Assembly: GCA_040218735.1 (NCBI GenBank)
Contig: JAVJQW010000050.1
Location: 320,001 to 384,000, forward strand
Reading direction: 5' to 3'
Length of the DNA stretch: 64,000 nucleotides
Source of the DNA: Deltaproteobacteria bacterium
GTDB lineage: Bacteria > Myxococcota > Kuafuiibacteriia > Kuafuiibacteriales > Kuafuiibacteriaceae
Positions 1 to 64,000 of the stretch are shown piece after piece. Position numbers and translations under genes: made by a program. Numbering within the stretch: position 1 is the stretch's first letter; each line of letters begins with the position of its first letter. A model generated the notes under the pieces. That model saw only the letters and a list, made by a program, of their open reading frames with translations. It made no database searches and was not told the origin of the DNA.

Positions 1-103
1 CGGTCTCGGTGCGGAGCGTACGGTCTTCGGTCGCGACGTCGTCCTTCGGGCCGCAGGCCGCGAGTAAGAGGAAGGTCGTCAAGGTGGCGGCGAAGCGGGA
101 CAT
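1..103 (-). CDS. Lipoprotein, 5' part only (runs off window start)
   Basis: Not in ORF track. ATG at 103..101 reads MSRFAATLTTFLLLAAC-GPKDDVATEDRTLRTET, a signal peptide with LAAC lipobox. Confidence 0.7.
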   Translation of the reverse strand, partial: MSRFAATLTTFLLLAACGPKDDVATEDRTLRTET

Positions 104-198
104 TCAGGCCACATCTGAAAAAACACCGGCACCTGTGTCAATCGGTCCACACCGCCGTAGGAGCGGCGGGGGCGGTGTCGCACCCCATCGAGGGGGTT

Positions 199-393
199 TC
201 AGCTGCGGTGGAAGAACAGCGTGATCGTCAGGCAGTGGAACTCGTTGTCGCTGGACTGCGTGACGATCTTGTCGACGATCTCCACGCCCGGGTTGGCCGC
301 GAGCCAGGCGGTGATCGTCTCGCCGAGCTCTTCGCGCTCGCGGGCCTTCGTCGCCGAGAAGACCTTCACGCCGTTGAAGCTGTTCGTCGTCAT
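199..393 (-). CDS. Small hypothetical protein (64 aa)
   Basis: Protein-like sequence GVKVFSAT...IVDKIVTQSSDNEFHCLTITLFF. Purine-rich RBS, and TAGAAT -10-like hexamer at 454..449. Confidence 0.8.
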   Translation of the reverse strand: MTTNSFNGVKVFSATKAREREELGETITAWLAANPGVEIVDKIVTQSSDNEFHCLTITLFFHRS

Positions 394-533
394 CCCCGTC
401 TCCCCCGTTCCGTCCGCGCGCGCACCGACGCGATCCGCACGAGAATCATTCTACCGAGAAAACGCGCGGGTCGGAGGCATTAGTCCACGCGCCGCGACCG
501 ACTGTCCCAAATCGGCGCGGTCGACCCCGCGCC

Positions 534-1106
534 TCACACCGTCTTGCGGACCGGGGGCGCAGCTTTGTCGTCGCTCGGCGGCGGACCCGGTGGCTCCTCG
601 TCGATGATCTCGCGACTGACGAGCTTGTAACGACGGAAGGACGAGTCGAGGTAGACGCGGTTCGTGATCGCGGGCGGGCGATACGTGAACTCGATCTTCT
701 GCGGCGTGAACGTCCCGAAGATCGCGCGGCTGTCCGCGGAGAGCGTCAGGCGCAGCTTCGCGGTCACCGTCCCGTCGATCTCCGGGACGAGCTCCTTCGG
801 GAAGCCTTGCGAGACGATCAGCTCCTGACCGTGATCGCGTCGCGTCATGAAAATCGTGCGCCCGCGCAGGATGCCCGTGTACTCCTGGAAGCCGCCGCGC
901 ATGAGGCGACGACCGCGCACGAACGGACCGAACTGCACGAGCGTGATGCGCTCCGGTTTGCCGCCGCCCAAACCTTCGTCCACGCGCGTCCAGGTCCCCG
1001 CGACACGTATCGTGAAGCCGCGAATGATCCACACGAGGATCGCCACGCCCACGCCGATCAGGAGCAGGTGCCAGAACGCGAGCTCGATCGGTCCTAGACG
1101 AAGCAT
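534..1106 (-). CDS. Hypothetical membrane-anchored protein
   Basis: N-terminal TM helix ([20 protein letters not shown]), beta-rich body, Pro-rich tail; GC3-biased codons. Confidence 0.75.
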
Positions 1107-1182
1107 TTCGAGGCTGGTCCGGGGGGTTTTAGGCGAGTTTGGGCTTTTCGGCCATCCCGCCGTCCTCTATGGTCCTCGGCCC

Positions 1183-3246
1183 ATGGCGCCGAAGGCTTCC
1201 AAGATGTCGAAGGTCCGCAACATCGGGATCGCGGCCCACATCGATGCCGGAAAGACCACGGTCTCCGAGCGCATCCTGTTCTACACCGGCCGCATCCACA
1301 AGACCGGTGAAGTCCACGACGGCGAAGCGACCATGGACTGGATGGAGCAGGAGCGCGCGCGCGGCATCACCATCACCGCGGCCGTCACCTCCTGCCCCTG
1401 GCGGGACCACGACATCCACCTGATCGACACCCCCGGCCACGTCGACTTCACGGTCGAGGTCGAGCGATCCTTGCGCGTCCTCGACGGCGCCGTCGCGGTG
1501 TTCTGCGCCGTGTCCGGGGTCGAGCCGCAGTCCGAGACGGTGTGGCGCCAGGCCGCGCGCTACGGCGTGCCGCGCCTGGCGTTCGTCAACAAGATGGACC
1601 GCATCGGCGCGGACTTCGCCCACGTCGTGGCGGACATCGAGAAGAAGCTCGGCGGCGCCAACCCCGTCCCGATCCAGATCCCGATCGGCGCCGAGTCGGC
1701 GTACGAGGGCATCATCGACCTCGTCGACATGCAGGCCGTGCGTTTCTCCGGGCAGCACGGTGAGGTCGCCGAGCGCGGGGACATCCCGGCCGAGCTCGCG
1801 GACGAGGCCGCCGCCGCGCGCGAGAACCTCCTCGAGAAGCTGTCGGACCTCGACGACGCGCTCGCCGAGAAGTACCTCGGCGGCGAAGAGATCACACGCG
1901 AGGAGATCGTCGAGGGCCTGCGCAAGGGCACCATCGCCAACGCCCTGCAACCCGTGTTGTGCGGGACGGCGCTGCGCGACAAGGGCGTGCTGCCGTTGCT
2001 CGACGCGATCGTCGACTACCTCCCCTCCCCGCTCGACGTGCCGCCCGTCGTGGGCATCGATCCCAAGACCGAGGAGAAGCTCACGCGACCGCCGGATCCG
2101 AAGGCGCCGCTGTCCGCGCTGTGTTTCAAGGTCGCGATGGAGGACGGGCGTCGGCACGTCTTCATGCGGATCTACTCCGGGAAGATGGAGGCCGGCGCGC
2201 CGGTGCTCAACACGACCAACGGCAAGACCGAGCGGGTGGCGCGCCTGTTCAAGACCCACTCACACAAGAAGGAGCGCCTCAAGGAAGCGGTCGCGGGCGA
2301 CATCGTCCTCGCGGCGGGCCTGCGATTTGCGCGCACCGGCGACACACTCTCGGACTCCAAACACCAGATCCGACTCGAGGAGATGAGCTTCCTCAAACCC
2401 GTCATCTCCATCGCGGTCGAGCCGAAGCAGAACAAGGACCTCGAAAAGCTCGGCGAGGCGCTCGGCAAGCTCGCGGACGAGGACCCCACGGTGATGCTGT
2501 CGGAAGACGAGAACACCGGGCAGACGCTGCTCGCGGGGATGGGCGAGCTGCACCTCGAGATCCTCTGCGACCGGCTCGAGAAGGAGTTCAACGTCCCGGT
2601 GAGCTCCGGCAACCCGAGCGTCGTGTACCGCGAGACGGTGCGGAAAGTGGCGCGCGCGGAGGAGCTGTTCGAGCGGATCATCGACGAGGAGAAGAAGGAG
2701 AAGGTCTTCGCCCGCGTCGTCATGGAGGTCGCACCGCGCGACCGCGAGAGCGGGACGCGTTACGTCGACCAGCGCACCGACGCGAACAAGGAAGCCAACT
2801 CGATCAACGACAAGGACTTCGCCGAGATGCGCGAGGGCACGCTCGAAGCACTGCAGGCCGGACCGATCGACGGTTACCCGGTGCAGGACATCGAGCTGCG
2901 GTTGATCGAGGTCGAGACGCGCCCCGGCGAGACGACGACGATCGCGTTGCGGGTCGCGGCGGCGAACGCCGTGCGCGCGGCGCTCGAGCAGGCGGACCCG
3001 GCGACGCTCGCGCCGCTGATGAGCCTGGAGGTCGTCGTGCCCGAGGCGATGACCGGCGCGGTGGTCGGCGACCTGTCGTCGCGCGGCGGGCGCATCGAGG
3101 GTGTGGACACCGAGGGCGACCGGGGCGTCGTACGCGCGACCGTCGCGATGACGTCGATGTTCGGGTACTCGACCGACCTGCGAAACCTCACCGAGGGCCG
3201 CGGCAACTTCTCGATGCGCTTCTCGAAGTTCGACACGCTGGATTGA
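1183..3246 (+). CDS. fusA: Elongation factor G paralogue (EF-G2-like, outside the str operon)
   Basis: [34 protein letters not shown] and GYSTDLR motifs. Start at ATG 1183 (or 1204), not 847. Confidence 0.93.
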
Positions 3247-3353
3247 CTCGGCGCGTCAGGCTGACGCCAGGACATGTCAGATATCATCGGACGTCAACCC
3301 ACAGGTTGTCCGTTGACCCCTTGGCCATCGATCCGGAGATTCGCTAACCGGAT

Positions 3354-6300
3354 ATGTCCCGTGTACGCGTATATCTCCCCTTCATCGCCTGCCTCGCGCC
3401 GGTCGTGAGCTGCGCGCAGTGTGCGCCCGGGAAGGTGGGCACCGGCGTGGCCCGGCTGTCGGTCCGGAACTTCGGCGCGATCGTCGAGCTGGTCAGCTCG
3501 GACACGAGCTGCGGCTTCGAAGCGCAGCACGTGAAGGACGCGGTGCTCCTCTCCGGTGAGCCGGGGTCGATGGGGACGGCGACGTACAACGTCCAGACCT
3601 GCACGATCGACATCCCCGCCTCCGAGCCGAAGACGTCGATGGACTGCAACGGGACGGTCTTCACGATCCACGGCAAGGTCACGGTCACCGCCAAGAAACA
3701 GATCGGCGGCATCCTCACCGGAGACGTCGGCACCCCCGTCATCCCGGCGGGCCCCGACGCCGCGACCATCTACGTCGAGGACGCGGTGTTCGAGAACTTC
3801 TTGGTCGAAAGCTCCATCAGCCCCAACAAACTCACGATGATCTCCGGCGGCATCTCCGGACAGCTCGCGCCCCGCCTCGGCGTCGACACGGCAAACGGCG
3901 CCTGCTCCATCCCAACGAAGAACGCGATGATCTCCGAGGTCATCTACACGCCGGGCTCGCGCGTGAACGTCGTGACCGACAGCCGCGACTTCGAAGTCCC
4001 GGTCGACGGCTCGCTCATCTGGGCGGTCAACGGCAAACACTCCGGCCACGAGAACGCGTTGTCCGGCACCGTCGTGGTGTGGGGCGGCGAGCAGGAGGTC
4101 CCGAACGACGACGACGGCCTCGACCCCGACTACGACCCCGCCCTCTTCGAGAGCTCGTTTGCGTGCAACGCCGAGCTCGCGCAGCCGACCTCCTTCGAGT
4201 GCCAAGGATTCCTCGGCCCGCGCCTCGCGCAGAACGCCGCACGTCTGACGGTGCGAACGTTGGGCCGCATCGCCTCCGCGCTGGAGGCCGACACCGCGTG
4301 CGGCTTCTCGAGCCCCACCGCGCAGGCCGCGGCGACGATCGACGGCGCGGTCGGCGGCATGGGCTCCGTGACCGTCACTGCGGAGGAGTGTGTGCTCGAC
4401 TTCGGCAAGTCGACGGTCCTGCAGACGAGCTGCCAGGGCTCGGAGACGATCGGGTCGGGGCGCGTCGTGGTGCGCGGTACGAAGCGCCTCACCGGGCGCA
4501 TCACCGGCGACGCCGCGACCCCCGTCGTTCCGACGACGTCCTCCCCCGCGGAGATCCAGGTGGAGATCCTCGCGTTCACGGACCTGCGCATCGCGGAGGG
4601 GGACTCGGCGCTGACGATCGAGACCGGCGCGCTGTCGGGCACCGTGCGGCCGATGGTCGTGGCCGACACGGCGCAGTCCGGGCTGTGCGCGTTCACGACG
4701 CCGATCGTTCGGTTCTCGGACATCCGCTACACCGCGCCGACGACGGCGAAGATCGAGTCCACGTCGGGCACGTTCGGCCTGACGATCGAGGACAGCAACC
4801 TGATGGCCGTGAACGGCAAGTGGGACTCGGACGAAAACCTCCTCGACGGGACGATCGTCGTCGACGGCGAGTCGTGGTCACTCCCCACCGACCCGGCCGA
4901 CGACGGCCTCGACCCCGCGTACGACGCCGCGAAGTTCGACGCCTCATGGCAGTGCGGGACGGTGCAGCTCCCGGTGAGCACGCAATGTGATCCGACACCG
5001 CCGCTCGCGCAGGGCGCAGCGCAGCTGTCCATTCAAACGCTCGGCACCCTCGCAAAGGTGCTGGAGGCCGACACGACGTGTGGCTTCTCGAGCCCGTCCG
5101 TGAACGAGGCTGCGGTGGTCACCGGCGACCTCGGCTACGACGGCGGCTCGGTCGTCTATTCCGTGGGCTCGCCGTGTGCGTTCGACTTCGGCGAGCGCAC
5201 GGTGGTGGCGACGGACTGCAACGGCAAGAACGTCTACGCGAGCGGGCGCGTTTCGCTCACGGGGACGAAGACCATCCTCGGCATCGTCTCGGGCGACCCG
5301 GCGCAGCCCGTGGTTCCGACCGACTGGGAGCCCGCGGAGCTCGACCTGCGCGCGACGTTCGAAGGCTTCGCGATGTGGGCGGATCCGGAGGCGAACATCC
5401 TCGAGATCCAGCAGGGCGCGTTGTCGGGTGTCGTGTCGCCGCGGGTCGCGATCGACACGGTGACCGGCGCGTGCAGCATCTCGACGCCGACGGCGCGGAT
5501 GCGCGACGTCGCGTACGAGGGCGCGTCGTTGACGATCGTGAAGGACGGGTTGCGCTTCGACCTGTCGGCGGAGCGGTCCGCGCTCGACGCGCAGAACGGC
5601 GTCGGCGAGGCGAACACGAACTACCTCGCGGGCTCGATCGTCGTGAACGGGACCTCGTTCACGGTGCCGGTCTCGGGGCAGCCCATCCTCGATCCGGAGT
5701 ACGACCAGGCGGTGTTCGACGCGAGCTACGCGTGCACGCCCGACATGGTGGTCCCGACGGACGTCGAGCAGTGCAACATGAAGCACGTCCTCGCGGAGGG
5801 CTTCGCGCGGCTGTTGGTGATGTCGACCGGACAGCTCGCGAGCCAGATCAACTCGGACGACGAGTGCGGCTTCGAGGACTTCTGGGTGAAGACGGATCCG
5901 ATTCGCGTCGAAGGCGACTCGGGCGACCAGGGGTTGTTGGAGTGGGAGATCGAGGACTGCCGTCACCAGAACAACGGCAGCAACCCGGTGTACGTGGACT
6001 GCTACGGGCGGCAGCGGTTCATCGACCTCGACGTCACCGTCGACGCCGGGCGCATCGTGACGGGCGAGCGCGAGACGATCCTGGTGTTCATCGACTCGAT
6101 CGTCCCGAACACGCACGACGCGGTGCAGATCATGTTCAACGACGTGGAGGTGCAGTCGTACGAGCTGTGGGAGCGCGAGGGGGACCTCGCGGATCCGTTC
6201 CGCGGCATCATCATGAACGGTGGGCGGTTGTCCGGGGTCGTGCAGCCGATCGTCGGTGAGCGCGCCGACGAGCCGGGGACGTTCGACGTCCCGACGCCGG

Positions 6301-6578
6301 TCATCCACGCGCAGAACGTGACGCTGAACGCGTCGGCGGTGACGCTCCACTCCGGGCCGAAGACGTTCAAGTTCAACGTCGACACCTCGGCGATCGAGGC
6401 GTTCAACGGCTCGTGGATCGGCAAGAACATGACGAACTTCCTCACGGGCTCGGTGACGATGAACGGTGAGGTGATCGAGCTCGGCGTGCTCCCGCTCGAC
6501 CCCGCGTTCGACCAGACGGAGTTCGACGCGCGTTACGCCTGCGTGAACCAGTTGGCGTACACGATCCAGCCCGAGTAG
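3354..6578 (+). CDS. Large exported protein or lipoprotein built of four ~260-aa Cys-containing repeats
   Basis: Signal-like N-terminus with Cys. Four copies of A(R/Q)LxV/I...D..CGF...LDPx(Y/F)D...F(D/E)...C. Confidence 0.85.
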   Translation: MSRVRVYLPFIACLAPVVSCAQCAPGKVGTGVARLSVRNFGAIVELVSSDTSCGFEAQHVKDAVLLSGEPGSMGTATYNVQTCTIDIPASEPKTSMDCNGTVFTIHGKVTVTAKKQIGGILTGDVGTPVIPAGPDAATIYVEDAVFENFLVESSISPNKLTMISGGISGQLAPRLGVDTANGACSIPTKNAMISEVIYTPGSRVNVVTDSRDFEVPVDGSLIWAVNGKHSGHENALSGTVVVWGGEQEVPNDDDGLDPDYDPALFESSFACNAELAQPTSFECQGFLGPRLAQNAARLTVRTLGRIASALEADTACGFSSPTAQAAATIDGAVGGMGSVTVTAEECVLDFGKSTVLQTSCQGSETIGSGRVVVRGTKRLTGRITGDAATPVVPTTSSPAEIQVEILAFTDLRIAEGDSALTIETGALSGTVRPMVVADTAQSGLCAFTTPIVRFSDIRYTAPTTAKIESTSGTFGLTIEDSNLMAVNGKWDSDENLLDGTIVVDGESWSLPTDPADDGLDPAYDAAKFDASWQCGTVQLPVSTQCDPTPPLAQGAAQLSIQTLGTLAKVLEADTTCGFSSPSVNEAAVVTGDLGYDGGSVVYSVGSPCAFDFGERTVVATDCNGKNVYASGRVSLTGTKTILGIVSGDPAQPVVPTDWEPAELDLRATFEGFAMWADPEANILEIQQGALSGVVSPRVAIDTVTGACSISTPTARMRDVAYEGASLTIVKDGLRFDLSAERSALDAQNGVGEANTNYLAGSIVVNGTSFTVPVSGQPILDPEYDQAVFDASYACTPDMVVPTDVEQCNMKHVLAEGFARLLVMSTGQLASQINSDDECGFEDFWVKTDPIRVEGDSGDQGLLEWEIEDCRHQNNGSNPVYVDCYGRQRFIDLDVTVDAGRIVTGERETILVFIDSIVPNTHDAVQIMFNDVEVQSYELWEREGDLADPFRGIIMNGGRLSGVVQPIVGERADEPGTFDVPTPVIHAQNVTLNASAVTLHSGPKTFKFNVDTSAIEAFNGSWIGKNMTNFLTGSVTMNGEVIELGVLPLDPAFDQTEFDARYACVNQLAYTIQPE

Positions 6579-6590
6579 TAGTCCCTTCGC

Positions 6591-7493
6591 GTGGACATCG
6601 ACAAACTCGAGCTCGCCTTCGACCCGGAGTCGCTCCGGGTCCTGGAGATCATCCTCGGGCTCGTGATGTTCGGCGTCGCGCTGAACCTGCGCGTCGAAGA
6701 CTTCGTCCGGATCTTGCGTCGGCCCCGTGCGCCGCTCGTGGGCGTGCTCGCGCAGTTCGTGTTGCTCCCCGGCGTGACGTTCGGCGCGACGTTGCTCCTG
6801 GACGTCCCCGCGAGCATCGCGCTCGGGATGATCATGGTCGCGGCCTGCCCCGGCGGGAACGTGTCGAACTTCATCACGCACTACGGGCGCGGCGACACCG
6901 CGACGAGTGTGTCGATGACGGCGATCTCCACGACCGCGGCGATCGTGATGATGCCGCTGAACTTCGAGCTGTGGGGCGGCCTGCACCCGACCGGGTCGGC
7001 GCTGCTGTCCGAGATCGCGCTGTCACCGTGGACGATGTTGCGCGGCGTCTTCATCTTGCTCGGCGTCCCGCTCGTGACGGGGATGCTCGTCGCGCGGTTC
7101 TTCCCGCGGGTCGCGAAGAAGCTCGAGCGGCCGTTTTCGATCCTGTCGCTCGCGTTCTTCGCGGTGTTCGTGATCGTCGCGTTCATCAACAACCGCCACG
7201 TGTTCCTGGAGGCGATCGGCTACGTGCTCGTTCCGGTGTTCGTGATGAACGCGCTGGCGCTGTCCGTCGGCTACGGTATGGCGAAGCTCGCGCGGCTGTC
7301 GGTGCCGGAGTGCCGCGCGGTGAGCGTGGAGGTCGGCATCCAGAACTCCGGGCTCGCGCTGGTGCTGATCTTCGCGTTCTTCGGCGGGCGCGGCGGCCTC
7401 GCGGCGGTCGCGGCCTGGTGGGGCATCTGGCACATCCTCGCCGGCCTCACGGTCGCAACGGTATGGCGCCGACGCGATCGAGCGAGGGCGTGA
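6591..7493 (+). CDS. Bile acid:sodium symporter (BASS) family transporter
   Basis: MFGVAL, AQFVLLP, CPGGNVSN and EVGIQNSGL motifs; multiple TM segments. Confidence 0.92.
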   Translation: MDIDKLELAFDPESLRVLEIILGLVMFGVALNLRVEDFVRILRRPRAPLVGVLAQFVLLPGVTFGATLLLDVPASIALGMIMVAACPGGNVSNFITHYGRGDTATSVSMTAISTTAAIVMMPLNFELWGGLHPTGSALLSEIALSPWTMLRGVFILLGVPLVTGMLVARFFPRVAKKLERPFSILSLAFFAVFVIVAFINNRHVFLEAIGYVLVPVFVMNALALSVGYGMAKLARLSVPECRAVSVEVGIQNSGLALVLIFAFFGGRGGLAAVAAWWGIWHILAGLTVATVWRRRDRARA

Positions 7494-7972
7494 TGGAGAT
7501 TCGACCGGAGGAGCCGACCGACTTCGACGCGATCGACGCGGTGGTGGCGGCGGCGTTCGGCCAGCGCGACGAAGCCGACCTCGTGAAGCGGCTGCGCGCG
7601 CTCAACGCGTACCGGGCCTTCGTCGCGGTCGACGGTGACGTCGTCGGGCACATCGCATTCACGCAAGTCGCGCTCGACCCGGAGGTCGGCCTGGTGTTGA
7701 TGGGGCTCGCTCCGCTGTCGGTGCGCCCCGACGCGCAGCGACAAGGCGTCGGCACCGCGCTCACCCAGCACGGCCTCACGTCGCTACGCGGTGTGGCCGA
7801 CGCCTGCGTGGTGCTCGGGAGCCCGGCGTACTACCCGCGCTTCGGTTTCGCGGCGCGCGACGGCCTGACGTGTGTGTACGACGTGACGCCCGAGCACTTC
7901 ATGGCGGTGGAGCTTCGGCCCGGCGCGCTCGCGGGTGTGCGCGGCGTCGTTCAGTACGACCCGGTCTTCTGA
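7493..7972 (+). CDS. GNAT N-acetyltransferase (YhbS-like)
   Basis: MEIRPE...LAPLSVRPDAQRQGVG...VLGSPAYYPRFGF. ATG overlaps the BASS stop (TGATG). Confidence 0.9.
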   Translation: MEIRPEEPTDFDAIDAVVAAAFGQRDEADLVKRLRALNAYRAFVAVDGDVVGHIAFTQVALDPEVGLVLMGLAPLSVRPDAQRQGVGTALTQHGLTSLRGVADACVVLGSPAYYPRFGFAARDGLTCVYDVTPEHFMAVELRPGALAGVRGVVQYDPVF

Positions 7973-7973
7973 C

Positions 7974-8642
7974 TCAGAGCGCGTGCTCGAAGAGCAACGC
8001 GACGGGGAGCCCGAGGCCGGCGACGACACCCGCGACGGTCCCGACGAGGTGTGCCTTCCGATCCGTGTTGCCGTGCCCGGCGATGACGTGCAGGAGCGCG
8101 CCGCCGAGGAGCGCTTCGAACGCCGCGAGCGGGAGCGCGTCGATGGCGACGTGCGCCATGCCGAAGAAGCCGACGAGGGTGGCGATGGCCAGCGCGACGA
8201 GCGCCAGCGCTGCGCTGCGCGGACCGAAGCGCGGCTTCAAGAGCCACCACACGAGGACACTCGCGGGGATGCGGTGCAGGACGATGGCGACGGAGAGCGC
8301 CTCCTCGCCGTGGGCGATGCCGGCGCCGTCCATGGTCGCGTGCGCAGCGACGGCGAAGAGCCCGACGCCAACGACCCAGCCTTCGCTCCGCGAGTGGGCG
8401 AAGCGGTGGAGCGCGTACGGGAGCAGGAGGCCGACGAGGAACGCGACCACGGCCCAGACCCCGGCGGCAGGGAAGACCCGAGGCAGCACGTGGAGCACCA
8501 CGAGGCCCCCTACGCTGCCCAGGACGAAGCCGTCGAGGAGCGAGCGCGCCCGGGGGGAGCCGTCGAGGGCGCGGTACAGGAGCGGGCCGAGGGCGAGCGC
8601 GCCGACGCTCAGCGCCAACGCGAAGGCTTGCTCCTTCGGCAC
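7974..8642 (-). CDS. Membrane protein, ZIP-like metal transporter domain
   Basis: Multi-TM protein with HATMDG, IVLHRIP and GALLHV motifs. Start GTG 8642 is uncertain. Confidence 0.65.
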   Translation of the reverse strand: MPKEQAFALALSVGALALGPLLYRALDGSPRARSLLDGFVLGSVGGLVVLHVLPRVFPAAGVWAVVAFLVGLLLPYALHRFAHSRSEGWVVGVGLFAVAAHATMDGAGIAHGEEALSVAIVLHRIPASVLVWWLLKPRFGPRSAALALVALAIATLVGFFGMAHVAIDALPLAAFEALLGGALLHVIAGHGNTDRKAHLVGTVAGVVAGLGLPVALLFEHAL

Positions 8643-8746
8643 GTCGTATCGAGTCCTACCGATGCAGCGGTTAGGCAACGACAATTCAGGGACTTGCGGC
8701 GCGCTGCGCCCAGGGTGGGACATCCGCGCTAAAAGTAAGTGATAGT

Positions 8747-8778
8747 GCGCAACCAGGATACCACGCGGTCGATAACGA
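8747..8778 (+). promoter_or_regulatory. Putative sigma28 (FliA/WhiG)-like promoter, copy 1
   Basis: GCGCAAC-N14-GTCGATAACGA. The -10 resembles GCCGATAA; 17/18 fixed bases match the copy at 40144. Confidence 0.6.
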
Positions 8779-8827
8779 TCTTCGTACGGGGCGCCCGAGG
8801 GACGCGCCCCGCCAAGGGGAAATCAAG

Positions 8828-9229
8828 ATGACCAGTATCGATATTCGCGCGTTCGCGCAGCAGGCGCTCGAAGCGTCCAACCTCGACCACAACGACTACA
8901 AGGCGTTCTCGGGCTGGAACCCCAGCATCGCGCTCGGCCAGCAGTACACGTTCGGCGCGACCGAAGCGAAGGAGCTTCGCTACGAGATCGATCGCACGGG
9001 CTGGTTCCAGGACCCCATGCTGCCGGACTCACCGCCCTCCGACCTGCGCGGCGCCGTCCTCTCGACGTTCCAGAGACTGACCACGCCGGAGGCCGCGCGC
9101 GAGATGCCGAAGGGGTCGGTCCGGCTGACGAAGGCGGCCGCCGACATCCTGAACAACTACGCGAAGGACCTCGGCGCCGAAGTGCACTTCGAGGCGCATC
9201 AGCAGCGCCCGAACCACCCGGTGGGCTGA
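8828..9229 (+). CDS. Hypothetical protein (133 aa, no signal peptide)
   Basis: AAGGGGA RBS, ATG start, coding-like composition. Confidence 0.8.
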   Translation: MTSIDIRAFAQQALEASNLDHNDYKAFSGWNPSIALGQQYTFGATEAKELRYEIDRTGWFQDPMLPDSPPSDLRGAVLSTFQRLTTPEAAREMPKGSVRLTKAAADILNNYAKDLGAEVHFEAHQQRPNHPVG

Positions 9230-9232
9230 ACG

Positions 9233-9418
9233 ATGAACGATCGGGAGAAGAAGTTCGTCGACGAGGCGGTCAAGAACCTCCTCGCGAAGCTCGGCAAGGT
9301 CGAAGACGCACCGGCCGCGACGCCGGCACGACGCCCGGCTTCGTCGGACGGGTTCACGCGTTCGTCGGTCTCGTGGATGGAGCGGCTCAACGGTCGCTCG
9401 ACGCGGAAGGCCGGATGA
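9233..9418 (+). CDS. Small hypothetical protein (61 aa)
   Basis: Starts 3 nt after the previous stop; its own stop overlaps the next ATG (ATGA). Confidence 0.7.
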   Translation: MNDREKKFVDEAVKNLLAKLGKVEDAPAATPARRPASSDGFTRSSVSWMERLNGRSTRKAG

Positions 9419-10212
9419 AGACGCTGCCGCTCGGGTCGGGTGCGCCGGGGTTCTCGAAGCTCCGTCGTCGGCTCGAGGGGCAGCCGCTCGCGCCCGACGT
9501 CGGGGCAGAGGCGCTGCCTTCGTGTGAAGAAGCCCGGCGCTTCTGGAGCGAGCGCGCGTGGAGCGAAGCAGCGGCGGTGCCCGCGATCTCGCAGCTGTCG
9601 CTCGCGATGATGCGCGAGCGCTTCGAGCTCGACGTGTTGGGCGCGCTGACGCGCATCGCGAGCGACGAGGTCCGACACACCGAGCTGTCGCGCGACCTGG
9701 CGAACGGGCTCGGCGGCTACACCGAGGACATCCCGCCCGAGGTGCCGTACGAACCGGCGCGACTCGCGGAGATCGAGGCGTGCGGCGCGGCGAGCTGGGT
9801 GTTGTCGATCGCGGTGAGCGAGACGGTGTCGGCGGCGCTGATGCAAGCTCGCTTGCGCTACACGACGCACCCCGCGGTGCGTGACACGCTCCAACGCATC
9901 TACGACGACGAGAAGGCGCACGCCGCAACCGCGTGGCTGATCTGCCAGAACCTCGTGCCGCTCGTGGCGCAGTCGGAGCGCGACGCGCTCGCGGAGCAGG
10001 CGCTCGAGATCTTCGAGGCGATCGGCCAGACGTTCATCACCGCCGGCCTCCCGACGCTCGAGAGGGCGCAGGCGCGACGCGTCCGGAAGGTGACCGCGGA
10101 GCGCGGCCTCGGCGCGATGCCGCCGGACGAGGCGGACCAGCTGGTGATGCGCGTGGTGACACAGACTGTGGCGCCGCGACTTCGCCGCGCCCAGATTCCG
10201 GTCCAGATCTAG
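9415..10212 (+). CDS. Ferritin-like (di-iron carboxylate) domain protein
   Basis: WSE...DEVRH...SET...DEKAH pattern; ATG 9415 coupled to the upstream stop. Confidence 0.8.
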   Translation: MKTLPLGSGAPGFSKLRRRLEGQPLAPDVGAEALPSCEEARRFWSERAWSEAAAVPAISQLSLAMMRERFELDVLGALTRIASDEVRHTELSRDLANGLGGYTEDIPPEVPYEPARLAEIEACGAASWVLSIAVSETVSAALMQARLRYTTHPAVRDTLQRIYDDEKAHAATAWLICQNLVPLVAQSERDALAEQALEIFEAIGQTFITAGLPTLERAQARRVRKVTAERGLGAMPPDEADQLVMRVVTQTVAPRLRRAQIPVQI

Positions 10213-10234
10213 TGACCGTCGATCGCGGGCGACG

Positions 10235-12520
10235 TCAGGCGTCCGCGACGACCTGATGGCTGGGCGGCAGCGGTCGACCGTCGGCGGCGATCCGCGTCAG
10301 CCCGAGCGACTTGCCCGCGACCCACGTACGCCGGAGGACGCGGTACGTCTCGCGCGGCATCCCCTCGGGGAGCTCGACCGTTGTGTACTGGTCGTGGATC
10401 CGGATCGCGCCGATCGTGTGGCCCGGGATGCCGGCCTCGTTGCTGATCGCGCCTACGATGTTCTTCGGCTGCACGCCGTCCTCGGCGCCGACGTCGAGGC
10501 GGTAGTTGTCCATGCCCGAGGCGGACACCTGCGGAGCGGCGCGTCGCTTCGGCGGCGCCCCCCCATCCATCGGCCGCGCGTTGTCGCGGCCCACCCGCGG
10601 CGCGTCGCCACGGTCGCGCCACGAAGCCCGGTGGTCGCCGTTGGCGCGGGCGTCGCCGCGGTCGCGCCGCGAGCGGTCGTCGCGGTGTTCCCCGTTCACG
10701 CGGGCGTCGCCGCGGTCGCGCCACGATCGGTCGTCGCGGTGTTCGGCGTCGCCGCGGTCGCGCCGCGAGCGGTCGTCGCGGTGTTCGCCGTTCACGCGGG
10801 CGTCGCCGCGGTCGCGCCACGATCGGTCGCTTCGGTGTTCGCCGTTCACGCGGGCGTCGCCGCGGTCGCGCCACGATCGGTCGCTTCGGTGTTCGCCGTT
10901 GGCCTGCGAAGCGCCGTTGCGATCGCGCCACGACTGGTGTTCGCCGTTGGTCTGCGACGCGCCGTCGCGATCGCGCCACGACCGGTTCGTGCGGTCGGCC
11001 CGCGGCTGCGACGCGTCGCCGCGGTCGCGCCAGGACCGCTGGTCGCCGTGCTGCCCGGCATCTTGCGCGCGCCCCGGACGGTCACGCCGCGCGCCGCGCG
11101 TGTCCTCGGCGCCGCCGTCACGGTCGCGCCGACGCCCCGGCATCTCGCCGTTCCGGTCGCGCCCTCGCGCGTCGCCGGCGGCGCGGGGTGCCCGCCCGTC
11201 GAGTGGTCGGTCGCCGAGGGCCATCTGCGCGAGCGCCGCCGCAACCTTGGCGAGCGGCGTGCCCGACGCCTCGGCGTACTGCGTGACGAGACACTCCACG
11301 GACGCGAGGTCCGCCCCGCGGACCCGGGCTTCGACCTGCTCGAGCAGGCGCGCCGTGCGCTTCGCCTCGACCTCGGCCGGGCTCGGCGGCGGCACCACTT
11401 CGATCGGCTGCCCCGTCGCGCGCTCGATGCGGCGCAGCCGCGAGCGCTGCGCCTTAGTGAGGAACAGGATCGCCTCTCCGGCGCGGCCCGCGCGGCCCGT
11501 GCGTCCGACGCGATGGATGTACGACTGCGTGTCGCGCGGCGCATCGAAGTTGAAGACGTGGCTGACACGCGCGACGTCGAGTCCGCGCGCCGCGACGTCC
11601 GTCGCGGTGAGCACGTCGAGCGCGCCCGACTTGAGCTTGTCGATGGTGCGTTCGCGTGCGCGCTGCGGCATGTCGCCGTTGAGCGCGGTCGCCGCGACGC
11701 CTTCACGACGGAGCGCCTCGGCGAGGTTCGCGGTGGCGTCCTTGGTACGCGTGAACACGATGACGCCGTCGGTGTCCTCGGTCTGGAGGAGACGCAGGAG
11801 GACGTCGGTCTTCGCACGCTCGTGGACGAACACCGCGCGCTGGCGAATCGAGTCCGCGGTCATCGTCTCCGCCTCGATGCGAATCTGCTCGGGCTCGTTC
11901 TGGTAGCGCTGCGCGATGCGGCGAATCGCGCCGGGCATCGTCGCCGAGAACAACGCGATCTGCCGCGGCTCCGGGACGCCGGCGAGCACGCGTTCGACGT
12001 CTTCGATGAACCCCATCGCCAACATCTCGTCGGCCTCGTCGAGCACGACGGTGGAGATCTGCGACAGGTCGAGCGCCTTGCGCTCGATGAGATCGATCAA
12101 GCGCCCCGGCGTACCGACGACGACGTGCACGCCGCGACGGAGCGCGTCGAGCTGCACACGGTAGTCCTGCCCGCCGTAGATCGTCGTGACGGCGAAGCCC
12201 GCGAGGTCGCGCCCGTAGGTCGCGAACGACTTCGACACCTGAATCGCGAGCTCCCGCGTCGGCGCCAGCACGAGGACCTGCGGCACCCGGCGCTCGAGGT
12301 CGAGCTTCGAGAGGATGGGCAACGCAAACGCGGCCGTCTTCCCCGTGCCGGTCTGCGACTGCGCGAGCACGTCGCGCCCCTCGGCGAGCAGCGGGATGAT
12401 CTGCGCCTGCACATCGGTGGGCGCGTCGTAGCCGGCGCGACGCACGGCCTTCAGGACTCGGGGATGGATCGGTAGGTCAGCGAACGCCGTGGGCGTTCGG
12501 GTGTCGGGCGCTTCGTTCAC
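10235..12520 (-). CDS. deaD: DEAD-box RNA helicase DeaD/CsdA with C-terminal DbpA-type RNA-binding domain
   Basis: QTGTGKT, PTRELA, TPGR, DEAD, SAT, ARGLD and HRVGRTGRAG motifs; C-terminal YRLDVG...PKNIVGAISNE. Confidence 0.93.
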   Translation of the reverse strand: MNEAPDTRTPTAFADLPIHPRVLKAVRRAGYDAPTDVQAQIIPLLAEGRDVLAQSQTGTGKTAAFALPILSKLDLERRVPQVLVLAPTRELAIQVSKSFATYGRDLAGFAVTTIYGGQDYRVQLDALRRGVHVVVGTPGRLIDLIERKALDLSQISTVVLDEADEMLAMGFIEDVERVLAGVPEPRQIALFSATMPGAIRRIAQRYQNEPEQIRIEAETMTADSIRQRAVFVHERAKTDVLLRLLQTEDTDGVIVFTRTKDATANLAEALRREGVAATALNGDMPQRARERTIDKLKSGALDVLTATDVAARGLDVARVSHVFNFDAPRDTQSYIHRVGRTGRAGRAGEAILFLTKAQRSRLRRIERATGQPIEVVPPPSPAEVEAKRTARLLEQVEARVRGADLASVECLVTQYAEASGTPLAKVAAALAQMALGDRPLDGRAPRAAGDARGRDRNGEMPGRRRDRDGGAEDTRGARRDRPGRAQDAGQHGDQRSWRDRGDASQPRADRTNRSWRDRDGASQTNGEHQSWRDRNGASQANGEHRSDRSWRDRGDARVNGEHRSDRSWRDRGDARVNGEHRDDRSRRDRGDAEHRDDRSWRDRGDARVNGEHRDDRSRRDRGDARANGDHRASWRDRGDAPRVGRDNARPMDGGAPPKRRAAPQVSASGMDNYRLDVGAEDGVQPKNIVGAISNEAGIPGHTIGAIRIHDQYTTVELPEGMPRETYRVLRRTWVAGKSLGLTRIAADGRPLPPSHQVVADA
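10600..11040 (-). repeat. Intragenic tandem repeat array in the deaD linker (9 S(W/R)RDR units)
   Basis: Exact 54-nt tandem copies at 10781..10834 and 10835..10888, plus degenerate copies on both sides. Confidence 0.9.
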
Positions 12521-12576
12521 GTGTGGGGAAAGGGGTGAGGGATGCGGCCGGGCTTGTCGAGGAGAATCGGCGCCGG

Positions 12577-13506
12577 TCAGATCGGCGCGAGCCGCCCGAG
12601 GCGAAACACCGGCAGCTCGAGCTGGGCGCGCGCGACCTCGCGGCGGGCGCGGAACTCGTGGATCTCGTACGCGCGCGGCTGCTCGCGGAGCGCGGCGACG
12701 AGCTGCGTGTTGAGCGCGTGGCCGCCCTTGTACGCGACGTAGCGGCCGATGATGGGCAGCCCCAGGAGGGCCAGGTCGCCCACCGCGTCGAGCATCTTGT
12801 GACGCACGAACTCGTCGGGGAAACGCAGCCCCTCAGGGTTTTGGACGGAGTAGTCGTCGACGACCACCGCGTTGTCGAGCGAGCCGCCCCGGGCGAGGCC
12901 CGCGGCGTGCATCTTCTCGACGTCCTTCGCGAACCCGAAGGTGCGCGCCGGCGCGAGCTCGCGGAGGAATGCGGTGTCGGACATCGCCAGCTCGTAGGTC
13001 TGGCGGTTCACGATCGGGTGGTCGAAGTCGATCGTGGCGCGGAGCGAAAAGCAGGCCGCGGGCTCGAGGCGCGCGAACTTGTCGCCGTCGCCGACCATCA
13101 CGGTCTTGGTCACCACCAAAAAGCGCTTCGGCTTACGCTGGGCGACCGTCCCGCCGGCCTCGCGGATGAGGTCCACGAAGCGCGCCGCGGAACCGTCGAG
13201 GATCGGGATCTCGGGGCCGTCGACCTCGACGCGGGCGTTATCGATGCCGAGGCCGGAGAGCGCCGCGATCAGGTGCTCGACGGTCTGGACGGAGACCCCG
13301 TCCTTCCCGAGCGACGTCGCCAGGACCGTGTGGACCACGTGATCCGTGGTCGCGGGTATCTCGACCGGGGGATGAAGATCGCTCCGGACGAACACGAGGC
13401 CGGTGTCCGGGGCGGCGGGGAGGATTCGAAACGTCGCGAGCTCGCCGCTGTGGAGGCCTACACCTTCACCGCGGACCGTCGACCTGACCGTGCGCTGATA
13501 CAACAT
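12577..13506 (-). CDS. lpxC: UDP-3-O-acyl-N-acetylglucosamine deacetylase
   Basis: QRT...GVGLHSG, TVEHL, EIPILDGSA, ARTFGF, EFVRHKMLDAVGDL and GGH motifs. Confidence 0.97.
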   Translation of the reverse strand: MLYQRTVRSTVRGEGVGLHSGELATFRILPAAPDTGLVFVRSDLHPPVEIPATTDHVVHTVLATSLGKDGVSVQTVEHLIAALSGLGIDNARVEVDGPEIPILDGSAARFVDLIREAGGTVAQRKPKRFLVVTKTVMVGDGDKFARLEPAACFSLRATIDFDHPIVNRQTYELAMSDTAFLRELAPARTFGFAKDVEKMHAAGLARGGSLDNAVVVDDYSVQNPEGLRFPDEFVRHKMLDAVGDLALLGLPIIGRYVAYKGGHALNTQLVAALREQPRAYEIHEFRARREVARAQLELPVFRLGRLAPI

Positions 13507-13552
13507 GATGTGCGGTACGCCCTACGTGCCCTCGGACTCGGCTGTGGCGATG

Positions 13553-13568
13553 AGCAACAACCAAGCCA
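13553..13568 (-). promoter_or_regulatory. Putative sigma54 promoter of lpxC
   Basis: Minus strand TGGCTTGGTTGTTGCT gives GG-N10-GC with TTGCT, ending 46 nt upstream of the ATG within a 258-nt intergenic region. Confidence 0.6.
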
Positions 13569-13764
13569 CGGTCGGGCAAGGTCCCGAAACGTCTGACCCC
13601 GCCACGTTACGCGGTGCGTAAGTGAATCACCTTCGGACACCCATGTCGCAAAAAGGATACGGTGTGCCGAAAGAACAACGGTCGGAGGCCCGAAACCGCG
13701 GTGTGGGTGCCATGAGACCGGTCGGCAGGCAACCCCTAACTATCGAAAATTCGAGACGCTTCGG

Positions 13765-14796
13765 TCAGAGGAGCTTGCGCTGGTTCAACGTCTTGCCGAG
13801 GTGGGTGTAGGCCCGCTCGGTCGCAACCCGACCCCGCGGCGTCCGCTTCAGGAACCCCTGTAGGATGAGGTACGGCTCGTAGACGTCCTCCAGGGTATCC
13901 CGCTCCTCACCCACGCTCGCCGCCAACGTATCGAGGCCGACGGGCCCCCCGTCGAAGCGGTCGATGATCGCCAGCAGCAGCCGCCGGTCCATCAGGTCGA
14001 ACCCCTTCTCGTCGATCTCCAGCGCGGCGAGCGCCTTGTCGGCGATGGGCTTCGTGATGCGCCCTTCGCCCAGCACCTCCGCGAAGTCGCGCAGGCGGCG
14101 CAACAGCCGGTTCGCGATACGCGGCGTCCCTCGGGAGCGACACGCGATCTCGTGGGCTCCTTCGGGCTCCAGCTCTACGCCGAGCCGCGCCGCGGAGCCG
14201 GTGACGATCTGCTCGAGCTCGTCGGGCGCGTAGAACTGCAGCTGCGCGACGTACCCAAAGCGGTCCCGCAGCGGGTTCGACAGCAACCCCGCGCGGGTCG
14301 TCGCCCCCGCGAGCGTGAAGCGCGGGAGCGGCAACGTCATCGTGCGGGCGTGCGGTCCGTCGCCGATCACGACGTCGAACCGGTACTCCTCCATCGCCGG
14401 ATAGAGGTTCTCCTCCACGGCCGGGGTGAGGCGGTGGATCTCGTCGATGAAGAGAACGTCGTGCGGCTCGAGGCTCGTCAATATGCCCGCGAGATCGCCC
14501 TTCTTCTCGAGCGCGGGGCCCGAGGTGACGTGCAGCTTCACGCCCATCTCGACCGCGATGATGTTCGCCAGCGACGTCTTCCCGAGGCCCGGCGGTCCCG
14601 CGAACAGGAGGTGATCGACCGGCTCGCTGCGCCCCTTGGCCGCCTCCACGAACACCTTCAGGTTCGCAGTGATCTTCTTCTGCCCGACGTACTCCTCGAA
14701 CGAACGCGGCCGCAGCGCGGCGTCGATCGGCGGATCGCCCGGACGCGCCTGCCCGCTGGTCTCGCGGCCTCGATCCTCGTCTTCCTTACGGCTCAT
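13765..14796 (-). CDS. ruvB: Holliday junction branch migration helicase RuvB
   Basis: LRP...[34 protein letters not shown] and GGPVG motifs. Confidence 0.98.
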
Positions 14797-14870
14797 CTCG
14801 ACTCGAACCCGCGGTCACCCGAACGGATGCTCAGCGTTGTGGCACGCGACCTTTCGCGTCGGCAACCCCA

Positions 14871-15467
14871 TCAACGCCCCTTGCTCAGCGCGTCCTTCAG
14901 CAACACCTCGAGCGACGCGTCCTCGCCCTTGCGCCCGATCGCCGCCGCCGCCGTCTCCTCCGCCACCGCCTCGCGGTAGCCAAGGTTCACCAGGGCGCTG
15001 ACGAGGTCCTTGCCCACCGCGCTCGCGGGGAGGTTCGACGGGCTCGGGTCCGACGAAGGCGCGAGCGACGGCGAGAGCGCCTGCAGCTTGTCGTACAGGT
15101 CGATCAGGATCCGCTCCGCGGTCTTCTTCCCCACACCCGGCAGCTTCGACAGTCGCGCGGGCTCCCGCCGCAGGACGAGCTCGATGAAGTCCGCGACCGG
15201 CGTCTGCAGGATCGCCATCGCCTTCACCGGCCCGACGCTCTGCACGCCGATCAGGTAGTTGAACACCTCGCGCTCGATCGCGTCCGCGAAGCCGAAGAGC
15301 TGAATCGCGTCGTCGCGCACGTTTGTATGGATGAAGACGTCGACGCGCTCGCCGATTCGGTACGGGCACTGCGCCGTGACGTGGACCTGGTAGCCAACGC
15401 CGTTGACGTCCACGAGGATCGACGTCGCCGAGCGGTCGATCACCTCGCCACGCAGCCGCCCGATCAT
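14871..15467 (-). CDS. ruvA: Holliday junction branch migration protein RuvA
   Basis: MIGRLRG...DVNGVGY...LFGF...VGPVKA...PGVGKKTAERI...ALVNLGY. ATG 15467 overlaps the ruvC stop. Confidence 0.96.
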   Translation of the reverse strand: MIGRLRGEVIDRSATSILVDVNGVGYQVHVTAQCPYRIGERVDVFIHTNVRDDAIQLFGFADAIEREVFNYLIGVQSVGPVKAMAILQTPVADFIELVLRREPARLSKLPGVGKKTAERILIDLYDKLQALSPSLAPSSDPSPSNLPASAVGKDLVSALVNLGYREAVAEETAAAAIGRKGEDASLEVLLKDALSKGR

Positions 15468-15958
15468 CGCGCCGCCCCCGTGGCGACCTTCCAGCGCAGC
15501 ACGGCCGTCCCCGCGATCGCGAGCGCCAACGCATCCGACGCATCCGACGGCGCCCGTGTCTTCAATCCGAGCAGCACCTTCACCATCTCCTGCACCTGCA
15601 ACTTCTCCGCGCGCCCGCTCCCGGTCACGGCCTTCTTCACCTCGGCGGGGGTGATCTCCACGATCGGGTAGCCGCCCTGCGCCGCCGCCAGCAGCGCGAC
15701 ACCACGGGCCTGCCCCAGCACCAACGCGCTCTTGGCGCTCTTCGAATGGAACACCGACTCGACGAACACATGGTCCGGCCGACGCTCCTGCAGCACCTCC
15801 TCCAACTCGCGGTGGATGGTGTGCAGCCGCAGCGGGAGCGCCTCGGACTCGGTCGCGCGGATCACGCCGGATCCGAGGTGGATCATCCGACTGCCCTCCG
15901 CCTGGACGACACCCCAACCGGTGCGTCGCGATCCCGGATCGATTCCGAAAGCGATCAT
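15464..15958 (-). CDS. ruvC: Crossover junction endodeoxyribonuclease RuvC
   Basis: GIDPG, VESVF, LGQARG, VKKAVTGSGRAEK and DASDALA motifs. Confidence 0.97.
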   Translation of the reverse strand: MIAFGIDPGSRRTGWGVVQAEGSRMIHLGSGVIRATESEALPLRLHTIHRELEEVLQERRPDHVFVESVFHSKSAKSALVLGQARGVALLAAAQGGYPIVEITPAEVKKAVTGSGRAEKLQVQEMVKVLLGLKTRAPSDASDALALAIAGTAVLRWKVATGAAR

Positions 15959-16707
15959 TCGCCGTCGAGCATATCCATGATCGCGTCCGGTATGTCGAAG
16001 TTGGACCAGACGTTCTGAATGTCGTCGTGGTCCTCGAGCCGCTCCAACAGCTTCAGCGTCGTGCGCGCGATCTCCTCGTCGCAGGTGACGCTCGTGGACG
16101 GAATCATCGTGATCTCGGCGACCGCTGGTTCGAGCCCTGCGGACTCGATCGCATCACGCACACTCAAGAAGTCGTTCGGCTCGGTGTAGACCACGATCTG
16201 ATCGTCCTCGATCTGGACGTCCTCGGCGCCGGCCTCGATCGCCGCATTCATGATCCGCTCTTCCTTGTACGTCTCGGCGTCGAAGCGAATCATCCCGCGA
16301 CGGTCGAACAGAAACGCCACCGTCCCGGTCTTGCCCAGGCCACCGCCGAGTTTGTCGAACAGGCTCCGGACCTCGGCGATCGTGCGTGTCTGATTGTCGG
16401 TCGCGACGTCCATGATGAAGGCCACGCCACCGGGCCCGTAGCCCTCGTAGACGAGCTCCTCCATCTGGCCGCCTTCGAGCTCGCCGGTCCCCTTGGCGAT
16501 CGCACGGTTGATGTTGTCGAGCGGCATCGACTGGGCCCGCGCGGCGTTGATCGCGAGCCGGAGTCGAGGGTTGCCGTCGGGATCCCCGCCCCCCAGCCGC
16601 GCGGAGACCATGATCTCCTTGGCGAGCTTGGTGAAGAGCTTGCCGCGCTTCGCGTCGACAGCCCCCTTTCTCCGCTTGATGTTGCTCCACTTGCTGTGTC
16701 CCGCCAT
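15955..16707 (-). CDS. yebC: YebC/PmpR family protein
   Basis: MAGHSKWSNIK, YEGYGPGG and DDIQNVWSN motifs; canonical yebC-ruvCAB order. Confidence 0.97.
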   Translation of the reverse strand: MAGHSKWSNIKRRKGAVDAKRGKLFTKLAKEIMVSARLGGGDPDGNPRLRLAINAARAQSMPLDNINRAIAKGTGELEGGQMEELVYEGYGPGGVAFIMDVATDNQTRTIAEVRSLFDKLGGGLGKTGTVAFLFDRRGMIRFDAETYKEERIMNAAIEAGAEDVQIEDDQIVVYTEPNDFLSVRDAIESAGLEPAVAEITMIPSTSVTCDEEIARTTLKLLERLEDHDDIQNVWSNFDIPDAIMDMLDGE

Positions 16708-16806
16708 GGAACGACGCCCTCGACCCGCGCGGATAACATACCGACCGAAAGACGAACAACGTCCGCGCGTCAGGAGGCCGGCGGTTGTGGTATCAGGGGC
16801 TTTCGA

Positions 16807-19254
16807 GTGGTTCGCAACGCGAGTGCATGGCTCTGCCTCCTCCTGGGCGTCGGTTCGTGCAAGTCGAACGACGAAGCACCCTCGACCCTCGCGCGCACCA
16901 TCGAAGGCCCGGCCGAGCTCCTCTGGGGCCCCGCAGCCACCGGCTCCGTCGGCGACATCTCGATGACCAACGGCGTCATCCTCGCCGTCATCACGCACGA
17001 CGCCGCCAGCAGCGGCTTCGCCGCGAGTGAAGGCAACCTCGTCGACCTCGCCCCGCTCCCCCACGGCCAAGACCACATCAACGAGCTGTTCCTCTACCTC
17101 GACAACGAGTTCCCCCGGCAAGCGAAGTACGACGACGTCCGCATCATCGCGCCCGGTGGCCCCGGCAAAGAGGCCCGCGTCCGCGCGACCGGCGTCGACA
17201 CCGGCAACCCGCTCATCAAGGTCGTCACGGACTACGTCCTCGAACCGGAGCAACACTGGATCACGCTCGAGACACGCTTCACCTCGACGGCCACGCACAC
17301 CATCGCGAGTTACGAGGTCGGCGACGCCGTCCAGTGGGGCCGCACCGAGCACATGGCGCCCGGTCACGGGTTCGACCTTCCCGGCAAACGCGTTCACGTC
17401 GACTGGATCTGCGGCATCGGGAGCGACACCTCCTACGCCCTCGTCCCGGACGGCAAACTCCGCTTCGATACATTCAATGGATCCATGTGGAGTGACCCAA
17501 TCGGCGCGACGGTCGAGTTGAAACCCAACGAGACCGTGACCTACGTCCGCCACGTCGTCGTCGGCCACGGCGACACCGCGTCGCTCGCGCGCGCCGTCGC
17601 CTCCCTGCGCGGTGACGTCACCGGCCGCATCGAAGGCCACGTCACCAGCAGCGGTGCGGCGGTCGCCGACGCGCGGGTGTGGTTCATGGACGACCAGGAC
17701 AAGATCGTCGGCCTCTCCAAGGTCGACGGCGCCGGGCGCTACACGCTCGACCTGTTGCCCGGGACCTACCGCGGCAAGGTCGACGCCCCCGGCCGAACGT
17801 CCGTCGGTTCCGAGGCGATGCAGGTCACCGCGGCGAAGACCACCACGGTCGACTTCGCGATGGGCCCGCCCGGCATCCTCGCCTGGCGCATCGCAGGCCA
17901 CGACGGTCGCGCGCCCGCCGTGAAGGTCGCGATCATCGGCGTCGACGGCACGCCGAACCCCCGCTTCGGCCCCTCGTTCTTCGCAGACGGCGCCGAGAAC
18001 TTCGTGCTGTCGAAGCGCGGTGTCGGCCAGGTCCCGATCGCCGCCGGCAACTACCGCGTCCTCGTCGCGCGCGGCCCGGAGTTCGAGCGCGTCGACCAGC
18101 GCGTGAAGGTCGAGCCCGGCAAACGCGTGGAGGTCACCGGGAAGCTCGAGCGGGCGTACGAGACCCCCGGTTTCATCGCGACGGATCTCCACCAGCACGC
18201 CGCGCCCAGCTTCGACTCCGGCGTGTCGCTGGAGGACCGCGCGCTCTCCAACGCCGCGGAGGGCGTCGAGGTGCTGGTGTCGACCGAGCACAACTTCATC
18301 GTCGACTTCGCACCGGTGGTCGCGGAGCAGGGCCTCGGGCGCGTCGTGTTCCCGATCTCCGGCACCGAGGCGACCACCCACACCGTGGGCCACTTCAACG
18401 CCCTGCCCCTGCGCATCGACCCCGCCCACCCGCGCGGCGGAATGATCGACGTCGAAGGCCAGAGCCCACGACAGATCTTCGACTTCGTGCGCACGCTCGC
18501 ATCGCCCGAAGTCGCGCCGTTCATTCAGGTCAACCATCCTCGCTCCGGATTCACGGGTTACTTCGACGTGATGAAACTGGACCCCGAGACGGGGCGCTCC
18601 GCGGACGCGCGCTTCATCGACGACTTCGACGGCATCGAGGTCGTCACGTTCGGCGTACCGAAGGAAACGACCAAGGCGATGCGCGACTGGTTCAACCTCG
18701 TGAAGAACGGACGCCGCTACACGGCGACCGGCACCAGCGACTCGCATACGATCACCCTCCGTCCCGTCGGCTGGCCGCGCACCTGGGTCTGCGTCGACCG
18801 TGACGATCCTCCGTTCCTCGACGTCGCCGCCTTCACCGAGTCCCTCCGCTCCGGCTGCGCCACCATCGGCGCCGGCCCGTTCGTCACCATCCGCTCCGGC
18901 GACACCAAGATGGGCCAGCTCAAACAGGCCGACCGCGGCAAGTTCGAGGTCACGGTCGACGTGAAGGCCGCGTCCTGGATCGGCACCGACACCCTCACCC
19001 TCTTCGTCGACGGCGACGTCGAGCGGAAGGTGGCGCTCACGAACAAGGGCGTCGACCGGCACCACGCAACGTACGCGCTGAAGTGCAGCTCCGACTGCTT
19101 CGTCGCCGCCTACGTGGAGTCCGAACAGACCCTCGCGCCGCTCATCACGCCGCGCCGCAAGCTCGACCCGCGCCCCGTCGCGCTCACCAACCCCATCTAC
19201 GTCGACGTCGATGGCGACGGCGTCTTCACCCCTCCCCCCGGAAGCTCCAAATGA
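16807..19254 (+). CDS. CehA/McbA-like PHP metallohydrolase lipoprotein with carboxypeptidase-regulatory-like domains
   Basis: LGVGSC lipobox; DLHQH, STEHN, GHFNA, NHPR, DGIEV and GTSDSH motifs. Start GTG 16807 inferred. Confidence 0.85.
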   Translation: MVRNASAWLCLLLGVGSCKSNDEAPSTLARTIEGPAELLWGPAATGSVGDISMTNGVILAVITHDAASSGFAASEGNLVDLAPLPHGQDHINELFLYLDNEFPRQAKYDDVRIIAPGGPGKEARVRATGVDTGNPLIKVVTDYVLEPEQHWITLETRFTSTATHTIASYEVGDAVQWGRTEHMAPGHGFDLPGKRVHVDWICGIGSDTSYALVPDGKLRFDTFNGSMWSDPIGATVELKPNETVTYVRHVVVGHGDTASLARAVASLRGDVTGRIEGHVTSSGAAVADARVWFMDDQDKIVGLSKVDGAGRYTLDLLPGTYRGKVDAPGRTSVGSEAMQVTAAKTTTVDFAMGPPGILAWRIAGHDGRAPAVKVAIIGVDGTPNPRFGPSFFADGAENFVLSKRGVGQVPIAAGNYRVLVARGPEFERVDQRVKVEPGKRVEVTGKLERAYETPGFIATDLHQHAAPSFDSGVSLEDRALSNAAEGVEVLVSTEHNFIVDFAPVVAEQGLGRVVFPISGTEATTHTVGHFNALPLRIDPAHPRGGMIDVEGQSPRQIFDFVRTLASPEVAPFIQVNHPRSGFTGYFDVMKLDPETGRSADARFIDDFDGIEVVTFGVPKETTKAMRDWFNLVKNGRRYTATGTSDSHTITLRPVGWPRTWVCVDRDDPPFLDVAAFTESLRSGCATIGAGPFVTIRSGDTKMGQLKQADRGKFEVTVDVKAASWIGTDTLTLFVDGDVERKVALTNKGVDRHHATYALKCSSDCFVAAYVESEQTLAPLITPRRKLDPRPVALTNPIYVDVDGDGVFTPPPGSSK

Positions 19255-19496
19255 TCCAGCTCGTCATCGGCGCCCTCATCCTCCTGCTCGGCCTCCCCTT
19301 CCTCATCCGCGGCTGGGTCTTCACCGTCAAACCGGAAGGCAAGACCAGCGAACGCGCCAAGGAGCGCAACCTCCGGATGGGTCTCGAGACCGACATGAAG
19401 AAGTGGGGCCGCAAGGTCCGCCGCTTCGGATTGCTCCTGGTCCTCTTCGGCGGCGGCCTCGTGGCCTGGGGCTACACCAGCGCGTTCGCCGGCTGA
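19251..19496 (+). CDS. Small two-TM membrane protein (81 aa)
   Basis: ATGA overlap with the upstream stop; two hydrophobic helices around a basic loop. Confidence 0.75.
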   Translation: MIQLVIGALILLLGLPFLIRGWVFTVKPEGKTSERAKERNLRMGLETDMKKWGRKVRRFGLLLVLFGGGLVAWGYTSAFAG

Positions 19497-19500
19497 CCGC

Positions 19501-20988
19501 TCATCGACACGTCGCGTTCGGCAACGGATCTCCCGGGGTCGGTACACACCACGCGAAGCGCCCGTCGGCGTCCCGCGCAATCGCTTCGTGCCAGACGTCC
19601 GGCGGCGACCCGCCCTCGTGGTCGCCCGATTCTCCCGCGCCGATCGTGACGCGATCGAGGAGCGTCGAGCCGCTCCACAGCTCCACCGTCAGATCGCGCT
19701 GCGACATGTCCCCGCGCGGACGCACGACGAGCGCCTCCCCCGGCCACCACGCACGGAGGTTGCCGCCGTCGCCGAAGTAGAGCGCCGGAGCGCCGTCGAC
19801 CTTCGTGATCGCGGGCGTGCGATCGATCGTCCTGAGCTCCAACCCTGCCGAGAGCAACGACACCGGTTCGGCGGAGTCGTTCACGATCTCGATCCACTCG
19901 TCCGTGCTCGTGATCGCGCCGTTCCCGGGGCGGGCGTCGAAGGGCACCGCGCCCCCCGCGCTGTCGCTCCAGTCGTGCAGCGCCGTCGAGACGACCTCCG
20001 TGATGTGCGCGCGCGTCGCCGCCGGGAACCCGACCTCGAACCGAATCGGAGGCGCGAGGTTCCCGGCGAGATCCGACACCACCACATGCACGGCGAGCTG
20101 CGCTCCACCGGCGATGTGCCCCTGCGATGTCAACCTGACTTGCCGACCCGCGACCGGGTGCGAAGCGAGCGGCGTCGACGTCCCGGCTGCGTCCACCGCG
20201 GTGCCGCTGACGACGACCGGTTCATCGGCATCCACGTCCACCAAGAGCGAGTCCCCGTCGATCGCCACGCGCGTCGAAGTGACGACGGGCGGGATCGAAT
20301 CCACGACCGTGGAGGTCTGCACGACCGACGTCGCCGGGTCACCGGGCGCCACGGCATCGTGGGTCAACGCGAGCCGATACGTCGTCGAGGGCGTCAACGC
20401 ACCTTGCACGTCGAACACCACGGCGCCCTCATGTTCACGCGACGCCACCAACGCGACCCGCTCTAGGGCGGGTCCTTCGAGGAACGCCGCGCCGATCGGG
20501 GACGGCAGCGGCGGCGACGAAGCCACCGCGACGTGGCGCAGGTTCACGGGCGCGGGCTCCGTCGGCGTCGGCTCGCGCACCACGGCGCGCGGATTGGGGA
20601 GCGTCCCCTCCGACGTGGTGAAACGGAACGGCTCCGTCGGCGGCGCGACGGTGCGTCCATCGTCGGTCACGAAGTCCGTCCCGAGCGAGACGAACAACGC
20701 CTCGCCGGCTGGCCAAGTCGTGTCCGGAGCGACCACGAGCTCGTCACCCGAGTCTGCCGGCGTCGCGACGAACCGAACCGGGCGTCCGTCGGCGCGAACG
20801 ATGGACAGCGTCCCCATGTTCACCGCCTCCGAGAAGCCGAGGCGAACCGACGCCTCCGGCGGGACGTCGGTGTCCGGCGCGACGCCGAGCGCAAACGGGA
20901 CGAACTCGGGGTCGGTGAGGGGCTGAGGGGCTTCGAGGCAACCGGCGACGACGAGCGCCGCCGAACAAATGAGGTTTCGATCGATCAT
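19501..20988 (-). CDS. Lipoprotein with Ig-like domains and a C-terminal lamin-tail-like domain
   Basis: VVAGC lipobox; LGFSEAV and DADEPV Ig-like motifs; ITEVV...DEWIEIVN...PTPG LTD signature. ATG 20988 overlaps the upstream stop. Confidence 0.8.
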   Translation of the reverse strand: MIDRNLICSAALVVAGCLEAPQPLTDPEFVPFALGVAPDTDVPPEASVRLGFSEAVNMGTLSIVRADGRPVRFVATPADSGDELVVAPDTTWPAGEALFVSLGTDFVTDDGRTVAPPTEPFRFTTSEGTLPNPRAVVREPTPTEPAPVNLRHVAVASSPPLPSPIGAAFLEGPALERVALVASREHEGAVVFDVQGALTPSTTYRLALTHDAVAPGDPATSVVQTSTVVDSIPPVVTSTRVAIDGDSLLVDVDADEPVVVSGTAVDAAGTSTPLASHPVAGRQVRLTSQGHIAGGAQLAVHVVVSDLAGNLAPPIRFEVGFPAATRAHITEVVSTALHDWSDSAGGAVPFDARPGNGAITSTDEWIEIVNDSAEPVSLLSAGLELRTIDRTPAITKVDGAPALYFGDGGNLRAWWPGEALVVRPRGDMSQRDLTVELWSGSTLLDRVTIGAGESGDHEGGSPPDVWHEAIARDADGRFAWCVPTPGDPLPNATCR

Positions 20989-21560
20989 GGCATGGGTTCC
21001 TTTCGATAGGAGTCGAGGCGACCACCCGTGAGGGCTCGGATGAGTCCGTCGAGCCGGGCCGCGTCGAGGCGAAGCTCGTGCGAGGGCTCGAGGCGGTACG
21101 CGATCCACACGTCCAGCCGCCGAAAATAGAGCTCGGTGATTCGCTCGCGCACGAGGCGTATCGCCGCCGAACGCGCGATACGTTCGCGGTTGGCGCGCAG
21201 CTCGAGGTCGGCGAACACGAGGTCGCCGAGCCCGAACTTCACCACCACGTCGAGGCCGAGGCCTCGACCGGTGTTCGTCCAGCTGCTCGCGGAGCCCGCG
21301 AGCGCGTCACGAACGGAGAGGTCCGTGTCCGTGCCGAAGCGTATGTCGACCTTCGGTACGGCGCCGCGCCAGCGCAGGCGCGACGTCCATTCTTCGATCT
21401 CGGCGTCATCGCCGAGTACCAGCGTGTCCTCCGCCGCAGACTGAACGGCGGCGAGTGAGGGGAGCGCGGTATTGCCTGCGACCGCGTCCTCGATCCAGGA
21501 CTCGACGGTCGTCGACGTCACCGTCGACGCCATCAACACCAGCGCGATCACGACGCACAC
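20985..21560 (-). CDS. Exported hypothetical protein resembling a single TolC/OEP repeat
   Basis: Signal-like N-terminus; AVPKVDIRFG...LDVVVKFGLGDLVF...ITELYFRR...LIRALTGG. Confidence 0.7.
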   Translation of the reverse strand: MCVVIALVLMASTVTSTTVESWIEDAVAGNTALPSLAAVQSAAEDTLVLGDDAEIEEWTSRLRWRGAVPKVDIRFGTDTDLSVRDALAGSASSWTNTGRGLGLDVVVKFGLGDLVFADLELRANRERIARSAAIRLVRERITELYFRRLDVWIAYRLEPSHELRLDAARLDGLIRALTGGRLDSYRKEPMP

Positions 21561-21940
21561 CCCAGCGCGAAGAGCCGTGCGTCGAGCTCATGACCGCGCG
21601 CGACGTTCACGAGCTGTGCGCAACGTCGACGCCGCAGGCGTTCGAGGCGGGGCGGCCCCACGGCGCGAGGCGACGGCACCAGCAGGGCATCGAACGCGAC
21701 GACGACACCGAGCGCGATCTGCCAGCGCACGCGTCGGACGGGCGGAGATTGACTCCAGACGACGGCGCCGAGCGCCGTCAACGCGATGGCGTCGGAGCGC
21801 CTCGGGAAGCGGACGATTCGATCCGCGAGGGGGAGATCGAAGGCGTCGACGAGGTCGGCCTCGGGGGCCTGACGATCGAAGTACGCTTCGACGTCGGGGG
21901 CCTGCGCGGTGAGCGCGGCGACGAACGCGAACGGCAACAT
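21548..21940 (-). CDS. Exported hypothetical protein (130 aa)
   Basis: Signal-like MLPFAFVAALTAQA; 13-nt overlap with the next gene in the same direction. Confidence 0.55.
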   Translation of the reverse strand: MLPFAFVAALTAQAPDVEAYFDRQAPEADLVDAFDLPLADRIVRFPRRSDAIALTALGAVVWSQSPPVRRVRWQIALGVVVAFDALLVPSPRAVGPPRLERLRRRRCAQLVNVARGHELDARLFALGCAS

Positions 21941-21994
21941 CGCGCCGGCCCCATCGCAAGCGCAGGGCCAACTTCGACACGCGCCGCGCGCGAC

Positions 21995-22029
21995 GAAAAA
22001 GTTCGATTATCGGACGACGTCCGAAATCG
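21995..22029 (-). terminator. Possible intrinsic terminator (or operator palindrome)
   Basis: Inverted repeat TCGGACG-A-CGTCCGA (22010..22024), extendable to 22004..22029. It is followed on the minus strand by AACTTTTT, ~40 nt after the stop at 22067. Confidence 0.4.
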
Positions 22030-22066
22030 GTCCGAATACCTCAGGCTTTCGAACGAACCAGACGCC

Positions 22067-22669
22067 TCACATCCCGGCGTCGCGGGTACCTGGGCACGGC
22101 CCCGCCATTGCAAAGGGCTGTTGGATGCAGAAGGTCGCGCCCGTGAACGTGTTGCCGTTGCAGTCGCAGAACGTCCCGACGCCCGCGTCGCCGCTGCACG
22201 TCGACGGGTCGCGGCACGTCCCGAAGTCGCCGCAGCTGTTCGCTTCGAACTCGCAGATGAAGGTCGCCGGACAGTCGGCGTTGGTCATGCAGCGATGAAT
22301 GGCGCCGTCTCTGGGGCCGCTGTCACGATGGCCTGCGTCGCGTGGACCGCCATCGCGGTCGGCGCCGACCACCCCCTCGCAGGGCGTCGCGTCGGTCTGC
22401 ACGCGGGTGTAGGGATCCGTGGAGCACGTCTCGTCACCGAAGACCCGGTTTCCGTCGCACCCGCAAAAGACCATCGCGGTCGTGTCGTCATCGCAGGCGC
22501 TCGTCGAGCAGACGCCGTCCACGCGGCACCCGTCGTACGGGAACACACACTGCTCGTTGCTCGGGCAGTCGGAGTCGCGGCGGCAGGCGTCGCCGCTGCC
22601 CTCGAGGTCGTAGGTGTTGGTGGAGCAGGAAGCGATGACGACGGCGAATCCAAGTCGTATGCGGGTCAT
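22067..22669 (-). CDS. Cys-rich lipoprotein with two Kazal-like modules
   Basis: IASC lipobox; duplicated C..(D/N).DCP...C.F...FC(G/D)C(D/N)GN module joined by an RDGG/RDAG linker. Confidence 0.8.
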   Translation of the reverse strand: MTRIRLGFAVVIASCSTNTYDLEGSGDACRRDSDCPSNEQCVFPYDGCRVDGVCSTSACDDDTTAMVFCGCDGNRVFGDETCSTDPYTRVQTDATPCEGVVGADRDGGPRDAGHRDSGPRDGAIHRCMTNADCPATFICEFEANSCGDFGTCRDPSTCSGDAGVGTFCDCNGNTFTGATFCIQQPFAMAGPCPGTRDAGM

Positions 22670-22702
22670 GAATGCTCTACCCGCGAGCGCGTCGTTTCGG
22701 CG

Positions 22703-25360
22703 TCACCGACGACGGCGCCAGACGAACAGTGGCAAGAGAGCGAGCGCCCACCAAGCCCCTGCACGGCCGTTCACGCAGCGGCACCCGGTGGCCTCCTCGA
22801 TTCGCGCCGGCGCCGTCACCATCCCCGCTTCGCGCAGCACGAGCTCGGTCACGTGGCCGGCTTCGTCCGCGGCGCGCACGACGATGGCCGCCGTGTCGTT
22901 GACCTCGGGGGCGGGCACGAAGCCGGTGGTGTCCGGGGTGACCTCGGCGAACGCACCGTCCACGCCCAGCGTCACGACGAGCGCGTCTTCGCTGACGACG
23001 TCCCACGCGCGAATGACGACGCCGCCCCGCACGTAGTCCATCTTTGCGTTCAGGCGCGGCGGCTCCGCGTCGATCGTAAACGTGAGCCGCACCGGGCTCG
23101 GGTCGAGCGTGCGGTAGGCGCCGACCTCGCGCGCGCGGACGTCGACCCAGTGGTGGCCCTGCGCGAGGAACTCCGGACGGATGAGCTTCAGACGATCGGT
23201 CGTGAAGAACGGCGTCCAGAACCCACCGTCGACGCGGAGCTGGTACTCGAGCTCGCCGTCGCCGGGCGCCGTTCCGCCGAGGGCGATCTCGGCCTCCGGC
23301 CACACCGGCCCGCCGGGGTTCGACACCGAGAACTCCTGCGCGCTCGGGACGAACAAGGACGTCAGCTCGGCCGTCGTCTCGGCGGCGGCGCTGAGGTTGC
23401 CCACGAAGGACGGGTCGAACGCGAGGTCGGCGTACACCGCGACGTTGGCGTAGCGGCCGTTCGCCTCCACACCGCGGACGCCGAGGATCGACAGGTCGAA
23501 CCCGCCGAGGTCGGCCGGGCCCGGCAACGCAAACGGCGGCAAGGCACCGGTGAAGCCGGGGAGCGCGAGGTTGATGAGCCCGGGGATGGCGTCCTCGAGG
23601 TCCGCCGGGTCCTCGGCGAGCAGGTCGCTGTTCGTGACGCGCACGTTCGTGACCGCGTTCGAGACGTCCCCGACGACGAACTGCAGCTCGTTGTTCGCGG
23701 TGACGAACGCGCCCAGGCCGATCTCGACGTCGGCGGTGACGGTCATGAGGTGGACCCAGCGCTCCTCGATCAACGCCGAGAAGCCGATCTCGAAGTCGTC
23801 GAGGTCCAGCACCAGCAGCGGATCGGTGAGCGTCGGCTCCGTCATCCCCGGCATGACCTCACCCGAACCGATGAGGATCCGCGGCTCGGCGCGCGGGAAG
23901 ATCGACAAGCGCGCCGGGAAGATCGACTTCTCGAAGCGGTCGTCGTGGGTGAGCTGGCGCAGCGAGGAGATCAGCAGCCCCAGCGACCCGGTGTTGAGGA
24001 GGTCGATGTCGTAGGACGACACCGACGTGCACATCAGCCCGGTCGTGTAGACCGTCCACATGAACTGATCCAGGAGCGCCTGCGAGAAGCCGGCCGCGAC
24101 CATGTAGCCCGTCTCGTCGGTGCCGTCCCAGTCGAGGTCGGCCATCGAGGACGTGGGCAGCGGCGCCGGCGCGACGAAGCCAGGGCGGAGGCGGGGGCTG
24201 TCGAGGATCATCGCGCACGCGGGATCCGCGTCCACGACCTCGGCACCACCGAGCGCACCGATGTTGGCGCCCGCGGTGTCGGTCGTGGAGTCACCGCCGA
24301 CCATGAAGGACATGTCGCCGCGCCCGGGGCGCCCCGAGACGAAGCCGGAGAGGAGCTGTGCGAAGTCGAGGCGGCCCTCGATGCCGAGCGTCTGCGGGAC
24401 GATGTCGGCGGTGGCGTCCTCCTCGCAGAGATCGTCCGCGTTGCAGCTGGTCTGCGCCGGGCAGTCCGCGTTGGTCAGACAGGGGCGACCGAGCGCGGCG
24501 TCGACCTCGTCGCCGATGATCGTCGCGAGCTCGTCGGTGAGCTGGCTGACGATGAGCTGCTTGATGAAGCCGAGGTCCGCGATGGCGCACAGGAGCGGGC
24601 CGTCGGTGAAGCGTGGATCGGGGTCGGCGTCGACCTCGACGTAGCTGTTGGGGATCATCGCGGCGACGTCGAGGATCTCGACCTTCAGCTGACCGCCCGT
24701 CCCTACCGGCGGGGTGTAACGATCGAGCGCGGCGGTGATCTGGATGTCCTGCGTCCCCGGGACGCTCGACAGCGACATGACACAATCCATCCCGCCGAGG
24801 GAGTCGTAGCGGAACGGGATGTCGTTGGTTTCGATCTGGACGGTGACGTTGGCGAGGAATTGGTTCGGGCCCATCGGCTGGACCGTGAGCGCCTCGAAGC
24901 GAATCCACGCGAAGCAGCGGCGCGCGCCCGGCTGCGTCGGGTCATCACGGCAGATTGTCGCGTTGCCGCTCACCTGCCGGTCGATCTCGAAGCCCAGCAG
25001 AGGCCCCGCATCGCCCGACACCTGCTCGACGCAGCGCCCCACCTGACACGAAGCGGGATTCGGGGCCCCCGTGGACGTCACGAAGTTGGTGGGGCACGGG
25101 ACGTCGGCGGGCGCGCCGCACGACATCGACGCGTACGCGGACATCAGGTCCTGGAACTCCCGTCCGATCTGGTCGAAGCCGGACTGGGTCATGCGCACCT
25201 GCGCCGCCCGCTCGATCTGCGCCTCGGGCGGGAATCCTCCGGGGACCGGAGCGAGCGCACCGCCGAAGCAGCCGCCGCAGTTCAGCTGACCGGAGCACGC
25301 CCCGGCCATGAGGAGGAGCACCGTGGGAAGTGAGCGCACGGAGGGCGCAGAAAGACGCAT
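22703..25360 (-). CDS. MYXO-CTERM surface protein, possible BPI/LBP (TULIP)-like fold
   Basis: N-terminal MAGAC lipobox-like signal; C-terminal GCRC...WWALALLPLFVWRRRR; LEYQLRVDGGFWTPF Ig-like domain before the tail. Confidence 0.85.
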   Translation of the reverse strand: MRLSAPSVRSLPTVLLLMAGACSGQLNCGGCFGGALAPVPGGFPPEAQIERAAQVRMTQSGFDQIGREFQDLMSAYASMSCGAPADVPCPTNFVTSTGAPNPASCQVGRCVEQVSGDAGPLLGFEIDRQVSGNATICRDDPTQPGARRCFAWIRFEALTVQPMGPNQFLANVTVQIETNDIPFRYDSLGGMDCVMSLSSVPGTQDIQITAALDRYTPPVGTGGQLKVEILDVAAMIPNSYVEVDADPDPRFTDGPLLCAIADLGFIKQLIVSQLTDELATIIGDEVDAALGRPCLTNADCPAQTSCNADDLCEEDATADIVPQTLGIEGRLDFAQLLSGFVSGRPGRGDMSFMVGGDSTTDTAGANIGALGGAEVVDADPACAMILDSPRLRPGFVAPAPLPTSSMADLDWDGTDETGYMVAAGFSQALLDQFMWTVYTTGLMCTSVSSYDIDLLNTGSLGLLISSLRQLTHDDRFEKSIFPARLSIFPRAEPRILIGSGEVMPGMTEPTLTDPLLVLDLDDFEIGFSALIEERWVHLMTVTADVEIGLGAFVTANNELQFVVGDVSNAVTNVRVTNSDLLAEDPADLEDAIPGLINLALPGFTGALPPFALPGPADLGGFDLSILGVRGVEANGRYANVAVYADLAFDPSFVGNLSAAAETTAELTSLFVPSAQEFSVSNPGGPVWPEAEIALGGTAPGDGELEYQLRVDGGFWTPFFTTDRLKLIRPEFLAQGHHWVDVRAREVGAYRTLDPSPVRLTFTIDAEPPRLNAKMDYVRGGVVIRAWDVVSEDALVVTLGVDGAFAEVTPDTTGFVPAPEVNDTAAIVVRAADEAGHVTELVLREAGMVTAPARIEEATGCRCVNGRAGAWWALALLPLFVWRRRR

Positions 25361-25394
25361 CGGACCGAATCTTCGGGATGTCCCGGGCCCGAGG

Positions 25395-26258
25395 TCAATT
25401 GGTCTTCGGACGGACGCCGAGCTGGACGAGCCCCTCGTTGAGGCGGCCGGTGCGAAAGCCTTCGAGATCCAGCGTCACGAAGCCAAATCCCGCCGCTTGG
25501 GCGTCCGCGACGATCCGCGCGCGATGTCGGACGACCCCCTCGATCTCCGCCTCGCCGACCTCGATCCGCACCATATCGTCGTTGTCGCGGACCAGGCGGG
25601 CGCGGACGTCGAAGAAGCCCAGCTCCCGCAGGCACACCTCGACCCGCTCCACCCGGCCCAGACGCTCCTCGGTCACCGCCACGCCGTACGGGAGGCGGCT
25701 CGAGAGGCACGCGAGCTGCGGCTTGTCCCAAGTCGGCAGGCCGAGCCGCTTCGACAGCGCGCGGATCTCCGCCTTCGACAGGCCCACTTCGGCGAGCGGG
25801 TGCCGGACGTCGTGCTCCGCGGCCGCCCGGTGCCCCGGGCGAAAGTCCGCGAGGTCGTCCGTGTTGAAGCCGTCGACGACGACGGCGCCCTCGAACGTCT
25901 CGGCCGCGAGCTGGGTCGTGTCGAACAGCTCCGTCTTGCAGTAGTAGCAGCGCGACGTCTCGTTCTTCACGTAGTCCGGACGGTCGAGCTCGTGCGTCGT
26001 GACCACGCGGTGCTCGATCCCGATCGCGACGGCGAGCGCCTTCGCGTCCTCCAGCTCGACCTGCATCAACGACGGCGAGCGCGCCGTCAGCGCTATCGCC
26101 CGCTCACCCAGCGCATCGCAGGCGACCCGTGCGAGGAACGCGGAGTCCACACCGCCCGAGTAGGCGACGACCACGCGACCGTACGAGCGGAGCAGCTCGA
26201 CGAGCGCGCGGTGTTTGGCCTCGACCGCGTCCGAAAGCGTGGCGACGTCCACCGACAT
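25395..26258 (-). CDS. larE: ATP-dependent sulfur transferase LarE family
   Basis: VAYSGGVDS PP-loop; RCYYCK, DFRPG, KAEIR and WDKPQLACLSSRLPYG motifs. Confidence 0.93.
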   Translation of the reverse strand: MSVDVATLSDAVEAKHRALVELLRSYGRVVVAYSGGVDSAFLARVACDALGERAIALTARSPSLMQVELEDAKALAVAIGIEHRVVTTHELDRPDYVKNETSRCYYCKTELFDTTQLAAETFEGAVVVDGFNTDDLADFRPGHRAAAEHDVRHPLAEVGLSKAEIRALSKRLGLPTWDKPQLACLSSRLPYGVAVTEERLGRVERVEVCLRELGFFDVRARLVRDNDDMVRIEVGEAEIEGVVRHRARIVADAQAAGFGFVTLDLEGFRTGRLNEGLVQLGVRPKTN

Positions 26259-26270
26259 CGTGCGTTTCGT

Positions 26271-27326
26271 CTACACGATGCGGTGCGCGCTGGCACCCGC
26301 GGATTCACGCACGATCGGCCGCAGCATCGGCCCCGCGATCGCGCGAATCGCACGCGCGGCGTGTTGGTAGGTCGCGTCGAGCCCCGAGGCGGCCGTCGCG
26401 TCGGCGAGCGCTCCGGCCACCGCCTTCAGGTCCCGCGGGCGGTCCTGAGGCCGCGTCGCGAACAGCGGCGTGAGCACCTCCCCGAGGCGCCCGAGGTTCG
26501 AGTGCGGCGCGAGGAGACGGCGCGCGAGGACGCCGACCGCGTACGCGTCCGCGGCCAGCGAGGGCAACAACCCGTAGCGACGCTCGGGCGCGAGGAACGG
26601 ATCGAGCAGCGGTTCCGAGAGGTCGACGTCGGGCCCCGGCGACCACAACCGAACCGAGCCATCGAGCCCGAGGTGCAGCCGGCGGGGCTCGATGGCCCCG
26701 TGGGGACCGCGGCGGGCGTGGTGCTGCGCCACCCCCTCCGCGAGGTGACAGGCCAGGACCGCGGACACCTCCGCCGGCACCGTGAGGAGCCCGGCTTCGA
26801 GCGCGTCGAAGAGCGCGGTGGCGGGGATCTGAGGCCCTTCGGATTCCACGACCGCGATACGGCCATCGAAGAGCTCCAGCCCGTCATCGACGCTCCGCGG
26901 CTCGCGCCGGACGGTGATCCAACGCTCGTCCGCGAGGCGGAACGCCCGCACCGTCCTATCGGGCGTCGCGTGCTCGTGAGCGACGCGTGCGCCGTCGACC
27001 TGCGCACCGACCAGGCTCGGCCAATCGGGGTCCGCCAGGCTGAACGACAAACGAAGATCGTTGAGGCGCAACACCTCGTCCGGCGCCACGGTGATCGGCG
27101 CGCGGACGCGTTCGTCTTCTCGCGCGAGCCCGGCGCGCCCACGCCCGAGGTCCGTCACGAGGATGCGCCCGCGGCGCACCAGGACATGCACGTGGCGCTC
27201 GGCGAGTCGGTCGTCGTCGATGGTGAGGTCGGCGCGCGGTCCCCGCCCGAGGAAGAGGTCCGGCCCCGGGCGCTCGTGAACCTCCACGCGCCCGCGGCGC
27301 GCCACGACGAACCGCACCGAGGCCAT
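26271..27326 (-). CDS. FHA domain plus degenerate kinase-like domain (pseudokinase)
   Basis: FHA-like LGRG...DDRLAERH...VTDLG; kinase-like HGAIEPRRLHL...FLAPE...ADAYAVG without HRD/DFG. Start ATG 27326 inferred. Confidence 0.8.
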   Translation of the reverse strand: MASVRFVVARRGRVEVHERPGPDLFLGRGPRADLTIDDDRLAERHVHVLVRRGRILVTDLGRGRAGLAREDERVRAPITVAPDEVLRLNDLRLSFSLADPDWPSLVGAQVDGARVAHEHATPDRTVRAFRLADERWITVRREPRSVDDGLELFDGRIAVVESEGPQIPATALFDALEAGLLTVPAEVSAVLACHLAEGVAQHHARRGPHGAIEPRRLHLGLDGSVRLWSPGPDVDLSEPLLDPFLAPERRYGLLPSLAADAYAVGVLARRLLAPHSNLGRLGEVLTPLFATRPQDRPRDLKAVAGALADATAASGLDATYQHAARAIRAIAGPMLRPIVRESAGASAHRIV

Positions 27327-27398
27327 GCCCGGACGATGGTACTCGCGACGCATGGTGTGCGGCCAGGCCTGCAAGCGCAGCGCCGGTCAGGCCGCCTC

Positions 27399-28625
27399 TC
27401 AGGGCCAGGGCTCGACTTCGAGGCTGTCCGCGACGAGCCGGCGGAGCGTGCCGTCCTCCGTCAACACGTGCGTCGCACCCTGGTTCTGCGCCATCGCAGC
27501 GAAGAGCCACGGAGAACGCTCCGTCGCCACGAGGGGAGCCTGATCGACCCCCGCGATGGGCTCCGGAGCCAGCACGAGATCGAAGGAAGAGAGGTCATGC
27601 CCCTCGGCGTCGGCCGCCTTGGCGACCGCCAGCACCCGCTTCGCCCCCGCGCGCAGGACACGCGCACGGGACTCCGCAGCGAGCTCTTCGCCGCCGACCA
27701 CGAAGACCGGGCCGCCGATGATGCGGCGTTGGTTCTGCGCGTACAGGTCACCGACCGCCATGTAGGCGAGCGCCTGGCCGTCCGCGACGAGGCGGACGAT
27801 CGCGCCGGGCTCGAGCCCACCGTCGACGAGCTGGCGCTCGTGGACGTCGAGCACGATCGGCACGCGCCACGGCGTCCCCGCGGGGAGTCGACCCAGGTCC
27901 TGTACGGAGCGAACCTCGGCGCGGCGCATGAAACCCGCGAGGGGCGAGTACAGGCCGCCTGCGAAGCACCGCAGGTCCTCGCGGACCTGGCGCTCCTCGA
28001 TCTCGATCGTGCGCGACTCCGCGAGGGCGTCGAGGCGCTCGGCTTCGGGGGCGTCGATCCGGCGGGGCGCCAACGCACCGGACACCGGGCGCAGCGGGCG
28101 CGCCGCCTCCTTGCCTTCCATCGTTCGGAGCGAGAGGTCGGGCAGCTGCGTCTTCGCCTCCCCGAGGCGACGCTCCACGAAGCGCTTCGCCTCCGCGTCG
28201 TACTGGTACGCCGCGAGGTCCGCGTAGACGCCCTCGCGGACGGACACGACCACGTACACGACGCCCGGCGTGAGCTCGATGCCCTCCTGCACGGCCATCG
28301 CGCGATCCTCCGGCGAGAAGTACGCGCCGGCGTCGCAGTGGGAGTGATAGATGATGCGCTCGTCGAGGCCGGCCTCGCTCGCCTCGTCGAGGACACGCAT
28401 CCGCTCCAGGTCGTTCATGCGGAACGCGTCGCGCCCCGTGCGCGGGAACGCCTCCGGATCCCGTGCGTGATACTTGTCCTGCACGTTCTCCATCGGGACG
28501 ACGCGCGTCAGCTTCGGCCCGTTGCCGAGCACGACGCCGCACGCCTCGACGGGATAGTCGCGGACCGCGTGCGCCTTCAGCGCCTCGACGATCGGATCCG
28601 TGAGCTCGAGCCCGAAGACCTTCAC
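27399..28625 (-). CDS. Mov34/JAB (Mec-like) metalloprotease fused to a degenerate ATP-sulfurylase-like domain
   Basis: N-terminal YPVEACG...YHSH...FSPED (JAMM). C-terminal DL..FAGGLYSPLAGFM...RLPAGTPWRVPIVLDV...GGPV...AMAQNQGATHV. GTGA overlap with cysM. Confidence 0.88.
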   Translation of the reverse strand: MKVFGLELTDPIVEALKAHAVRDYPVEACGVVLGNGPKLTRVVPMENVQDKYHARDPEAFPRTGRDAFRMNDLERMRVLDEASEAGLDERIIYHSHCDAGAYFSPEDRAMAVQEGIELTPGVVYVVVSVREGVYADLAAYQYDAEAKRFVERRLGEAKTQLPDLSLRTMEGKEAARPLRPVSGALAPRRIDAPEAERLDALAESRTIEIEERQVREDLRCFAGGLYSPLAGFMRRAEVRSVQDLGRLPAGTPWRVPIVLDVHERQLVDGGLEPGAIVRLVADGQALAYMAVGDLYAQNQRRIIGGPVFVVGGEELAAESRARVLRAGAKRVLAVAKAADAEGHDLSSFDLVLAPEPIAGVDQAPLVATERSPWLFAAMAQNQGATHVLTEDGTLRRLVADSLEVEPWP

Positions 28626-29545
28626 GACTCGCGGACCTCCACGTATCGCGACGCGTGGTCGGGCAGGACCGCCACCACGACCGGCTTCTTGCCGGCGGCG
28701 AGCGCCTCCTCGGCGATCGTCTTCGCGGCGTGAACCACGGCGCCCGCCGAGTGCCCGACGAGCAGGCCTTCGTCGCGGACGAGCGCCTCGGCGCTGTCCC
28801 AGCCCGCGTCCGTCGGGCAGAAGAAGGTCCGCGTCAGCACGGAGCGATCGTAGATCCCCGGGCGGATCGATGTCTCGATGTACTTGAGGCCTTCGAGCCC
28901 GTGGAACTCGTCGTCCGGCTCCACGCCGATGACCTCGATGTCGTCCCGAAAGGCGCGAAGCCGACGCCCCGTGCCCATGACGGTGCCGCTCGTCCCGATG
29001 CCCGCGACGAAGTGCGTGATGCGATCGCCGAGGGCCTCGATGATCTCCTCCGCCGTCCCGTCGTGGTGCGCACGCCAGTTCGCCTCGTTGTTGTACTGGT
29101 TCGTGTAGAAGTAGCGCCCGGGCTGCTCCTCCACGATCTTGCGCACGAGCTCGATCGCGCCGTCGGAGCCGTCCATCGGATCGCTGTAGATGATCTTCGC
29201 GCCGAACGTGCTCAGCATGCTCTTGCGCGCCGACGACACGTTCTCGGGCATCACCAGCGTGACTTCGTACCCGCGCGCCGCACCGTACAGCGCGAGCGCC
29301 ACGCCCGTGTTGCCGCTCGTGGAGTCGATGATCGACATCCCGGGCCGCAGCTCACCGGACTTCTCTGCGGCCTGGATCAGGTTCAACGCCGGGCGGTCCT
29401 TCACGCTGCCGCCCGGGTTCAAGAACTCGAGCTTCGCCCAAACCTCGGCGCCTTCGGGCTCGACCGAACGGAGCCGGGCCATCGGCGTACGACCGACGGC
29501 CTCGGCGATCGACCCGACGGTCCGGGCCCGCGATGGTGCGCTCAC
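28622..29545 (-). CDS. cysM: PLP-dependent cysteine synthase (CysM-type)
   Basis: KLEFLNPGGSVKDR (PLP Lys), STSGNTG, NQYNN, GIGTSGT and EGLK motifs; sits between the sulfur carrier and the JAB gene. Confidence 0.9.
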   Translation of the reverse strand: MSAPSRARTVGSIAEAVGRTPMARLRSVEPEGAEVWAKLEFLNPGGSVKDRPALNLIQAAEKSGELRPGMSIIDSTSGNTGVALALYGAARGYEVTLVMPENVSSARKSMLSTFGAKIIYSDPMDGSDGAIELVRKIVEEQPGRYFYTNQYNNEANWRAHHDGTAEEIIEALGDRITHFVAGIGTSGTVMGTGRRLRAFRDDIEVIGVEPDDEFHGLEGLKYIETSIRPGIYDRSVLTRTFFCPTDAGWDSAEALVRDEGLLVGHSAGAVVHAAKTIAEEALAAGKKPVVVAVLPDHASRYVEVRES

Positions 29546-29820
29546 CTGCCGCCCGCGATCGCCGGAACGATGCTGACCTCCGTGCCGTCCTCGACCTTGG
29601 TGTCGACGTTGTCGAGGAACCGGATGTCCTCGTCCTTGTAGTAGACGTTCACGAAGCGCTTGGGCGCGCCGTTCTCGTCGCAGATGCGCTCGCCGATGCC
29701 GGGGTGCGCCGCGGTCAGGCTCGCGAGGACGGCCTTGATCGTCTCGCCCTGCACTTCGACCTTGTCATGCCCCTCCGTGAACTTCCTGAGGGGCGTCGGA
29801 ATTCGAACCGTGATTGCCAT
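29542..29820 (-). CDS. Ubiquitin-like MoaD/ThiS/CysO sulfur carrier with GG-R C-terminus
   Basis: MAITVRIPTPLRKFT...RFVNVY..DEDIRFL...VSIVPAIAGGR*. ATG 29820. Confidence 0.93.
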   Translation of the reverse strand: MAITVRIPTPLRKFTEGHDKVEVQGETIKAVLASLTAAHPGIGERICDENGAPKRFVNVYYKDEDIRFLDNVDTKVEDGTEVSIVPAIAGGR

Positions 29821-30661
29821 GATGTTCTCGAGAACCTCCAAATTTTCGATCGACTGAGAAGTAGCGGTCTCCCGCGTCCACGACGATGCTGATGACGCGT
29901 GCGCCCTCGCTCGCCTCGTCCCGCGCTACACGTGCTGCAGCAGCGGAACCCATCCCGACCAGGATCCCTTCCTTGCGCGCGAGCTCGATGCGCGTTTCGT
30001 AGGCCTCGGGATCGAGCACACACACCACGCGGGTCGCGCCCTTGGGCGCCGACGACCCGCGCACCACGCCGTCCTGCACCGAGACCTCCGCCTGCTCGCA
30101 CCGCACCGTTCCGACGGTCTCCACCGGCCGGCCCGCGGCGACGAACGCGTCCGCGACACCGAACAGCAGCTCACCACCGTTGAGCGGCGAGACGAGCACG
30201 GTCTTTTCGCCGTCGTCGTCGATCATCTCGACGAGCTCCGCACCGAGCGAGGATGAAAACGCCGCGCGCGCGAGCTCGGGCTTCTTCGGCGACACCAGGA
30301 GCGTCCCTTCGATCGTCGACGCGACCGCGTGGGTCTTCTCCAGCTCACCGGGCACCCGCACGACCTCGACCGCGTACCGCCCGAGCAGATCCAGGTGCTC
30401 CGGCAACGTCTTGTCCGGGACCACGACCGTGAGCTTCTTCTTCAACGGCGCAGCCGCCGCCGCAAACGCGAGCGCAGGACTCCCGCTCGCCGCGATGACG
30501 ACACGATCGTCGTCGCACGCGGCCAAAAGCGGACCGGCGATCCGATCGTACGCGCTACCGGACGGGAGCATCATCTCGACCTTCGCGTACAGTGCTGTTC
30601 CCGGCGCGAAACGTTGAAGACGCACGAGCGGCGTCCCGAAGCTGGTCGAGATGAATGACAC
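29765..30661 (-). CDS. Cysteine-synthase-like protein lacking the PLP lysine (pseudoenzyme)
   Basis: GTPLVRL...YAKVEMMLPSGSAYDR...LARKEGILVG...DAGDRYFS fits the CysK fold, with Tyr at the Lys position. Confidence 0.85.
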   Translation of the reverse strand: MSFISTSFGTPLVRLQRFAPGTALYAKVEMMLPSGSAYDRIAGPLLAACDDDRVVIAASGSPALAFAAAAAPLKKKLTVVVPDKTLPEHLDLLGRYAVEVVRVPGELEKTHAVASTIEGTLLVSPKKPELARAAFSSSLGAELVEMIDDDGEKTVLVSPLNGGELLFGVADAFVAAGRPVETVGTVRCEQAEVSVQDGVVRGSSAPKGATRVVCVLDPEAYETRIELARKEGILVGMGSAAAARVARDEASEGARVISIVVDAGDRYFSVDRKFGGSREHHGNHGSNSDAPQEVHGGA

Positions 30662-30696
30662 TTCGTGTCAAATGAACGGACGAACGGCGGGTTTCG

Positions 30697-33600
30697 TCAA
30701 CCGTCGGAGAGGCCCGCGAGCCTCCGGAGCCGCTCGGTCTTCTCGGAGAGCTCCCGCGACACCCGCTCGAGCTGCCGCTCCCGGTCGTCGATCGTGGTCT
30801 CCAGCTCGGTGATCCTCCGCTCCGCCTGGACCTGCGCCTGCTCCGAGGCCTGAAGCTGCGCCCGCAGCCGGTGCGACTCGGATTCCATCGCCGTAGCCTC
30901 CGCCGTCAGCCGCGCAAGCTGCTGGTCGCGGGCCTCGACGTCCGTCCGCAGCCGGTCCACGTCACCCCGCTGCTCCAGCTTCCCGCGCAGGATGTCGCTG
31001 TCCGAGCGCGCCTGCGTGAGCTGCCGCCGCACGAACTCCAGGCCCTCGCGGCCCTGGCGGATCTCCGAGAGCTTCCGCCCGACCTCCGCGCGCGCCTCGT
31101 CCAGCTCACGCGCCGTCCGCTCCGCGAGCGCCTTGAGGCGTTTGACCTCGCCGTCGCGGTCCGCGAGGGCGCGCTCCAGGTTCTGGACCCGACCACGCAA
31201 CGCGTCCGAATTCGACGACGCCCCGGCCTCCAGCTCCACGATGCGCTCACGCGCCGCGGTGAGCGCGGTCTCCAAGTTCGACCGCGACGTGCTGCCGAGC
31301 TCCTGCTCGAGCTGCGAGAGCCGCGCCTCCACCTTGCCCTTCGCCGCCTCGACCTGCTGCCGCTGGTCCTCGACCGTGCGCAGGCGCCCCTCGACCTCTT
31401 CGAGCTTGGCCTGCCAACGCGTCTCCTTCTGCTGCACTTCGAGCTCGAGGTGACGCCGCTGGCGCTCGGCGTGCTCCGCGCGGCCCTCCGCTTCGAGGGA
31501 TCGCTGCTCGAGCGTCTTGCGCTTCTCCTCCAGCCGCTGCGCCCGCGCCTCGGACTCCTTCGAAAACGCCTCCGCGTGCCGCGCGCGATCCGCACTGCGC
31601 TCCGACTCCGCGCGCATCCGCTCGACGTCTGCCTCGGCCTTCGACAGCTTCGACTCCGCGTTGGACCGACGCTCCTCCAGCTGCGCGATCGTGAGCTTCG
31701 TTTCGTCGAGCTCCTTCGCGACGCGCGTCGCTTCCGCCTCGGCGCGCTCTGCGCGTATCCGCTGCTCCTCGGCCAACGCCGGGTTCGAGCCCGCGAGCGC
31801 GCGGTTCGCCTCCGCGAGGCGCGACTCCGTCTCTTCGCGCGCCTGCTGCTCGGCCTGCGCGGCGTCCCAGCCTTCCTTCGCACGCGCCGACTGCTCCGCG
31901 ACCTGATCGCGCAGCGCCGTGATCTCCGACTTCAGCCCGTCGCGTTCGCCGGCCGTCTGCGCGAGCCGCGCGACGCGTTCCTGCCCCGCCTTCCGCTCGG
32001 CGGCGAGGTCGTCGGTGAGCCCCTGAATCTTGGCGTGCAAGGCGTCTTGCTCTTCCTTCGACGCCTCCACCAGAGCACGCAGCGTGTCGCGCTCACCGGT
32101 GGTCTCCGCGAACCGCGAGGCCTCGACCTCCTGCACGCTCACGAGATCCTCGATGCGCGCCTCCATCACGGTGCGCGCCGCCTCCGCGTTCGCGACGTCC
32201 GCACGCAGCCCCTCCAGCTCCATCTGCTGGTGTTCGAGGAGCTGCTGCGCGCCCTTCGCCTCGTCGAGCGCCTCACTGACCTTCGACAGCTCCGCCTGCA
32301 GGCGATCGCGCTCCGCGCTCGCGGCGTCGAGTCGCGACACCGCCGCCGACAGCTCGCGGTCCGCGTCCTCGGCGAGGCGCTTGGCCTCGTCGGCGTCGGC
32401 GGTCGCGGTCATCAGCGCCTCGTCCTTCGACGCGAGCTCCGCCTCCAACCGCTCTCGGTTGTTCTGCTCCGACGCGAGCGCCGCCTGCACCGAAGTCTTC
32501 GTCTCCTCGAGGTTCCGCTCCTCGGTCTGGAGCCGCTGCACCTCGGCGCGCAACGCCGCGACCTCGGAGTCGAGCCGCGAACGCTCCTGCGCCGCGATCG
32601 ATCGCTCCGCTCGCGCTTCGTCGCGCGCCTCGATCGCCTCGGACAGCTCCGCCTCGATCTTCGTGCGCTCGTCCGTGAGGCTGTGGATCCGCGCTTCGAG
32701 CGCCGCCCGCTCCTCCTGCGCCGCGACGCGCTCATCGGAGAGCACCTGCACGCGCTCCTCCAGCGGACGCAGCTGCGACTCGATCGTCCCGAGCTCCCGC
32801 AGGCGCTCCTCCAGCGCGCGCACTTCCCCTTCGAGCTGTTCGACGCGCTCCGAAGACTTGTCGCGCTGAGCCTCCAGCTCGCGGATGTGCGCGTCACGAT
32901 CTTCGAGGCGACGCGTCAGCAGCTCGTCCGCCGCCTTGCGCGACGCTTCGACCTGCCCGATTCGCTCCTCGAGCGCCGTGACCCGCTCCTGGGCCTCGTC
33001 CGCTTCCGCGCGCGCCGCCTCCAGCGTTTGCTCCGCCTCGTCCGCCCGGCGCCGCTCCGCGGTGAACCGCTCCTCGCCCTCGTGCTTCGCGGCGTCGCGC
33101 TCGGCTTCGACCGCGGCGATACGCTCGTCCTGCGACTCGATCCGGCGACGGGCCTCTTCGGCCTCGGCGCGCGCGGTGGCCAACGCTTCCGCGGCTTCGT
33201 CGCGCTCCGACCGCGCCGACGCGAGCTCGGCGTCCAACCCAGTCCGCGCCTCGGCGACCTCGTCGCGCTCCGACTGCGCGGAGGCGAGGGCCTCTTCGAG
33301 CTGACCGCGACTCGCCACGAGCTCGTCGCGCTCCAGGCGCACCGCCGCGAGCTCCACCTCGAGCTGGCCGCGCGTCTCGTTCGCCGCCGAAAGATCGGCG
33401 TCGAGCGCCTCGGCCTTCGACTTCAGCGCGGTGTGCTCCGCCTCGACCGACTGCTGCTCTTCGGCCAAGGCCTGCAGGAGCCCCTCCAGCGTGGAGCGCT
33501 CCGCGATCGCATCGGCGCGCGCACGTCCGAGCGATTCGATCTGCTCTGCGAGCGCCGTCTTGGCGTCCTCGTTCTCCGCCTCCCGCTGCGCCGCGTCGGC

Positions 33601-36600
33601 CTCGCGCTTCGACAGCTCAGCGCGCAAGCGCTCCACCTCGTCGAAGTGGGCACCCGCCGCCGCCTCCAGCCGCGCGATGTGGGCGGTGAGCCGCTGTCGC
33701 TCCTCCTCCGCCGCGTCGGCCTGACGCGGATCCGTCGTGTTCTGCGCGACGACGAGCGCGGAGGCCAGCGCCTCGATCTCGTCTTCCGCGTCCACACGCA
33801 TCCGCTCGGCGCGCGCGTGGGTGTCCTGCAGCTGAATGCGCGTGAGCGCCAGCGCGTCCTCCAGCGCCTCGACCCGCAGCGACGCCTCGAGCCGCGCCTG
33901 GTGCGCGACGAGGCGCGAACGCCCCTGCACGTCGCGCAGCTCGGCGCGGAGCGCTTCGGCCTCTTCGATCGCACGCCGACGCAGACCATCGATGCGCCGC
34001 AACTCGACTTGCATCGCGAGCCGCTCCCGATCGTCGGTCTCGGCGTAACGCGCTGCGAGGGCCTCGGCGCGCACCGCCTCGAGCTGACTCCGGAGCCGCT
34101 GCGCGGCCTCCTCGGCCTCCATGCGCAGCTGGCGCTCCTCGAACGCCCGCGCCACGTGCGGGCCCGGCCCGATCGCGAGCGCGGACTCCAGCTGCTCGAC
34201 GCGCTGATGCGCCTCGAACCGGTCCGCCTTGAGGCGCTCGATCGTGCGCGCGTCCGACTCGACCCGCGAGCGCAGGATGTCGACCTCGTCGTCGTCCGCG
34301 AGCGCCGGCTGCGGGAGCATCGACGGCGGCGTCTCCGGAGGGATCTTCGCCTGCGCCTCGCGCAGCGCACCCTCCAACGTGAGGACGTCGTTCTCGCGAG
34401 CTTCGAGCTCGCGCAGCAATGCGGTCTGCTCGAACTCCAGGCGGTTCACACGATCGGCGAGTGTCTTCGCCTCCATCACCGCGTGGACCCGCGCCGCTTC
34501 GATGCTCTTCTCGCTCCGCGACGCGTCCTGACGCTGGCGCTCCAGCGTGCCCTTCTCACCCTCGAGCTGTTCGGCGCGCGCGTTCGACTCCGCGAGCGCC
34601 TTCTCGAGATCCGTGAGGCGCATCGACAGCTTCGCCGCCTCTTCGAGCGTACGCCCGAGCGCGGTCTCGGCGGTCTCCCGCGCGGCGACCGCCTCGCGCA
34701 GCGCCTCCGGATCCGCCTGCGGCGTGGTCTGCTCCAGCACGCGCTGCCGACGCAGCGACGCCAGCTCCGTGCGGTACAACGTCCGCTCCGCTTCGGCGCG
34801 CGTGAGCGACCAGACCGCCTCCGCGGCCTCCCCCTCCGCGCGCACCTTCTCGGCGAGCGCGGTGCCCATCTGGTCGAGGTGATCCTTCGCGTCGCGCTCC
34901 AGCGCCTCGTTGCGCTCGCGCCACATCCGCGCCTCGCGGACGCCCTCGCTGGCGGCCATCGTCGCCTCGCGGAGCAGCTCCTCCAGCTCGTCCTTCGCCC
35001 GCACCGCGCGGTCGCGCTCGGCGGCCGTCTGATCCAGGCGCCGCTCCAGCGCGGCGAGTTTGTCGTCGAGCGCCTGCGCGCGCGACGTCTCGGCCGAGCC
35101 CGACGACTCCGCCCGCGACATCCGCGAACGCAACGCCTCGAGCTCACCCTTCAGCTTCTTGTTCTCCTCCACCGCGTGGAGGTGACGGTTGTTCGCGGCC
35201 TCCGCGGCGTCGCGTGCGTCCTCGACCTCGCGCTCCAGTCGATCGAGCGCGGCCTGCCCGCCCTCCAGCGACAACGCGAGCTGCTGCGCGCGCTCCTCGG
35301 AAGCGATCGCCCGTTGCGCCATCCCGGCCGCGGCGTCGCGCTCGTCGAGGAGCATCTGCGAGGTCGCCGCGAGCGCGTCGCGCTCGTTGCGCAGCGCCTT
35401 CACCCGCCCGCGGAGCTGCTCGACCTCCTGCATCAGGTGCCCCGCGGCGAGCTCCACCGCCTTCTTGTCGCGGTCGCGCATCCGCGCGTCGCCGCTCGCG
35501 ACCTGCATCTGCGCGGCCTGGTCGAGGAGCTCACGTTCGAGGGCTTCGATCCGGCCCGCGCGCTGGTGGGCCTCGTGGCGGAGCCGGTTCACCTCATCGG
35601 CGAGCCCGCGCGTGACCTGCGCGCTCTGTTCGTACGCACGCTCGGCCTGCTCCGCGCGCTCCTCGGCGGCGGCGCGCCGCGCGGCGACGTGCTCCTCTTC
35701 GTTCTCGATCTCCGAGAGCTTCTGCTCCGCGCGCTCGCGGCGGTGGTCGGAGTCGGAGAGCGCCTCCGCGAGGAAGGCGATGCGCCCTTCGAGCCGGTCC
35801 TGCTCGGCGGCGTGCGCCATCGTCACGTCGTCGAGGCGGCGCGTGAGGTATTCGATCCGCGACGCGGCGTCGCGGTAGTCGGTGCCCAGCGCGTGGCGAA
35901 CCTCGAGCTGACCCGACAGCTCCTGCTCGAGCTCCGCGATGCGCTGCTCCTGCAGGCTCGCGGTGCGCTCCAGGTGGTGGATGCGGCGCTCCGCCTCCGA
36001 AAGATCCTCCGAAGGCTGCGGGATCTCGCTCGACTGATCGACGATCGTCCGCTGCAGCTCGCTGATCCGCGTCGCGTAGCGATGGGCCTCTTCGACGTGG
36101 ACGTCGACCTTCGTGCGCAGGTCCTGGATGACCTCTTCGCGCTCGACCTCCGCGTCGCGGAACGCTTCGAGCTCCGCCTCCGCCTTCTCGCGCGCGGCCT
36201 TCTCGCGTTCGAGCGCGGCGTTGAGGCCGTCGACCCGAGTCCCCAGCTCCTGCCGCGCCGACTCGAGGCGTGACACCAGCGCCCGGGCGTTGTCCTCGGT
36301 GGGGCGCTCCAACACCGTCGGGGAGATGATCTCCTGCGGCGCCGGGAGCGACGATTGCGCGCGCGCCTCGGCGAGCCGCGCGTGGAACGCCTCGCGGATG
36401 CGCGGGAGGCGGTTCTTGATCTCTTCGAGCGAAGCGTCGCGCTGACCGATCAGCTTGCGCGCGCTCGCGAGCGCGCCGAGCAAGCGCTTGGTGTCGGCCG
36501 CGGACTTCGCCTGCGCGGCCTCCTGCAGCGCCTCGAAGTCGAGGAACGGCAGCTCGACGAGGGTGCGATCCTGAGGCTCCGGCGCCCCCGCGCCGCCGAT

Positions 36601-37275
36601 CGCGAGCACGTGGCTGGGGCGCGCGACGGGGCCCGAGAGCGACGGATCGAGGCTGACGTCGAGGCTCGCGGGGTCCTGGCCCTCGCGGTGGATCGTTACG
36701 CCGATGAACGGGGACTGCACGTAGAAGCGCGCGTCAGGGAACGTGTCCTTCACCGCGCTCTCGAGGCGATGCGGCTCCAGCTCCGGGTACTCACCTTCGT
36801 CGGCGGCGAGGTGGGTGAGCGAGCGGCCCGTCGCGGCGAACCCGACGAGCATGAAGCCGTCCGAGGACAATACGCGGCGCACCTCGTCGAGGAAGCGCGC
36901 GTTGGCGGCGAGCTCACGCGAGAGGTCGGCGACGAGGACGGCGTCGAAGCTGTCGTCCGGGAAGTCGACGCGGCCGCGATCCATCGAGAACAGCTCGACC
37001 GCGTGCGAGCCGAAGCGCGAGCGATCGAACGCCCCCGCGTCGGGCGCCGTACCGATCACACGTTGCGCGCCGGCGTCGAGGAGCCGGAGCAACGATCGGG
37101 GATCGTCGGTACCGACCTCGAGCACGCGGCGCCCTTCGAGCGCGGCTTCGACGAGGAGGTAACGCGGCAAAAACTCCCCGAGCCCGAGCGACGCACGGGC
37201 GCGTGGAGCGCGCTGCGCGCCCTGAATGATGGCGGTGAGGTCGGCCGGTTGGTCGCTATGCGAGCTGGTCGTCAC
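30697..37275 (-). CDS. Giant protein: N-terminal methyltransferase-like domain plus ~1900-aa coiled coil
   Basis: LEGRRVLEVG...DFPDDSFDAV...FLDEVRRVLSSDG (class I MTase-like), followed by continuous E/A/R/L heptad sequence. Confidence 0.9.
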   Translation of the reverse strand: MTTSSHSDQPADLTAIIQGAQRAPRARASLGLGEFLPRYLLVEAALEGRRVLEVGTDDPRSLLRLLDAGAQRVIGTAPDAGAFDRSRFGSHAVELFSMDRGRVDFPDDSFDAVLVADLSRELAANARFLDEVRRVLSSDGFMLVGFAATGRSLTHLAADEGEYPELEPHRLESAVKDTFPDARFYVQSPFIGVTIHREGQDPASLDVSLDPSLSGPVARPSHVLAIGGAGAPEPQDRTLVELPFLDFEALQEAAQAKSAADTKRLLGALASARKLIGQRDASLEEIKNRLPRIREAFHARLAEARAQSSLPAPQEIISPTVLERPTEDNARALVSRLESARQELGTRVDGLNAALEREKAAREKAEAELEAFRDAEVEREEVIQDLRTKVDVHVEEAHRYATRISELQRTIVDQSSEIPQPSEDLSEAERRIHHLERTASLQEQRIAELEQELSGQLEVRHALGTDYRDAASRIEYLTRRLDDVTMAHAAEQDRLEGRIAFLAEALSDSDHRRERAEQKLSEIENEEEHVAARRAAAEERAEQAERAYEQSAQVTRGLADEVNRLRHEAHQRAGRIEALERELLDQAAQMQVASGDARMRDRDKKAVELAAGHLMQEVEQLRGRVKALRNERDALAATSQMLLDERDAAAGMAQRAIASEERAQQLALSLEGGQAALDRLEREVEDARDAAEAANNRHLHAVEENKKLKGELEALRSRMSRAESSGSAETSRAQALDDKLAALERRLDQTAAERDRAVRAKDELEELLREATMAASEGVREARMWRERNEALERDAKDHLDQMGTALAEKVRAEGEAAEAVWSLTRAEAERTLYRTELASLRRQRVLEQTTPQADPEALREAVAARETAETALGRTLEEAAKLSMRLTDLEKALAESNARAEQLEGEKGTLERQRQDASRSEKSIEAARVHAVMEAKTLADRVNRLEFEQTALLRELEARENDVLTLEGALREAQAKIPPETPPSMLPQPALADDDEVDILRSRVESDARTIERLKADRFEAHQRVEQLESALAIGPGPHVARAFEERQLRMEAEEAAQRLRSQLEAVRAEALAARYAETDDRERLAMQVELRRIDGLRRRAIEEAEALRAELRDVQGRSRLVAHQARLEASLRVEALEDALALTRIQLQDTHARAERMRVDAEDEIEALASALVVAQNTTDPRQADAAEEERQRLTAHIARLEAAAGAHFDEVERLRAELSKREADAAQREAENEDAKTALAEQIESLGRARADAIAERSTLEGLLQALAEEQQSVEAEHTALKSKAEALDADLSAANETRGQLEVELAAVRLERDELVASRGQLEEALASAQSERDEVAEARTGLDAELASARSERDEAAEALATARAEAEEARRRIESQDERIAAVEAERDAAKHEGEERFTAERRRADEAEQTLEAARAEADEAQERVTALEERIGQVEASRKAADELLTRRLEDRDAHIRELEAQRDKSSERVEQLEGEVRALEERLRELGTIESQLRPLEERVQVLSDERVAAQEERAALEARIHSLTDERTKIEAELSEAIEARDEARAERSIAAQERSRLDSEVAALRAEVQRLQTEERNLEETKTSVQAALASEQNNRERLEAELASKDEALMTATADADEAKRLAEDADRELSAAVSRLDAASAERDRLQAELSKVSEALDEAKGAQQLLEHQQMELEGLRADVANAEAARTVMEARIEDLVSVQEVEASRFAETTGERDTLRALVEASKEEQDALHAKIQGLTDDLAAERKAGQERVARLAQTAGERDGLKSEITALRDQVAEQSARAKEGWDAAQAEQQAREETESRLAEANRALAGSNPALAEEQRIRAERAEAEATRVAKELDETKLTIAQLEERRSNAESKLSKAEADVERMRAESERSADRARHAEAFSKESEARAQRLEEKRKTLEQRSLEAEGRAEHAERQRRHLELEVQQKETRWQAKLEEVEGRLRTVEDQRQQVEAAKGKVEARLSQLEQELGSTSRSNLETALTAARERIVELEAGASSNSDALRGRVQNLERALADRDGEVKRLKALAERTARELDEARAEVGRKLSEIRQGREGLEFVRRQLTQARSDSDILRGKLEQRGDVDRLRTDVEARDQQLARLTAEATAMESESHRLRAQLQASEQAQVQAERRITELETTIDDRERQLERVSRELSEKTERLRRLAGLSDG

Positions 37276-37335
37276 GGCAGCGCCGTCCAGCTAACCAGCG
37301 ATCGGGGTTGGCGTCGAGAAACCGAGTGGCCTCGG

Positions 37336-38604
37336 TTACTTCTTGTCCTTCACGAGGCCCAGGCGCTCCAGGTAGCGCTCGGCGAGCTGCGTCTGCCGAC
37401 TGGCGGTCGGCTGGACCTCGCCGCGGATGACGATGGTCTCGGCGTACGACGACGGCTCGAAGGGGTCCCCCGTCCAGACGACGAGGTTGGCGATCTTGCC
37501 GCGGTCGATGGAGCCGTAACTGCGCGAGACGCCGTAGATTTCGGCCGGGCTGAGCGTCGTGGCCCGCAGGGCGACCTCCCGCACGAGCCCCGCGCGCACC
37601 GCGTTACCCGCGTAGAACCGCAGGTTGCCGGCGTTGTGGCTGCTGTTCGTGGCCAGGGCGATCTTCACCCCGGCGCGGGCCAAAAGCGCGGCGTTGTCGG
37701 CCCGGGCGTTCCGACTGGCGAAGGACTGGGGGATGTTGTCGAACGGGTCGAGGATCACCGGGATCCGCGCCGCGGCGAGGTCGTCGGCGACCCGCCAGGC
37801 CTCCTCCCCGCCCACGACCACGACCTTGATCCGCTCTGCCTTCGCGAGCGCGATCAGCGCCGCGATGTCCGAAGCCCGCGACGCGTGCACGACCAGCGGC
37901 ACCCGCCCGGCCACGACGTCGCCGAGCGCTTCGAGGTCGAGGCGGCTCGAGGACAGCGGGTAGAGGCCACGCCGCAGGAAGGCGGTCTTGCTGCGGCGGT
38001 AGTTGCGCGCGTCGTCGAGGGCCTCCCTCAGACGCATCATCGCCGAGGCCCGCGAGCCGCCGTAGGCGCCCGCGCCGTACTCACCGATCGCCCCGTGCAG
38101 CGCACCCGCGTCCACGACGGCGTCGTCGAAGCGGCGCGACGCGGGCGCGACCAGATCCAGGAACGCCGAGCGTCCGGAGACGATGCCCCCGCGCGGCGCG
38201 CTGATCGCGTTCGTCACCCCGTGGCGGCGGGCCACGCCGACGAGCGTGGACCTCAGATCGATCGCGTCCGACGCGCGCACCGCCGCACGGATCGCGTCCT
38301 TCAGGTTCGGCGCGAAGTCGACGGTCGACGCCTCCAGCCCGACCTCGACCAACCCGATCGAGGAGTTCGACTCGATGAGCCCCGGCGTGACCGGTTTGCC
38401 CTTCGCGTCGATGACCCGATAACCCTCCGGCACCGCGAGGTCCTTGCCGACCTGCGTGATGCGGTCGTTCCGGATGATGATCGTCCCCGCCGGGATCATC
38501 GCCCCGCTCACGGTGTAGACGTCGCCCCCCACGATCGCGAGGTCGTCGGCGTACGCCGCGCTCGGGATCGAGAGCGCAAGACAGATTGCGAGCGTCCGGT
38601 TCAT
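37336..38604 (-). CDS. Exported amidohydrolase-family protein lacking the HxH metal motif
   Basis: Signal peptide; IDAKGKPVTPGLIESNSSIG (HxH lost); GSIDRGKIANLVVWTGDPF. Confidence 0.85.
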   Translation of the reverse strand: MNRTLAICLALSIPSAAYADDLAIVGGDVYTVSGAMIPAGTIIIRNDRITQVGKDLAVPEGYRVIDAKGKPVTPGLIESNSSIGLVEVGLEASTVDFAPNLKDAIRAAVRASDAIDLRSTLVGVARRHGVTNAISAPRGGIVSGRSAFLDLVAPASRRFDDAVVDAGALHGAIGEYGAGAYGGSRASAMMRLREALDDARNYRRSKTAFLRRGLYPLSSSRLDLEALGDVVAGRVPLVVHASRASDIAALIALAKAERIKVVVVGGEEAWRVADDLAAARIPVILDPFDNIPQSFASRNARADNAALLARAGVKIALATNSSHNAGNLRFYAGNAVRAGLVREVALRATTLSPAEIYGVSRSYGSIDRGKIANLVVWTGDPFEPSSYAETIVIRGEVQPTASRQTQLAERYLERLGLVKDKK

Positions 38605-40097
38605 GGCCGCACCTCCTCGGAGGCGGTGCCGACTTCGAAGTCACTCCAAGCCTCCGGCTTCTTCGCGCGATCGAAGACGCGCTCACCGTCGATGAACACG
38701 AGCTCCGCCTGGCTGTAGATGGACAGCGGGTCTTTGTCCCAGACGACGACGTCCGCCATCATCCCGCTCTTCAGCGTGCCGGTCTTGTCGTCCACGCCGA
38801 GCGCCTTCGCGGGGTTGCTGGTGACCCAGCGAATCGCGTCGGCGTCCTCGATCTCGAGCCCCGCGCGGCGCCCCGAAGCGAGCGCCTTGGAGGCCTCCTG
38901 GTTGAGGCGCTGGATCCCGATGTTGCTGTCCGAGTGCACGATCGCGTTGCCGCCCGCGGCGTGCACCATCGCGATGTTCTCCTCGACGCCGTCGTAGGCT
39001 TCGAGCTTGAAGCCCCACCAGTCGGCCCACATCGAGGCGCCCACGCCCTCCTTCGCGAGGACGTCGGCGATCTTGTACGCCTCGACCGCGTGGTGGAACG
39101 AGCTGACCTTGAAGCCCAGCTCCTTGCCGAGGGCGATCATCTGGATCATCTCGTCCGCGCGGTAGCAGTGGATGTGGACCTTGATCTTGCCGTCCATCAC
39201 GTCCGCGAGCGTCTCGTGTCCGAGGTTGCGCGACGGGCGGCGCGGCTCCTTACCGGGCGCGGGCTCGCTGTCGTCGGCCTGGTAGGCGTCGTACTTCTTC
39301 TTCCACTCGGCGTACTCCGCCTCGTACGCGTCCTGGTCGAACTTGTACTCCCGCGCCTGGATGAACGCGTTGCGCAGCTTGAAGATGCTGCCCATACGCG
39401 ACATCGGCTGCGACTTCTTCATCTGTCCGTAGACGCGCTTCGGGTTCTCGCCGCACGCCATCTTCAAGCCGAACGGCGCGCCGTCGAACCGCATCGCGCG
39501 CGCTTCGAGCCGCGGCCTCAGCTTCAGGGTCGCCGCGCGCCCGCCGATCACGTTGCCGCTGCCGGGGAGCACCTGGATGGTCGTGACCCCGCCGGCGACC
39601 GCGTGTTGGATCGCCGGGTCCTGCGGCCAGAACGCGTGCTCGCTGAAGACGTACGGCGTCGTCGGGTCCGTCATCTCGTTGCCGTCCGCCGTCGCGCCGA
39701 CGTGCGGCACGGCGTACACCCCCATGTGTGAGTGGGTGTCGATCAGGCCGGGCGTCACGAACTTGCCCGCCGCGTCGACGACGAGCGCGCCCTTCGGCAC
39801 CTTCACGCCCTTCCCCACCGCGGTGATCTTTCCGTTGGAGAACACGACGGTGCCGTCCTCGATCTTCTTGCCGTCGCCCGTGAACACCGTGCCCCCGGTG
39901 ATCGCGACGACCCCGGCCGGCTTGGGGCGCGCGGGCAGCACCGCCTCGTACGGGCTCCGTGGCGACCGGTCGCCGAGCTGCGGGAGCACCGTCTTGTCCT
40001 GGTCCTTGTCGGGCTGCGCCGTCACCGCCGTCGGTTGGCTCGCACACCCGAACACGAGGAAGCCGGCGAACACGCCGGCGATTCGAGCTCGATTCAC
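38601..40097 (-). CDS. Amidohydrolase-family lipoprotein
   Basis: VFGC lipobox; TPGLIDTHSH, KMACGENPK, HIHCY, FHHAVE and HSD motifs. Confidence 0.92.
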   Translation of the reverse strand: MNRARIAGVFAGFLVFGCASQPTAVTAQPDKDQDKTVLPQLGDRSPRSPYEAVLPARPKPAGVVAITGGTVFTGDGKKIEDGTVVFSNGKITAVGKGVKVPKGALVVDAAGKFVTPGLIDTHSHMGVYAVPHVGATADGNEMTDPTTPYVFSEHAFWPQDPAIQHAVAGGVTTIQVLPGSGNVIGGRAATLKLRPRLEARAMRFDGAPFGLKMACGENPKRVYGQMKKSQPMSRMGSIFKLRNAFIQAREYKFDQDAYEAEYAEWKKKYDAYQADDSEPAPGKEPRRPSRNLGHETLADVMDGKIKVHIHCYRADEMIQMIALGKELGFKVSSFHHAVEAYKIADVLAKEGVGASMWADWWGFKLEAYDGVEENIAMVHAAGGNAIVHSDSNIGIQRLNQEASKALASGRRAGLEIEDADAIRWVTSNPAKALGVDDKTGTLKSGMMADVVVWDKDPLSIYSQAELVFIDGERVFDRAKKPEAWSDFEVGTASEEVRP

Positions 40098-40143
40098 GGC
40101 CGCGGACCGTAGCAGGTCGCCGATTTTTTTTCGGGGGATTTCG

Positions 40144-40175
40144 GCGCAACGCCCAAGGCCTTTCGCCGATAACGA
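40144..40175 (+). promoter_or_regulatory. Putative sigma28 (FliA/WhiG)-like promoter, copy 2
   Basis: GCGCAAC-N14-GCCGATAACGA, containing a perfect GCCGATAA -10 box. Confidence 0.65.
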
Positions 40176-40183
40176 CGGAAGGC

Positions 40184-40408
40184 ATGAATGGCGCGATCAA
40201 CACCTTCCTGGACCGAGCCCAACAGGTCGGCGGTGACATTCACCAGCGCGCGGTCAACGCGTTCGCGGGCCCCGGCGCGGTCGACGCCAACATCCAGGGC
40301 CTGAAGGACGGCGTCGTGAAGCGCGTGCAGAGCTTCGGCGCCGCGATCGGCATCGACGCCCACCGACAGAAGTCCATCGAGGACATGATCAAGTCGCTCG
40401 GCAAGTGA
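40184..40408 (+). CDS. Small hypothetical protein (74 aa)
   Basis: GGAAGG before ATG 40184; amphipathic helical sequence; GTGA overlap with the next gene. Confidence 0.7.
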   Translation: MNGAINTFLDRAQQVGGDIHQRAVNAFAGPGAVDANIQGLKDGVVKRVQSFGAAIGIDAHRQKSIEDMIKSLGK

Positions 40409-40860
40409 GCGGCGCGCCCCACCCCTGGCTGGCGGGGCTCCTCCTCCGCAAAAACGACGACGGCACGCTGAAGTTCACGACCGAGCAGGTCGAGGACTTC
40501 TTCGGCGCGATCTTCCTGATCCGCGGCTTCGCAGCCGGGGAGCTCGAGCCCTCCGTCGAAAACGCCGTGCTCGCCCTCGCGACGCGCGCCGCGCTCGACC
40601 CGAACGACACGCCCGAGGCGCGCGGGCAGAAGCTCAACACCTACTTCGAAGCGCACCCCATCCCGCCCGAGCTGTCCGTCGACTTCACGCAGCTGCTCCA
40701 GGAGGAGATCGTCCAAGACGGCACGGCCGAGGAGGCGCGCGCGTTCCTGGAGCTCATCGACGCAGCGCCCACGAAGTTCGAAAATCGCGAGCGCAAGGCC
40801 GGCACACACCCGGGCGGCGCGCTCGGCTTCTTCATGGCGAAGAAGGACCTGAAGAAGTAG
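40405..40860 (+). CDS. Hypothetical acidic helical protein (151 aa)
   Basis: Translationally coupled to the upstream ORF; coding-like codon bias. Confidence 0.8.
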   Translation: MSGAPHPWLAGLLLRKNDDGTLKFTTEQVEDFFGAIFLIRGFAAGELEPSVENAVLALATRAALDPNDTPEARGQKLNTYFEAHPIPPELSVDFTQLLQEEIVQDGTAEEARAFLELIDAAPTKFENRERKAGTHPGGALGFFMAKKDLKK

Positions 40861-40863
40861 CGC

Positions 40864-42228
40864 TCACTTCATCGCGGCCATGACGGCCTCGGCGTTCAGC
40901 TCGATCTTGGTCTTCTTGCCCTTGTCCGCGAGGATCTTCTTCGCGATCACCTCGGACGCCGGCCGCAGCACCGAGAAGTGATCGGTCTTCGGCACGAGGA
41001 ACGGGAACACGTTGTCCGGCGCGTACTGGAGCAGCTCCAGCACCGCGCGCCGGTTGCCGTTGGCGCCTTCGATGATCCACGTCGGCGACTTCACGTGCTC
41101 GATGAACTCGATCGGCGCGCGCACGTACGCCTCCTTCGCGGGCATCGCCTTCTTCTGCCCGCAGATGGGGCCATAGTCCGCCGCGTTGGCGATCGGCCCG
41201 AACGCGAACACCCCGCGGAACATGTCGGACTTCGCCGCGGTGAGGAGCGCGAGCGTCCCGCCGGTGCTGTGGCCGCCGAGGTAGATGCGGTTCGGGTCGA
41301 CGTCGGAGCGCTTCGCGAGCCACTTCGCCGCGGCGATGATGTCGTCGACCTCCCCGAGCATGCACTCGCTCTTGCCCGGGTTGTCGTGCGCGCCGCGCAG
41401 CGCCGGACGCATCAGCGTCACGCCCGCCTCGCGGAACGCCGCCGCGCTCTGATCGTTGTCGCGCGTCGAAGGCAGCCACGCGTCCGGCCCGATGCCCCAG
41501 TAGAAGCCGCCCGCGATCCACACGATCGCCGGTCCCTTCTTCGCCTTCTTCGGCGTCACGTACGCGACGTTCTTCCCGAGCGGCGCGGGGTACCGCACCA
41601 TCTCGAGCACCCCGCGCGGAGGGGTCGCCGCGCTCTTCCCATCCGTGGGCCCGAACACCTTGGTGCGGAAGCCCTTGCGCGCCTTCGCCATCGTCGGCGC
41701 CTTGCCCGGTGGCGTCTTGCGCAACTTGCCTTGCAGCCCGTCGATCTCCACCTGCAGGCGATCGACCGCGATCATGTTCGCCTCGGTGTCCGGATCGACC
41801 TTCAGCATCGTCTCGTAGACGAGGCCCTGCAGCGCGTCGTACGCGGCCGCGAGGCCGGAGTGTTTCTCCATGGCCTTCGCTTCGAACTCCGCGAGCTCTT
41901 CCGTGAGCGGACGAAGCTCCTTCGCGATGAGCTTCATCGTCTGCACGTCCTGCTTCTTCATCGCCCGCCGCATCCGGTCCTTCAGCTTGGTCGACCGCGC
42001 GAGCTTCTTGTCCAGCTCCGGGTGCGCCTCGAGGATGGCGGTGTTCACGAGCTTGCCGAACCGCTCGCTCGCGTCGAGCACGACGTCGTCGCGCATCGCC
42101 CGCGCCTGCGTCTGCATGATCTGCTGCTGGAGGGCCTGGATCTTCGTCTGTCGCAGCTCGATCTCGGACAGGCCGTAGGCGACGGCCGGCGCGAGGACGA
42201 GGAGCGTGACGAGCACGGGACGCTTCAC
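40864..42228 (-). CDS. Exported alpha/beta hydrolase (S9-like) with N-terminal helical domain
   Basis: Signal peptide; VDPNRIYLGGHSTGG nucleophile elbow; DHFS His motif. Confidence 0.88.
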   Translation of the reverse strand: MKRPVLVTLLVLAPAVAYGLSEIELRQTKIQALQQQIMQTQARAMRDDVVLDASERFGKLVNTAILEAHPELDKKLARSTKLKDRMRRAMKKQDVQTMKLIAKELRPLTEELAEFEAKAMEKHSGLAAAYDALQGLVYETMLKVDPDTEANMIAVDRLQVEIDGLQGKLRKTPPGKAPTMAKARKGFRTKVFGPTDGKSAATPPRGVLEMVRYPAPLGKNVAYVTPKKAKKGPAIVWIAGGFYWGIGPDAWLPSTRDNDQSAAAFREAGVTLMRPALRGAHDNPGKSECMLGEVDDIIAAAKWLAKRSDVDPNRIYLGGHSTGGTLALLTAAKSDMFRGVFAFGPIANAADYGPICGQKKAMPAKEAYVRAPIEFIEHVKSPTWIIEGANGNRRAVLELLQYAPDNVFPFLVPKTDHFSVLRPASEVIAKKILADKGKKTKIELNAEAVMAAMK

Positions 42229-42270
42229 GGGCGCGGAGTGAACCGCCGTTGGGACGACCCCGGCAAGGGA

Positions 42271-43518
42271 TTATGCGCGGCGGATCAGACCATCCAGCCG
42301 GTCGAGGCCCCGCACGAGCTGTTCCTCCGCAGGACCGAAAGACAGACGCACGTACGGATTCAGTCGCGACGGGATGTGTCCGCGTCGCTGGCCCGGGTCC
42401 ACGTCGAAGAACTTGCCGGGCACCACGATCACCTTCTCGTCGAGCGCGGCGCGGAAGAACGCCATCCCGTCGCGCAGCGGCTCGGGGAGATCGGCGAGCC
42501 CGGCGAAGACGTAGAACGCCCCCATCGGCTGCACGTCGACCGAGAGCCCCATGTCGCGGAGGCGGTCGAGCATCATCCGACGCTTCGCGCCGAACCGCGC
42601 CTGAATCGCGCGCGCCTCGCGGTCGGCGACGTCGCGATCGATCAACGACAGCGCCGCGCGCTGAATCGGGTGCGAAGGCCCGCCGTCGAGGAACGAACCG
42701 GCGGACGTGACCCCCGCGATGACCTCCTTCGGCCCGACCGTCCACGACAGTCGCCACCCCGGGTAGCGCCAGTTCTTCGTGACGCCGTCGACGATCACCA
42801 CCGGGTCGCGATCGACGTCTTCCACGTAACGCGCGGCGGAGAGCGAAGGCCCATCGGCGCGCTCCGCCTCGTCGTAAAGGTAGTGCGCGTAGAACTCGTC
42901 GATCACCAACGTACACGCGAGCTCTCGACACGCGTCGACCCACGCGCGCAGCGCACCGCCGCGCAGCGCGTGGCCCGTCGGGTTGCTCGGGTTGGAGAGC
43001 AGCAGCGCGCCGAGCCCCTTGCCGGTGATCTCGCGCTTCAACGCGTCCGGCCCGAGCGCGAAGCCGTCCGCCGAGTCCAACACGATCGGGATCGGCACGA
43101 ACGCCCGGAAGATCTCGAGCAGCTCTTCGTACGCCGTGTAGTCCGGGAGGAAGTGCCCGAGGTGAACCGGCCCGAGCGCCGCCGCGAGCCGCGTCAACGC
43201 GAGCCGCCCGCCGCCGCAGATCGCGACGTTCTCCGCCGAGTACTGCGAAGGCAGCCCCTGGCGGTAACGCGCGTTGTACAGCTGCGCCACGGCGTCGCGC
43301 AGCTCGACCATCCCGCCGACCGGCGCGTACTCGTGCGTCGCGTCGTCGAGGTCGACCGAGGTCACGCGCGGCGGCGCACCTTCGAGGGTCCCGGTCTCCG
43401 GTGCGCCCTGTCCGAGGTTGGCCCAGTCGGGGTCGCCGTACGAGAAGCCGCGCTGCTGCGCCTCCGTCATCACGTAGATCACGCCGGTGCGCGGGACGGG
43501 ACGAAACGGCGACGTCAT
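42271..43518 (-). CDS. PLP-dependent aminotransferase class I/II
   Basis: NLGQGAPE, SNPSNPTG, DEFY and TKNWRYPGWR motifs. ATG 43518 with GGAG RBS. Confidence 0.93.
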   Translation of the reverse strand: MTSPFRPVPRTGVIYVMTEAQQRGFSYGDPDWANLGQGAPETGTLEGAPPRVTSVDLDDATHEYAPVGGMVELRDAVAQLYNARYRQGLPSQYSAENVAICGGGRLALTRLAAALGPVHLGHFLPDYTAYEELLEIFRAFVPIPIVLDSADGFALGPDALKREITGKGLGALLLSNPSNPTGHALRGGALRAWVDACRELACTLVIDEFYAHYLYDEAERADGPSLSAARYVEDVDRDPVVIVDGVTKNWRYPGWRLSWTVGPKEVIAGVTSAGSFLDGGPSHPIQRAALSLIDRDVADREARAIQARFGAKRRMMLDRLRDMGLSVDVQPMGAFYVFAGLADLPEPLRDGMAFFRAALDEKVIVVPGKFFDVDPGQRRGHIPSRLNPYVRLSFGPAEEQLVRGLDRLDGLIRRA

Positions 43519-43553
43519 GGCTCCTGCTACCGCTCGCCCAAGAGGCGCGCAAG

Positions 43554-45788
43554 TCACTCCAGGTCTTCGAGGCGCGTGAGGATCGACGGGCGCGACTTCA
43601 TCAGCTCGTCGACGATCGACTCGCGCGAGCGCCCCGCGGTGGGCGACCACTGCGCCTCGTCGTCGAGGAACGGCCACAGGTCCGCGCGGAGATCCTCGGG
43701 CAACACGCTGTCGAGGTACTCGAGCGCCGTGCCGCGGATCTCCTGGTCGGCGTCGGTCAGCCCGGCGAACGCCACCTCCAGCGGCTCGCGGGGGAGCACG
43801 AGCGACAGCAGCCGGAAGACGTGCTCCATGCTCCGGTTCGCGCGGTCCTCGAGGATGCGGTCGGTGAGATCCGCCTCCCCCTCCGGGCGCTCGTCGATCA
43901 CCCGCTGGCTCGCCCAGACCTCCTTGCCGAGCGACGCCTCGTGCCGCACCGCCGCGATCACCCGCGCCGGCTCCACGGCCATCCCCGCCTTGGACAGCCG
44001 GCTCAGCGCACGGCCGACCTGGTAGCGCACTTCGAAGCGCGGATCCGCGAGGGCGTCGAGGAGGCAGCGCGCCGCGCGCGGATCCTTGGCGGCGGCGAGC
44101 ACCCGCGGGAGCCGGCGACGAATCGTGAAGTCGGTCTCGGGATCGAGAAGCGCCTTCGCGTGCACGTCGAGGTCGCGGTCGACGGTGCGGCAGAGCGCCT
44201 TCAGCGCCTGCGGCAACACGTCGTCCCACGCCAGCAGCTCCGTCACGCGTTCGATCAACGGCTCCTCGAGCGTGCTCGACTTCAGGGCCGCCTTGACCTG
44301 CTGCGCGTCCCGCGAGCTGAACATCTCGGCGCGCGCCTGCACCGGGTCGATCGTCACGACGTCCGGCGCGAGCGTGCGCGCGAGGGTGCCGAGGCGCGAC
44401 GCGCCGATGTCCATCGACAGCGACAGCCCGGCCAGGAGCTGCTCCGGCTCGCGCGGATAGAAGGTGCCCTGCTCGCGGTCGAAGATCAGGTGCTCCGTCC
44501 GCTGCATCACGCGCGCGAGCGCCTGCGTGCGCGGGCCGGCGGCGGCCTGGGCGACGTTCGGCCCCAGCGCGACGAGGCTGCGTTCGAGCGCATCGACGTA
44601 GCCGCGCTGCAGGCGAATCGCGACGACGAGCGCGACGGCCGCCATCACCGCCACCACGATCAACAACACGTGCTCCGCGCGCGTCGCGACGAGCGCCAGC
44701 ACCACCGAGATTACGGCGCCACCCACGGCGTCGCCGAGGCGATCACACAACACGTCGATGATCGACTTCGTCGCGCGCTTCACGGCCGGGGGGATCGGTG
44801 TGTAGAGCAGCTCGTACGCGGAGCGGTAGAGCGACGTGCGCGTCACGCGGTCCGCCGCGCGCGCGACGGCGGCGCCGACCAGGCTCGGGAACACCATCGC
44901 GACCGCGGTCCCGGCGATGACGAACGCCGGGAGCATCGCGGCCGTCTTCCCGAGCCCGAGTTTGTCGAGGGCCTTCGCGCTCGCGGTGCTCTGCACCACG
45001 AACGACACGAACCCGAGCCCCGCGTAGTACGCCGCGAAGAACCGCATCAGGTCCTCGCCGCTCGCGTACGCTTCGGAGGCGCGCGACTTCAGCACGTAGT
45101 CGAGGAGCGTCGCGGAGACCGTCACGAGCAGGACGAGCAGCGCGATCTGCTTGAGGTAATTCGACGCCATCAACACCGCGAGCCCCGAGGGCGCCGCCTC
45201 CTCGGACTTCGCGGGCGGCGGGCGGCGGTCGCCCTCCACGCCCCGCACGAGGTAGGCGCAGAGCAGGTGCAGCGCCGCGAGGACGAAGAACATCGTCTCC
45301 AGGTCCGCAAACGCGCCGACGCGCTCCGCGCACAGGCCGCCCGCGACCGCGCCGAGCGTGCCGCCGGAGGCGATGCGCCCGATCAGCTTCTTCGCGCTCC
45401 GCGGATCGAAGCGCTCGTTGACGAGCGACCAGAAACCCGACGTCAACACGGAGCCGAACGCGATGGTGTGGAGATAGAAGACGACCGACGCGATGTGCGG
45501 CGCGCGGCGCGCGATCGCCCACTCCCCGATGAGCGCCGCCGCCGACAGCACGAACGCCGCGGGCACGAACCGCGCGGGCGACAGCTTCACCAACAGACGC
45601 GACGTCGCGAACACGACGATCACCGAGAACACCGCGGCGACCACCACCATCCGCGGGAGGTCCGTCACGTCGAAGCTCGACAAAAACAGCGCGTCGCGCG
45701 TCGCGTTCGCCGCGACCTGGTGGGCGAGGAGTGACCCCGCGCAGAGCGTCGCCGCGAACGCCGCGGCCCGGTGATCACGCGCGACCAC
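43554..45788 (-). CDS. Npt1/Npt2 (TLC)-like MFS transporter fused to HEAT repeats
   Basis: RDALFLS, FWSLVNERFDPRSAKKL and YELLYTPIP...K..ID....RLGD motifs; C-terminal LADPRFEVR and IRGTALEYLD HEAT-like repeats. Confidence 0.85.
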   Translation of the reverse strand: MVARDHRAAAFAATLCAGSLLAHQVAANATRDALFLSSFDVTDLPRMVVVAAVFSVIVVFATSRLLVKLSPARFVPAAFVLSAAALIGEWAIARRAPHIASVVFYLHTIAFGSVLTSGFWSLVNERFDPRSAKKLIGRIASGGTLGAVAGGLCAERVGAFADLETMFFVLAALHLLCAYLVRGVEGDRRPPPAKSEEAAPSGLAVLMASNYLKQIALLVLLVTVSATLLDYVLKSRASEAYASGEDLMRFFAAYYAGLGFVSFVVQSTASAKALDKLGLGKTAAMLPAFVIAGTAVAMVFPSLVGAAVARAADRVTRTSLYRSAYELLYTPIPPAVKRATKSIIDVLCDRLGDAVGGAVISVVLALVATRAEHVLLIVVAVMAAVALVVAIRLQRGYVDALERSLVALGPNVAQAAAGPRTQALARVMQRTEHLIFDREQGTFYPREPEQLLAGLSLSMDIGASRLGTLARTLAPDVVTIDPVQARAEMFSSRDAQQVKAALKSSTLEEPLIERVTELLAWDDVLPQALKALCRTVDRDLDVHAKALLDPETDFTIRRRLPRVLAAAKDPRAARCLLDALADPRFEVRYQVGRALSRLSKAGMAVEPARVIAAVRHEASLGKEVWASQRVIDERPEGEADLTDRILEDRANRSMEHVFRLLSLVLPREPLEVAFAGLTDADQEIRGTALEYLDSVLPEDLRADLWPFLDDEAQWSPTAGRSRESIVDELMKSRPSILTRLEDLE

Positions 45789-47321
45789 TCAGCCCTCCCC
45801 CAGGTCGAGATCCGGCGCGTGCAGGTGCCACCACGCGGCGGCCTTCGCCGACGTCCACGCCGGCTCGATCGTCAGCGCCGCGAGCGAAGCCTCCAGCGCA
45901 CCCGCCGTCTGCGGGCGCCGGTCGGGGTGTTTCTCGAGGCAGTCGAGGACGAGCTGTTCGAGGTCCTCGGGGATCGGCATCTCCGTGCGCTGCGACGGCG
46001 GCACCGGCTGCGTCTGGACGTGGTCCGCGAGCACGCGCATCGGCGACTTCGACTCGAAGACCGTGCGCCCGGTGAGCATCCAGTACGCGACGCACCCCAG
46101 GCCGTAGATGTCGGCGCGTGCGTCGAGCTCGGCGCCGCTCGCGGTCTCCGGCGCCATGTACGCGGGCGTGCCGCTGGTCAGGCCTTCGTTCGTGAGGCGC
46201 GTCAGCTGCTCCTGCGCGCTCTCGCTGGAGATTACGAGGCCGAAGTCGAGGACCTTCGCGAAGTCACCGTGCAGCGCGTCCCGGCAGACGAAGATGTTCG
46301 CGGGTTTGATGTCGCGGTGGACGAGCCCGGCTTCGTGCGCCTCGGCGAGCGCGGAGCAGACCTGCCGCAAGATGATCACCGCGCGCGCCGCGGGGAGCGG
46401 ACCGTCGCGGCGCACCATGCGCTCGAGGTCGAGCCCCTCGAGCAGCTCCATCACGTAGTAGAACGCACCCGAGCGCGCGTAGCCGAAGTCGAACAGCGAC
46501 ACGGTGTGCGGCGAGGACAGCTTGGAGATCGACTTCGCCTCGCGCTCGAAGCGGCGGAAGACGACGTACGGGTCCTCGCCGATCTGTTTGCTCACCACCT
46601 CCGGGTTCACGAACTTCACGGCCGCGGGTCGCCCCATCATCGCGTGGTTGCCGAGCCAGACCTCGCCCATTCCGCCCTTCCCGAGGCGGCGCACGAGGCG
46701 ATAACTCCCCATGGTGCGGCCTTCGTCGACGTCCTTGTTCGCGCGATCGAGGATCCGCGCGAGGGCGTACGCGACGCCGGCGCAGAGGAACACGGGGAGG
46801 ATCAGCGCGCTGATCGTCTCCGGCCGCGGCACCGGGTTGCCCTTGAGGATCGTCAGGTACAGCGCGAGCGGCGCCATCACCGCGGAGAGCATCGACGCGA
46901 CGAGCGTGCGCATCGGGGAGCTCGCGATCGTCATGGGGAACGTCACGAGCACCACGCAGATCCACGAGACCCCGCGCACCGTCGCGTCCTCGGGCCACGG
47001 GTACCAGTGCTCGGCGATCGCGATCGACAGCGAGGCGAGCACCTGAAACGCCATCGCCAAGGTCGCGAGGCGGCGCGGTTGATCCCGGAGCGAGCGTGTC
47101 GCGATCAGGATGCCGATCGCGCCGAGCACCGCGACGCCGAAGCTCATGTCGAGGATCGGGAAGGTCCCCTCGGGCACGTCGGGCGCGGCGAGCCACGACA
47201 GGAAGAACGCCACGACGAAGACCAGGCTCACGATGGCGAGGCGATCCGCCGACTCCGTGAGGAGATCGAACGGACGAGGCGGCGCCGAAGCGTTCGCCGC
47301 CAGCTCGCGGTGGTCGGTCAA
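45789..47321 (-). CDS. Membrane-bound Ser/Thr protein kinase
   Basis: N-terminal TM helices; LGKGGMGEVW, AAVK, HRDIKPAN, DFG and GTPAYMAPE motifs. Confidence 0.95.
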   Translation of the reverse strand: MTDHRELAANASAPPRPFDLLTESADRLAIVSLVFVVAFFLSWLAAPDVPEGTFPILDMSFGVAVLGAIGILIATRSLRDQPRRLATLAMAFQVLASLSIAIAEHWYPWPEDATVRGVSWICVVLVTFPMTIASSPMRTLVASMLSAVMAPLALYLTILKGNPVPRPETISALILPVFLCAGVAYALARILDRANKDVDEGRTMGSYRLVRRLGKGGMGEVWLGNHAMMGRPAAVKFVNPEVVSKQIGEDPYVVFRRFEREAKSISKLSSPHTVSLFDFGYARSGAFYYVMELLEGLDLERMVRRDGPLPAARAVIILRQVCSALAEAHEAGLVHRDIKPANIFVCRDALHGDFAKVLDFGLVISSESAQEQLTRLTNEGLTSGTPAYMAPETASGAELDARADIYGLGCVAYWMLTGRTVFESKSPMRVLADHVQTQPVPPSQRTEMPIPEDLEQLVLDCLEKHPDRRPQTAGALEASLAALTIEPAWTSAKAAAWWHLHAPDLDLGEG

Positions 47322-47370
47322 CAGCCGCGGACTGTATCAGGGCTTACGTTTTCGTGTTCGACTCTCGAAC

Positions 47371-48216
47371 GTGCCGCGCTGCGCGTTCCTGTCCACCGAC
47401 GACCTCGAAGGGTTCTGCGTTTACGACCACCTCGCCGTCCCCGCGCTGAACGACCGCGGTATCGAAGTCGACGAAGTCCCGTGGCGCGCCGACGTCGACT
47501 GGTCGCAGTACGCCATGGTCATCGTGCGTTCGACCTGGGACTACCAGCAGGCCCCCGACGCCTTCATGGCCGCGCTCGCGCGGATCGACGCCGCGACGCA
47601 CCTCGAGAACCCGCTCGCGGTGATGCGAGGGAACATCGACAAACGTTACCTCGGCGCGCTCGCGGAGCGCGGGGTTCGGATCGTGCCCACGACGTTCTTC
47701 GATCACTTCGACGCCGACGCGATCGTCCGGGCGTCGGCGCCCTTCGATCGCTTCGTGGTCACACCGGCGGTCGGCGCGAACGCCGACGACGTCTTCGTGT
47801 TGGAGCGCGGCGCGGACCTCGACGCGGTTGCATCCACGTTCGCGACCCGCCCGCACCTCGTCCAACCGTTCGCGGAGGTCATCCACACCGAGGGGGAGCG
47901 CTCGCTGTTCTTCTTCGACGGCGAGCTCTCCCACGCGATCGTCAAACGCCCCGCAGACGGAGACTTCCGCGTGCAGGAGGAACACGGCGGCCGCTTCGAG
48001 CTCGTCACGCCGACGGCCGCCGAGACCGAGGCCGGCCGGCGCGCCCTCGGCGAGATCGGCGAGCGGCTCCTCTACGCGCGCGTCGACTTCGTGAACTGGG
48101 ACGGCGCCCCCGCGCTCATGGAGCTGGAGCTGATCGAGCCGTCGCTGTACTTCGAGGTGTACGAACCGGCGCGAGCACACTTCGCGGAGGCGGTGATGCG
48201 GCGACTGAAGCCCTGA
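47371..48216 (+). CDS. RimK/glutathione-synthetase-like ATP-grasp protein
   Basis: IVRSTWDY, DKRYL, LVQPF, GERSL, DFRVQEEHGG, YARVD and LMELELIEPSLYF motifs. GTG 47371. Confidence 0.9.
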   Translation: MPRCAFLSTDDLEGFCVYDHLAVPALNDRGIEVDEVPWRADVDWSQYAMVIVRSTWDYQQAPDAFMAALARIDAATHLENPLAVMRGNIDKRYLGALAERGVRIVPTTFFDHFDADAIVRASAPFDRFVVTPAVGANADDVFVLERGADLDAVASTFATRPHLVQPFAEVIHTEGERSLFFFDGELSHAIVKRPADGDFRVQEEHGGRFELVTPTAAETEAGRRALGEIGERLLYARVDFVNWDGAPALMELELIEPSLYFEVYEPARAHFAEAVMRRLKP

Positions 48217-49210
48217 GGATCGCGAGCGCGTCCTCGAGCTTCTGCGCACGCTTCAACGTCTCGAACGCCACCGCCATCACGTGGTAGGTCTCCGACAGCG
48301 CGCGCACCCAACCCTTGATGCGGTTGAGCGCGACCCGCTCCGGGTCCGCGAAGCGGCTGTCGCGCAGCACACGCTCGGCGAACTGGTGCAAAAGATCCGC
48401 GCAGCGCTCGGGCGGCCAGAAGTCGGCGTCGAGCTTCGCGATGCGACGGAACAGGTTCGGCGCGCGGAACGCGCCGCGGCCGAGCATGTACGCGCCGCAG
48501 CCGGTGACGTCGCGGCACGCGTCGAAGCTCGCGGGGTCGAAGATGTCGCCGTTCGCGACGACCGGCACGGACACCGCGTCCGCCGCGCGGCGAATGCGAC
48601 CCCAGTCGGCGGTCGGCTTGTACATCTGCTTCTTCGTGCGGCCGTGGATCGTGATCCACGCGGCGCCGCCGGCCTCCGCGGCCTCGACGATCGCGACGAC
48701 GTCGTCCGGATCCTCCCAGCCGAGGCGGATCTTCGCCGACACCGGGAGGTGCCCCGGCACCGCCGCGCGGGTCTCGCCGATGACCTCGGTCAGGCGCGAC
48801 GGCTCGCGCAACAAGGACGCACCACCGTCGCTCCCGTTCACGCGCTTGGCCGGGCAGCCGAAGTTGAGATCTACGCCGACCGCGCCGAGCTCCGCCGCGC
48901 GCTTCGCCGACGCCGCGACGAAGTGCGGCTCACCGCCGAGCAGCTGCACGAGCACCGGCACCCCCGACGGCGTGTGCCCGTCGTTCTCCAGCTCGGGGCA
49001 CTCACGCAGCAACACCCGCGCGGGCACCGGCCGGTGCGCGACGCGAATGAATTCCGTGACCGAGAGATCCATCGCGCCGAGCGCGCCGAGCAGATCGCGC
49101 ACGATGGCGTCCGAGATGCCCTCCATGGGCGCTAGCGCCAACACCGGGGCCTCGGGCGTGCCCTCCAGGAGCACGCCGCCCGGACCGAATGGATTTCGCG
49201 AGGACGTCAC
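48116..49210 (-). CDS. dusC: tRNA-dihydrouridine synthase (DusC-like)
   Basis: LAPMEG, VQLLG, DLNFGCP, KIRLG, IHGRT, ANGDI and MLGRG motifs. Confidence 0.9.
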   Translation of the reverse strand: MTSSRNPFGPGGVLLEGTPEAPVLALAPMEGISDAIVRDLLGALGAMDLSVTEFIRVAHRPVPARVLLRECPELENDGHTPSGVPVLVQLLGGEPHFVAASAKRAAELGAVGVDLNFGCPAKRVNGSDGGASLLREPSRLTEVIGETRAAVPGHLPVSAKIRLGWEDPDDVVAIVEAAEAGGAAWITIHGRTKKQMYKPTADWGRIRRAADAVSVPVVANGDIFDPASFDACRDVTGCGAYMLGRGAFRAPNLFRRIAKLDADFWPPERCADLLHQFAERVLRDSRFADPERVALNRIKGWVRALSETYHVMAVAFETLKRAQKLEDALAILRASVAASPPPRSVLAPVRTPRSTATARSAPAP

Positions 49211-49214
49211 GACG

Positions 49215-50801
49215 TCACCGACCGTAGAGGCGTTGGATCCCCTCTGCCAACGACGGAGCGATGTCCGGGCCCAAGGAATTCACCTCGCCGTACTGCCGGC
49301 GGCCGTAGGCGAAGGGTTCGTCGAAGTCGAACTGCACCTTCGGGATGATGTACCCGAGCGCGTCGTTGCCCTGGTTCACGATCGCCCGCGTGCGTCCCTC
49401 GGGCATCAGCGTCACCAGCGGGGGCTCCGGCGCCGCGTCCAGGAAATCGACGCCCTCGTTCTCGACGATGAAGGAGCCCCCCTCTCCGTCCGTCATCCAC
49501 AGCTCGGGGTACAGCTCGCCCGGAACCGTCACGATCTCCAACGGCCCGAGCGTCACCGCGCCGACCTCGGACTGAATCTGCACCGCACCCGCGAGCGCCT
49601 CGTCCACGTTGAAGGCCTCCGCCTGGGCGCGCGTCAGCGGCTCGTCGTCCGCGTCGAAGACCCGCCGGTCGAACAGCCCTGCGATGTACCCCGTCAGGAA
49701 CGCGAAGTTCGCGATCGTGAGCTGCACCCGCTCCCGACGCGCGCCGAGCGTCTGGTCCGTCGAAGCAGGCGCGGCCTCCAACGCGGCGATCGCCCGCGCC
49801 GCGACCTCGCCCCCGATGTACTCCGCGAGCTCGTACGTCCCGGCGGGACAGGTGCGGTTCCCGTCCGCGTCCGGGCAGCCCTGGATGTGCAGCGGGTTCA
49901 TCAGCCCGCCGAGGGTCCCCGGCAGGAACAGCGACGGCGCGTCGAAGTGCGCCTCCATCCCTTCGCGAAGGTAGTGCGGGTAGTCCGACGTGATGAGGGT
50001 GTTGACGTCGTCGAGGGCCTCCGGGTGGTTGCCCCAGAGCACGAGCGACGCGATCGCCGCGCCGGTCGTATCGCGCGCGAGCAGCGCGGTGACCGTGGTG
50101 TCGACGACCTCGGGGTCCCGGCTGTCGTCGATCAGGTGCCGCGTGTCGGTCGCCGTCGCGACGGTGAGCTCGGCGTCGGTCAGCGACGATTTGGCGTCGG
50201 CCAACGCTTCGACCGCGCGCCGGACGATCTCGTCGAGGTACGTCTCGTCGCGGCCCGACTCGAACGGCGTCTCCCCCCACGGGCCCATCGCGTCGGGGCT
50301 CTCGTGGTTGTGGGTGGAGGCGACGAGCACGTAGTCGTAGCCGAGCCCGGCCTCGCGCGCCGCCTCGCGGACGCGGATGACGTCGTCCGAGAAGTAGCCG
50401 ATCAGATCGAGCGCGACGACGCCGACGACGAGGTCACCGCGTGAGAACGCCATCGCGCGCGCCCACAGGTCGTCGTGCACGCCCGTCGCCGCGCGGCCCC
50501 GGCCGAAGCCGGCGAGCCACACGGGATCGTACTCGCCGTCGCCGTCGAGATCTTCGAAGGCCTCACCCTCCTCCCAGCGCCCGTCGCCGTCGTCCTCCCA
50601 GGTCTCGACCGCCGGGGTGATCGTGCGGACGCCGACCCCGACGCGCAGCGGTCCGTCCGCCGCGCGGCACGCGGGATCGCCGGGGCACGTGAGCGTGAGG
50701 AGCCGACCGTCGTCGTCGAGGAGCGGAGGGACCTCGGGATCGTCGGGGGTGCTCTGTCCGCACGCGGACAACAGCACAAACGCGATCCAGGCCCTCCGCA
50801 T
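49215..50801 (-). CDS. Neutral/alkaline ceramidase-like lipoprotein
   Basis: LLSAC lipobox; GVHDDLWARA, STHNHESPD, NHPE, ITSDYP, VPGELYPE and NDALGYI motifs; EF-hand-like DLDGDG. Confidence 0.85.
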   Translation of the reverse strand: MRRAWIAFVLLSACGQSTPDDPEVPPLLDDDGRLLTLTCPGDPACRAADGPLRVGVGVRTITPAVETWEDDGDGRWEEGEAFEDLDGDGEYDPVWLAGFGRGRAATGVHDDLWARAMAFSRGDLVVGVVALDLIGYFSDDVIRVREAAREAGLGYDYVLVASTHNHESPDAMGPWGETPFESGRDETYLDEIVRRAVEALADAKSSLTDAELTVATATDTRHLIDDSRDPEVVDTTVTALLARDTTGAAIASLVLWGNHPEALDDVNTLITSDYPHYLREGMEAHFDAPSLFLPGTLGGLMNPLHIQGCPDADGNRTCPAGTYELAEYIGGEVAARAIAALEAAPASTDQTLGARRERVQLTIANFAFLTGYIAGLFDRRVFDADDEPLTRAQAEAFNVDEALAGAVQIQSEVGAVTLGPLEIVTVPGELYPELWMTDGEGGSFIVENEGVDFLDAAPEPPLVTLMPEGRTRAIVNQGNDALGYIIPKVQFDFDEPFAYGRRQYGEVNSLGPDIAPSLAEGIQRLYGR

Positions 50802-50806
50802 CGCGC

Positions 50807-52051
50807 CTAGAAGCCGTGGAGGACGTCTTCGTGGTTGGTGCGAATCACCGTGAGGCTGTCGCTGTGGATCGGGACGACGCCGCCACCGAACTCCTCGGTG
50901 CAGGTGCCGTCCGTCGACACACCCACCGCGTAGGTGACGTCGACCGCGAGGCTGCTCGTCGCCGTGACGCCGGCGAAGCCGGTCGCGAGGTAACGCCCGC
51001 GCTGCGCGGTGTAGCGCTCGCGGCGCGCGAGATCGTAGTCGTCGTCCGGGTAGTAGTCGCCGAGCGGAAGCGGCGAGAACCCGCCGGTGGCGTTCGTGAT
51101 GCTGCGTCCGTCGGCGCTCGAGCAGTCGCGCGCTTCGATCAGCGCGTAGCCGTTGCCGAGGCCGTCGTCGAGATCGTCCGCACCGGGCACCGGCACGCCC
51201 GCGCCGGTCGCGGCCGCACTCAACAGGTCGCGGGAGCCGATCACGAACTCGAACGTTGCGTCGGGCGTCGTGCGCTCGACGCTGCTGAGCTGGCAGTTGG
51301 CACCCGCCACCTCGGGGCTCGCGTTCCGGCGGATGAAGCCGGGGTAGTAGGTGTCGATGAACGGCGAGCTCGCGGTGCTGCTGCGAACGCGCAGGTTGTA
51401 GAGCCGCTCGCCGAACAACGTCGTCGCGCCGAGGTCGGAGAAGCCGAGCTCCATCGCCCAGCCGCTGTCGCAAATCGCGCCTTGGACCGTGCGGAAGTTG
51501 TACCCCACCGGGAGCCGCTCGCTCGGTTGGCGATCCTGGCCCGTGATCCAGTCGTAGCTCGGATCGACCGGGTCCAGCTGGTCGTCAACGAACGGGAACA
51601 CTGCGATCTCGAGCGCCGCGATGTCGTCGGCGGTCGGCTGGGCGCCCATGAAGTCGACGCACTCGAAGAGGCAGTACTCGAACGACATTGCCTGGGGCGA
51701 GATCGGGTCGTCGATGCACGAGGTCACACCCGCGCCGAACTGCGTGCGCGGCTCGTCCGTGACGTCGTCGACGGGCACGCTCGTGCCGTCCACGTCGACG
51801 CCGTTGGCGCCGCGGCAGTAGTGACCGGCGTCGCGGCGGGGCCCAGCGTCGCGGAAGCCCGCGTCACGGAAGCCGGCGTCGCGCGGCGGGCCGGCGTCGC
51901 GGCGCGTGCCACCGTCGCGGTCGGCGGTCGTGTCGTCGTCGTCGCCCGTTCCGCAGGCTACGAAGAGCGCGGAGGCGGCGAGCAGAACGAACAGTCGGTT
52001 CGGGCGGTCAGCGTGAAAGGAGGAGAGTGCCGAGGAGGAGCGTCGCATCAT
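50807..52051 (-). CDS. Hypothetical lipoprotein with RDAG-repeat linker
   Basis: LFVAC lipobox followed by RDGG/RDAG repeats; start at ATG 52051 or 52048. Confidence 0.8.
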   Translation of the reverse strand: MMRRSSSALSSFHADRPNRLFVLLAASALFVACGTGDDDDTTADRDGGTRRDAGPPRDAGFRDAGFRDAGPRRDAGHYCRGANGVDVDGTSVPVDDVTDEPRTQFGAGVTSCIDDPISPQAMSFEYCLFECVDFMGAQPTADDIAALEIAVFPFVDDQLDPVDPSYDWITGQDRQPSERLPVGYNFRTVQGAICDSGWAMELGFSDLGATTLFGERLYNLRVRSSTASSPFIDTYYPGFIRRNASPEVAGANCQLSSVERTTPDATFEFVIGSRDLLSAAATGAGVPVPGADDLDDGLGNGYALIEARDCSSADGRSITNATGGFSPLPLGDYYPDDDYDLARRERYTAQRGRYLATGFAGVTATSSLAVDVTYAVGVSTDGTCTEEFGGGVVPIHSDSLTVIRTNHEDVLHGF

Positions 52052-52099
52052 TTGTGAAAACCCGGCGGGACCATAGGGCACCGCGAGTCCCAGACGCAA

Positions 52100-53686
52100 C
52101 TATTGGCAGTCGAACAGCGTGAAGGGCCCGGGCCCGTAGAAGCCCTGGATGACCTGGGCGATCATGTTCGGGTCGACGTCGGTGCCATCCGGGGGCCGCT
52201 CCCAGCAGCCGTTGCGGACGACGCCGCAGGCGTCGAGCTCGAAGCACATCGGCGGCGTCTCCGCGAGCGCGCCGAGGATCTGCGGGTCCCCGTACGACGG
52301 GATCCCGTTCAGGAAGACGAGCCGAATGTCCTGAGGCCGGGCGCCCAGCACGGAGGCGTACGGGGTCGCGGGGTCGACGTCCAACAGGACCAGGTCCGCG
52401 TACTTGCCGGGCTCGATCGAGCCCACCCAGTTGTCCACCGCCATCTGGGCCGCGGGGACGATCGTGCTCATCGCGAGGTAGTCGTCGTCCGAGAACAGGC
52501 CGGGCCAGCGCTGGTCGGCGGTCGCCTTCGCGGCGCGGAGCTCGTGCAACACGTCGTCGGCGCCCGACGGCGTCCAGTCCGGTGCGATCGACACGGACAC
52601 GCCGGCGTTCATCGCCGCCTGGACGTCGGTGGTGTCGCCGTACAGCGCGAAGTTCGACGACGGCGACCACACCAACTTCGAGCCCGCGTTGCCGACGTCC
52701 ACGAAGTCGGCGGGCGTCAGCGCCGTGCCGTGGATGATCACCGTCTCCGGCCGCAGCAGACCGAGCGCGACGAGGTCGACGTACTCTTCGCGCGCGCGCG
52801 TCGAGAGGCCCTCGGCGAGGTGGATCATGTACGCGGTCGTCTCGCCCGACTGCATCTCCATGATGATGTCGTCGGCGTCCATCTGATCGACGGTGTCGAT
52901 GCCGAGGGTGTTGGAGCGCATCCGGTCGTCGTCCCAACCCGTGTACTGGGAGGTGAGCTCCGCGTTGCGGACGAGCCAGCGATAACAGACGCGCGGCTGG
53001 GGCGTGCCGAAGATCGTGGTGGTGCCGTTCACCAGCGCGCGGATCTCGCCCCACTGCACCATCGCGCAGAAGGCCGGGGCCACGCCGCTGTTCTCGCGGT
53101 AGGGCGTGACGAAGTCGCGGTACGCGCTCGAGCCCTGCCACTCGGTGTGGTCGGCCCACTGGCGGCCCGACTCCCATTCCGGGAGCCAGTTGTAGGCGAC
53201 GTGGTTGTGGGGGTCGACGAGGCCCGGGATGAGCACGCCGCTCGTCTGGATCACCGTGGCGCCCGTCGCGTTGCAGATGCCCTCGCCGCCCACGCACTCG
53301 ATGACGTCGTCGACGATCAGCACCTCGCCGGGGCTGATCTCCATCGTCTGCCCGTCCATCGGGAGGACCGACGCCGCGCGCACGAGGATGCGGCCGAACG
53401 TCGCAGGCCCGCCGTCGATCACGCCGCCGCCGGCGTCACGCCGCGGGCCGGCGTCGCGCGGAGGTCCCGCGTCGCGGGGAGGACCGCCGTCCCGGAGAGG
53501 GCCGCCGTCGCGCATGCCGCCGTCGTACCCGGGCGGACGCATCCGAGGGCCTCCGTCCGAGTCGCTGTAGTTGACGCAGTTGCCTCCGACGGAGATGAAG
53601 CCCGACTCGCAGCGCTTGTGACACGCTGCGGCGAAGTGGCCGACCACGAGGATCGCGGCCGCGGCAACGAAGCGCGCCGATCGCAC
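52100..53686 (-). CDS. Amidohydrolase (deaminase-like) lipoprotein
   Basis: FAAAC lipobox; PGLVDPHNH, IHLAEG, IIHG, WSPSSN, APDW and GSIEPGKYADL motifs. Start GTG 53686 inferred. Confidence 0.88.
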   Translation of the reverse strand: MRSARFVAAAAILVVGHFAAACHKRCESGFISVGGNCVNYSDSDGGPRMRPPGYDGGMRDGGPLRDGGPPRDAGPPRDAGPRRDAGGGVIDGGPATFGRILVRAASVLPMDGQTMEISPGEVLIVDDVIECVGGEGICNATGATVIQTSGVLIPGLVDPHNHVAYNWLPEWESGRQWADHTEWQGSSAYRDFVTPYRENSGVAPAFCAMVQWGEIRALVNGTTTIFGTPQPRVCYRWLVRNAELTSQYTGWDDDRMRSNTLGIDTVDQMDADDIIMEMQSGETTAYMIHLAEGLSTRAREEYVDLVALGLLRPETVIIHGTALTPADFVDVGNAGSKLVWSPSSNFALYGDTTDVQAAMNAGVSVSIAPDWTPSGADDVLHELRAAKATADQRWPGLFSDDDYLAMSTIVPAAQMAVDNWVGSIEPGKYADLVLLDVDPATPYASVLGARPQDIRLVFLNGIPSYGDPQILGALAETPPMCFELDACGVVRNGCWERPPDGTDVDPNMIAQVIQGFYGPGPFTLFDCQ

Positions 53687-53828
53687 GGGCCGGATTGTAG
53701 GGAAGCGCCCGCTCGCCAACCACCGACATCCGGGGGGGTGCCAAACGGCGCGAAAGCTGAGTCGCCCGTGCGCCGTTTCGAGACGGTCGGATTCAGCCGA
53801 GGCGGGGGAGCGTCGATTCGAGGCTTCG

Positions 53829-55202
53829 ATGAAGCGCTCGTTCCTGTTCGCGATGTTCGTTGGGGCCGCTGGGTGTAGCACGGAGGCGTTGGAGCTGGAG
53901 GCGCCCGCGGCGAACGACGCACCGTCGTTCGAGCTCGCCGACGCCACGCCGACCCTCGACGTCCCCGCGCATCCTCCGGTCGGCGCGCCTCCCGTCGGCA
54001 CGCCGATCGAGCCGCCGGTGGCGCCCGTCGACGTGCCGCCGGTCGTCGCGGTCGGGTTGGGGCGACGCCACTCCTGCGCGGTGACCAAGCTCGGCGAGCT
54101 GTTCTGCTGGGGCTCCGGCGCACGCGGGCAGACGGGCCACGGTGACGAGGAGACCATCGGCGACGACGAGCTCCCCGCTCAGCGCAGCCGCGTCGACCTC
54201 GGCCACCACTTCGTCATCGACGTCGCGGCCGGCCACCACCACACCTGCGCGCTCACCGGCGCGGGCGAAGTCCTGTGCTTCGGCGTCGGCGCGTACGGGC
54301 AGCTCGGCCTCGCTTCGACCGACGACGTCGGCGCCACATCCGCGCCGGACACCGTCACGGCGATCGGCGGGAGCGCGGCGCAGATCGTCGCGGGTGAGCT
54401 TCACACGTGTGTGCTCCTCGACGACGGGCACGTCCGCTGCTTCGGCGCGGGCGACGACGGACGCCTCGGTTACGGCGACGCCCAACACGTCGGCGACGAC
54501 GAGGCGCCGCACGTGCGCGACTTCGTGGACCTCGGCCTGAACGTCGTCGCGCTCGCGGCCGGCGACGCGCACACCTGCGCGCTCTCCGTGGAGGGGACCG
54601 TACGGTGCTGGGGTGAAAACGACGACGGGCGCCTCGGCTACGGCATGGTCGGCGACATCGGCGACGACGAGTCCCCGAAGGACGCCGGCCTCGTCCCCCT
54701 CCCCGGCCTCGCAGTTCAGATCTCCGCGGGCACGAGCCACACCTGCGCGGTGCTCGAAGACGGCGGCGTCGCGTGCTTCGGCAAGAACCGCTACGGCGAG
54801 CTCGGTACGGATTCGGCCGAGACGATCGGCGACGACGCCCACGACACGATCGTCCGCGTCGACCTCGACCTCCCCGTCGCGGAGGTGTCGGCGGGCAACT
54901 TCCGCACGTGTGTCCGCTTCGAGACCGGCGGCGTGCGTTGCTGGGGCTACCCGTTCGACGGCGGCCTCGGCGTCGGCTCGATGACCTACGCGCCCTCCCC
55001 GCGCGCGGCCGAAGACGTCGGCCTCGGTATGGACGCGTTCTCGATCGCCTCCGGCGGCGACCACTCCTGCGCGATCGTCGAGGGCCGGCACCTGAGGTGC
55101 TGGGGCCAAGGCGAAGGCGGACGACTCGGGTACGGGAGCGAAGACAACGTCGGCGACGACGAGCTCCCCATGGTGATGGGCGACGTCGCGCTCTTCGACT
55201 AA
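53829..55202 (+). CDS. RCC1-repeat beta-propeller lipoprotein
   Basis: AAGC lipobox; seven AG..H(S/T)CA....G.V.C(W/F)G....G.LG repeats, several carrying (I/V)GDDE.P. Confidence 0.92.
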   Translation: MKRSFLFAMFVGAAGCSTEALELEAPAANDAPSFELADATPTLDVPAHPPVGAPPVGTPIEPPVAPVDVPPVVAVGLGRRHSCAVTKLGELFCWGSGARGQTGHGDEETIGDDELPAQRSRVDLGHHFVIDVAAGHHHTCALTGAGEVLCFGVGAYGQLGLASTDDVGATSAPDTVTAIGGSAAQIVAGELHTCVLLDDGHVRCFGAGDDGRLGYGDAQHVGDDEAPHVRDFVDLGLNVVALAAGDAHTCALSVEGTVRCWGENDDGRLGYGMVGDIGDDESPKDAGLVPLPGLAVQISAGTSHTCAVLEDGGVACFGKNRYGELGTDSAETIGDDAHDTIVRVDLDLPVAEVSAGNFRTCVRFETGGVRCWGYPFDGGLGVGSMTYAPSPRAAEDVGLGMDAFSIASGGDHSCAIVEGRHLRCWGQGEGGRLGYGSEDNVGDDELPMVMGDVALFD

Positions 55203-56254
55203 CGCCGAACGTAGAGGTTGTCGCGGCGCGCCGCCTGCACGGCGCGGTCGACGCCGCCGGTGCGCACCCAATCGAGCACGACCTCGGTGAGCGCTTCGGG
55301 GACCTGGGCGCGCTCGGCGTTGCCGCGCAGAGCGCCCGCGAGTTTTTCGATGTCGACGCCGCGTTCGTCGCGGAAGAACGGCTTGGCGCCCATCGCGACG
55401 GCGCCCTCCAACAGATCGAGGGCGGCGGCGCCGAGGGGGCGTTCACGTCCTCGCACGTTCGCCATGAACGCGACGACGTCTTCGCCCGCGAGCCCGTAGC
55501 GTTCGAGGAGCGCCGCGTTGTTCGCGAAGCGCGGCTTCACGTGGGCGACGAATTCGTCGTCGGTGAGCTTGCGGTGGGCGGCGAGCACCGCCACCGGCGT
55601 CTCGAGGTCCGCGAGGTTCAGCCACGGCGCCGCGAGGAGCGGGAGACGAGCGTCGTCGTCCGTCCAACCGTCGAGCCCCGCGAGGGCGTCGCGCTGGCGG
55701 TCGAAGAAGTCGAGCGCAGCGGCGACGACGTTCTCCGTCTGGGCGGCCTTGCCGTGGATCGCGTCGGCCTCGCGCAGCAGCGCGCGGAGGTGGTCCGGCG
55801 CGGGGTGATCGCCGAGCGCGACGCGACGCGACTCGCGGTACGCTTCGAGCTCGGCCGCGGCCCCGAGGAACGGCGCGGGGTCGGCCGGTCCCTCGTGGTC
55901 CCTCGGCCACGCGCCGTGCATCGCGCCGACCTGCGCGAGGAGCTCCGCCGGCGGTTTGATCGCGACATCGCGCGCGACGGAGCTCGCGCCCTGGATCACC
56001 GCCCACGCCGCGGCGGGCGTACGCTCCGGGCCGACGTGCCGACCGAGGTAACCCGCGAGCACGGGCGCCCACTGCGCACGCGGCAGACGCGCGATACGCG
56101 AGACGGACAGACCGCCGAACAGCTGACGCAGCTCACCGACGCTTCGGTCCGCGAGCGCGACCTGCAACGTGGGCGTGCGCGCGAGCGTTCGATTCGACGC
56201 GACCGACGCCTCGTCCGGGACCCGCCCGAACCCGCCGTCGCGCCGCACCCGCAT
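55199..56254 (-). CDS. Hypothetical protein (351 aa, helical)
   Basis: Fills the gap between two genes; TAGACT hexamer 6 nt before the ATG; convergent 4-nt overlap with the RCC1 gene. Confidence 0.7.
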   Translation of the reverse strand: MRVRRDGGFGRVPDEASVASNRTLARTPTLQVALADRSVGELRQLFGGLSVSRIARLPRAQWAPVLAGYLGRHVGPERTPAAAWAVIQGASSVARDVAIKPPAELLAQVGAMHGAWPRDHEGPADPAPFLGAAAELEAYRESRRVALGDHPAPDHLRALLREADAIHGKAAQTENVVAAALDFFDRQRDALAGLDGWTDDDARLPLLAAPWLNLADLETPVAVLAAHRKLTDDEFVAHVKPRFANNAALLERYGLAGEDVVAFMANVRGRERPLGAAALDLLEGAVAMGAKPFFRDERGVDIEKLAGALRGNAERAQVPEALTEVVLDWVRTGGVDRAVQAARRDNLYVRR

Positions 56255-56313
56255 CGATGCAGTCTAGAGCCCCGCGCGGGCCGACACGAGAGATTTTCGC
56301 GCTTCGCCGTCCG

Positions 56314-59300
56314 TCAGTTCACCGTCAGCGAGAGGCTCGCGGACCCGGTGGCCGGGCTCGTCTCCTCCAGCGGCACGTAGGTGACCCGCACGAAGTACGT
56401 CCCGGCGGCGAGCTGCTGCGAGCTGAACGTCGGACACGTGAGCGTCGTCGTCGGCTCGTGGACCTCCAGCGTCGCGCCGGCGGAGTCGATCAGCTCCGCG
56501 CGCACCGAGGTGCACGGCGACGTCGTCGCCGCGATCGTCCCCGCCGTCGCGAGGTCGACCTGCACGACGCGCGCAGCGTTACCGGACGCGAACGACAGCG
56601 CGTACGTCGCGCTCACGGTGGTCGTCCCCGTGAGCTCGAACTGACACGACGCGCAGCCGTCCTGCGTCGTGGTGTTGCCGTCGTCGCACTGCTCCGTCGC
56701 CGCCAGCTCCAGGATGCCGTTCCCGCAGGTCGGCATGATCGGCTGCACGTCGACGCGGTAGTCCCCCGTCTCGGTGCCGAGGTTGTTCCGCACCTGAACG
56801 TAGTACGTACCCGCGGCGAGGACCTGGGCGTACGTGTCCTCGACCGGATCGATGCGCGCGCAGCGGCCGGTGCCGGAGTTGTCGTCGCTCCCGAGCGTTG
56901 CGCCCGATGCGTCGTAGAGGAGCACCTCCGCGTCGACCATCCCGAGGTCCCCGCGGCAGGTCCCGTAGGGGTCGTAGGTGTCGACCGCGAGGCTCCACCC
57001 CGCGGGCACGGTGACCGAGTAGAAGTCGCCGTCGCCCGCCGGGTCGATGCGCCCCAGCGCGCGCACGTTCGCACCGAGGGCCTCGGCGTTCGTCAGCGGC
57101 GCGTTGGGCTCCGTCTCGATCAGACCTTCGAACTGACAGGTGGCGCTGCAACCGTCGCCGGGCGTGGTGTCGTGGTCGTCGCAGGTCTCCCCGGCCTCGA
57201 CGATTCCGTTGCCGCACCCGGGGGCGACGACCTCGACCTGCAGCTGGTACGACGCGATCGAGTTGCTCCGCGTGCCCTCCTCCACCACGAGGTAGTAGGT
57301 CCCGGCCGCGAGCGTCGCGAACGGATCGAAGAGCGGGTGGATCATCGAACAGGGATCGATGAGCGTCTGGTCGTTCTCGCCGAGCGGCACGAAGTTCTCG
57401 TCGTACAGCGTGAGGCGTGTGTCCGCTTCGCAATCCGGGCTCGCGGGTGCGTACGTGCGCGCGACGAGGAACGACGGCGAAGCGACGACGATTCGATAGA
57501 CGTCCTCCTCCGCCGACGAGGCGATCGACCCCGGGATCGTCTGCGCCGTGGGCGCCGTGAGCGTGGACAGGATCGTGACGTTGCGCTGGCAGGTCGAGCT
57601 GCACGCACCGGCCGGGCCGTTCGCGGCGCCGTCGTCGCACTGCTCCATCGCGCGCGCCTCGCGGATGCCGTTGCCACACGCGGGTGACGACGCGACCACG
57701 TTGATGTCGTAGGCCCCCGTGAGCCCCGGCGTGCCGGCGCTGACTCGGAAGTAATACGTGCCCGCCGCGAGGTCGGTCGCAAACGCGTCTTCCGCGGGGA
57801 CGATCGCCGAGCAGGCGCCGACCCCGTCGTCGTCGTCGCTCCCGAGCACCGTCACGCCGTCCGGCGCGATGAGCTCCAGGAAGGTGTCGGTCGCGCAACT
57901 CAGGTTGCTCGAGAGATCCGCGCGGAGGTTTCCGCCGTCGACGACGTCGACGCGGTAGAAGTCGACGTCCCCCACCGGATCGATCGTGCCGCTGGTGTTA
58001 CCGCCGCCCGCGAGGAACCCCACCGCGGTCATCGGCGTGTCGTTCGGCTCGATCTTCCCGACGGTGTCGGAGACCAACACGGACGCCGTCGCGGCGGACG
58101 CCGGGTTCGAGGCGATCAACTCGAAGAGCGTCGACTGCGTGATGGCCACGACGTGGGTCCCCGAGAGCTGCTGCGTATCGAACATCGCGTCCGGCACGCC
58201 GGAGAGCCGAAGCTCCACACGCGTCGCGTCGGTGGTCGCGTAGTCGATCGTGATGTTCGCCTGCTGATTGAAGGTCAACGGCGACACGTCGAACGAGTCG
58301 ATCGTCGGCCGCGGGTACGCGGTGATCGTCAGCGGGCGCGTCACCGTGCCCTCGGCGTTCGTGGCGCTCAGCTCGAGGTCGATCGTCGCGGCGTCCGCGG
58401 ACAGCGTGACCGCACCCGTCTCGACGTTCTTCGTGCTGTTGACCAGCGTCTGCGCGCCGCGCCGGAGCGTCACGGTGTCCGCCCCGAGCGTCACCCACGA
58501 CACGCGCACGTCAGCGTTCAGCAGGGCCGGGTTCGGGGAGGCCTGCAGCGACAGGATCGCGGGCGGCGAAGGGTTCACGGTCACGGTCGTCGACGCGGCG
58601 TCGTTCGCGGTCTGTCCCAGCGCGGTGAGCCGGTACTCGGTCGTGACCCCGGGCTGTACCTCCAGCGTGCCGCGCGGGTTGGACGTCGCGAGCAGCACGT
58701 TCCCGCCGACGTCGATCTCGATGCCGTTGCGGGCGCCGGTGACGTCCCAAGTGAGCGTGGAGACCTCGCCGATGTTCACCGTCGACGGCGAAGCCGTGAA
58801 GCTGCGGACCTCGGCCACCGCCGCGTTGTCGACGGCGATCTGTACGGACGCACGATCCAGCAGCCCGTCCGCGCCGTTCGCGGTGAGCGTATATTCGGTG
58901 GATTCCAATGGAGAGACCGTGATCTGGTCCGCGGCGTTCGTCGTCTGGATGACCTCGGCGCCGTTGTCGTCGCGGATCACCACGTTGGACGCGAACCGCA
59001 CCACCCACGACAGCGTCGCGCTGTCGCCTTCGTCGATCGAGTCGGGGTTCGCGACGAAGACGTCGATCGTCGGTCGCTCGACCACGACCGTGACCTCGCC
59101 CATCACCGGCCCGCCGACCCCCAGCGCGCTCAGCACGTAGGTCGTCGTGGACTCCGGGCTGACCTCGACGGAGCCCGTGGGCACCGCGATCTCCGCCTCC
59201 ACCACACCGCCCGCCGAAGTGCTGATGCTCCCGCCGGTCGCGGACGTGAGCCGCCACGACAGCGTGGTGGCCGACCCCGGCGCGACCGACTCGGGCATCG

Positions 59301-59676
59301 CGGTGAACGACTCGATCACCACCTCCCGGTTGAGATCGAGCGCGGTGACCTGCAGCTCGTCGCGCGCGACGAGGTCACCGCGCACCGCTTCGATCGTGAA
59401 GCGGCGCGTGCGCGTCACCGGCGGCGTGAGCACCGACCCCGTCGCGTCGGGGCTGCGCGAGACGAGGGTCTCATCGGGCTGAGCGACCACGGTGACGTGG
59501 TCCGCGCCGGTCACCTCCCACTCCAGGTTCACCGGTCGACCGCGCGCGACGCTCACCGCGGAGGCTTCGAACCGCACCACCGAGGGTGGCGGCTCGCTCT
59601 CACTGCACGCGACGCAGAGGAACACGGTAGCGGCACACGTACGCTGCAGGCGGTCCACGACGAACAGCCGTAGCAC
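56314..59676 (-). CDS. Surface lipoprotein with Ig-like repeats, PPC-like domains and Myxococcus Cys-rich repeats
   Basis: CVAC lipobox; about six F.A.P..(V/I)..G....L.W Ig-like repeats; EPND...D.D.Y PPC-like domains; three CGNGI.E...CDD repeats. Confidence 0.9.
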   Translation of the reverse strand: MLRLFVVDRLQRTCAATVFLCVACSESEPPPSVVRFEASAVSVARGRPVNLEWEVTGADHVTVVAQPDETLVSRSPDATGSVLTPPVTRTRRFTIEAVRGDLVARDELQVTALDLNREVVIESFTAMPESVAPGSATTLSWRLTSATGGSISTSAGGVVEAEIAVPTGSVEVSPESTTTYVLSALGVGGPVMGEVTVVVERPTIDVFVANPDSIDEGDSATLSWVVRFASNVVIRDDNGAEVIQTTNAADQITVSPLESTEYTLTANGADGLLDRASVQIAVDNAAVAEVRSFTASPSTVNIGEVSTLTWDVTGARNGIEIDVGGNVLLATSNPRGTLEVQPGVTTEYRLTALGQTANDAASTTVTVNPSPPAILSLQASPNPALLNADVRVSWVTLGADTVTLRRGAQTLVNSTKNVETGAVTLSADAATIDLELSATNAEGTVTRPLTITAYPRPTIDSFDVSPLTFNQQANITIDYATTDATRVELRLSGVPDAMFDTQQLSGTHVVAITQSTLFELIASNPASAATASVLVSDTVGKIEPNDTPMTAVGFLAGGGNTSGTIDPVGDVDFYRVDVVDGGNLRADLSSNLSCATDTFLELIAPDGVTVLGSDDDDGVGACSAIVPAEDAFATDLAAGTYYFRVSAGTPGLTGAYDINVVASSPACGNGIREARAMEQCDDGAANGPAGACSSTCQRNVTILSTLTAPTAQTIPGSIASSAEEDVYRIVVASPSFLVARTYAPASPDCEADTRLTLYDENFVPLGENDQTLIDPCSMIHPLFDPFATLAAGTYYLVVEEGTRSNSIASYQLQVEVVAPGCGNGIVEAGETCDDHDTTPGDGCSATCQFEGLIETEPNAPLTNAEALGANVRALGRIDPAGDGDFYSVTVPAGWSLAVDTYDPYGTCRGDLGMVDAEVLLYDASGATLGSDDNSGTGRCARIDPVEDTYAQVLAAGTYYVQVRNNLGTETGDYRVDVQPIMPTCGNGILELAATEQCDDGNTTTQDGCASCQFELTGTTTVSATYALSFASGNAARVVQVDLATAGTIAATTSPCTSVRAELIDSAGATLEVHEPTTTLTCPTFSSQQLAAGTYFVRVTYVPLEETSPATGSASLSLTVN

Positions 59677-59773
59677 TCATCCGCGTTGCCGAAAATGTGG
59701 TCAGCCGTGAACGCACCACTGTAGCCGCTGCTCCTCCATCGACACGATCTCCTACGCGTGCGAAATCCATCCC

Positions 59774-61434
<1,661 letters not shown>

Positions 61435-61438
<4 letters not shown>

Positions 61439-64000
61439 AGAAGTACCTCCCGCTCACCCTCCTCCTCTTCGCTGCGTGCACCTCGTCCGAGTCGCGCCTC
61501 GAGTGTTCGACGACCGAGGACTGCCTCGTCGACGGCTTCGTCTGCCTCGACGCGCAGTGCCTCCCCTGTGTCTCGGACACCGAGTGCCGCGGCGAATCCG
61601 AGTACGGCGCCGCGTCGACCTGCGGCGGCGGCGCGTGCTGCGTGACCGGCGACCCGAGCTGCGGGTGTTACGAGAACGCGACCTGCAACTGGCAGTCGAC
61701 GTGCGTGCGCGACGCGTGCACCGCCTGCCCCGCCGGCACCGAGAGTTGCCCGTGTAATGCGGAGCAAGGCTGCGTCGACGGATCGATGTGCCTCAACGGC
61801 GTGTGCGCGGCGGCGACCTGCGAAGCGGGGCGGGTCGACTGCCCGTGTACGATCGACGGCACCTGCGACGCCGGCTTCACGTGCAGCAACGAGCGCACCT
61901 GCGCGGCGTGTATCTCGGGGCGGAGCAACTGCCCTTGCAACGGCGACGGCACCTGCGACGCGTCGCTCACTTGCCGCGAAGGTCTGTGCGGTGCGTGTGA
62001 GGTCGGGCTGCGCGGCTGCGCGTGCGGCGACCGCGACGAATGCAGCGGCGACCTCACCTGCGCCGACGGCGTCTGCGTCCGACCGACGCGCACCTGCGCG
62101 GAGCTCGACTGCCTCGCCGAAGGCCGGCGCTGCGAAGGTGAGCCCTACGCGGTGTGCACCGACTGCGACGCCGAGAACAACTTCGTGCCGGACGGCCAAG
62201 GCCAGTGCGTGCAGCCGACCGGAGCGTGCACGTCGAGCGAGCAGTGCAAGGACGGTCGGGTGTGCCTCGCGCTCGCGGCGAACGGCCCTGCGACCTGCGT
62301 GCTCGCGCCCGCGTGCACCGTGCTCGACGCACCCGCCGGGGAGCTGGGCGCGGCGTGGAGCGTGGACGAGGAAGGCTGCGTCGACTGCCCGTCGTGCGCG
62401 GGCGTCCCGGGCAGCACCGGACGCATCTGGCCGACCACCGCCGGCACGCGCTGCATCTGCGAGACGGAGGAAGGTTTCTACTACGACACGTCGTTCGCGG
62501 CGCTCCAACCCAAACCGTGTGACCTCGACGACGACGGGTGGGTGCAGTTCCCGGCGCGGCAGTTCGTCCTCAACCAGGACCTCGCCCTGCGCGAGAACGC
62601 GCGCTGCGACGTGCGCTGGATCGATCGCTTCACGCTCCAGAACGAACGCGGCGAGCGGCGCGACGTCCGCATCCGCGAGCTCAACCTCGGCGTGGATCGC
62701 ATCGGCCTGTTCGAGAGTGTGATCACCGACGAACAAGCGCGCATCGACAGTAACCAGTTCATGCCGTCGTACGGTCGTGTGTTCCGCGCGGAGGAGCTCA
62801 ACCCCCTCACGAAGGCTTGTGTGACTTCGTCGGGTGACTTCAACGCAAACAACATCGCGGACATCGAAGAGAACCAGAACTCCGGCTCGACCGAAGCCTG
62901 GATGAACGCGTTCTGGCAGTTCAGCTACTTCGTCGAGCTGCACCGCGGTTGGTACGAGACCGACGCCGACGGCGGCGACGGCGCGTTCGTCGTCGCGGAG
63001 CGGCGGCGCTGCGACGGGGAGTTCCCGTTCGACTACGACGTCGCCTCCGACTACTGGCAGAACTGCACGCGCCGACGCCGCGCCGACTACGACCGCGCGC
63101 TGGATCAGTCGGGCTTCGACTTCGCGCGTTGGTCCTGCGCCGAGCCGACGGGCGCCTGCAGCGCGCCGTTCTCCACCTCCGTCACCGACGGCGACCTCGA
63201 CCCGGACTCGGGCGCGATCGTGAACGCGACCGTCGACGCCGACGGCGTCGCGGTCCACGACTACTGCGACGCCCCCGTCCCCGCCGACCCGTACGCGCAG
63301 TGGACCGGCATGGGGCACCACAGCCAGTTCTCGTGCGTCGCGTTCGTCGACGACCTCGCGTCCCCGCCCGTGACCCACGAACGACGCCGCGGGCTGCACC
63401 GGACCTCGTTCGCGGGTGCGTTCGACGCGAACCTCTGCCAACTCACCGCGCTGCAGGCGCCGGACATGAACGACACCGTGCAGGTGGGCGTCGACTGCCA
63501 GATCCCCGGCACCGCGACCGCGACCCTCACGCTCCCGAACGGCGCGGTCGGCTTCGCGGCGGCGCGGTACTCCACGACCCCGACCGACGACGACTACACA
63601 CTCGGCTGCATCAACGAGTGCCCGTTCTGGAAGGACATGTGCCCGGGCTACGACTTCAACTCGACGCTCAACATGGCGGGCTGTGAATCCCTCGACGATC
63701 AGTTTGGTCGCCTGGAGTGCAACGCCTGCCCGCGCGCTGGATCGCCGTGCCTCACCGACAACCTCGGCGCGTGCCGCGAGGGCACGTGGCGCTGCGTCGC
63801 GGACGTCGAGGTCTGCGAGCCGAACATCACCGTCGACCCGACGCGCCCCGACCCGGTCGGCGACGGCATCGACCTCAACTGCGACGGCTTCGACGGCGAC
63901 GCGACGGTGGGGATCTTCGTCTCCCCGTTCGCAGCGACCGGCGGCGACGGGACGCCAGCGCGCCCGCTCCGGGATCCGGTGAACGCGGTCCTCCGCGCGA
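61435..64000 (+). CDS. Large Cys-rich lipoprotein, 3' truncated by window end
   Basis: Not in ORF track because it has no stop in the window. GTG 61435 overlaps the OmpA stop and reads MKKYLPLTLLLFAAC; many CPC/CAC modules, ELNPLTKAC, and a MopE-like DGIDLNCDG near the end. Confidence 0.88.

Follow-up and report, generated by a model that had tools for sequence, protein, structure and literature searches.

In a 64,000-nt stretch of Myxococcota DNA (the window, by which we mean the whole stretch analysed), we found a single open reading frame that joins a JAMM metalloprotease to a miniaturised ATP sulfurylase (Sat)-like module that is, judging from its motifs, catalytically dead. The protease domain is followed by a conserved linker and then by the Sat-like module at residues 178-408 (Table 1). 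The initial annotation of this DNA had proposed just such a fusion, and it was borne out by Pfam, HMMER, hhalign, two AF2 models, and two Foldseek searches. We favour, with slightly better than even confidence, the reading that the protein is the JAMM hydrolase of a CysO/CysM cysteine pathway and that its dead Sat-like module has a structural or regulatory role.

Table 1. Features of the fusion gene and its upstream partners in the window.
Feature	Position	Strand	Description
Fusion ORF	27399..28625	-	408 aa, GTG start
JAMM/MPN+ (Prok-JAB) metalloprotease domain	28188..28625	-	residues 1-146; Pfam PF14464
Linker, LPDL..R.MEG block	28095..28187	-	residues 147-177
PUA-like domain (PUA_2) of ATP sulfurylase	27723..28094	-	residues 178-301; Pfam PF14306; without the HPGV-containing insert
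Sat catalytic (HUP/Rossmann-like) domain remnant	27402..27722	-	residues 302-408; identified by hhalign, AF2, Foldseek ranking, motif counts, and conservation
cysM-like cysteine synthase (PLP enzyme, lysine intact)	28622..29545	-	Pfam PALP, E 5.6e-63
cysO-like ThiS/MoaD sulfur-carrier	29542..29841	-	ends ...AIAGG-R; Pfam ThiS, E 6.2e-13

The architecture search suggested with the initial annotation recovered the fusion in 46 of 50 protein matches and at 8 genome loci, of which four lie on contigs of 1.8-7.3 Mb. This recurrence rules out an assembly chimera or a lost stop codon. The fusion was found in about 48 protein clusters, all from Myxococcota MAGs, and three short matches (P0059, P0063, P0070) may be fragments or split genes. 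Both Pfam domains are already recorded on fusion proteins in public databases, where the proteins are annotated only as 'Mov34/MPN/PAD-1 family' or as an Rpn11-like subunit; the JGI label on relatives is '[CysO sulfur-carrier protein]-S-L-cysteine hydrolase'. Dead Sat-like domains are not new in themselves; what appears to be new is their fusion to a JAB protease, in that our literature search found no paper describing it, and the suggestion that it had gone undescribed thus stands for the literature searched.

Both of the domains expected from the annotation were found above their gathering scores, with Prok-JAB (PF14464) matched at residues 11-129 (E 1.8e-16, 60.5 bits against a cut-off of 25) and PUA_2 (PF14306) at residues 179-301 (E 4.5e-20, 72.3 bits against a cut-off of 27). 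The JAMM motif is intact (E27...H94-S-H96...S104..D107). These five residues are invariant in all 29 rows of alignment A1, and all 48 relatives contain the pattern H.H.{7}S..D. An MPN fold was indicated by Foldseek matches to 5lda JAMM1 (TMt 0.80), 2kks (0.71), and Rpn11 chains.

Beyond the PUA-like domain, whose PDB sequence matches were 8a8d, 3cr8, 1v47, and 1i2d, family models offered little. The Sat catalytic domain PF01747 gave no match in the fusion at E up to 1, and the NCBIfam Sat models covered only residues 180-301 at scores far under their cut-offs (NF003166, 67 bits against 387; TIGR00339, 55 against 323). Profile comparison with hhalign against 11 canonical Sat proteins placed homology over residues 178-333 (99.5 %, E 6.8e-23, 153 columns), stopping exactly before QTRNP. 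The motif equivalences read by eye in the initial annotation were recovered along this stretch: RPVSGAL aligned with the N-terminal HGG.L of Sat by hhalign, and SPL.GF, like W..P..L, was found in the PDB sequence matches and by HMMER. GGPV...AAESRA...GAKRVLA aligned with GGP...ETR...GWKTVVG in one stretch with 3cr8, the only PDB sequence to run into the remnant in this way (profile positions 182-345), and hhalign against canonical Sat agreed.

The remaining equivalence, NQGATH with NYGCTH, was recovered less strongly, from a sub-threshold collinear HMMER segment, the MAFFT alignment A2, and hhalign, the last only when motif-less Sat-like proteins were in the template (94.7 %, E 5.7e-8, 88 columns). 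Against the 11 canonical Sat proteins alone, residues 302-408 gave 42 % (E 2.6e-4, 31 columns), compared with a best result of 1.7 % (E 0.03) among 40 column-shuffled control profiles, and a forced global alignment to canonical Sat misplaced the second half of the remnant. Because the canonical-only comparison is weak, the NQGATH equivalence rests on the intermediates, on A2, and on structure.

The AF2 model of the full fusion reached a pLDDT of 93.4 and a pTM of 0.91, and this whole-chain pTM suggests that the JAB and Sat-like halves pack in a fixed way. When the full model was searched against the PDB with Foldseek, ranks 1-28 among the matches listed were all Sat, PAPSS, or Sat-like chains (283-343 alignment columns, TMq 0.40-0.47), with JAMM1 at rank 30. 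The structural resemblance to Sat that had been predicted was thus found, with Sat-type chains leading and 3cr8, the inactive Sat-like domain of the Thiobacillus denitrificans APS kinase, in first place (E 3.7e-14). A separate AF2 model of residues 296-408 (pLDDT 90.5) again had only Sat and Sat-like chains at ranks 1-13 of the matches listed, with Sat first and other HUP nucleotidyltransferases next; these matches were weak (E 5e-3 to 5e-2) and none reached E 0.001 or better, so that only their ranking is informative. In the ESM Atlas model, residues 175-408 align to a Sat cluster (TM 0.51).

What is left of the catalytic domain amounts to about 107 of the roughly 210 residues found in Sat. 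The remnant retains the first strand and the N.GATH helix-strand, with a variable loop standing where Sat has QTRNP/HxxH, and because the chain ends about 20 residues past the TH of NQGATH, GRDHAG and everything C-terminal to it are missing. The motifs QTRNP, HxxH, and GRDHAG are the substrate-binding motifs of Sat and were seen in the canonical Sat proteins compared. The replacement of QTRNP/HRAH, by position, the loss of GRDHAG, before which the chain stops, and the deletion of the HPGV-containing PUA insert, all claimed previously, were each confirmed in A2 and by hhalign. Among the relatives, QTRN and GRDHAG were found in 0 of 48, and an HxxH-type motif in 1 of 48, a lone HRGH, its position unchecked, that we take for chance; 47 of the 48 retain N.G.TH.

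These losses bear on whether the module could act as a small-molecule sensor that still binds sulfate, APS, PAPS, or ATP and gates CysO maturation or recycling by sulfur supply. Dead enzyme domains do act as allosteric sites in this pathway, as with the APS-kinase-like domain of fungal Sat, and in the fusion the module is predicted to be held to the JAB domain at high model confidence. Within it, residues 372-390 are conserved as strongly as the protease itself (68 % mean identity against 61 % for JAB), and R320/A321, in the E.R motif, do not vary. However, the nucleotide-binding fold has lost its C-terminal half, and the stretch that replaces QTRNP/HxxH (residues 334-371) is the least conserved of all: its mean identity is 28 %, and 2 of its 38 columns reach at least 90 %. 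In the Sat-like domain of the Entamoeba histolytica APS kinase, moreover, substrate-binding capacity is gone when the substrate-binding loop is missing, according to its authors in the accessible part of their preprint (10.64898/2026.04.02.716029). With the old binding site deleted and its replacement so variable, we disfavour the sensor and regard it as quite improbable.

Conservation elsewhere in the module argues for a retained role. Of 48 relatives, 47 have the module at full length, at identities down to 37 %, and 32 of its 231 columns are conserved at 90 % or more, with W373, Q380, N381, G383, A384, and T385 strongly conserved. In the linker, mean identity is 53 % and 6 of the 31 columns reach at least 90 %, with P162 and R167 invariant throughout. 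On this pattern, the module is under purifying selection, and the W373/Q380-N381/G383-T385 block could correspond to a binding site and not to a structural core. A decaying relic of a former JAB-Sat protein or of a neighbouring Sat gene, kept only for folding of the JAB domain, would fit the lower mean identity of the module (40-43 %, compared with 61 % for JAB), but fits poorly with the full-length module, the invariant blocks, and the conserved linker. Relatives with JAB only also exist in the same phylum (loci L007-L009 and L012-L015), which means that JAB can fold without the module.

An independent truncation of Sat at the same point is a further observation in favour of such a relic, as it suggests that what remains after truncation is just a unit that folds stably. 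Stand-alone Sat-like proteins of 225-280 aa from Paracoccus and relatives, annotated as 'sulfate adenylyltransferase', 'transcription antiterminator BlgG', or hypothetical, resemble the fusion module in having PUA_2 and half a catalytic domain that ends soon after N.GATH, and in lacking QTRNP and GRDHAG, but they have no JAB attached. In a quick tree they nest with the canonical-motif Sat proteins P0199, P0203, and P0207 (SH-aLRT 100), apart from the fusions, and miniaturisation in these proteins therefore looks independent. A single origin of all mini-Sat forms was rejected on the same placement. The fusion modules form one clade (SH-aLRT 99), with P0144, a motif-less Sat-like protein with an APS kinase, as a weakly supported sister (SH-aLRT 47); deep branches of this tree are weak, and those leading to P0174, P0125, and P0144 are long. 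Taken with the conservation described above, we consider the relic very unlikely.

The gene neighbourhood points to a sulfur-carrier pathway. The cysM-like gene overlaps cysO at one end and the fusion at the other by four bases each; the GTG start of the fusion overlaps the TGA stop of cysM as GTGA, with GGAGG upstream, and the fusion gene is thus translationally coupled to cysM and cysO. The cysM-like product scored 312 bits against TIGR01138 (cysM), below the cut-off of 394. Across the 8 loci compared, the CysO C-termini include GG-R in the window, GG-A at L001, GG-F at L003, and plain GG at L004. Of the 9 fusion loci, 6 have a cysO, cysM, or thiF gene adjoining the fusion; these six carry the CysO assignment, because the other three (L006, L010, L011) had none of these genes within the fetched flanks. 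The same operon contains a lysine-less CysK/M paralogue and likely encodes an FHA-pseudokinase. An anti-phage Ubl/JAB system was rejected as an explanation for the operon: PADLOC gave no defence match for any of six operon proteins, and the 64,000 nt contain no E1/ThiF or E2 gene.

In the pathway that we propose, the N-terminal JAB domain would be the sole catalytic part of the protein (the equivalent hydrolase in Mycobacterium tuberculosis is named Mec). We infer two substrates. JAB would trim the residue that follows the Gly-Gly of CysO, an Arg here, opening the carrier to adenylation and thiocarboxylation, and it would hydrolyse the CysO-cysteine adduct made by CysM, thereby freeing cysteine and recycling CysO for further rounds of this protein-thiocarboxylate pathway. 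The C-terminal 230 residues descend from an ATP sulfurylase that lost catalysis and kept its PUA-like domain and about half of its nucleotide-binding domain. The module would no longer bind or activate sulfate; most likely it is a rigidly attached structural or regulatory part, which might hold the protease in position or tune its activity, or might bring about assembly with further copies of itself or with other components of the pathway.

A rival reading is that the module is an adaptor, docking the protease on CysM, ThiF-TusA, a LarE-like sulfur transferase, or a genuine Sat or APS kinase, so that loading, use, and recycling of the carrier occur in one complex. The translational coupling to cysM is consistent with this, and so is the content of the loci: 8 of the 9 with the fusion have a LarE-like gene downstream and 4 have ThiF or ThiF-TusA upstream, and in the JAB-only locus L012 an APS kinase gene stands at the place the module would occupy. 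Sat-like domains also touch the kinase domains of neighbouring protomers in APS kinases, as the accessible text of the preprint describes (10.64898/2026.04.02.716029). Yet the flanking genes for a 2192-aa coiled-coil protein and an 885-aa protein are syntenic as well, so gene order may just reflect relatedness, and L010 has none of these neighbours. We therefore hold an adaptor to be possible but unlikely.

More speculatively, the mini-Sat could be a working regulator that uses its conserved W373/Q380-T385 face to sense a sulfur metabolite or to recognise a partner enzyme (candidates are ThiF-TusA, the LarE-like transferase, and an authentic Sat or APS kinase) and switches the JAMM protease accordingly, coupling CysO release and recycling to the state of sulfate activation. 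We give this proposal little weight. If it were true, the pathway would be run largely by pseudo-enzymes, together with the lysine-less CysK/M paralogue and the likely FHA-pseudokinase.

The fusion is of interest in several respects. Dead Sat-like domains have so far been known only as appendages of APS kinases, and a JAMM protease is a new fusion partner for them. A trimmed Sat-like module on a protease of ubiquitin-like proteins shows that this pseudo-enzyme module can be reused beyond sulfate activation. In addition, it sets apart a form of the CysO/CysM cysteine pathway that is specific to Myxococcota and, as a compact and well-predicted two-domain system, lends itself to asking by what means a module of this kind controls a catalytic domain to which it is unrelated.

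Among known systems, the closest in pathway are the Mec and HcyD hydrolases. The M. tuberculosis pathway is CysO-CysM with Mec, and the Wolinella carrier and hydrolase are named HcyS and HcyD. To our knowledge, hydrolases of this type are single-domain proteins of about 150 aa. The fusion shares with Mec (Rv1334) and HcyD a Prok-JAB domain with an intact metal site, and with their systems an operon that includes a CysM-type synthase and a ThiS-like carrier ending in GG or in GG plus extra residues. The gene names mec, cysO, cysM, and moeZ are given in the available portion of PMC11361707, and that of PMC1779556 describes a neighbourhood class with JAB, carrier, E1, and cysteine synthase, as well as a Wolinella-type neighbourhood that includes an ATP sulfurylase; a Sat-like extension on Mec or HcyD is not mentioned in those portions of either source.

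With canonical Sat (PF14306 plus PF01747), the fusion shares the same order of conserved blocks over residues 178-333 but is without about 100 catalytic-domain residues and the PUA insert. Its nearest counterparts in form are the Sat-like domains of APS kinases, which likewise have the Sat fold (PUA-like plus Rossmann-like) without the catalytic motifs and sit on an active enzyme of sulfur metabolism; in 3cr8 the HPGV insert is absent too. Work by Gay et al. from 2009 is reportedly a precedent for such a domain, going by its title in reference lists. The partner and the arrangement differ: the fusion carries a JAMM protease and has no APS_kinase Pfam match, and its module is C-terminal, whereas that of the APS kinases is N-terminal. 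Judging by the available text of the preprint, the domain in E. histolytica extends to about residue 294 (with a linker at I294-G302), and because the fusion module is much shorter, at about 230 aa, the analogy may not carry over. In the same text, the roles proposed for these domains are non-catalytic, the inactive domain of the T. denitrificans APS kinase being proposed to stabilise its hexamer and that of E. histolytica to enhance activity through interdomain contacts (10.64898/2026.04.02.716029). By analogy only, an oligomerisation or regulatory role for the module on the JAMM protease would agree with this precedent.

The 408-aa ORF joins a JAMM protease to a Sat-like (ATP sulfurylase-like) region, as the initial annotation had proposed; in Pfam, the Prok-JAB match covers residues 11-129 and the PUA_2 match residues 179-301, both well above their gathering scores. 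No Pfam match to the ATP-sulfurylase catalytic domain was found in the protein, and the NCBIfam Sat models cover only residues 180-301, with scores far under their cut-offs. The JAMM site (E27, H94, H96, S104, and D107) was invariant in A1, our 29-row alignment of relatives, and was found by regular expression in 48 of 48 relatives.

The architecture search suggested by the initial annotation recovered the same two domains in other genomes. A homology search returned 50 matches, for 46 of which precomputed Pfam assignments list PF14464 as well as PF14306; 48 of the 50 are 282-459 aa long, with query coverage of 63-100% and identity of 37-98%. Existing names, where there are any, are Mov34/MPN/PAD-1, Rpn8/Rpn11, or CysO-cysteine hydrolase. 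Our genome scan identified 15 related loci (L001-L015), all in MAGs, with the full fusion at eight (L001-L006, L010, and L011; four fusion loci are on contigs of 1.8-7.3 Mb) and JAB only at seven. Twelve loci map to Myxococcota, and the other three are labelled "bacterium" (L002), "uncultured delta proteobacterium" (L004), and "Proteobacteria bacterium" (L013). The fusion is thus a real, conserved family, confined to uncultured Myxococcota (with broader labels for L002 and L004). Because ~750-aa proteins in which Prok-JAB is joined to a PLP enzyme of Cys/Met metabolism (PF01053; ESM Atlas clusters of 79 and 66 members) also occur in Myxococcota, the fusion of carrier proteases to sulfur amino-acid enzymes seems to be a theme there.

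We used profile comparisons to evaluate the relationship to Sat. Against PDB sequences, the A1 profile matched the Methanothermococcus Sat 8a8d (E 3.9e-21) and 3cr8, a two-domain APS kinase of Thiobacillus denitrificans with an inactive Sat-like domain (E 2e-20). The 3cr8 match is one unbroken stretch from the PUA-like domain to the first catalytic-domain strand (profile positions 182-345), and 8a8d gave two extra collinear, sub-threshold segments at the ETR...GW..VVAFQTRN and N.GCTH blocks. With hhalign, the module (residues 178-408) scored 99.5% (E 6.8e-23, 153 columns) against 11 canonical Sat proteins having FQTRNP, HxxH, and GRD.AG, the alignment ending exactly before QTRNP. A broader set of 16 Sat-family proteins (350-739 aa; five with all three motifs by regular expression, eight of the 16 Pfam-checked, several motif-less) gave 99.9% for the module (E 4.5e-31, 210 columns), the alignment extending to the N.G.TH block. 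Residues 302-408 alone, the remnant of the Sat catalytic domain, scored 94.7% (E 5.7e-8) with the broader set and only 42% (E 2.6e-4, 31 columns) with the canonical set; the best of 40 column-shuffled controls scored 1.7%. Sequence makes a Sat origin secure for the first half of the remnant; for its second half, the assignment depends on intermediates and structure.

The AF2 model built with A1 had a mean pLDDT of 93.4 and a pTM of 0.91. The Foldseek comparison that the initial annotation had also suggested placed Sat, PAPS synthase, or Sat-like chains at all of ranks 1-28 among the PDB matches listed, with 3cr8 first (E 3.7e-14); Sat-family matches spanned 283-343 alignment columns at TMq 0.40-0.47, and JAMM1 5lda was at rank 30 (TMt 0.80). 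Because a ~125-residue PUA-like domain alone gives a TMq of at most ~0.3 for a 408-residue query, we infer that in this model the remnant must superpose on Sat in addition to the PUA-like domain. When residues 296-408 were modelled separately (pLDDT 90.5), the matches listed at ranks 1-13 were all Sat or Sat-like chains, followed by pantothenate synthetase, PPAT, and NMNAT, with E-values that were weak throughout (5e-3 or worse, none reaching 0.001). In the ESM Atlas's own model, residues 175-408 align to a Sat cluster (TM 0.51).

The replacement or deletion of catalytic motifs, read at first from the sequence alone, was borne out by both hhalign and A2, a MAFFT alignment with the Sat family. 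In these alignments ~24 columns with the HPGV-containing insert are deleted from the PUA-like domain, a loop stands in place of QTRNP and HRAH, and the catalytic domain is shorter in its middle part. The chain stops ~20 residues past the TH of NQGATH, and therefore GRDHAG and roughly 100 more residues are missing. By regular expression, QTRN and GRDHAG were each found in 0 of 48 relatives and an HxxH-type motif in one (an HRGH, taken for chance without a positional check); N.G.TH was retained in 47, the exception being a truncated 282-aa entry. Mean identity to the window protein was 61% for the JAB domain, 53% for the linker, 40% for the PUA-like domain, and 43% for the remnant, with 28% in the former active-site stretch (residues 334-371; two of 38 columns at ≥90%) and 68% in residues 372-390. 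Judged from sequence, sulfurylase function is out of the question for the Sat-like half.

We searched 1.84 billion representatives by phmmer with residues 170-408 and obtained 573 matches at E ≤0.001, 19 of them at ≤1e-10. The best 150 of the 573, classed by regular expression, comprise 16 JAB fusions, 19 Sat-like proteins with N.G.TH and without QTRN or GRDHAG, six in which QTRN and GRDHAG both occur, 11 that have just one of these motifs, and 98 PUA-only proteins or fragments. Motif-less relatives include stand-alone proteins of ~240 aa (P0069, P0108, and P0120) and a 483-aa protein with a short Sat-like module and an APS kinase (P0125). Searching with P0108 located the stand-alone form in cultured Paracoccus genomes (225-280 aa; P0108, P0195-P0234), without QTRNP and GRDHAG; these proteins are named "sulfate adenylyltransferase" or, in several cases, "transcription antiterminator BlgG". 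In a quick IQ-TREE analysis of the modules (41 rows, 259 columns; deep branches weak, three rows long), the fusion modules formed one clade (SH-aLRT 99) and the Paracoccus-type proteins another (100), which is nested (100) with Sat proteins that have the canonical motifs (P0199, P0203, and P0207). Because there are two separate short-form clades, Sat seems to have been cut short at this position on two or more occasions; the Paracoccus proteins seem to have arisen within a canonical Sat lineage, independently of the JAB fusions. Fusions of a pyruvate kinase barrel domain to Sat (~670-750 aa; P0101, P0129, P0159, and P0184) were also seen, some without Sat motifs by regular expression; their Atlas cluster has 383 members, most commonly from Chloroflexota.

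ORF, Pfam, and NCBIfam scans of the window (~70% G+C) place the fusion in a tight row of six ORFs on one strand between 25395 and 30661.

Features of the gene row, its flank, and related loci
Locus	Feature	Coordinates	Strand	Basis
window	CysK/M-like ORF (paralogue)	29765..30661	-	Pfam/NCBIfam
window	cysO-like ThiS/MoaD-type carrier	29542..29841	-	Pfam/NCBIfam
window	cysM-like cysteine synthase	28622..29545	-	Pfam/NCBIfam
window	JAB + Sat-like ORF, 408 aa	27399..28625	-	Pfam
window	FHA-domain protein, 367 aa	26271..27374	-	Pfam
window	LarE-type PP-loop sulfur transferase	25395..26258	-	TIGR00268, 307 bits vs cut-off 150
window	2192-aa protein	30697..37275	-	Methyltransf_11, E 6e-7
L001	CysK/M paralogue	4469-5410		A4
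L004	CysK/M paralogue	4597-5511		A4
L003	short ORF	7203-7949
L005	short ORF	7586-7954
L012	short ORF	5493-5876		Pfam, profile positions 1-53
L012	JAB-only relative with APS kinase	6781-8137

The cysM stop overlaps the GTG start of the fusion (GTGA), with GGAGG immediately upstream, and cysO and cysM overlap by four bases. CysO ends in ...AIAGG-R in the window and in GG-R, GG-A, GG-F, GG, or GG-WR across loci. Sat, APS kinase, sulfite reductase, and E1 were absent from the Pfam scan of the 36 other window ORFs, and PADLOC gave no match for any of the six operon proteins.

The CysK/M paralogue, which opens the row, lacks the Schiff-base lysine (PSGSAYDR vs PGGSVKDR in CysM) and a lid segment, has changes in its asparagine and glycine loops, and overlaps the cysO start with its 3' end (56-77 nt). 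Because these changes recur in L001 and L004 (A4, the CysK/M alignment), it is probably a second pseudo-enzyme of the operon. The FHA protein has no Pfam match over its C-terminal two thirds and falls among FHA plus Ser/Thr kinase clusters in the Atlas feature search (score 0.93, 212/256 features); a pseudokinase identity is possible, though no more than a lead. The LarE-type protein has a C..C pair and a third Cys (CYYCK and ACLSSR), by which it resembles the three-cysteine [4Fe-4S] type of LarE described in PMC11796402; LarA, LarB, and LarC were absent from the window's Pfam matches.

Among nine fusion loci (the window and eight others), cysM is adjacent in four (window, L001, L002, and L004), cysO in four (window, L001, L003, and L004), and ThiF or ThiF-TusA in four (L001, L003, L004, and L005); an FHA protein is present in five (window, L002, L004, L005, and L006) and a LarE-like gene lies downstream in eight (all except L010). 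The L002 contig begins inside cysM, genes further upstream being off the contig, and no carrier-pathway neighbour was found in the fetched flanks of L006, L010, and L011. The outer flanks, with a giant coiled-coil protein and an 885-aa protein, are syntenic as well, so part of the linkage may be due to relatedness rather than function. The 2192-aa protein of the window consists mostly of coiled-coil-like repeats in which E, A, R, and L are abundant, and has an N-terminal methyltransferase domain; its N-terminus is found in synteny on the upstream side of the operon in L001, L004, L005, L010, and L011.

A ThiF or ThiF-TusA E1 gene lies beside cysO in nine of the 15 related loci (L001, L003, L004, L005, L007, L008, and L012-L014); none is in the window's 64 kb, where a tblastn search using two ThiF proteins of the related loci gave no match. 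The ThiF-TusA match is divided between two reading frames in L004 and L001. Short ORFs just after cysO or ThiF-TusA in L003, L005, and L012 resemble only the N-terminal part of ThiF/E1 (R[YF][AS]RQ-type start, AGVG stretch), Pfam detecting only that of L012, and may be degenerate E1 fragments. At L012, a short JAB is followed by an APS kinase whose long tail is basic and rich in K, A, and P, and then by a LarE-like gene.

As far as sequence can tell, no feature of a carrier-specific JAMM hydrolase is missing from the JAB half, which is encoded in a CysO/CysM operon. This half would remove the residue after Gly-Gly of CysO and hydrolyse the CysO-cysteine adduct, reactions modelled on those of Mec, the M. 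tuberculosis CysO-cysteine hydrolase. CysM is described in PMC11361707 as using O-phosphoserine together with CysO as carrier. PMC1779556 describes a recurrent gene neighbourhood made up of JAB, carrier, E1, and cysteine synthase, and a Wolinella-type neighbourhood that includes ATP sulfurylase.

The initial annotation did not recall a description of the JAB-Sat-like fusion, and our search of the open literature (open papers and the main text of preprints) likewise found no paper on it; within the literature searched, the novelty lies in the combination of known parts. For the Sat-like half, the APS-kinase analogy, the conserved linker, and the high pTM lead us to favour a non-catalytic structural or regulatory module over three rivals, in which it would be a small-molecule sensor, an adaptor, or a relic left over from Sat. 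The nearest known analogue of this putative module is the Sat-like domain of APS kinases. According to 10.64898/2026.04.02.716029, that domain is without activity and substrate binding, is proposed to stabilise the hexamer in T. denitrificans, and raises kinase activity via interdomain contacts in E. histolytica.
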